Assembly (NCBI GenBank): GCA_039801885.1 | Contig: JBDRVN010000018.1 | Location: 2,961 to 29,098, forward strand | Length of the DNA stretch: 26,138 bases | From: a candidate division WOR-3 bacterium | GTDB taxonomy: Bacteria > Hydrothermota > Tepidihabitantia > Tepidihabitantales > DTDR01 | Direction: 5' to 3' | Part shown: piece after piece, positions 1-26,138 of the stretch | Layout: every line of letters starts with the position of its first letter | Numbering within the stretch: the first letter of the stretch is position 1 | Made by a program: the position numbers and the translations under genes | The notes under the pieces: model-generated | Told to the model about the DNA's origin: nothing | The model's input: only the letters and a program-made list of their open reading frames with translations | Database searches by the model: none

Positions 1-675
1 TTTTCCTAATGTTAAATCCTTCAAAGGGATACCAATTGCTTTTGCGATGTTTTCCGCCTTCTTTATTATCCTCATTGGAGAAAAGTCTTTTTCCAATTTT
101 CCTTCTTCATTAAAAATTTGATAACCAACAAAAACTGTTTCCTTTTTTAGATTATACAACTCAAAATAGAGATAGGCAATTAAATCTTTATCCAAGTTAT
201 AAATTTTTTCCGGATTAGGAGTATAATAATAACCATTTCGATAAAAATTACCGCTCTCTTGGTTATTACCACAACTGGTAAGATAAATAAAAGAAGAGAT
301 ACTTGTTTTATTTTGAAAATTGTTCACTCTTAAAGAATCTGAATATTTCTTTCCTAAAAATTCAATTTGATAAAAATATTTACCAAAAGGTAAATAAAGA
401 CCAAAACCCTCAATGTATAATTTATTTAAATTTTTATAAGAAGAATAATTGGGCAAAAATATTTTTCTTTCAATCTTTTCTTTTCTTATTAATTTTCCTT
501 TTATTGAGAAGTTTATCTTGTAAGAGAAAAAAGCCGTATCGTTAATAACTTTTTCTGGTTGAAGAGAAGAAAGGGGTAAAGAATAATAAAATTCAACAAA
601 AGAAAAAGTATCTTCTACCCAGAAGACACCATAATCAATAGCAAAGATTTTAAAAAATAGTAATATTGTAATCAC
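1..675 (-). CDS. GWxTD-domain-type protein, N-terminal part (runs off window start)
   Basis: Manual translation, not in the ORF track: GTG at 675-673 overlaps the upstream TGA (GTGA) and the frame is open to base 1. MITILLFFKIFAIDYGVF...VEFYYSLP...NGYYYTPNPEKIY...YLYFELYNL resembles the N-terminal region of GWxTD proteins and lies next to one. Confidence 0.75.
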   Translation of the reverse strand, partial: MITILLFFKIFAIDYGVFWVEDTFSFVEFYYSLPLSSLQPEKVINDTAFFSYKINFSIKGKLIRKEKIERKIFLPNYSSYKNLNKLYIEGFGLYLPFGKYFYQIEFLGKKYSDSLRVNNFQNKTSISSFIYLTSCGNNQESGNFYRNGYYYTPNPEKIYNLDKDLIAYLYFELYNLKKETVFVGYQIFNEEGKLEKDFSPMRIIKKAENIAKAIGIPLKDLTLGK

Positions 676-1712
676 TTTTCACTCACTAAAATATATTCGC
701 CAAAACCTCTTAAATCAACAAAAATAAATTCTTTATTGTAGCGATAATAATACCATTTGATATAAGGTTTTTTATCAACTTCGTAAGGAAAATTTTCTAT
801 ATAATCTGGTTCACCATATTGAAAATAGATTTTTGCCCGGTCGGAAAAAATTCCTTTATCGCCACGACTAAAATTTTTCTCACAATATTCAACTTTAGAA
901 AAATATTCTTCTTCCGAAATATCCTTCTTTTTCCAAAACTCCTGCCATTTTATTTCCCTTTCTTCCCTTTTTGCCTTTTTTAATTCTTCCATTTCCATAG
1001 GAGTGGCCACATAAATCAAATAGGAAATTTTTTTAAAATAATCTTTGTCGGAAAGGTAAAAAGGTAAATCTAAATAAAAAGAAAAACCTTTTTTAATTTT
1101 TTTATTAAAAAATTCAACTTGGTAATTACCACTTTGTGAAAAATCGGCTAAAAAGATTCTTAAAAAATTATCTGATAACTTATCCTTTTTAATAACCCTA
1201 CCTTCCGGATTGATAATTTGATAATAAATTTCTTTTTCTAATCTATAAGGGATAATCTGAAAAATTAAGGAATCACCAATGGATAAATGAACATTTTCTC
1301 TTTGATTGCAATTAATAAAAAGATTAGGTTTAGCAAAATCAATTACTATTTTTTTACTATATTCCCTTTCCGAGTTTAAATCTTTTATTAAAATTTTCAG
1401 CTCCTTGCTTAACTCCTTGGTAAAAATTGCCAAATTTAACTCACCAGTTTTTATTTTATTATCTACTGTTTCTTCGTAATTATTTAAGATAATGGTATCT
1501 ATTTTTTCCAAAATCATATCACCAAATATTAATTGAATTAAAAATCGAGAAAAATAAGTTCTGTCTTTTTCATAAAAGAAAATTAGATTACTATAAGGAA
1601 TTTTATATCCAAAATTTAAATAAAAGGTATCATTATTATAAAAATAGCGATAATCGTAACTCACATCCCACAAGGATTGAGAAAAAATAAGCAAGGAAAG
1701 AAAAATTGCCAT
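672..1712 (-). CDS. GWxTD domain-containing protein (exported)
   Basis: Signal-like N-terminus. C-terminal FWKKKD...EEYFSKVEYCEKNF...GIFSDRAKIYFQYGEPD...PYIKWYY...FIFVD..GFGEY matches the GWxTD domain, with a degenerate motif (GIFSD). Confidence 0.8.
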   Translation of the reverse strand: MAIFLSLLIFSQSLWDVSYDYRYFYNNDTFYLNFGYKIPYSNLIFFYEKDRTYFSRFLIQLIFGDMILEKIDTIILNNYEETVDNKIKTGELNLAIFTKELSKELKILIKDLNSEREYSKKIVIDFAKPNLFINCNQRENVHLSIGDSLIFQIIPYRLEKEIYYQIINPEGRVIKKDKLSDNFLRIFLADFSQSGNYQVEFFNKKIKKGFSFYLDLPFYLSDKDYFKKISYLIYVATPMEMEELKKAKREEREIKWQEFWKKKDISEEEYFSKVEYCEKNFSRGDKGIFSDRAKIYFQYGEPDYIENFPYEVDKKPYIKWYYYRYNKEFIFVDLRGFGEYILVSEK

Positions 1713-1720
1713 TATTATTA

Positions 1721-1748
1721 ATTATAAACAATTTTCTTTTAAAGTCAA
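1721..1748 (-). promoter_or_regulatory. sigma70-type promoter TTGACT-16-TATAAT for the GWxTD pair
   Basis: Near-consensus hexamers. The -10 ends 8 nt before ATG 1712 and there is no SD. Confidence 0.55.
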
Positions 1749-1753
1749 AATAT

Positions 1754-1780
1754 AATGCGACAAATTTTTCTTGTCACATT
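1754..1780. promoter_or_regulatory. Inverted repeat AATGCGACAA-N7-TTGTCACATT, probable enhancer-binding-protein site (UAS)
   Basis: Arms are 9/10 complementary and lie ~100 bp upstream of a -24/-12 promoter. Confidence 0.55.
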
Positions 1781-1812
1781 GTTAAGCTGTTATTAAACCT
1801 AAAAATTAATTA

Positions 1813-1825
1813 TAAGTCATTGAAA
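1813..1825 (-). promoter_or_regulatory. IHF-binding site (TTTCAATGACTTA)
   Basis: One mismatch to WATCAANNNNTTR, positioned between the UAS and the sigma54 promoter. Confidence 0.5.
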
Positions 1826-1859
1826 TTATATCAGTTAAAAAATATTTTAAAAATTAAAT

Positions 1860-1876
1860 TTGGCAAAGTTTTTGCA
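1860..1876 (+). promoter_or_regulatory. sigma54 (-24/-12) promoter TTGGCAAAGTTTTTGCA
   Basis: GG (1862-63)-N10-GC (1874-75) with TGGCA and TTGCA context. Confidence 0.7.
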
Positions 1877-1907
1877 TATTATTTTAAAGGCAATTAAGGA
1901 GGTATTT

Positions 1908-3779
1908 TTGGCAATAGAAGTTTTCTCCAATTTATCACTACAAAATATTTTTAAAATCTTAGATAATTTTTCCGAAGCAGTATATATAGTAGAACCGGAG
2001 ACCTACCAAATTCTTTATATGAATAAAAAACTAAGGGAAATATTGGATATAAATAACATAAAAGAAAATGAAAATATTTGTTATAAATTATTTCAAGGTC
2101 TTTATTCTCCCTGTCCTTTCTGTTCTAATAAGTATCTTTATAAAAATCCTAACAAACCCTATATTTGGATTCATAAAAATTTAAGAAATAACCGCTATTA
2201 TAAATGTATTGACCAATTTTTAAAATTAAAAAATGGTAAATATCTCCGAATAGAGTTTGCCATTGATATAACCAAGGAAATTAATAAAAATGAAATAATA
2301 AAAGAATATTATAAAAGATATTACAATCTTTTTGAAAATGTGCCGGTGCCCATTTACATAACAACAGCAGATGGCAAATTTATAAAAGTAAATAAGGCAA
2401 TGAGCATATTATTTGGTTATACCAAAGAAGAATTTAGAAAGATTGATGCTGCGGCTCTTTATTCTAATCCGAAGGACCGTGAAAGATTTAAAAAAGATAT
2501 TGAAGAAAATGGGTATGTGGAAGATTATGATCTAAAGTTAAAAAGTAAAGACGGTAAAATTTTAAATTGCTTATTATCCGCAAATGTTATTAAAAATTCC
2601 CTTGGGAAGATTATTGGTTATCAAGGAATAATCAAAAATATCACCTTGGAAAGAGAATATAAGGAACTTGTTAAAAAAATAATTAGAAATAACAAAAATG
2701 AAATAAAAAAATTATCAGAAGAAAAAAATGAGGAAATCGAAAAATTAGCAAATCTTTTTATCTACCAAAATACTTTACTTTATGATTTTAATAATATTTT
2801 AGGAAATCTATTAAATACTTGTTATCTTATCAAAAATTGCTTAGAAAATAAAGATTTCCAAAGGATTTATGAACTTTTAGAAAGAGGAAAAGATTTTATT
2901 TTGAAAAGCAAAACTTTTGTAATGTCTTTATTAGAACTAAGAAAGACCATTAATAAGACTAAAAAAACTATACTTTTAGCCTCCCTTATTGAAAAGGTTG
3001 TAAATTCTTTTGAGAAAAGAGAAGAAATTATTATCAATATAATGATTCCGAAAGATTTAAAGGTCTATGGTTATGAAGATCAATTGGAAATTCTTTTTTC
3101 CAATTTGATAAAAAATTCCTGGGAGGCTAAAAGAGAAAAAAAGATAAATATTAAAATAACCGGTGAATTAACAACTTTAAGAAATAAAAATTATGTAAAA
3201 ATTTCTATCACCGATAATGGTCAAGGAATTAAAAAAGAAGAATTAAATAAAATTTTTCAATCCTTTTATTCCACAAAGGGTCAAATGGGTATCGGTCTAA
3301 AAGTTGTTTCCGAAATCATTAAAAACCATAAGGGAAAAATTGAAGTAGAGAGCGAAGAAAATAAATACACCAGTTTCCATATTTATCTGCCAATTTTAAA
3401 AGAAGACATCTTTCCTCTCCAACAAAAGATTATTTTAATTGGTGAAGGAGAATTAATAAACACAATTAAAGAAATCTTAAATCTTTTTGACTATCGTGTC
3501 TTTGAAGCAAAAAATTGGGAAGAAGGAATGAAAACATATTATCAATTTAAAGAGAAAAAAGAACCCTTTATTGGTTTCTTCTATGATTCAAGACCAGAAA
3601 AATTAGAAAAAGATATAGAAGAATTTGATAAAATATTTAATTTGGAGCCTAATATAAAAATATTTTATTCCTCTTTTTTTATTCCTGACCAAAATCGGCT
3701 AATTAACCCGAATATAATTTTATTAAAGAAACCTTATACCACTGAAGAATTAATAAAAATCATCTCTTCTTTTTCTTAA
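1908..3779 (+). CDS. PAS-PAS-HisKA-like-HATPase-degenerate receiver hybrid sensor (possible pseudokinase)
   Basis: SD AAGGAGG at 1896-1902 supports a TTG start at 1908 rather than 1860. Two PAS domains. H-box-like LYDFNNIL, N box NLIKNS, G1 DNGQGI, F box IFQSFYSTK, G2 GQMGIGL. C-terminal REC-like region ends LKKPYTTEEL. Confidence 0.85.
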   Translation: MAIEVFSNLSLQNIFKILDNFSEAVYIVEPETYQILYMNKKLREILDINNIKENENICYKLFQGLYSPCPFCSNKYLYKNPNKPYIWIHKNLRNNRYYKCIDQFLKLKNGKYLRIEFAIDITKEINKNEIIKEYYKRYYNLFENVPVPIYITTADGKFIKVNKAMSILFGYTKEEFRKIDAAALYSNPKDRERFKKDIEENGYVEDYDLKLKSKDGKILNCLLSANVIKNSLGKIIGYQGIIKNITLEREYKELVKKIIRNNKNEIKKLSEEKNEEIEKLANLFIYQNTLLYDFNNILGNLLNTCYLIKNCLENKDFQRIYELLERGKDFILKSKTFVMSLLELRKTINKTKKTILLASLIEKVVNSFEKREEIIINIMIPKDLKVYGYEDQLEILFSNLIKNSWEAKREKKINIKITGELTTLRNKNYVKISITDNGQGIKKEELNKIFQSFYSTKGQMGIGLKVVSEIIKNHKGKIEVESEENKYTSFHIYLPILKEDIFPLQQKIILIGEGELINTIKEILNLFDYRVFEAKNWEEGMKTYYQFKEKKEPFIGFFYDSRPEKLEKDIEEFDKIFNLEPNIKIFYSSFFIPDQNRLINPNIILLKKPYTTEELIKIISSFS

Positions 3780-4879
3780 TTTCTTAAAAGATTGACAATA
3801 AACCGGGTAATTCGTTCTCGACCATTAATATCTTTAAATTTTCTTAAATTTCCTTTAAGTTTTTCACCTAACTCGGTTAAAAGGATTTTATCTAAATAGA
3901 AAATTAATTCTTTAATATTTGGCGTATAAAAACCTAATTGGTTTTGAGCAATAAATTGTATATTACCAAGTTCCTGACCATAAAGATAATGATAGATTAA
4001 TATTGGCACTTGTGAAGCAATTGCTTCGGCTAAAGAGAGAGCACCGGCTTTTAGAATTGCTGCATCACTAATAGCAAAAAGTTCCGCAATCTTTTCCACA
4101 TAAGAAAAAATTTTTATTTTTTCTTCGGTATTATAAGTTTCTTTAAGTTTATTAAAAAGTTCTAAATTCCGACCGCAGACACAAATTAAATAATAATCCT
4201 TTTTAAAATAAATTTCTTTAACAATCTTATTAATCTTTCCCCAACCTTCGCTACCGCCCAAAATCAATACTACCTTTCTATCTTTATCAATTTGGTATTT
4301 TTTTCTTAGCTCCTCTTTATCGTAATTAAAATCAAAATCTTTTCTTAAAGGAATACCAAAATAATTAGGTAAATTATCTACTTTCCAAGAATTTCTAAAA
4401 TAGGGAGGAGAAAAAGGATAAATAATCAAATCAGCCTCCTTTTGAAACCAACTGGTATGGTATTTTAAAAACTCAATCCCAATAATAATAAATTTAATAT
4501 TTTTATAAAATTTTTTAGCACACAGAAAAGGGAAATGATTTAAAAGAGGATGAACTGAAATGACTGCTTCAATATCCGGATATTTTTTAAAAAAATCCTC
4601 CAAATAATTAGGAGTAAAAAATTCAACAATCTTATTAAGATAATGATACCACCATTTAGGATAAGTGAAATACCACAAAAAACCCCAGAAGAAAGGGAAA
4701 TCTTTTGTTATCTTTGAATAATTTTTAGGAAAGTTAGCAAAAGGCTTTTTTGTTGCTTCCAGAAAAAAATCAGGAAGATATGCTTCAATGCTGTATTTTT
4801 CTTTAAACTCTTCGGCTAAAGCTTTGGCGACCGTGATATGACCACCACCGGTTTGGGAAGTAAAGAAAAGAATTTTCAT
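3776..4879 (-). CDS. GT28 diacylglycerol glycosyltransferase (MGDG synthase/UgtP-like)
   Basis: TGGGH...A.AL, ISVHP, GIPLRKDF, LILGGSEG, VCGRN, KAGALSLAEA and GQE.GN motifs. ATG 4879 (MKILFF) is preferred over TTG 4897. Confidence 0.85.
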   Translation of the reverse strand: MKILFFTSQTGGGHITVAKALAEEFKEKYSIEAYLPDFFLEATKKPFANFPKNYSKITKDFPFFWGFLWYFTYPKWWYHYLNKIVEFFTPNYLEDFFKKYPDIEAVISVHPLLNHFPFLCAKKFYKNIKFIIIGIEFLKYHTSWFQKEADLIIYPFSPPYFRNSWKVDNLPNYFGIPLRKDFDFNYDKEELRKKYQIDKDRKVVLILGGSEGWGKINKIVKEIYFKKDYYLICVCGRNLELFNKLKETYNTEEKIKIFSYVEKIAELFAISDAAILKAGALSLAEAIASQVPILIYHYLYGQELGNIQFIAQNQLGFYTPNIKELIFYLDKILLTELGEKLKGNLRKFKDINGRERITRFIVNLLRN

Positions 4880-4918
4880 TAAATAATTAATAATCAAAAT
4901 TATTTATTTGTCAATAAT

Positions 4919-4947
4919 TTGACTTTAAATTATTAATTTATTATAAT
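4919..4947 (+). promoter_or_regulatory. sigma70 promoter TTGACT-17-TATAAT for lolA-paaI-rimO
   Basis: Near-perfect consensus. The ATG at 4953 lies only 5 nt after the -10. Confidence 0.65.
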
Positions 4948-4952
4948 AATTT

Positions 4953-5498
4953 ATGAAATATTTTCTTATTTTTCTTTTATTAACAGGGATAAAAAATGAA
5001 AAAACCCTTTGGGAGAAAATCAAGAACTTTTATCTTAACTTAAAAACTATCTCCGGCGATTTTCTTCAAAGAGAATGCGATGAAGAAACCGGAATTTGTG
5101 TAGAATATCGTGGGAAATTTTATATCAAAAAACCTCATTATTTAAGATTGGAAATAAAAGAACCAGAAAAATGGTTGGTAATTGCTGATAAGGAAAGCAT
5201 TTATTTCTATTATCAAAAGGATTCTCTTTACCAAAAATTGTCTATTAGTGAATTTAACCCTTTCCTCATTTTTTTCACTTTTACCAAAGATACTCTTAAC
5301 CCTCAAATAAAAGAGAAGAATAAATATTATTTATTAAATTTTCCTTTTAAAGATTACGAGTTAAGTTTAAATGTAACAAAAAAAGGGTTTTTGATTGATA
5401 AGGTTTTATATAAATTTAAAAAGAAAGAGTTAGCGATTTATCTTTCTTCGCAGAAGATAAATAAAGTATTAGCCGATAGTTTATTTATTAAAAAATAA
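4953..5498 (+). CDS. lolA: Outer-membrane lipoprotein carrier protein LolA
   Basis: Signal peptide, LKTISGDFLQ, GKFYIKKPHYLRLE..EPEK.LVIAD and C-terminal N..LADSLF pattern of the LolA family. Confidence 0.75.
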   Translation: MKYFLIFLLLTGIKNEKTLWEKIKNFYLNLKTISGDFLQRECDEETGICVEYRGKFYIKKPHYLRLEIKEPEKWLVIADKESIYFYYQKDSLYQKLSISEFNPFLIFFTFTKDTLNPQIKEKNKYYLLNFPFKDYELSLNVTKKGFLIDKVLYKFKKKELAIYLSSQKINKVLADSLFIKK

Positions 5499-5890
5499 TG
5501 CTTATCAAATCAAGCAATTACTGTTTTGCTTGTGGTGACGAAAATCCTATTGGCTTTCAATTGAAAATTATTGAAACGGAAAATGGAGTAAAAACAGAAT
5601 TTGTTCCTAAAAAGGAATACGAAGGTTATCAAGATATCATCCACGGCGGAATTGTTGCCACTTTGCTTGATGAAATGATTGCTTGGGCTTGCCGGAAAAA
5701 GGGCTATAATGCAGTAACTGCCGAATTACAAGTTCGTTATAAGAAACCAATGGCTTTAAATAAAAAATATTTTGCTTATGGCCGAATCAGTAAAATTCAT
5801 CATAAATTACTCATTGGAGAAAGCAAGGTTTTTGATGACGAAAAAAATCTTATTGCCTATGCCCAGGCAAAAATGTATCTAATCTCTTGA
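5498..5890 (+). CDS. PaaI-family hotdog-fold thioesterase
   Basis: CFACG.ENPIG, YEGY..IIHGGIVATLLDE and TAELQVRYKKP motifs. Confidence 0.9.
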   Translation: MLIKSSNYCFACGDENPIGFQLKIIETENGVKTEFVPKKEYEGYQDIIHGGIVATLLDEMIAWACRKKGYNAVTAELQVRYKKPMALNKKYFAYGRISKIHHKLLIGESKVFDDEKNLIAYAQAKMYLIS

Positions 5891-7197
5891 AAAAATTTTC
5901 TTTAATTTTCCTTGGCTGCCCCAAAAATCAAGTAGATTGCGAAAAAATTATTTATTCTCTCTTAAAAAAGGACTATTCAATCACCACCGATTTAAAAGAA
6001 AGTGATACTGCTATTTTAACTACCTGTGCCTTTATTAGAAAGGGAGTTAAAGAATGTGAAAGATGGATTAAAAAATTAATTGATTTAAAGAAAAGAAAAA
6101 TTATTAAAAAGATAATTGTTTTTGGTTGCTTAATAGAAAGGGAAAAAGAAAGGTTGGTAGAAAAATATCCCGAAATAGATAGTTTTATTGGTCTTGGTGG
6201 TTTAAAGAAAATTCCCTATTTTATAGAGAAAAAAGAAAGATATTATCTGTCAGAAAACAAACAGATTTTAATTAAACCATTACCAAGAATAATCTTTGCT
6301 CCCTATGCCTATGTAAAAATTGCCGATGGTTGTAATAATTGCTGTTCTTATTGTCTTATTCCCAAAATTCGTGGTAAATATCAATCAAGAGAAATTGAAG
6401 AGATAAAAAGAGAAGTAAGAGAAATAGTGGATTTAGGAATAAAAGAAATTGTTTTAATTGCTCAAGATACAACTTTTTATGGCGCCGATATTTACAATAA
6501 ACCATCATTAGCAAAATTATTAAAAGAATTGGTAAAAATTAGAAATTTAGAATGGCTAAGAATTCTTTATACCCATCCTGCTCATTATGATGATGAATTG
6601 ATTAGGATTATAAAGAACGAAGAAAAAATTGTAAAATATCTGGATATTCCCATTCAACACATTTCTGATAGGATTTTAAAATTAATGAACCGTCCTTATA
6701 CAAAAAAGGATTTAATTAAACTTTTAGAAAAATTAAGAAAAATTCCTAATTTAATATTGAGAACAACCGTAATGGTTGGTTTCCCCTACGAGGAAGAAAA
6801 AGATTTCTTAGAATTATTATCTTTTATTAAAGATTTCAAATTTGAATATCTGGGCTGTTTTAATTATTCAAGAGAAGAAAATACCCTTGCCGAGAAATTA
6901 GAAAACCAAATAAAAGAGAAGATAAAAAGAGAACGATATCAAAAAATTATGGAAACCCAACAAGAAATAACCTTTAACTTTCTTAATTCTTTGATAAATA
7001 AAAGATTTAAAATTTTAATAGAGAATAAAAATTTAGCTCGAGCTTATTTTCAAGCACCGGAGATCGATGGTAATATTATTTTAAATAATTTAAATAATAA
7101 GAATATAAAAATTGGTGAATTTAATGAATGTGAAATTCTAAAAAGAAAAGGATACGACTTAGTGGGAAAACTCACAGAAGGGCAAAAAAGTCATTAA
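5887..7197 (+). CDS. rimO: Ribosomal protein S12 methylthiotransferase RimO
   Basis: UPF0004 domain (LGCPKNQVD, TCAFI, GCL), radical SAM YVKIADGCNNCCSYC, YLDIPIQH, LRTTVMVGFP and APEIDG. Confidence 0.92.
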   Translation: MKKFSLIFLGCPKNQVDCEKIIYSLLKKDYSITTDLKESDTAILTTCAFIRKGVKECERWIKKLIDLKKRKIIKKIIVFGCLIEREKERLVEKYPEIDSFIGLGGLKKIPYFIEKKERYYLSENKQILIKPLPRIIFAPYAYVKIADGCNNCCSYCLIPKIRGKYQSREIEEIKREVREIVDLGIKEIVLIAQDTTFYGADIYNKPSLAKLLKELVKIRNLEWLRILYTHPAHYDDELIRIIKNEEKIVKYLDIPIQHISDRILKLMNRPYTKKDLIKLLEKLRKIPNLILRTTVMVGFPYEEEKDFLELLSFIKDFKFEYLGCFNYSREENTLAEKLENQIKEKIKRERYQKIMETQQEITFNFLNSLINKRFKILIENKNLARAYFQAPEIDGNIILNNLNNKNIKIGEFNECEILKRKGYDLVGKLTEGQKSH

Positions 7198-7909
7198 GAA
7201 AATTCCAATAATTTTCTGATGAGATATTTTGATTAATTATTATTGAAAAGATATATTTTTTATTTTTCTTAAAATAATAACCGCTTAAAGCACGAACATT
7301 TTTCAAATAACCGGTTTTAGCAATTATTTTGTTTTGATAATTTAATAACCTTCTTCTTAAAGTCCCTCTTTTCCCACTCACTGCTAAACTATTTAAAAAT
7401 TCTTTCTGGTGGGACGAAAAATAAAGATAAATCAAAAGGTTTATTAAAGTATTGGTAGTCAAACGATTTTTTTTAGAACAACCACTGCCATCAAAAATTT
7501 TTAAGCCTTCAATCGATATTTTTCTTTCTCTCAAAAATCCTTTAATAACTTCTTTACTATTTCTTTTCTTATATTGGCCAATCAAATAAAAAAGCGAATT
7601 GGCTAATTTATTATCGCTTTTGCTATTCAACTCTAATAAGATTCGTTTTTTATAATAGATCTTGCCTTTTTTATATCTCTTTAAATAATTTAAAAAATTT
7701 TTATCACAATTTTCCAAGAGATAACTGCTGATAAGAAGTTTTAAATTAGAAGCAGGAATAAGGGGTTTATTTTTATTGTAGGTATAAATAAATTTCTTCT
7801 CATCTATTGAATAAATACAAATACTAATTTTGTTAGGATTTAAACAGTAATTTTTCATTAAATTTTTTATTTCTAAATTTAGATTGATTAAAATAAAAAG
7901 AAAAAACAT
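7172..7909 (-). CDS. D-Ala-D-Ala carboxypeptidase/endopeptidase, S13 (PBP4/DacB-like), short form
   Basis: PASNLK (SxxK), SDN (SxN), DGSG.S..NRLT, SLAVSG..GTL..R, AKTG and ALSGY motifs. Confidence 0.85.
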   Translation of the reverse strand: MFFLFILINLNLEIKNLMKNYCLNPNKISICIYSIDEKKFIYTYNKNKPLIPASNLKLLISSYLLENCDKNFLNYLKRYKKGKIYYKKRILLELNSKSDNKLANSLFYLIGQYKKRNSKEVIKGFLRERKISIEGLKIFDGSGCSKKNRLTTNTLINLLIYLYFSSHQKEFLNSLAVSGKRGTLRRRLLNYQNKIIAKTGYLKNVRALSGYYFKKNKKYIFSIIINQNISSENYWNFLNDFFALL

Positions 7910-7912
7910 TTA

Positions 7913-9256
7913 TTATTTTAAAATAAAATAAGCGATAGCAAAATAGATTGCTAAACCAGTGAAGTCTAAAATTGTTGTGAGCACTGGGCTACTAATTACT
8001 GCTGGGTCTTGTTTTAATTTAGTTAAAATTATGGGCAAAATGGTGCCAATCAAATTTGCCCAAACACAAATTATTAAAACGGCTAATCCGACAACAAAAC
8101 TAATTCTTATATCTTTTCGCAATAAAAAACTATAACCAAATAACAAAAAAAATAAGCCGCAACCTAAAAGAAGTCCTACCAAAAGTTCTTTGCGAACAAT
8201 TTCCCACCATTTTTTAAAATCCAATTCTCCTAAAGCAATTGCCCTAACTATTAAAGTGGCTGATTGGGAACTTGTATTGCCACCGGTATCAATCAGGACC
8301 GGAATAAAGAAACTTAAAGCGATAATCTTACTTAAAAGATTTTCAAAAGAAGCAATTATTGAACTTGATAAAAAACCCGCTACTGCCAAAAGGGAAAGCC
8401 AAACAATCCTTTTCTTAAAAAGAGAAATTATTGATGTTGCAGTATAACTAAATTTTAAAGGGATAACACCTGCTCTTTTGTGCAAATCTTCAGTTGCTTC
8501 TTCTTCATAAACATCTAAAATATCATCCACCGTAACAATTCCTAATAAAATATTTCTTTTATCCACAACCGGCAAGGCAATCAAATCGTATCTCCGCATC
8601 ATTTTTGCTGCTTCCTCTTGGTCTTGGTAGACATTTATCGCCATAAAATCTTTCTCCATAATTTCCGAGATTCTTTGTAATGGTTCAGCCAATACCAATC
8701 GTCTTAAATGGACTTCGCCAATCAATTTGCCTTCATCATCAACAACATATAAAATATTAAGGGTCTCCGCATCCTTACCAAATTTTCTAATATGTTCTAA
8801 ACTATATTTTATTGTCCAATGCTCTTTAATTTTTATATAGTCCGGAGTCATCAAACGACCAACCGAATCCTTTGGATAGCCAAGCAACTCTAAGGCTTCC
8901 TTCCTTTCTTCCGGTGGTAAGAGGCTAATTAATTGAGAAACTACTTCGCCGGGTAGTTCTTCAAATATTTCCGTTCGGTCATCCGGTGGGACCTCTAAAA
9001 GAATCTCTTTTATCTTTTCATTAGATAAATTTTTAACAAGACGGGCTTGAACATCTCTTTCTAATTCTACAAAAACCTCCGCCGCTAATTGGGTAGGTAA
9101 AAGGCGAAAAAGAATTAACCTTTCTTCATCATTTAAACTTTCTAAAAGGTCAGCAATATCCGGTGGTGACCACATAGAAATCAATTCTTTTAATACCCGC
9201 CAATCCTTATTCCTTATCGCTTCTTCAATTTCTGGTTTTAAAAGCTCCCTTAACAT
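7913..9256 (-). CDS. mgtE: Magnesium transporter MgtE
   Basis: MgtE N domain, CBS pair (GRLMTPDY, ALPVVD...LLGIVTVDD) and TM domain (FIPVLIDTGGN, DPAVISSPVLTTILD). Confidence 0.95.
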   Translation of the reverse strand: MLRELLKPEIEEAIRNKDWRVLKELISMWSPPDIADLLESLNDEERLILFRLLPTQLAAEVFVELERDVQARLVKNLSNEKIKEILLEVPPDDRTEIFEELPGEVVSQLISLLPPEERKEALELLGYPKDSVGRLMTPDYIKIKEHWTIKYSLEHIRKFGKDAETLNILYVVDDEGKLIGEVHLRRLVLAEPLQRISEIMEKDFMAINVYQDQEEAAKMMRRYDLIALPVVDKRNILLGIVTVDDILDVYEEEATEDLHKRAGVIPLKFSYTATSIISLFKKRIVWLSLLAVAGFLSSSIIASFENLLSKIIALSFFIPVLIDTGGNTSSQSATLIVRAIALGELDFKKWWEIVRKELLVGLLLGCGLFFLLFGYSFLLRKDIRISFVVGLAVLIICVWANLIGTILPIILTKLKQDPAVISSPVLTTILDFTGLAIYFAIAYFILK

Positions 9257-9264
9257 AGAAAAAA

Positions 9265-9293
9265 ATAATAATTAATAAAATTTATTTTTTCAA
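9265..9293 (-). promoter_or_regulatory. sigma70-like promoter TTGAAA-17-TATTAT for mgtE
   Basis: Hexamers with a 17-nt spacer. The -10 ends 8 nt before ATG 9256 and there is no SD. Confidence 0.5.
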
Positions 9294-9319
9294 TTTATTA
9301 TAATTTAATTTTTTAGTCT

Positions 9320-10498
9320 CTACAAGCCAATATCGGCTGGTGCCCGGCCAAGTTCGTGAAGAAGATTAATTATTTCCTTTATTTTTTTGTTGGCATCTTC
9401 ACCAACGCCATCCCGATTTGGATAGATTTCGTATAAGGTCGCATAACCTTTTGGTGTCAAATTAATCATTAAAGAGTTAGCACCGGCTAACAAACCTTTT
9501 CTTAAACCATCTTTTTTATCTAATGTCTGCATTGCGGTGGTAACAAGAATTTTACTATTGGGATAAAGAATTCTTGCTTGGGCAATAGTATCTAAAATCT
9601 TTTCCATCGGTGGTGGGAAGGAATCTTTTAAAGGTGTATCCGGATGAGGAATAAAAGGACCGAAAGAAAACATTTCGGCACAAAGTTCATTAGTTAAAGC
9701 AAGATTGTTTAAAATATCTTCTTCTTCCTCGCCGGGTAAACCGATTAGAAAACCGGTCATTATCAAATAACCGATATTTTTTAACTCTTTGATTAAATTA
9801 ATCCTATCCTCCAATTTCTTACCCGGTCGCATCTTTTCATAAACTTTTCTATTACCGGTTTCAAATCTCAAAAGTACTCCGCGGGCACCCAACTTATAAA
9901 CTCTCTCAAAAATTTCAAGCTCTCGCTCACCGATGCTTAATATTAGCAAGCAAGGGCTTTCTTCCATTATTCTTTTTACAATATAAGACAATTTATCTAT
10001 ATCATAATATAAATCTTCACCCGATTGAAAAACCAGAGCCTTAAAATTTAATCTTTTTATGGCATAAAAGGCTAAATTTATTATCTCATCGGGGTCCATT
10101 CGATACCTTTTCAATTTTTTATTATCTTTTCTTAAACCACAATAAAGACAATTATTTTGACAGTAGTTGGAAAATTCAATTATTCCGTGAATGCAACAGG
10201 AATTATCGTGGTATTCCTGACGAATTCTATTGGCAATCTTATATAAATCTTTAGAAGGATAGATAACCCTTAAATCAATCTCTTTTAATTGATGAAAAAA
10301 TTCTTCCCACACTTTTAATGTCTCCCTTGCTTCTTCTTCGGGAATTTTTTGGATAACAAAACCACCTTGGGCATAAACATAATCACCAATCTTTAAATCA
10401 TAAAAATCGTTTCTTACTTTCTTGACAATGCCAAAATATTCAATCTTACAGATATTATTATTTATCTCAATAACCTTTCCGGGAATCGCATAACACAT
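9320..10498 (-). CDS. HypC/HupF domain fused to a HydE-like radical SAM protein
   Basis: Residues ~1-68 MCYAIPGKVIEI...IEYFG..KKV...LKIGDYVYAQGGFVIQKI.EEEARETL match the HypC pattern. The remainder has GIIEFSNYCQNNCLYCGLR, VFQSGED, LSIGE, LLRFET, GFLIGLPG, GPFIPHPDTPL, TTAM, AGAN..M.N and YEIYP as in HydE. Confidence 0.88.
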   Translation of the reverse strand: MCYAIPGKVIEINNNICKIEYFGIVKKVRNDFYDLKIGDYVYAQGGFVIQKIPEEEARETLKVWEEFFHQLKEIDLRVIYPSKDLYKIANRIRQEYHDNSCCIHGIIEFSNYCQNNCLYCGLRKDNKKLKRYRMDPDEIINLAFYAIKRLNFKALVFQSGEDLYYDIDKLSYIVKRIMEESPCLLILSIGERELEIFERVYKLGARGVLLRFETGNRKVYEKMRPGKKLEDRINLIKELKNIGYLIMTGFLIGLPGEEEEDILNNLALTNELCAEMFSFGPFIPHPDTPLKDSFPPPMEKILDTIAQARILYPNSKILVTTAMQTLDKKDGLRKGLLAGANSLMINLTPKGYATLYEIYPNRDGVGEDANKKIKEIINLLHELGRAPADIGL

Positions 10499-10510
10499 AT
10501 TTAAAATCTT

Positions 10511-11899
10511 TCAGAAATATAAATCCCTTTCTCCGTTCTTTATTTTTTCTATTCTTTTTATTGTCTCTTTTCTTATATTCTCGTTATCAATTTGATTGAG
10601 ATAATATTCAATTACTTCGTATCCTTTTTCATATATCTCTTTCTTACCATTAGTTTTAGCAAAATCTTCTAAATATTCAACGAAAGTTAGGATTCCGTTT
10701 GGACGACAAAACTTTTGAATCTCACCTGGTTTGGCGAGATCCATAAAGTCCTCACCAGTTCTTCCAACCCGATAACAAGCAGTACAGAAACTGGGAATTA
10801 ATTTATCTTTTAAAATATCATTAATAACCTCTTCTAAATTTCTTAAATCATAAATTTCAAATTGGGCTTCTTCTTTAGAAAAACTTTTATAACCACCAGG
10901 TGAAGTTTTTGAGCCAGCCGAGGTCTGAGATATTCCCAATTTAAAAGCAAGCTTTCTTATTTCTGGTCTTTCTCTTGTTGACAAAATCATTCCAGTATAA
11001 GGAACCGCTACTCTTAAAATCGCAATAATCTTTAAAAAATCTTTATCAGAAACCAAATATTCCGGTTGATAAGTTACTGTGGGAGCATTTCTAAACCTGG
11101 GAACAGAAATTGTGTGGGGACCGACACCTAAATATTTATCCATAAATTGTGCGTGGGAAACCAAAGAGATCACTTCAAATCGCCAGTCATAAAGTCCAAA
11201 AAGAACGCCAATTCCTAAATCATCAATACCCGCTTCAAAGGCTCTAATATGAGCAGTAATCTGTCTTTCATAATCATCCTTTGGTCCTTTATGTAATTTC
11301 TTATAAGTTTCATAATGATAGGTTTCTTGAAATAATTGATAAGTGCCAATTTTGGACTCTTTTAATTTCTTATAATTCTCCTTTGTTGTTGCCGAAATGT
11401 TAACATTTATTCTTCTAATATTTCCCTTTTCAGTTTTCACTGAATAAATTGTTTCAATTGCGGAAACGACATAATCAATTGGATTATTCACTGGGTCTTC
11501 ACCACATTCCAATAGTATTCTTTTATGACCCATCTCAATTATTCTTTTTGTCTCTTCTTTTATCTCATCTAAATTTAACTTTCTTCTTTTCATTGGATTT
11601 CTAATATGGAAATTACAATACTCACAATCATTAACACAGAAATCAGAAATATATAAAGGAGCAAAAAAGACCAATCTTTCACCATAAATCTCTTCTTTTA
11701 TCTTTCCGGCAATCTTAAAAAGTTCATCAATAAGTTCTTTATCTTTCAAATTGGTTAAATAACCCACCTCTTCTAAGGAGAGCCCTTTCTTCTCTTTTGC
11801 CTTATCGAAGATTAATTCAATAGTTTTCTTATCGGGATTTTTCGTATTCTCTAAAATTTCAAAAATTTTTTCTTCGTTACAAATTTCAATAATTTTCAT
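10511..11899 (-). CDS. hydG: [FeFe]-hydrogenase H-cluster radical SAM maturase HydG
   Basis: FAPLYISDFCVNDCEYC, YQLFQETY, GVGPHTISVPR (dangler-Fe His) and C-terminal CTAC-x22-C auxiliary cluster motif, which ThiH lacks. Ends GERDLYF. Confidence 0.93.
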   Translation of the reverse strand: MKIIEICNEEKIFEILENTKNPDKKTIELIFDKAKEKKGLSLEEVGYLTNLKDKELIDELFKIAGKIKEEIYGERLVFFAPLYISDFCVNDCEYCNFHIRNPMKRRKLNLDEIKEETKRIIEMGHKRILLECGEDPVNNPIDYVVSAIETIYSVKTEKGNIRRINVNISATTKENYKKLKESKIGTYQLFQETYHYETYKKLHKGPKDDYERQITAHIRAFEAGIDDLGIGVLFGLYDWRFEVISLVSHAQFMDKYLGVGPHTISVPRFRNAPTVTYQPEYLVSDKDFLKIIAILRVAVPYTGMILSTRERPEIRKLAFKLGISQTSAGSKTSPGGYKSFSKEEAQFEIYDLRNLEEVINDILKDKLIPSFCTACYRVGRTGEDFMDLAKPGEIQKFCRPNGILTFVEYLEDFAKTNGKKEIYEKGYEVIEYYLNQIDNENIRKETIKRIEKIKNGERDLYF

Positions 11900-11907
11900 T
11901 AACTTAA

Positions 11908-11936
11908 ATTATAATCCCTATTTATTATAAAATCAA
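11908..11936 (-). promoter_or_regulatory. sigma70 promoter TTGATT-17-TATAAT for the hydG operon
   Basis: Consensus -10 ends 8 nt before ATG 11899 and there is no SD. Confidence 0.6.
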
Positions 11937-11985
11937 TAATATTTCTATTTATTGCGAAAAAGATAAAAATTGGCAAAATTAATAA

Positions 11986-12525
11986 GTGAAGAGGATTTTA
12001 GATAAAATTTATTGGCTGTTTAATATAATCTTTTTAAAGAAATATGAAGGCTATTTGGATATAGAGACAACAAATTTGGAAACAGAAAAAGGCGAAATAA
12101 CGGTAATTGGTTTTGGTATTGATAAAGGTAAAAAATTTGAATTTATCCAACTTATTAATAATGAGATAACTACTGATAAACTAATTAAAATTATAAAGAA
12201 AATAAAAATCCTTTATACTTATAACGGCACAGATTTTGATTTAAAATTTATCAAAAAGAAACTTAATATTGATATAGAAAAATATTGTATCCACAAAGAC
12301 CTAATGAATGAATGTCATCAGAGAAACCTGTATGGTGGTTTAAAACAGGTAGAAAAGAAATTAGGTATTGAAAGGAAACTAAAAGATATAAATGGGTTTG
12401 CTGCGGTGAAACTATGGGAAAGATATAAAAATCTTGGTGATAAAAAGGCGTTAGAAACTTTATTAGAATATAATCGGGAAGATGTACTTAATTTAAAAAT
12501 TTTAAAAGAAAAATTGGAGATTTGA
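11986..12525 (+). CDS. RNase H-like (RNase_H_2/YprB-type, DEDD-like) exonuclease
   Basis: YLDIETT, TYNG.DFDL, H.DL, GGLK.VEK.LGI.R and LLEYNREDV.NL motifs. Confidence 0.85.
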   Translation: MKRILDKIYWLFNIIFLKKYEGYLDIETTNLETEKGEITVIGFGIDKGKKFEFIQLINNEITTDKLIKIIKKIKILYTYNGTDFDLKFIKKKLNIDIEKYCIHKDLMNECHQRNLYGGLKQVEKKLGIERKLKDINGFAAVKLWERYKNLGDKKALETLLEYNREDVLNLKILKEKLEI

Positions 12526-12526
12526 T

Positions 12527-13849
12527 TTGTTAAGAAAAGATTTTTTCTTATTTCTCCTTTTTATATTAATCCGCTTTATCTTTTTCCTTCCTTTATTATC
12601 TAATGAAAGGGCAGTATTAGAAGCAATAAGTGATGCGAAAGAGTATTACAAACTTGCCCAAAATCTTACTTTATCTTTTAATTATGAAAGGGAAGGAAAT
12701 TTTGATACAAAAAGACCGCCCCTTTTTCCCTTTTTATTATCCTTCTTTTATCTTATTATTCCGAAACCTTATATTGGTTTTATCTTCTATCTTATCTTAT
12801 CAATAATTTTCTTATTAATCCTAAAAAAATATTGCGATAAAGAAAGTTTTTATCTCTTTGCCCTTTTCTTTATCTTATCACCCCAGATAAATTTTTATTC
12901 CCTTTTTCCAATTACCGATTTATTTTTTGGAATTATTCTTTTTTTGGGTTATTTCTTCTTAAAGAATAATAAAAATACCATCTCACTAATATTATTTTCC
13001 CTTCTGTCTTATATCAAACCGGTTGGTCTTCTCTTGCCACCTTTTTTAGCAATTCATCGCCTTATCAAAAAGAGAGCCAAAAAAGCCTTACTTTTTCTTT
13101 TCATTCCCTATCTTTCTACTCTTCCTTGGTCCTTTCTCATTTATAAAAAGATAAACTACTTTACTTTTTCTACTTTACCTTATATCAATTTCTTTTCTTA
13201 TTATCTACCTGTTGCTAAATCTTTAAAAGAGAGAATAAGTTATCAAAAGGCAAGGGAGCTAATGAATAGAGATTTAGAAGAGAAGTTAAAAGATAACTAT
13301 ACCAAAAAGGAGTATTGGCAGGCAATTAGAGATATATCTTTAAAAGAACTAAAAAAAGCACCCTTACATTTGCTCTCTTCTCATATCCTCTTTTCTTTTA
13401 ACACCTTAATCTCGCCCATCTCTTTTAAACCTTTATTAATCTATTTAAATAAAGAGATAGAAAAACCTATCCAACAGGAAGTCTTCTCTTCTATTTTAAA
13501 AGGGAAGATAATAGAAGGGATAAAAACTTTTCTTTTCGAACGGTTGATAAAAATTGGCTTTTTTGGTATTTTTCTTCTAATATATTCATCTATCTTCTTA
13601 ATTTTTCTTCTAATTTACTTTGTGAAAATAGTTATAAAAGATAAACCTTTATTAGAGTTATTAATTATATTACCTTTAATATTTTCCACTGGTGTTGTTG
13701 CTGAAGCAAGATATCGGCTCTTATTTGAAATTATCATCTATTTTTTAGTTGCCCAATTTATAATAACTTTCTTAAATCACCGAAGAGCAAACCAACAAAT
13801 AAATGATTTAGAAGGCAAAGGTATAGGGGGAGGGGGTATATACTTATAA
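12527..13849 (+). CDS. Polytopic membrane protein, GT-C/ArnT-like glycosyltransferase
   Basis: First TM followed by SDA.EY..LA.NL and RPPLFP, many TM segments, late ARYRL motif. The last ~25 residues look non-native. Confidence 0.65.
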   Translation: MLRKDFFLFLLFILIRFIFFLPLLSNERAVLEAISDAKEYYKLAQNLTLSFNYEREGNFDTKRPPLFPFLLSFFYLIIPKPYIGFIFYLILSIIFLLILKKYCDKESFYLFALFFILSPQINFYSLFPITDLFFGIILFLGYFFLKNNKNTISLILFSLLSYIKPVGLLLPPFLAIHRLIKKRAKKALLFLFIPYLSTLPWSFLIYKKINYFTFSTLPYINFFSYYLPVAKSLKERISYQKARELMNRDLEEKLKDNYTKKEYWQAIRDISLKELKKAPLHLLSSHILFSFNTLISPISFKPLLIYLNKEIEKPIQQEVFSSILKGKIIEGIKTFLFERLIKIGFFGIFLLIYSSIFLIFLLIYFVKIVIKDKPLLELLIILPLIFSTGVVAEARYRLLFEIIIYFLVAQFIITFLNHRRANQQINDLEGKGIGGGGIYL

Positions 13850-13894
13850 GTTCTTATGAATCAAAGACTTATATAGGTATAGGGATATCCCTAT
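13798..13894. promoter_or_regulatory. Cluster of two IHF-like sites and palindromes
   Basis: AATAAATGATTTA at 13798-13810 (1 mismatch), AATCAAAGACTTA at 13859-13871 (exact WATCAANNNNTTR) and a perfect 16-bp palindrome ATAGGGATATCCCTAT at 13879-13894. Confidence 0.5.
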
Positions 13895-13944
13895 GACTAT
13901 CTACTATGCCATCCACTAATTAATCCTTTATTTTCTTACAGATA

Positions 13945-14161
13945 TTAGTTGAAAAATCTTTTAGTAAATTTGGGCAAAAATTTCTTTAATGGCGAAGAGA
14001 GAAAAAAATAAATCTCTTTATCAAAAATTATCTCCCTCTTTAAAATCAGCAAGTTTTTTATCAATATTATTATAAATAAAAGTCTGTAATAAATAGTTAT
14101 AATGAATGGGCAATACAATTCTCTCTTCTTGGGAATTTACTAACAAAATTTTAATCCTTAT
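13945..14161 (-). pseudogene. cas6: cas6 remnant (CRISPR-associated endoribonuclease N-terminus; start lost, internal deletion and frameshift, truncated)
   Basis: Manual translation: (ATA)RIKILLVNSQEERIVLPIHYNYLLQTFIYNNIDKKLADF, then in another frame KREIIFDKEIYFFLSSPLKKFLPKF. These match the Cas6 LPxxYNxxLQxFIY...LAxF and F.F.ISSP segments. Confidence 0.75.
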
Positions 14162-14172
14162 ACAAGGTTATA

Positions 14173-15411
14173 TTATTCGTATCTCAATGCCTCGATGGGA
14201 TTGAGTTTGGCAGCACGGGTGGCAGGATAGATGCCAAAAAAGATACCAACACAAATGGGAAATAAAACACCAATAATCACTACCCACAAAGGAACGGCTG
14301 ATTCTAACGGTGTTAAAGCAGCAATAATTTTGGCACTACTAATCCCTAAAATTAAACCAATTAAACCACCTAAAAAGGATAAAAAGCAGGCTTCTAATAA
14401 AAATTGTAATAATATATCCCGATTAGAAGCACCAACCGCCTTTCTTAAACCAATCTCTCTTGTCCTTTCAGTTACCGCAACGAGCATTATGTTCATAATT
14501 CCAATGCCACCAACAATTAATGAGATTGCTGCTACAGCAATCATCACAATAAAAGCAACATTGGTTATATTTCTATATATCTCTCTTAATGTCTGTTGGG
14601 TATTAATACCAAAATCATCAGGTTTGTCAAACCCTAATCTCCTTCTTCTTCGCAAAACCTCTCTTATCTCATCAATTGTTCTCTCTAAATTCTTACCATC
14701 CTTGGGCAAAATCTGGAAGGAAAGACCACGCCAAAGCCTTTGGAAACCAGTAGGTTTAGGAAATACTTCATCAAAGGTGGTCAAGGGAATGATGATAATA
14801 TTATCTTGGGTTTGCCCCATAAAACTTCCTTTCGGTTCTAAAACACCAACAATAAGAAATTGTTTGCCACCAAGATTGATTGTTTTAAAAAGAGGATCGG
14901 TATTGGGAAATAAATTCTCCACAATATAAGAACCAATCACACAGACCTTTCTTCTTCTTTTGAAATCATCTTCGTTGATAAACCGACCATTGGTTACAGT
15001 ATAATTAGAGGTATATTGTAAATTTTCATCGGAACCAATAACTTCAATATTTCTTGCCTTATTTATTCCGTAAGTAATTGTGCCAACATTATTGGATTTT
15101 GTATAGGAAAGTTTATCAACGGAAGATAATTTCTTTAAGGCTTCGCCATCTTCTATTGTTAAATCCTTTCTTTTGGCAACTTCTTCAAAATCAATCCTGC
15201 CCATTCCCCAGGCAACCTTTTGGACAAAAATTGTATTAGAACCCAAAGAACTTATTTGCTTCTCAACGGTCATATTTAATCCCTGAATCAAAGAAAGAAT
15301 CGCAATAACAGTCGTCACACCAATGATTATTCCTAAGGTGGTTAAAAAAGAACGAAGTCGATGGGTTTTAAAAGTAGATATTGATAATTTTAATATTTCA
15401 ATTAATTTCAT
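14173..15411 (-). CDS. MacB/FtsX-family ABC transporter permease
   Basis: [14 protein letters not shown], periplasmic core, [32 protein letters not shown] and [16 protein letters not shown]. Confidence 0.93.
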
Positions 15412-16088
15412 TTGATTATTTTATCTTCAATTATTATTCCATCGGTTATCCTTATCAATCTTTTTGCGTGGGAAGCAATATTTGGGTCATGGGTAACAAT
15501 GATAATTGTTCTGCCTTCGCTTGCCAATTGGTCAAATATTTTCATTATCTCACCACCACTTTTTGTATCCAAATTACCAGTGGGTTCATCAGCCAAAATT
15601 AAAGATGGGTTATTAACTAATGCCCGAGCAATCGCTACCCTTTGCATTTCGCCACCGGAAAGTTCATTTGGCCTATGAGTTGCCCTTTCTTTCAAACCAA
15701 CTTTTTCTAAAATTTCCATTACCCGTTTTCTTCGCTCCTTTACACTAACTCCAGCATAAATTAAAGGCAATTCCACATTACTAAAAGCGGTCAATCTTGG
15801 TAAGAGATTAAAATTCTGAAAGACAAAACCAATTTCTTTGTTTCTCAATCTTGCCAATTCATTATCACTTAAATTACTTACTTCTTTTTCTTGATAAAAA
15901 TATTTTCCTTCCGTTAAGATATCCAAAAAACCAATAATATTTAAAAGGGTTGATTTACCACTTCCAGATGGACCCATTATGGCGGCATATTCGCCTTTTT
16001 CAATTTCTAAATTAACTCCATTTAAGGCGGGAAAATTTACCTTACCTGTTGAATAAATCTTTTTAACATTGATAAGTTGACAAAGCAT
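15408..16088 (-). CDS. MacB/LolD-family ABC transporter ATP-binding protein
   Basis: Walker A GPSGSGKS, signature [15 protein letters not shown], Walker [12 protein letters not shown] and VTHD. Confidence 0.95.
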
Positions 16089-17257
16089 TATCGTCTTGCT
16101 CGCACTCTTGGTCTTTGAATAAACCGCATAGTTCTTATTACATCACCAGTATCTCCCTTTTTTCTCTCTGCTCTTTCTTTTCTTTTTGGTTTTACTAAAT
16201 CGCCTTCATTCAATTTTGCTAAAACTGAATAAGGACCAGTAATTATCTCCTCCCCTTCCTTTAAACCTTCAATAACCTCTGCCTCAAACTCGCCATAACT
16301 ACCAACTTTTATTGGTCGCAATTTTGCCCGACCATTTTCAATAACAAAACAAGCATCTACTTCTTTACCACCAACTCTCCTTCTGCCAATTGCTGAAATC
16401 GGTAATACTAAAACACTTTCTTTTTCCGCAGCAATAATTTCACAGTGGACGCTCATACCCGGTCTTAATAAAAAACTGGTATCTTCTAATTCCACTTCCA
16501 CTTCAAAATTAGTTATCTTTTCGGTAGCCGTGGCAGCAGTAGTAATTGGCACATAACCAATTCTTGTTACTTGACCAACAAAAAATGTATCGGGCAAGGC
16601 ATCTAAGGTAATTTTTGCCGGATTGCCAATCTTAATATCAACCACATCCCTTTCGGAAACTTCGATCACTGCCATCATCTTTGATAAATCAGCAATCACC
16701 ATCATTATTGTTCCTAAAGCATTCATTGTGCCAATAATTGCTGTTTCTCCTTCCTCAATATTTAATTTTACTACTGTCCCATTGATTGGTGAACGGATTT
16801 CCGTTTTATTATATTTATCTAAAGCATCTTCATAACTGGCTTTTGCCGCCTCGTATTCAGTTTTTGCCCTTTCGTATTCCTCATCACTGATTAATCTCTT
16901 TTTATATAATGAATCAATTCTTATAAAACTATTTTTTGCCTGTTCATATCTTGCTTTTTGTAATGTTAAATTTGCCTCATAACTTTTTCTTTCTAATAAA
17001 CAAAGCAAATCACCCCTTTTAACTTCTTCGCCTTCTTTGACAAAAATCTTTTCTACCCGACCCATTACTTGGGACTGGATATTTACTTGGGTCTTTGCCT
17101 TTAATTCACCATCACCGCTTACTTGGGAAACAATACTTCCGTATTCCACTCTTGTTACTTCGACTTCCTTTCCTTCTTCCTTTTTTGTTAAATTAAGTAA
17201 AACTATTAAAACAATAAAAACGATAATACCAATTATCAAAAATATTCTTTTCTTCAT
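16088..17257 (-). CDS. MacA-like periplasmic adaptor (membrane fusion protein)
   Basis: N-terminal anchor, lipoyl half-motifs (GRVEKIFVKEGEEVKRGD; IRSPINGTV), LRPGMS and GLKEGEEII. Confidence 0.92.
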   Translation of the reverse strand: MKKRIFLIIGIIVFIVLIVLLNLTKKEEGKEVEVTRVEYGSIVSQVSGDGELKAKTQVNIQSQVMGRVEKIFVKEGEEVKRGDLLCLLERKSYEANLTLQKARYEQAKNSFIRIDSLYKKRLISDEEYERAKTEYEAAKASYEDALDKYNKTEIRSPINGTVVKLNIEEGETAIIGTMNALGTIMMVIADLSKMMAVIEVSERDVVDIKIGNPAKITLDALPDTFFVGQVTRIGYVPITTAATATEKITNFEVEVELEDTSFLLRPGMSVHCEIIAAEKESVLVLPISAIGRRRVGGKEVDACFVIENGRAKLRPIKVGSYGEFEAEVIEGLKEGEEIITGPYSVLAKLNEGDLVKPKRKERAERKKGDTGDVIRTMRFIQRPRVRARR

Positions 17258-18549
17258 TCTTCCTCCATTTTTAAATCTTTTAGACCTAAGTATCTCAAAA
17301 GGGCAACTCCGGCATAAATATCACAAAGAGAAGATATATAATTACTTTTTGCTTCATTATAAGTATTCTCAATATTCATAAAATCTAAATAAGAGATTTT
17401 TCCTAATCTCAACTGTTCCTTTGCCAAAGAATAAAGTTCTTCTGCCATTTCTAAATTTGCCTTTCCGTATTCATATTTCTCCATCGCCTCTTTTAAACTA
17501 TTTAAGGCATCCATTACCGACTTTAAAATCTCTTCATAAGTTTTTCTCTCATCAATCTTGCTCTTTTTTAATTGTAATTTTTTGCTATTAACATTTAATA
17601 GATAATTTTTTAAATCAAATATTGGCAAGGAAAAAGAAAGAGAAAAAGAAATATTGTCTCTTTTATCCCAATCTTTTAAAGTGAAATAAAATCTCTCACT
17701 ATCGGTATAAGAAGAAGTATAAGAAAATTGACAAATCGGAAAAATTCTAAGTACTGCTGAAGCGTAAGAAACCCTTGCCAAGGTCTTTTGGATACCGGCT
17801 TTTTTCAGATTTAAATTCTCTTTCAAAATTTTATCTACTTTTTCTTCATTAATTTTCTTTATCGTGTTAAGAAATTCATTTTTTAATTCGGGTATCTCAG
17901 TTTTGGGAATGATAATTTTATCTTCTTTTATTCCTAAAATAACCTTTAAAGCAACCATTGCCTGCTTGAAATTTTTCTCACTACTAAGAAGCTGTTGAGA
18001 AGCCAAGGCATAATCCGTTTTTGCCCTTAAATAATCAATTTTACTAACCTGACCAAGTTTATATTTTTCTTCAATCAAATTTTTGTACTCTTCTTTATAA
18101 GTTAAAAGATTTTTCTTTACCTGATAAATGGCATAAAAACGTAAAAGATTAAAATAGGAATTTTCACAAATATAATCTAAATATTCTAATCTCTCTTTCT
18201 TACTTAAATTATAAAAATTGAAACTTTTATTAATAAAAAGTAAATTTAAATAAGTCTCAATGTCAAAAATTTTTTCATTAATTGTAAAACTTCCCCGATA
18301 AGAACTTTTCTTTGGTTCTTTGGTTTCGGAATAAGAGAAAGATAGATTTGTTGATGGCAACAATTCGGAACTTATCCCAAAAACATTATTTATACCCGTT
18401 TTCTTATAATAATCGGCTTCTTCTTTGTAAACACTATATTTTCTTGCGTACTCTTTAGCCTCTTTCAAAGAAATATATAAAGTATCAGGAAAGTAATAAA
18501 TATGGACGGGTTCGGTGAGAATAAGAAAAGAAAGAATAAAAGTAATCAT
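17254..18549 (-). CDS. TolC-family outer-membrane efflux protein
   Basis: Two helical repeats ending YKLGQVSKIDYL and LRLGKISYLDF, SFSLPIFD strand. First gene of the MFP-ABC cluster. Confidence 0.8.
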   Translation of the reverse strand: MITFILSFLILTEPVHIYYFPDTLYISLKEAKEYARKYSVYKEEADYYKKTGINNVFGISSELLPSTNLSFSYSETKEPKKSSYRGSFTINEKIFDIETYLNLLFINKSFNFYNLSKKERLEYLDYICENSYFNLLRFYAIYQVKKNLLTYKEEYKNLIEEKYKLGQVSKIDYLRAKTDYALASQQLLSSEKNFKQAMVALKVILGIKEDKIIIPKTEIPELKNEFLNTIKKINEEKVDKILKENLNLKKAGIQKTLARVSYASAVLRIFPICQFSYTSSYTDSERFYFTLKDWDKRDNISFSLSFSLPIFDLKNYLLNVNSKKLQLKKSKIDERKTYEEILKSVMDALNSLKEAMEKYEYGKANLEMAEELYSLAKEQLRLGKISYLDFMNIENTYNEAKSNYISSLCDIYAGVALLRYLGLKDLKMEEE

Positions 18550-18585
18550 CCTACTATTATTAGATTAATATTTAACAAATTAGGT

Positions 18586-19089
18586 TTAGGGATTGGGAAT
18601 CTCTTCAACTTCCGGTCCCAATTTTGCCTTATAAAGAAGTTCAACTATTTTATTATAGGTCTTAAAATAGTATATCTCATTTGCCATTTTGGAAGAAGAT
18701 AACAAGAGACCAATTTCACTCTCTTCGGTATATTTCAAATATAGGAATTTTATAACAAAAAAACAGATTACCCAACCAATCGCAATACCAAATAAGAAGG
18801 AGAAAAAAGAATCTAAATTACCTAAAGACCATTCAGTAATATTAAAAAGTAAATAGGCAAGATAAAGAAGAATAATTAAAAGAATAATAAAGGTAATTAA
18901 AAAAGTCCAATAGATATCTAATTTTATTAAAGAACTTAAACCCTCTTTAAAATGGTTTGCTAAAACTAATGCCAAAATAAAAGCAACCATTTCAAAAAGG
19001 GGTTTACCCATTCCGGCTCTTCCCCTAATCGCCTGAATTATTGCCACAATCAAAATAAAAAAGGGAATTAAAACATCTAAAAAGTTCAT
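18586..19089 (-). CDS. CvpA (colicin V production)-family membrane protein
   Basis: MNFLD start, four TM segments, LD...FLFG...G and SKMA motifs. Confidence 0.65.
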   Translation of the reverse strand: MNFLDVLIPFFILIVAIIQAIRGRAGMGKPLFEMVAFILALVLANHFKEGLSSLIKLDIYWTFLITFIILLIILLYLAYLLFNITEWSLGNLDSFFSFLFGIAIGWVICFFVIKFLYLKYTEESEIGLLLSSSKMANEIYYFKTYNKIVELLYKAKLGPEVEEIPNP

Positions 19090-19094
19090 ACTAT

Positions 19095-19123
19095 ATTTTA
19101 AAGAAAATAAATATAATTGTCAA
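19095..19123 (-). promoter_or_regulatory. sigma70 promoter TTGACA-17-TAAAAT for cvpA
   Basis: Perfect -35 and 17-nt spacer. The -10 ends 5 nt before ATG 19089. Confidence 0.65.
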
Positions 19124-19756
19124 TTAATTGTGAAGGATATAAAATCGCCAATATTTTTTATCAAAAGGGTCTTTAACCAAAGGTGAAATTTCATAAATGG
19201 GATAATTTAAACTATCTAAAAAACATCTTCCCCAACCGGCAATTCCGTATTGACTAACTGTATAAGTTATCGTATCAAAATAGACGCCAATTGCAATCTG
19301 ACCAGAAATTACCTCCATATCTGCCCATTTAAGATAGGGAGATGTAGTATCTCCTGCCCAAACTTTCGCATTATCTCCATAATTTTTAAAAACATAATCA
19401 CCGCCATAAAAAAGGTCTTCATATTCCCTATTATAATTTAAACCAGTATAAGGGTTAACTGGTAAATTACCAATTTTATCTTCAATTATTGGGTCGCCAC
19501 CAGGAAAATAATAAGCCAAAGGACCTTCTGGATCCAAAACTTCTCCAACAATTTCCGGTGAAGGGAATTCGCCTTTATGGTCGGATGCCCAAGCCATTAA
19601 AGCTTTCTGGACAACCTGCATATTATTTTTTACCTGTGTTCTTTTTGCTCTTTCTTGAAAAAGAGAGAAATGGGGAAAGAAAAGACTTATTAAGATACCA
19701 ATAATTAAAATCACCAAAAGCATCTCTATTAAAGTAAATCCCTTTTTCTTTCCCAT
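19124..19756 (-). CDS. Prepilin-type (type IV pilin/T2SS pseudopilin) protein
   Basis: MGKKKG|FTLIEMLLVILIIGILISL class III signal with Glu at +5, followed by a helix ending ...DH.G.FP. Confidence 0.88.
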   Translation of the reverse strand: MGKKKGFTLIEMLLVILIIGILISLFFPHFSLFQERAKRTQVKNNMQVVQKALMAWASDHKGEFPSPEIVGEVLDPEGPLAYYFPGGDPIIEDKIGNLPVNPYTGLNYNREYEDLFYGGDYVFKNYGDNAKVWAGDTTSPYLKWADMEVISGQIAIGVYFDTITYTVSQYGIAGWGRCFLDSLNYPIYEISPLVKDPFDKKYWRFYILHN

Positions 19757-19774
19757 TTCTCTAAATGGTTATTT

Positions 19775-19810
19775 AAAAAATAAAAGGCTCCGCCTTTTTA
19801 GACGGAGCCT
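19775..19810 (-). terminator. Rho-independent terminator of groEL
   Basis: Minus strand AGGCTCCGTCT-AAA-AGGCGGAGCCT followed by TTTATTTTTT. Confidence 0.85.
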
Positions 19811-19838
19811 CTCCTTTTAGGAATTCAGAATTTAATAA

Positions 19839-21762
<1,924 letters not shown>

Positions 21763-21775
21763 ATTTCCTCCTTTT

Positions 21776-22264
21776 TTAATCCCTTTGCCAGTTAACTCTT
21801 ACTAATTTATTATTAGAAGAGAATTTTATTTCCAAATTTCCTTTATAAGCCCTTTTTAGGGCTTTGCCGATTGCTATCGCTAAATTTTCAGAGGTGGTTT
21901 CCAGAACCACCATATCTTTAACATTTTTTAGACTCATTATTCTATCCAAAGGATTCCTTAAAACTTCTCTCTTTTCCGTATTTTTTACCAAATTAATAAT
22001 ATCTTCTTTATGGGTGGCATAAAAATTTCCACTGATATTAACAATACCCATAGCATAATGGTCTTCGATCTTCCGGCAAGAAGGGCATTTATATTTATAA
22101 GCAATCATACTTACCATATTCGCTAGTTCATCATTTCTTATCCATCTTTTATCGTGATATAAGAGATTACAAGAAGGACAGACTGTTGGGTCTGGTAAAC
22201 TTTTTGGTAATAAATAAGGATCTTCAACTTTTTTCTTTGGTTCTTTTCTAATTATTTTTCTCAT
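21776..22264 (-). CDS. BCAM0308-family protein (two CxxC motifs)
   Basis: DPY....LP.PTVCPSC...[21 protein letters not shown] and TTSE.LA..IG.AL..AYKG.L...RVNW.R pattern. Confidence 0.8.
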
Positions 22265-22282
22265 AAGTTTAAGAAAATAAAA

Positions 22283-22356
22283 TGGGCGAAACCCGATTTG
22301 AACGGGTGACCTCCTCCTTGTAAGGGAGGCGCTCTCGCCAACTGAGCTATTCGCCC
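22283..22356 (-). tRNA. tRNA-Val (TAC), CCA not encoded
   Basis: GGGCGAATAGCTCAGTTGGCGAGAGCGCCTCCCTTACAAGGAGGAGGTCACCCGTTCAAATCGGGTTTCGCCCA folds as a cloverleaf. Anticodon stem CCTCC/GGAGG, loop CT-TAC-AA. Confidence 0.95.
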
Positions 22357-22367
22357 ATTAGTTATAT

Positions 22368-22395
22368 ATCATAACAAAATTTATAAAAATGTCAA
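22368..22395 (-). promoter_or_regulatory. sigma70 promoter TTGACA-16-(TG)TATGAT upstream of tRNA-Val
   Basis: Perfect -35 and extended -10. The second copy at 25328-25355 lacks the TG. Confidence 0.65.
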
Positions 22396-22748
22396 TAAGA
22401 ATAAATAACCAATTAAATTAAAAGATGGTAAAGAAAAAGACGATAATGTATAATAAATTAAACACTTAGAAGATTTTTTAAAAGTCTTTTAGAGTAAAGA
22501 AATAAAAGTTTTAAATAAAGATTAAGGTTTAATAAAGCTTATTATCTCTTCTTATTACCTCCTTTTGCCTGTAAGAAAGGATGGAGCTATTATTATCAAC
22601 AACACCTCAATATAGAACTTTGCTTTTTACTTCCTGCTAAAAAATAAAAAGCTTTCTGGATGATACCGAAGTTAAACCAAAACAATAAAGAAAAAGAAAT
22701 GTTCTCACCTTTACTTATCTATATATAGGTGACAACAATAAATTCCTC

Positions 22749-24995
22749 TTATACTTTTTTAATAATTTTAGGTTTATATCTTTTCATCAGAAGAGCGTTT
22801 GATGTAACGCTAATGGAAGAAAAAGCCATCGCCGCAGCGGCAATTGCCGGATTCAAAAGCCAACCGGTAAAAGGATATAAAATGCCGGCAGCAACAGGAA
22901 TACCAACGATATTATAAAAGAAAGCCCAGAAAAGATTTTGTTTAATCTTCTTTAAAGTATACTTACTTAAATCTATTGCTATTATCACATCTCTTAAATC
23001 ATCTTTAATTAAAACTATTTCCCCTGTTTCCATTGCCACATCTGTACCTGAACCCAAAGCAATACCCAAATCAGCCTGAGCCAAAGCTGGTGCGTCATTT
23101 ATGCCGTCGCCAACCATTGCCACGACGTTTCCTTCGCTCTGTAATTTTTTAATTTCGGCTGATTTATCTTGGGGCAACACTTCAGCTAAGATCCTGTCTA
23201 TACCAAGTTGCTTGGCGATAGCTTGTCCAACTCTTTTATTATCTCCGGTTATTATCGCAACCTTTTTACCCATTTTATGAAGCATTTCTACTGCCTCTTT
23301 TGAATATTCCTTAAGAGTATCGGCTACTGCGATAATACCAATAATCTCTTTATTTTGTGCTAAAATCATTGCTGTTTTGCCCTGATTTTCTAAATTAATC
23401 ATTTTTTCTTCTGCTATAGCTGGATTAATTTGATTATCCAACATTAGCTTTCTTGTTCCAAAAAGGATTTTTTTATTTTCTAATTCAGCTGAAACGCCAA
23501 GGCCGGGTATAGTCTGAAAATTTTTTACTTCTAAAAAGTTAATTTTCTCTTCCTTTGCTTTATTAACAATTGCTTGGGCCAAGGGATGTTCGGAATTTTT
23601 TTCCACTGATGCTGCAATTTGTAAAATTAAATTTTCACTAATGTCACTTTTAATTTTTACCACATCAGTAACACTTGGTTCACCTTTGGTTAAGGTTCCG
23701 GTCTTATCAAAAATAACTACATCCAATTTGTGGGCGATTTCCAATGCCTTACCGCTTTTAATTAAAATACCATTTTTTGCCGCCAATCCTGTGCCCATCA
23801 TTACAGCGGTGGGCGTTGCCAAACCCAAAGCACAAGGACAAGCAATAATTAAAACAGCCACCAAAACCGTTAAGGCAAAAGAGAATGGCTGACCTAACAA
23901 AAGCCAAATAACAAAAGATAAAACAGCCACACCGATTACCGACGGAACAAAATAAAAAGAAACTTTATCCGCTAAGAGCTGAATAGGTGCTTTAGAATCC
24001 ATTGCCTCTTCAACTATTTTTATGATTTGGGCTAACATCGTATCTTTCCCAACTCTGGTGGCTTTAAATTTCAAAACTCCAGTTTTATTAAGGGTTCCGC
24101 CAATCACTTGATCACCCTTTTTCTTTTCTGCCGGAATACTCTCGCCAGTAACAACTTTTTCGTCCACACCGGAATAACCTTCAATAACGATACCATCAAC
24201 CGGAATTTTCTCTCCTGGTTTTACTAAAATAATATCACCAACTTTTACTTGGAAAATAGGAATTTTTGTTTCTTCATTGTCTTTTATAACCGTTGCTTCT
24301 TTTGCTTGAAGCCCAATCAATTTTTTAATCGCTTCGCCGGTCTTTCCTAAGGTTTTAGCTTCCAGATATTTCCCCAGAGAAATAAAAACTAAAATTAAAG
24401 CCGCGCTTTCATAATAAAGATGGGCTTCAATTTTTACCCCAAACAATATTAAAAGGGAAATAGTCAAACTATAGAAATAGGCAGCGGCTGTGCCAATCAA
24501 AATAAGAGAATCCATATTAGGTCTTAGCCCTATTAAATTTTTAAATCCTGAACGCCAAAGACCAAAGCAAACCAAAATTATAGCGGTTGTTAAAATAAAC
24601 TGAATTAGAATGCTCCATTCTTTAAAAAATGGGAGTATCGGCAAACCAACCATTTCGCCCATAACAATATAAATGAGAGGTAAACAAAAAATAAAAGAAA
24701 TAATAAACCGTTTTTTAAGTTTTCTGATTTCTTGCATCTTTATCTCTTTATGATGGTCGGATATTTCTTCTTCAAAAGTCTCTTCCCAAACTTGGTAGCC
24801 TAATTTTTCTATTATTTTTTTGACTCTGACAAGACTTATCTCACTTTCATCAAATTCCAAATATAACTTCTCTGAAGCAAAATTAATATTGGCTGATTTA
24901 ATTCCTTTCTCTTTTTTTAAAGCATTTTCAATATTTACCGCACAACTTGCACAATCCATACCGATAATTTTGAGAACGGTTTTTTGATGTTTCAT
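22749..24995 (-). CDS. copA: Cu(I)/Ag(I)-translocating P1B-1 ATPase
   Basis: N-terminal GMDCASC, TGES, CPC, DKTGT, SEHP and GDGINDAP motifs, plus YN and MxxSS in the last TM helices. Confidence 0.93.
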
Positions 24996-25120
24996 AAGGT
25001 TAAGTTATTAATATAAATTCCGCAAAAAAATTTATGATTTCTATTGGATTTATAAAATTGTTTTTGCTCAGTCATATTTAATACTCTTCACATTTAAGTT
25101 GGTAGAAATTTTTTATGGTC

Positions 25121-25225
25121 TCAAGAAAAGTATCTTTGTGATGGTTGTTGCTTAAAATGAACACGCCCATATTCACACCAAACCCCAAACTGTTTTTTTG
25201 GTTCTTTTCTAATTATTTTTCTCAT
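25121..25225 (-). pseudogene. Chimeric 34-aa ORF: BCAM0308 start ([11 protein letters not shown]) fused to unrelated sequence
   Basis: First 11 residues are identical to the 22264 gene; the sequence diverges at the repeat boundary. Confidence 0.6.
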
Positions 25226-25361
25226 AAGTTTAAGAAAATAAAATGGGCGAAACCCGATTTGAACGGGTGACCTCCTCCTTGTAAGGGAGGCGCTCTCGCC
25301 AACTGAGCTATTCGCCATTAATTATATATCATAATAAAATTTATAAAAATGTCAATAAGAA
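25197..25361. repeat. Direct repeat copy 2 (165 bp)
   Basis: See copy 1. Same orientation, offset 2961/2960 bp. Confidence 0.95.
25244..25317 (-). tRNA. Second tRNA-Val (TAC) copy missing one 5' G (possible pseudo-tRNA)
   Basis: Identical to copy 1 except that + strand TTCGCCATTA replaces TTCGCCCATTA, which breaks the 1-72 pair. Confidence 0.8.
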
Positions 25362-25378
25362 AATAAAATTTATAATCA

Positions 25379-25537
25379 AACGAAATAATTCCTTAATATG
25401 GATCTTCAGACATCTCTTATAATATAATTTATTTTGACGATGTCAAAGGAGAGTATCCTTTTGTTAAGGATGAAGTTTGTCAATCCGTAGAAGAGAAAAA
25501 TTTATTGCCAATAGGAATAATTGAAAGAAAAATTTAA
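25379..25537 (+). pseudogene. Possible decayed gene fragment
   Basis: Protein-like NEIIP*YGSSDISYNII / YFDDVKGEYPFVKDEVCQSVEEKNLLPIGIIERKI*, with an internal stop and a frameshift. Family not recognised. Confidence 0.3.
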
Positions 25538-25683
25538 GACCTGTAAGAATAAAACTGCTCAAAACTAATGCCTAAATCGTAAGCTATTTCTAATTGTAAT
25601 CTTATATTAAAACACTATTGCCAATGGGTAATAATCTACTTTTTAGATTTTTTAATAATCCCGAATTAATTGTGGTTATCTTC

Positions 25684-25830
25684 TTATCGATGCAAAAGAA
25701 TAATCTTCCTCTTTGTTTTATAATCGCCGGCAGAAAAGTCTAAGAAATAGATTCCTTTTCCTAATTCTATCTGTAGGAAAATTAAATAAATAAATCTGAG
25801 GCTTCCTAGAATTGTATTCAATAACCCAAA
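25684..25830 (-). pseudogene. T9SS type A C-terminal sorting-domain remnant
   Basis: ...KPQIYLFNFPTDRIRK / KGIYFLDFSAGDYKTKRKIILLHR* fits the G.YF......Y...K.I terminal signature. No start or upstream body. Confidence 0.55.
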
Positions 25831-26001
25831 ATCCAATCTGGAGAAACTTGGTTAGGACTCTGAATTAAACCAACCGTAGTCTGTTAACTAACACTTAAGC
25901 ATAAAAATTACCAATCCCAATCATTATGCTACCAAAAATTATAATTTACCAGTCGCAACAATATTGATTCCGTTAATTTGTTAACTGTAGTAATAAAACA
26001 C

Positions 26002-26138
26002 TCACTTCTTCCCCGGATAGATACGATCACCACGGTGCACATCTTTTCCACAGTACGGACATATTCCACCACCTAAACCCAGAAACTCATGAGCCTTGAC
26101 GTCTTTTTCACAAAATTCCAACCCACACCTAGGACAAC
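26002..26138 (-). CDS. C-terminus of a Cys-rich zinc-finger-like protein (runs off window end)
   Basis: CPRCGLEFCEKDVKAHEFLGLGGGICPYCGKDVHRGDRIYPGKK*, with two CxxCG knuckles. Confidence 0.55.
   Translation of the reverse strand, partial: CPRCGLEFCEKDVKAHEFLGLGGGICPYCGKDVHRGDRIYPGKK

Follow-up and report, generated by a model that had tools for sequence, protein, structure and literature searches.

The window analysed here, a stretch of 26,138 nucleotides from a candidate division WOR-3 bacterium, encodes a protein in which a HypC domain is joined to a HydE-like radical-SAM enzyme, and the gene content of the genomes that carry this fusion points to an undescribed second way to make the iron-carbonyl-cyanide centre of [NiFe] hydrogenases. 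Maturation of [NiFe] and of [FeFe] hydrogenases is regarded as the work of two unrelated systems, the source of the [NiFe] CO ligand under anoxic conditions has long been debated, and, to our knowledge, every [NiFe] hydrogenase is taken to need HypC, HypD, HypE and HypF. From gene content and protein features we put at roughly 60% the probability that HydG and the fusion protein replace these four Hyp proteins in supplying the Fe-CO/CN unit. Of the routes raised in an initial annotation of this DNA, transfer of a HydG-derived Fe-CO/CN species to the HypC thiol for [NiFe] maturation is the one that gene content favours most: hydG lies next to the fusion gene, HypD is missing from the window's own genome and from 49 of 50 fusion-bearing genomes, and [NiFe] large subunits are found in 46 of those 50. 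Its alternative, a HydF-independent carrier for the H-cluster, is disfavoured, with HydA missing from 42 of the 50 genomes and a separate, ordinary HydE kept in all five genomes checked that have both HydA and the fusion.

The fusion gene (9320..10498) is a single uninterrupted ORF of 392 aa, as first annotated, starts MCYAIPGK, and lies on the minus strand, which the initial annotation did not give. Its start codon is separated by 12 bp from the end of hydG, which comes first on the same strand (10511..11899, minus) and encodes 462 aa. This HydG is typical of its family, with a TIGR03955 score of 536 bits (cut-off 312), the radical-SAM motif CX3CX2C at residues 88-95, and the C-terminal auxiliary-cluster motif CX2CX22C at residues 372-398; both cluster motifs are present in 56 of the 57 full-length HydGs that adjoin fusions. 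Upstream of hydG a consensus scan located a promoter-like TTGATT-17-TATAAT (11908..11936, minus; 10/12 matches), which is weak because such sites are no more numerous in the region than in shuffles (15 found, 14.5 expected). The neighbours of the hydG-fusion pair in the window are mgtE and an RNase-H-like gene, and no hydrogenase gene adjoins it. Short contigs of a sediment RNA-library run (X1) map to the fusion gene (158 nt with 1 mismatch) and to hydG (223 nt with 0 mismatches), a weak hint of expression given that DNA carry-over is possible; runs X2 and X3 yielded no usable match.

The HypC domain comprises residues 1-77 (10268..10498, minus), and its assignment in the initial annotation is borne out by two profiles above their curated cut-offs: Pfam HupF_HypC (PF01455) on residues 1-64, at 63.6 bits (cut-off 28.5), and NCBIfam HypC/HybG/HupF (TIGR00074) on residues 1-77, at 54.6 bits (cut-off 48). 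The N-terminus also matches Thermococcus kodakarensis HypC (2z1c) at 55 bits, and the AF2 model places a beta-barrel at residues 7-52 followed by the start of a long helix at 54-76. In free HypC, Cys2 is the residue that contacts the large subunit as well as the iron unit. The corresponding residue noted here at position 2 (codon 10493..10495, minus), the putative iron-binding thiol, is Cys in all 80 aligned fusions and in 36/36 of a smaller alignment; its codon directly follows the start in 77 of 80 loci, the other three consisting of two truncated by contig ends and one with an Ile codon ahead of the Cys. Free HypCs also have a conserved His, in a v-H-x-G-F strand, with a role in iron binding. 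It is present in all four solved HypC chains matched, whereas the fusion has Gln44 at that column (codon 10367..10369, minus; Gln in 77/80 fusions and Ile in 3/80), so that the domain may not bind iron in the manner of HypC, and this counts against the main reading. The initial annotation's expectation that HypC acts together with HypD fails for this protein, since HypD is absent from the genome.

The remainder of the protein is a HydE-like radical-SAM TIM-barrel (residues 82-388; 9335..10255, minus), which phmmer matches to Thermotoga maritima HydE (7o1o/3cix) at 239 bits and Foldseek aligns with 3cix at E 4.8e-33, a TM-score of 0.85 by target and 41% identity; the AF2 model of the whole fusion has a pLDDT of 92.2 and a pTM of 0.91. 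The Pfam domains Radical_SAM (PF04055, residues 107-264, 76.4 bits) and BATS (PF06968, residues 282-363) are both found. The best radical-SAM model is HydE (TIGR03956) at 247.1 bits; the fusion lacks profile positions 1-27, which leaves it just short of the 254.6-bit cut-off, a value that some fusion relatives exceed (for example, 265.5 bits in genome G015). The HydE motifs listed in the initial annotation all occur in the translation: the radical-SAM motif C113-x3-C117-x2-C120 (CQNNCLYC; 10139..10162, minus), with Cys in 80/80 fusions and 12/12 ordinary HydEs, GPFIPHPDTPL at residues 280-290, TTAM at 320-323, and YEIYP at 356-360. The relay methionines M224 and M291 of T. maritima HydE correspond to M276 and M344, which are Met in 77/80 and 80/80 fusions respectively, and equivalents of its V105, L157, R159 and T269 are also kept.

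The identification as HydE thus holds for the fold, the radical-SAM cysteines and the relay, and breaks down at the S3 product site. The S3 columns R54, T134 and R155 are each kept in 12/12 ordinary HydEs, whereas the fusions have His at the R54 column (80/80), Ile, Phe or Val at the T134 column (75/80, with Thr in 4 and Ser in 1), and Gly, Ala or Ser at the R155 column (80/80). The His belongs to a C101-C102-I103-H104 (CCIH) motif (10187..10198, minus) at the start of barrel strand 1, which the AF2 model places at residues 100-108; C102 and H104 occupy the columns of T. maritima HydE H52 and R54, and C102, like H104, is found in 80/80 fusions. Roles for the relay methionines and the product-site residues are described in the accessible portions of PMC10114646 and PMC11826987, the former giving one S3 residue whose mutation impairs hydrogenase maturation. 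With its product site rebuilt, the radical-SAM part is no orthodox HydE, and in a tree of the HydE domain a branch with SH-aLRT support of 100 separates all 80 fusions from the 12 ordinary HydEs.

The window's genome (1.56 Mb, 91% complete, 70 contigs) carries three [NiFe] large-subunit genes in operons of 3c-like, 3b-like and group-4-like type, their RxCxxC and DPCxxC motifs all intact, along with hypA, hypB and a gene for a HycI-type maturation protease. Profile searches of this genome found no HypD, HypF or HydA and no HydF above cut-off, and tblastn with relatives' proteins likewise located none of the four. There is no free HypC in the genome, so the fusion is its sole HypC-family protein. 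HypE, which ends in Cys, was surveyed in the window's genome, and no credible copy was found there. A 338-aa candidate on contig C1 scores 118 bits as HypE (cut-off 251.6) and nearly as well as ThiL (108.7); it lacks the C-terminal Cys, lies beside an Rrf2 regulator, and was rejected as at best a distant PurM-type protein.

Expanding the comparison to species-representative genomes, we found that 363 of 375 pattern matches encode relatives of the fusion, spread over numerous bacterial phyla as well as DPANN archaea, and it is therefore neither a singleton nor an assembly chimera. Among the best 80 of these 363, the match spans from about residue 1 to about residue 392 where the contig permits. 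HypC and radical-SAM Pfam domains occur together in all 120 best-listed database relatives, and the same is true for 120/120 best-listed relatives of a divergent fusion subtype. No cultured carrier appears among the names of the relatives listed, and text searches of the literature accessible to us found no description of a HypC-HydE fusion. The part of PMC11216029 available to us describes small [FeFe] hydrogenases from archaea, where it reports few maturases, and archaeal fusions may already be listed as HydE among its archaeal maturase hits. At the 80 loci, hydG adjoins the fusion on the same strand in 58, and a [NiFe]-related gene (large or small subunit, protease, hypA or hypB) is near the fusion in 34; when only the 31 loci flanked by 8 kb or more on each side are counted, the figure is 17. 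Genome G256 has the order large subunit, protease, fusion.

The co-occurrence of maturation genes was tabulated in 50 fusion-bearing genomes picked for taxonomic spread across phyla, to which no completeness figures are attached. The fusion accompanies HydG (48 genomes) and [NiFe] large subunits above cut-off (46, with none above cut-off in the other four), mostly without HypD (found in 1), HydA (8) or HydF (4), and with HypF in 2; in one genome, G016, the fusion stands alongside HypD and part of HypF. A second survey covered 251 genomes of the same phylum, ten of which are of the fused type (the window's genome, four from f1, four from f3 and one from f13), most of them 91-98% complete. These ten have HypD in 0/10, HydA in 0/10, [NiFe] in 10/10 and HydG in 9/10, and HypD is present in 173 of the 179 phylum genomes with other HypC matches. 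HydA within the phylum accompanies unfused HydE: nine f18/f19 genomes with HydG have HydA in 9/9 and [NiFe] above cut-off in 0/9, with unfused HydE in 4/4 checked.

These patterns suggest that hydG and the fusion form a two-gene module replacing HypC, HypD, HypE and HypF for the organism's three [NiFe] hydrogenases. Cleavage of tyrosine and the building of an Fe(CO)2(CN) complex are known chemistry of the HydG family, and the HydG encoded here, with its motifs present, would make the complex bound to cysteine on its auxiliary cluster. The HydE-like barrel, in which the radical-SAM motif and the M276/M344 relay are kept, could then take up this complex and strip the cysteine backbone by 5'-deoxyadenosyl radical chemistry. 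The resulting mononuclear Fe-CO/CN species would be neither dimerised nor passed to HydF; it would be held at the rebuilt exit site, where Cys102 and His104 stand for H52 and R54 and neither the Thr nor the second Arg remains, and then move to Cys2 of the tethered HypC domain. From the genes present, the HypC domain would presumably load the apo large subunit with the iron unit, after which HypA and HypB would add nickel and the HycI-type protease would trim the C-terminus.

The HydG product has two CO and one CN, the reverse of what the [NiFe] site requires (one CO, two CN), so that somewhere along this path one CO would have to be swapped for a second tyrosine-derived cyanide to reach Fe(CN)2(CO); that no proposed step accounts for the exchange counts against the main reading. 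Also counting against it are the absence of a hydrogenase gene beside the pair, the 4/50 genomes without [NiFe] above cut-off, the 8/50 with HydA, and G016 with its HypD. The stronger proposition, that in uncultured bacteria and DPANN archaea the [NiFe] iron unit is made wholly by radical-SAM enzymes from tyrosine, with no HypD and no cyanide from carbamoyl phosphate, seems to us evenly balanced. For the window's genome, the exclusion of carbamoyl-phosphate-derived cyanide follows from the absence of HypF and from a HypE that is at best a distant PurM-type protein without the C-terminal Cys. Under a tyrosine-only route, tyrosine would be the source of the CO ligand in the anaerobes that carry the module, and the resulting site might hold a ligand set other than the textbook Fe(CN)2(CO).

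The module could instead make an Fe-CO/CN cofactor, or another radical-SAM-derived one, whose target lies outside both the [NiFe] and the known [FeFe] hydrogenases, with HypC as the carrier and the co-occurrence with [NiFe] enzymes indirect. We regard this as unlikely: the pair has no hydrogenase neighbour in the window, in 46 of the 80 loci the available stretch contains no [NiFe]-related gene, and four of the 50 genomes lack [NiFe] above cut-off, but under this explanation the [NiFe] enzymes of at least 45 genomes would have no known supply of Fe(CN)2CO, and the explanation sits poorly with the 34 loci that do have such a gene nearby and with the gene order in G256. HypC domains (PF01455) are, moreover, known to us only as [NiFe] large-subunit chaperones. 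Slightly less probable is a variant in which the [NiFe] iron unit does come from HydG and the HydE-like domain, the HypC domain only docks HydG or holds substrate in cis, and an unrecognised protein performs the delivery. The replacement of the conserved His by Gln would suit such a role, as would the compact two-domain body predicted by AF2 (pTM 0.91), which fits a fixed internal function; yet the genome has no other HypC-family protein, and the residue that contacts the iron unit and large subunit in free HypC is Cys in 80/80 fusions.

Two further explanations are considerably weaker. The fusion might be an ordinary HydE serving a divergent or minimal [FeFe] hydrogenase that the searches missed, with the HypC domain as an accessory. 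TIGR03956 as best radical-SAM model (247 bits), the T. maritima HydE fold, the adjoining HydG, the HydA found in 8/50 genomes and the small archaeal [FeFe] hydrogenases in the available text of PMC11216029 are all compatible with this, but neither profile search nor tblastn found HydA in the window's genome, it was not found in 42/50 others, and HydF is missing from 46/50. The association of HydA with unfused HydE within the phylum, the separate ordinary HydE in 5/5 checked genomes with HydA and the fusion, and the replacement of all S3 residues, including the one reported in the accessible part of PMC10114646 to impair hydrogenase maturation when mutated, make this improbable. We give still less weight to the idea that hypD, hypE and hypF are present but missed in incomplete bins, the fusion only adding CO to a normal Hyp pathway. 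The window's genome is indeed 91% complete in 70 contigs, the 50 genomes come without completeness figures, and G016 demonstrates that fusion and hypD can coexist; against this, HypD is missing from 10/10 fused-type phylum genomes, most of them 91-98% complete, and present in 173/179 phylum genomes with other HypC matches, and it is missing from 49 of the 50 genomes across phyla, of which 48 gave HydG and 46 [NiFe].

If replacement of the Hyp proteins by HydG and the fusion is correct, a two-gene module would do the work of four Hyp proteins, and there would be a concrete, testable answer on the origin of CO for the carrier lineages, in that labelled tyrosine should label both the CO and CN bands. 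How organisms with very small genomes, such as CPR bacteria and DPANN archaea, run [NiFe] hydrogenases would then be explained, and heterologous hydrogenase production would gain a compact maturation cassette. Current annotation of fusion genes varies by source between HydE, biotin synthase and HypC, and their presence is thus easily misread as evidence of [FeFe]-hydrogenase maturation.

Compared with known systems, the fusion combines parts of two. It resembles HypC/HybG/HupF (2z1c; E. coli HypC 2ot2) in its above-cut-off profiles, N-terminal Met-Cys and beta-barrel followed by a helix; HypC, however, is a free protein of 70-100 aa with a conserved His, whereas here the domain is joined to an enzyme, has Gln44 in its place, and occurs in a genome without the HypD partner. 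With T. maritima HydE (3cix, 7o1o) it shares the fold, CX3CX2C, the relay methionines and an adjoining hydG, and it differs in its N-terminal HypC domain, the absence of profile positions 1-27 in this short-linker form, the replacement of R54, T134 and R155 with invariant Cys102 and His104, its separate tree branch, and a genome lacking HydF and HydA. At the level of pathways, the module has the usual HydG with both cluster motifs and a HydE-type barrel next in the operon, as in the HydG-HydE-HydF pathway, but without the HydF scaffold or the HydA target; the tethered HypC would take the receiving place of HydF, with the [NiFe] large subunit as the target. With the HypCDEF pathway it shares the presumed end product and target, and hypA, hypB and the endopeptidase are kept, whereas the HypD scaffold is absent and the ligands would come from tyrosine.

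The gene at 9320..10498 on the minus strand is a single ORF of 392 aa, starting MCYAIPGK, and the initial annotation's description of it as one uninterrupted HypC-HydE fusion is borne out by that ORF and by its Pfam and NCBIfam matches. At the N-terminus both HypC models score over cut-off, HupF_HypC (Pfam) across residues 1-64 with 63.6 bits (cut-off 28.5) and the HypC/HybG/HupF model of NCBIfam with 54.6 bits (cut-off 48); Radical_SAM and BATS (Pfam) follow at residues 107-264 and 282-363. The top radical-SAM model by a wide margin is HydE TIGR03956 with 247.1 bits, narrowly short of the 254.6 cut-off because nothing in the protein corresponds to profile positions 1-27. A confident AlphaFold2 model built from 36 relatives (pLDDT 92.2, pTM 0.91) begins with a small beta-barrel at residues 7-52, after which a long helix (54-76) and then another helix (85-97) precede the TIM barrel; in structural comparison it is closest to the entries for T. 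maritima HydE (3cix, E 4.8e-33, 41% identity), with PylB ranking next. The next gene upstream is hydG (10511..11899, minus strand, 536 bits, cut-off 312), separated from the fusion start codon by 12 bp on the same strand. Its product carries the radical-SAM motif and, at the C-terminus, the auxiliary-cluster motif CX2CX22C. The remaining neighbours of the pair are unrelated: mgtE lies downstream, and a gene for a 179-aa protein with an RNase_H_2 / RecB-like nuclease domain (11986-12525, plus strand) is divergent from hydG. A 440-aa ORF at 12527-13849 (plus strand) has no Pfam family and a weak NCBIfam match to a cell-surface glycopolymer formation domain, and two tRNA-Val genes, both with anticodon TAC (22282-22357 and 25244-25317, minus strand), lie 3 kb apart with a heavy-metal P-type ATPase gene between them.

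The fusion is neither a singleton nor an assembly chimera, a doubt raised when it was first noticed, since a relative is encoded at 363 of 375 pattern matches in species-representative genomes. In the protein collection, each of the 120 relatives listed as best carries both domains, those with a named source being WOR-3, Elusimicrobiota, Omnitrophota or Desantisbacteria proteins; so does each of the 120 relatives listed for a query with a divergent subtype, these being named from Patescibacteria lineages and Proteobacteria. Judged by record titles, the best 80 loci span more than ten bacterial phyla as well as DPANN archaea. The start codon is followed by Cys in 77 of these 80, the other three being two cut by contig ends and one with an Ile codon preceding the Cys. 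At locus L037 (10001-12340) the apparent 779-aa length of the fusion ORF is an artefact of a scaffold gap, whose run of N joins it to the next gene.

The genome from which the window comes (1.56 Mb, 70 contigs, 91% complete) encodes three [NiFe] large subunits, all with the N-terminal RxCxxC and C-terminal DPCxxC motifs intact. One, on contig C20, belongs to a Vhu/Mvh-like unit of two genes, another to a sulfhydrogenase-like unit of four genes on contig C14, and the third, NuoD-like, lies on C14 within an Mrp-type membrane operon (locus L023, 5035-19319); this operon has an additional Fer4_22 and FAD/NAD-binding pair and is closed by a 511-aa ORF without a family. Also present are hypA, adjoining hypB, and a HycI-type protease. 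Profile searches of the genome found no HypD, no HydA, no HypC besides the fusion, no HypF except an acylphosphatase-sized piece and a Kae1-like match, and, for HydF, GTPases only, none over cut-off. The best match to HypE is a PurM-superfamily protein that scores about equally as ThiL and has no C-terminal Cys. A tblastn search of the genome with HypD, HypF, HypE, HydA and HydF from relatives recovered only the PurM-like protein and a GTPase domain, and in the same run the free HypC of a relative matched the fusion N-terminus.

This pattern recurs within the phylum, of which 251 genomes were evenly drawn, 189 with a HypC match and 179 with a HypD match. The fused type is found in ten: the window's own genome, four in its genus, four in family f3 and one in family f13. 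It is confirmed as an ORF in nine of the ten, the tenth (G284, 77% complete) having a fragment only. None of the ten has HypD or HydA, all have a [NiFe] large subunit, and nine have HydG. By a tally of listed rows, HypD is present in 173 of the 179 remaining HypC-positive genomes; one genome (G153, contig C55, 1317-2638) has its HypC match in a 434-aa open frame adjoining HypD in a 450-aa frame, which may represent either a HypC-HypD fusion or frames that overlap. Nine genomes of families f18 and f19 have HydG without HypC or HypD, and here HydA is present in all nine and a [NiFe] large subunit over cut-off in none; in the four checked, HydE is an unfused ORF of 332-341 aa with 36-39% identity to the fusion. 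Thus, within the phylum, HydG with a free HydE accompanies [FeFe] hydrogenases, whereas HydG with the fusion accompanies [NiFe] hydrogenases that lack HypD.

Across phyla, 50 genomes were drawn from the 80 loci for taxonomic spread, prior to any counting; two are the same as two from the window's genus, and completeness figures are not given for the set. Whole-genome profile searches found HydG in 48 of the 50 and HypF in two. The initial annotation had offered two uses for the fusion, in [NiFe] maturation or as a carrier for an H-cluster, and the counts favour the former, with a [NiFe] large subunit over cut-off in 46 genomes (48 at E <= 0.001) and HypD in one. They weigh against the latter, as HydA is present in eight and HydF in four, and the five genomes checked among those with HydA and the fusion each have two HydE-type genes, one ordinary (304-386 bits) and one fused (253-265 bits); the retention of an ordinary HydE indicates that the fusion is no substitute for it where an H-cluster enzyme is made. 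Each of these five has one HydG, which seems to feed both. Gene neighbourhoods place HydG within 700 bp of the fusion, on the same strand, in 58 of the 80 loci (47 upstream, as in the window, and 11 downstream). Over the available stretch, at least 34 of 80 loci have a gene for a [NiFe] subunit (large or small), a protease, hypA or hypB near the fusion, as do at least 17 of the 31 with 8 kb or more on both sides, these being lower bounds because the BLAST queries were the window genome's own proteins. DPCxxC is present in all 24 large subunits linked to the fusion, and in G256 the genes run large subunit, protease, fusion. One Omnitrophota genome (G016; locus L130 and contig C1) has hypC, hypD, a HypE-like gene and part of hypF, together with hydA, hydF, ordinary hydE, hydG and the fusion; its hyp genes adjoin a [NiFe] large subunit with a high score, a hint that the Hyp and fusion routes may serve different hydrogenases. 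From this evidence, comparative throughout, we consider it probable (roughly 0.6) that HydG and the fusion replace HypC, HypD, HypE and HypF in supplying the Fe-CO/CN unit of [NiFe] hydrogenases.

The HydE domain has been rebuilt at the site where its product would leave. [quoted passage not shown] T. maritima residues were transferred by phmmer alignment, and columns were counted in 80 fusions (the 80 loci minus five cut or containing N, plus the window's fusion, three rows from f3 and one from f13) and 12 ordinary HydEs. The three cluster cysteines, V105 and L157 are common to both, as are the relay methionines, with Met at the M224 column (M276 in the fusion; 77 of 80 fusions) and the M291 column (M344; 80 of 80). 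The ordinary HydEs have R, T and R at the R54, T134 and R155 columns in 12 of 12 each; the fusions, in contrast, have H (80 of 80), I/F/V (75 of 80, with T in four and S in one) and G/A/S (80 of 80). All 80 fusions also have Cys at the H52 column, two residues ahead of the new His. These residues, Cys102 and His104, are both on barrel strand 1 (model residues 100-108), and from beta-strand alternation their side chains should point the same way. A tree restricted to the HydE domain has a branch (SH-aLRT 100) that separates all 80 fusions from the ordinary HydEs encoded in the same genomes. Constraining the phylum's seven fusion rows together, a group chosen after the tree was seen, is worse by 106.6 log-likelihood units (p-AU 0.00034), which suggests that the module entered the phylum more than once.

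Built on the observed genes, domains, kept and changed residues and gene-content pattern, a route can be proposed in which HydG would form its usual cysteine-bound Fe(CO)2(CN) complex and radical chemistry in the fusion's barrel would strip the cysteine. The iron species, instead of being dimerised for HydF, might be captured at the Cys102/His104 site and handed to Cys2 in the attached HypC domain, which would load the apo large subunit, with completion by HypA/HypB and the protease. The ligand counts differ, the HydG product having two CO and one CN and the [NiFe] site one CO and two CN, and the proposed steps do not account for the exchange. HydG turnover also releases a second cyanide, according to the available text of PMC10114646, so the atoms for the [NiFe] ligand set are available.

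The HypC part aligns with the HypC structures of T. kodakarensis, Shewanella and E. coli and, like them, retains Cys2; unlike them, it has Gln44 in place of the His of the v-H-x-G-F motif present in all four solved chains, a column that is Gln in 77 and Ile in three of the 80 fusions. In E. coli HypC we take this His to help hold the iron unit. The linker from F47 to the first cluster Cys has a short form of 66-67 residues (51 rows, the window's fusion included), without the N-terminal helices of HydE, and a long form of 91-107 residues (29 rows, taking in most archaeal and Patescibacteria rows), in which they are kept. The literature searched, which leaves most subscription journals outside its coverage, yielded no description of such a fusion, and in the available text of PMC11216029 archaeal HydE, HydF and HydG are treated as [FeFe] maturases, with HypC and HypD unmentioned. 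The present analysis contributes the pattern of genes absent from whole genomes, a control within the phylum, a test with paralogues and a census of residues, and the hypC-hydE fusion is a novel combination built from known families.

Follow-up and report, generated by a model that had tools for sequence, protein, structure and literature searches.

The window analysed here, a stretch of 26,138 nucleotides of a contig from a candidate division WOR-3 bacterium, contains two adjacent genes on the minus strand: hydG (10511-11899), whose 462-aa product is predicted to be a radical-SAM tyrosine lyase that forms CO and CN- at a dangler iron, and a hypC-hydE fusion gene (9320-10498), whose 392-aa product matches Pfam PF01455, PF04055 and PF06968. 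The first-pass annotation had placed the genes 12 bp apart and, read from the sequence, a spacer of 12 nt (10499-10510, minus strand) indeed separates the hydG stop from the fusion start, which implies that both genes are co-transcribed. As had also been annotated, the pair is flanked by mgtE (7913-9256; 436 bits) and by a divergent gene with profile matches to RNase_H_2/RecB-like nucleases (11986-12525); the operon has no adjoining hydrogenase gene. The promoter that had been assigned to hydG amounts to a consensus match. The promoter-like site upstream of the gene (TTGATT-17-TATAAT; 11908-11936, minus strand) agrees with the consensus at 10 of 12 positions and is the best match in the region, but 15 such sites were counted against 15.1 expected from shuffles, and because this number equals chance the claim is unsupported. 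Short contigs of a metatranscriptome (X5) match positions 9338-9495 with one difference and 10543-10762 with none; DNA carry-over is possible, and these matches were not counted as expression.

By score and motifs, hydG encodes a full canonical HydG. Its product scored 536 bits in a profile search with TIGR03955 (curated cut-off 312.15) and 517 bits against the solved HydG structure 4wcx, with which the radical-SAM CX3CX2C motif (residues 88-95), the GPHTISVPR stretch (residues 260-268), whose GPH histidine we take to be a HydG feature, and the C-terminal CxxC-x22-C motif of the auxiliary cluster (residues 372-398) all align. The assignment of the gene to a CO- and CN-producing HydG, previously made from the histidine and the CxxC-x22-C motif, is thus borne out. 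It is established chemistry that HydG cleaves tyrosine and assembles, at its dangler iron, an Fe(CO)x(CN)y-cysteine unit, cyanide being made as well as CO. In a tree of HydG sequences, 14 of the 16 fusion-partner HydGs fall into one clade (support 98). At 85% conservation, no alignment column separated 14 fusion-associated HydGs from 19 others, and the idea of a specialised product site in the former was dropped because no residue sets them apart.

The N-terminal part of the fusion protein (about residues 1-77; 10268-10498, minus strand) is a HypC domain that scored 63.6 bits against Pfam HupF_HypC (PF01455; residues 1-64; cut-off 28.5), 54.6 bits against TIGR00074 (residues 1-77; cut-off 48) and 50.5 bits against the HypC structure 2z1c. 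Scores above the cut-offs are accompanied by the Cys2 (following the N-terminal Met) and Pro6 of canonical HypC, and M1, C2, I5 and P6 are invariant across 44 fusions. HypC is typically a small free-standing partner of HypD; here the domain forms one polypeptide with an enzyme of 310 aa, in a genome in which no HypD was found. The remainder of the protein (residues 82-388; 9335-10255, minus strand) is a HydE-like radical-SAM domain, in which the cluster cysteines C113, C117 and C120 of the CX3CX2C motif are likewise invariant in the 44 fusions. The AlphaFold2 model of the fusion (pLDDT 92.3, pTM 0.91) has 3cix as its best Foldseek match (E 7.6e-32, target TM 0.85), and the domain scored 238.9 bits against Thermotoga maritima HydE (7o1o), to which it is 39-41% identical. 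Against the HydE profile TIGR03956, residues 82-384 scored 247.1 bits, slightly under the cut-off of 254.6, and for this reason the chemistry of the domain may differ from that of HydE; the fusion from a second family of the phylum, f3, scored 268.3 bits. Both PF01455 and PF04055 were present in all of at least 120 homologues among the matches listed, and HypC-HydE-HydG triple fusions also turned up (906 and 881 aa).

The fused domain does not group with the canonical, HydF-linked HydE proteins, nor does it keep their conserved residues. A tree of HydE domains splits into 38 plain and 43 fused-type sequences with support 100, and ten canonical HydE residues are replaced in the fused domain, including an Arg by His104 and another by Gly207. 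The pair C102 and H104 occurs in 42 of 42 fused-clade domains; at the corresponding positions, 24 of 38 canonical HydE sequences have His and 37 of 38 have Arg, respectively. Judging from these alignments, the invariant Cys-x-His is a mark of the fused HydE clade that is absent from canonical HydE.

The genome to which the window belongs (1.56 Mb, 91% complete, 70 contigs) encodes three [NiFe] large subunits, all of which keep the RxCGxC and DPCxxC motifs; one of the hydrogenases is a two-subunit enzyme encoded at G000:C20:7291-9701. It also encodes HypB (278.8 bits), HypA (74.6 bits) and a HycI-type protease (60.4 bits), so that the HypA, HypB and endopeptidase components of the canonical Hyp system are in place; this was established for this genome only. 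Profile searches of the whole assembly found no HypD, HypE, HypF, HydF or HydA above cut-off and no free-standing HypC, the sole HypC domain being that of the fusion, and when 11,066 reading frames of the genome were searched independently with phmmer, the same absences resulted. An AIR-synthase-type paralogue resembling HypE (G000:C1:2479-3495) was rejected as HypE: it scored 117.5 bits against a cut-off of 251.6, lacks the C-terminal cysteine (it ends in FSVL) and occurs in HypCDEF-positive control genomes too. The remark that hydF, hydA and hypD are missing near the operon therefore extends to the whole assembly, and the suggestion that hydF could lie elsewhere found no support in it. The presence of three [NiFe] hydrogenases without the usual genes for the Fe-CO-cyanide unit points to a second cofactor route.

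A genome-contig search with a single protein query returned only one close relative, and the comparison was made with a phylum sample of 201 genomes. Seven genomes carry the fusion, four of family f1 (91-98% complete) and three of family f3 (94-96% complete), and in all seven hydG adjoins it; it should be noted that they represent two lineages, not seven independent cases, that whole-genome absence was covered in one phylum, and that all genomes compared are metagenome assemblies. All seven contain [NiFe] large subunits, and none was found to contain HydF, HydA, HypD, HypE, HypF or free HypC, so that their HydG has neither of its usual [FeFe]-system partners. The four controls having plain HydE together with [NiFe] hydrogenases contain all of HypC, HypD, HypE, HypF, HydF and HydA. 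The active-site motifs of the large subunits are identical between seven fusion-genome and six HypCDEF-genome orthologues (G081 was left out of this comparison, its longest open reading frame being a different gene). The first-pass annotation had reasoned that finding the pair in genomes with only [NiFe] hydrogenases would favour a cross-wired Fe-carbonyl/cyanide module, and that constant company of hydF and hydA would speak against it; the seven genomes, [NiFe]-only and without HydF, HydA, HypD, HypE or HypF, agree with the former.

These data bear directly on the view that the pair belongs to an ordinary split [FeFe] maturase set with HypC as an accessory, the hydF, hydA and hyp genes lying in the 9% of the genome that is missing from the assembly. 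An assembly that is 91% complete and in 70 contigs leaves some room for this, and HypD was detected in 132 of the 149 [NiFe]-positive genomes of the sample; seven of the 17 without it are the fusion genomes, and the other ten (75-91% complete) lack HypD and the fusion alike, from which it follows that absence calls are wrong for about 7% of genomes without the fusion. However, such a view would require six gene families to be jointly missing from seven of seven genomes at 91-98% completeness, and among 22 plain-HydE genomes tested, HydF was found in 21 and HydA in 21. We also surveyed 80 metagenome loci, counting 37 with the fusion and 41 with plain hydE. Neither hydF nor hydA lies beside the fusion in any of the 37 loci; hydF adjoins plain hydE in 12 of 41. 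We consider the split-set explanation highly improbable and already close to refuted.

In the same survey, [NiFe] subunit genes adjoin the fusion in 14 of the 37 loci and hypA or hypB in 3 of 37, and [NiFe] genes adjoin plain hydE in 1 of 41. One locus (L038) reads, on one strand, mvhD-SSU-LSU-protease-hydG-hypC-hydE. This arrangement is relevant to another explanation, namely that the pair builds an Fe-carbonyl cofactor for a different enzyme, the [NiFe] hydrogenases being inactive or matured by an unrelated system. The lack of linkage between the window's operon and hydrogenase genes and the remodelling of the HydE-like domain would fit such a role, but the genome's only HypC domain resides in the fusion, the fusion occurs in [NiFe] operons and beside hypA or hypB, and the large subunits retain all metal ligands in a genome that has kept hypA, hypB and the protease. 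This explanation is accordingly rated as very unlikely.

Taken from gene content and sequence, HydG and the HypC-HydE fusion probably constitute a [NiFe] maturation module that replaces HypC, HypD, HypE and HypF in the window's organism. The earlier proposal of a two-gene Fe-carbonyl/cyanide module is retained in this reading, and its suggestion that HypC stands in for HydF is not: the proteins replaced by the pair would be those of [NiFe] maturation, with the HypC domain of the fusion acting as a carrier to the [NiFe] large subunit rather than as a HydF substitute in the [FeFe] pathway. We lean slightly towards the more specific view that the module is a complete tyrosine-derived route to Fe(CN)2CO independent of HypD, HypE and HypF, with the remodelled HydE serving as scaffold through its Cys-x-His. 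In this route, HydG, after cleaving tyrosine, would form the Fe(CO)x(CN)y-cysteine unit at the dangler iron. The HydE-like domain would then take up this unit and free a mononuclear Fe-carbonyl-cyanide fragment by radical-SAM chemistry, and the Cys102/His104 pair may hold the fragment, as the cysteine of HypD does. From there, in keeping with the known role of HypC, the fragment would pass to Cys2 of the attached HypC domain and on to the apo large subunits. Finally, nickel would be added by HypA and HypB and the C-terminus trimmed by the HycI-type protease, the genes for which are present. The stoichiometry is a point against the module reading: as stated in an extract of PMC8855341, the HydG product contains two CO and one CN, and the [NiFe] site needs one CO and two CN. 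A conversion step would be needed, and one may speculate that the second CN of Fe(CN)2CO could come from extra cyanide released by HydG.

A more restricted role is conceivable, in which the module's contribution is confined to the CO ligand, and HypD, HypE and HypF have unrecognised analogues that provide cyanide and scaffold. To our knowledge, it is not settled where anaerobes obtain the CO for [NiFe] maturation, which leaves a place for such a supplier, and the AIR-synthase-type paralogue might be considered as an analogue of HypE. But this paralogue is without the C-terminal cysteine and is shared with HypCDEF-positive genomes, searches of the window's own genome turned up no gene resembling hypD or hypF, and HydG yields cyanide besides CO, so that we regard the CO-only role as unlikely.

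The proposed module resembles known systems only in part. It shares with [FeFe] maturation (HydE, HydF and HydG) a canonical HydG and a domain with the HydE fold and radical-SAM motif, but no HydF and no HydA target accompanies it in the seven fusion genomes, and its HydE domain differs in forming a separate clade, in having C102 and H104 in place of the canonical His and Arg and in its fusion to HypC. With canonical [NiFe] maturation by HypA-F and an endopeptidase, as in Escherichia coli and Thermococcus kodakarensis, it would have the target enzymes, HypA, HypB and the HycI-type protease in common; unlike that system, whose HypD, HypE and HypF were not found in the seven genomes and were found in the four controls, it has its HypC solely as the N-terminal part of a radical-SAM enzyme, and its ligands would come from tyrosine and not from carbamoyl phosphate. 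The HmdB/HcgA-type radical-SAM proteins for the FeGP cofactor of [Fe]-hydrogenase are distant relatives within the BioB/HydE group and likewise act for an Fe-carbonyl cofactor of a hydrogenase. However, the TIGR03957 score of 83.5 bits falls far short of the cut-off (320.9), an Hmd context is lacking, and HmdB and HcgA are not fused to HypC.

No description of a HypC-HydE fusion was found in the literature searched, extracts of PMC9431212 and PMC11216029 included, subscription journals being outside its coverage. Because no other cofactor source was found in the fusion genomes, the idea is directly testable in them. If true, it would overturn the view that HypCDEF are universally required, would reveal one source from which anaerobes draw the CO ligand, and would provide a two-gene set for heterologous production of [NiFe] enzymes. 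Metagenomic surveys, which at present use hydE and hydG as [FeFe] hydrogenase markers, as in the survey methods contained in an extract of PMC11216029, would also have to interpret these genes differently. It would, moreover, link the [FeFe] and [NiFe] maturation systems through a module taken over from the former.

Two minus-strand genes take up positions 9320-11899 of the window, hydG upstream (10511-11899) and a hypC-hydE fusion downstream (9320-10498), the latter starting 12 nt after hydG, a distance also given by the first-pass annotation. The 462-aa product of hydG is a full HydG, scoring 536 bits against TIGR03955 (cut-off, 312) and, over residues 5-462, 517 bits against the solved HydG 4wcx. 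It contains the radical-SAM motif CX3CX2C (residues 88-95), GPHTISVPR (260-268) and the auxiliary-cluster motif CxxC-x22-C (372-398), which bears out the earlier assignment to canonical HydG from the His of GPHTISVPR and the last of these motifs. The 392-aa fusion protein combines a HypC domain (residues ~1-77), above the cut-offs of both PF01455 (63.6 bits) and TIGR00074 (54.6 bits) and matching the HypC structure 2z1c (50.5 bits), with a HydE-like part (residues 82-388) that scores 247.1 bits with TIGR03956, slightly below the cut-off of 254.6, and 238.9 bits with T. maritima HydE 7o1o. The AlphaFold2 model of the fusion, based on an alignment of 44 fusions, is confident (pLDDT, 92.3; pTM, 0.91), and the structure that it matches best is 3cix of TmHydE (E 7.6e-32). 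Profile matches also support the operon flanks named in the first-pass annotation, mgtE and a divergent RNase_H_2/RecB-like nuclease. The promoter it assigned to hydG is only putative: a promoter-like site is present at 11936-11908, but sites of this kind are no more frequent in the region than expected by chance. The window also encodes a 440-aa multi-pass membrane protein without a Pfam match at E 0.01 (12527-13849) and, on the minus strand, two tRNA-Val(TAC) genes ~3 kb apart (22282-22357 and 25244-25317).

The window belongs to contig C18 in an assembly of 1.56 Mb (G000; 70 contigs, 91% complete, 0.03% contaminated) that encodes three [NiFe] large subunits, each with RxCGxC and DPCxxC intact. 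According to our reading of their Pfam content, these belong to a two-gene Mvh-like pair on contig C20 and, on contig C14, to a four-gene group-3b-like operon and a 14-gene Mbh/Mrp-type group-4 complex. HydA, HypD, HydF, HypE and HypF were not found above cut-off in this genome, the HydF search giving GTPase-domain matches only (best, 91 bits) and the HypF search only a 105-aa acylphosphatase and a Kae1-like protein, and the sole HypC domain is that of the fusion. The top HypE match (117.5 bits) was rejected as an AIR-synthase-type paralogue, which ends in FSVL and has no C-terminal cysteine. A second phmmer pass, with reference proteins of related genomes against 11,066 G000 reading frames, gave the same result as the profile searches. 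Since hypB (278.8 bits), hypA (74.6 bits) and a HycI-family protease (60.4 bits) are present, the genome encodes the late maturation steps, in which nickel is inserted and the C-terminus cleaved; it lacks the earlier ones that assemble Fe(CN)2CO unless the hydG/hypC-hydE operon carries them out. No hydrogenase is encoded near hypB and hypA (G000:C3:49697-53064); they are followed downstream, in the same orientation, by a 790-aa radical-SAM-like ORF and an RNase E/G-like gene, both named from sequence reading.

Among 201 sampled genomes of the same phylum, 38 have HydE-like genes. Within the genus of the window, the full-length fusion is carried by G000 (91% complete), G010 (98%), G051 (97%) and G056 (96%), and Pfam analysis of the loci revealed a second form in the sister family f3, in G061 (96%), G106 (95%) and G141 (94%). 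The f3 fusions are 420-431 aa long and 39-40% identical to the window's protein; their gene order is inverted, the fusion preceding hydG, and an Mvh-like [NiFe] hydrogenase is encoded ~6 kb from the pair. In all seven fusion genomes, which represent two lineages and not seven independent events, hydG adjoins the fusion and a [NiFe] large subunit is encoded (7/7), while free HypC, HypD and HydA, as well as HypE, HypF and HydF above cut-off, were each found in 0/7. The pattern that the first-pass annotation saw locally, and from which it proposed cross-wiring of the two pathways, therefore extends to whole genomes. All four controls with plain HydE and a [NiFe] enzyme (G041, G081, G123 and G076) have free HypC, HypD, HypE, HypF, HydF and HydA, and HydF and HydA were each found in 21 of the 22 plain-HydE genomes tested. 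A [NiFe] large subunit is present in 149/201 genomes, 132 of which have HypD; the 17 that do not comprise the seven fusion genomes and ten others, 75-91% complete, that lack both the fusion and any HydE-like gene. These ten correspond to a HypD miss rate of ~7% (10/142) in non-fusion [NiFe]-positive genomes, but such a rate does not account for four families jointly absent from seven genomes of higher completeness, and an assembly gap as the explanation is nearly excluded. Two genomes of one genus, G009 (88% complete) and G035 (77%), encode [NiFe] large subunits, with neither HypD nor a HydE-like gene found, which may be due to incomplete assembly or to a further type of arrangement.

Scanning metagenomes with an alignment built from 15 fusions yielded 80 loci, whose reading frames were scored by phmmer against reference proteins from this analysis; the 5'-truncated loci L064 and L065 were left out of the neighbour counts. 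Whereas hydG is a neighbour of fused and plain hydE alike (18/37 and 21/41 loci), [NiFe] large or small subunit genes adjoin 14/37 fused versus 1/41 plain loci (L076), and hypA or hypB 3/37 (L037, L041 and L066) versus 0/41. The reverse holds for hydF (0/37 versus 12/41) and hydA (0/37 versus 2/41), and hypD, hypE or hypF adjoin neither type (0/37 and 0/41). For loci of at least 7 kb, the fused and plain counts are 12/19 and 1/25 for [NiFe] genes and 0/19 and 10/25 for hydF. It should be noted that the plain group is conservative, as its members L049, L067, L076 and L097 sit in the fused clade of the HydE tree. One strand of L038, a locus on a 108-kb contig, carries an HdrA-like gene, mvhD, the small and large subunit genes, a HycI protease gene, hydG and hypC-hydE. 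A target of the module other than a hydrogenase would be at odds with such operon contexts, and with the sole HypC domain of the genome being that of the fusion. In L049 (365-1726) the gene is split, a free 91-aa hypC lying immediately upstream of a 363-aa fused-clade hydE. In L076 (1-12380), a fused-clade HydE with no detected HypC domain is encoded beside hydG; ~8 kb away, the opposite strand encodes a group-3b-like [NiFe] hydrogenase.

In a quick IQ-TREE phylogeny of 81 HydE domains without outgroup, one branch (support 100) separates 38 plain HydEs, including all hydF-linked ones, from 43 rows comprising 37 fused domains, the split pair L049, the truncated L064 and L065, and L067, L076 and L097. 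C102 and H104 are present in 42/42 fused-clade domains, where canonical HydE has His (24/38) and Arg (37/38); the fused clade also has F212 (42/42) and C101 (32/42), and at position 207 the canonical Arg (37/38) is replaced, mostly by Gly (35/42). The resulting Cys-Cys-x-His (fusion residues 101-104; window ~10187-10198, minus strand) is specific to the fused clade, the canonical counterpart being Val-His-x-Arg, and is reminiscent of the Cys/His motif of HypD. As fixed changes at i and i+2, located directly ahead of the cluster loop in the first barrel strand, C102 and H104 may form a novel pair of metal ligands that point into the cavity. In the HypC domain, 44 of 44 fusions have M1, C2, I5 and P6, and the free N-terminal cysteine, which is the iron carrier of HypC, is therefore retained. 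No HydG column separates 14 fusion-associated from 19 other HydGs, and 14 of 16 partner HydGs fall in one clade (support 98).

Gene content, linkage and these conserved residues are the observed part of our proposal, namely that HydG and HypC-HydE replace HypC, HypD, HypE and HypF in [NiFe] hydrogenase maturation. As described in PMC8855341, HydG makes first an Fe(CO)(CN)-cysteine complex and then [Fe(CN)(CO)2(cysteinate)]-, a second cyanide being left over and triggering product release; this product is the substrate of HydE, which brings it to the Fe(I) state and breaks the C-S bond of the cysteine. The HydE-like domain of the fusion would unload the HydG product as HydE does, and we infer that, in place of the dimerisation of two units, the mononuclear fragment would be handed to Cys2 of the fusion's own HypC domain, possibly with a role for C102/H104 and with a change from 2 CO + 1 CN to 1 CO + 2 CN. 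The HypC domain would then load the large subunits, after which HypA, HypB and the protease would act. If the module supplied the CO ligand only, unseen analogues of HypD, HypE and HypF would be required. Seven Mvh-like large subunits from fusion contexts (six genomes and L038) were compared with those of six HypCDEF genomes; since their active-site motifs are identical, the pocket gives no hint of a different ligand set. The sole fixed difference, residue 161 in GGK(A/P)THP (numbering of G000:C20:7291-8724), is Ala in 7/7 and Pro in 6/6, respectively, and is confounded with phylogeny.

All 120 homologues among the matches listed for the window's protein carry both domains; one, 91% identical, is labelled candidate division WOR-3, and labels also include Elusimicrobiota, Omnitrophota and Desantisbacteria. 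The domain pair forms five clusters in the ESM Atlas, and searching 1.84 billion cluster representatives turned up the HypC-HydE-HydG triple fusions P0122 (906 aa) and P0134 (881 aa). The same search returned P0156 (803 aa), in which HydE is fused to HydG and a HypC domain is absent. Window DNA was found in hot-spring metagenome runs (its share being 0.63-0.92 in three runs from a single study), and short contigs in an RNA library match it, a match that alone does not establish transcription. A full-text literature search, with most subscription journals outside its coverage, returned no paper that describes a HypC-HydE fusion or a role of HydG for [NiFe] enzymes. What is new here is the genome-wide absence of HypD, HypE and HypF in carriers of the fusion, repeated across seven genomes.
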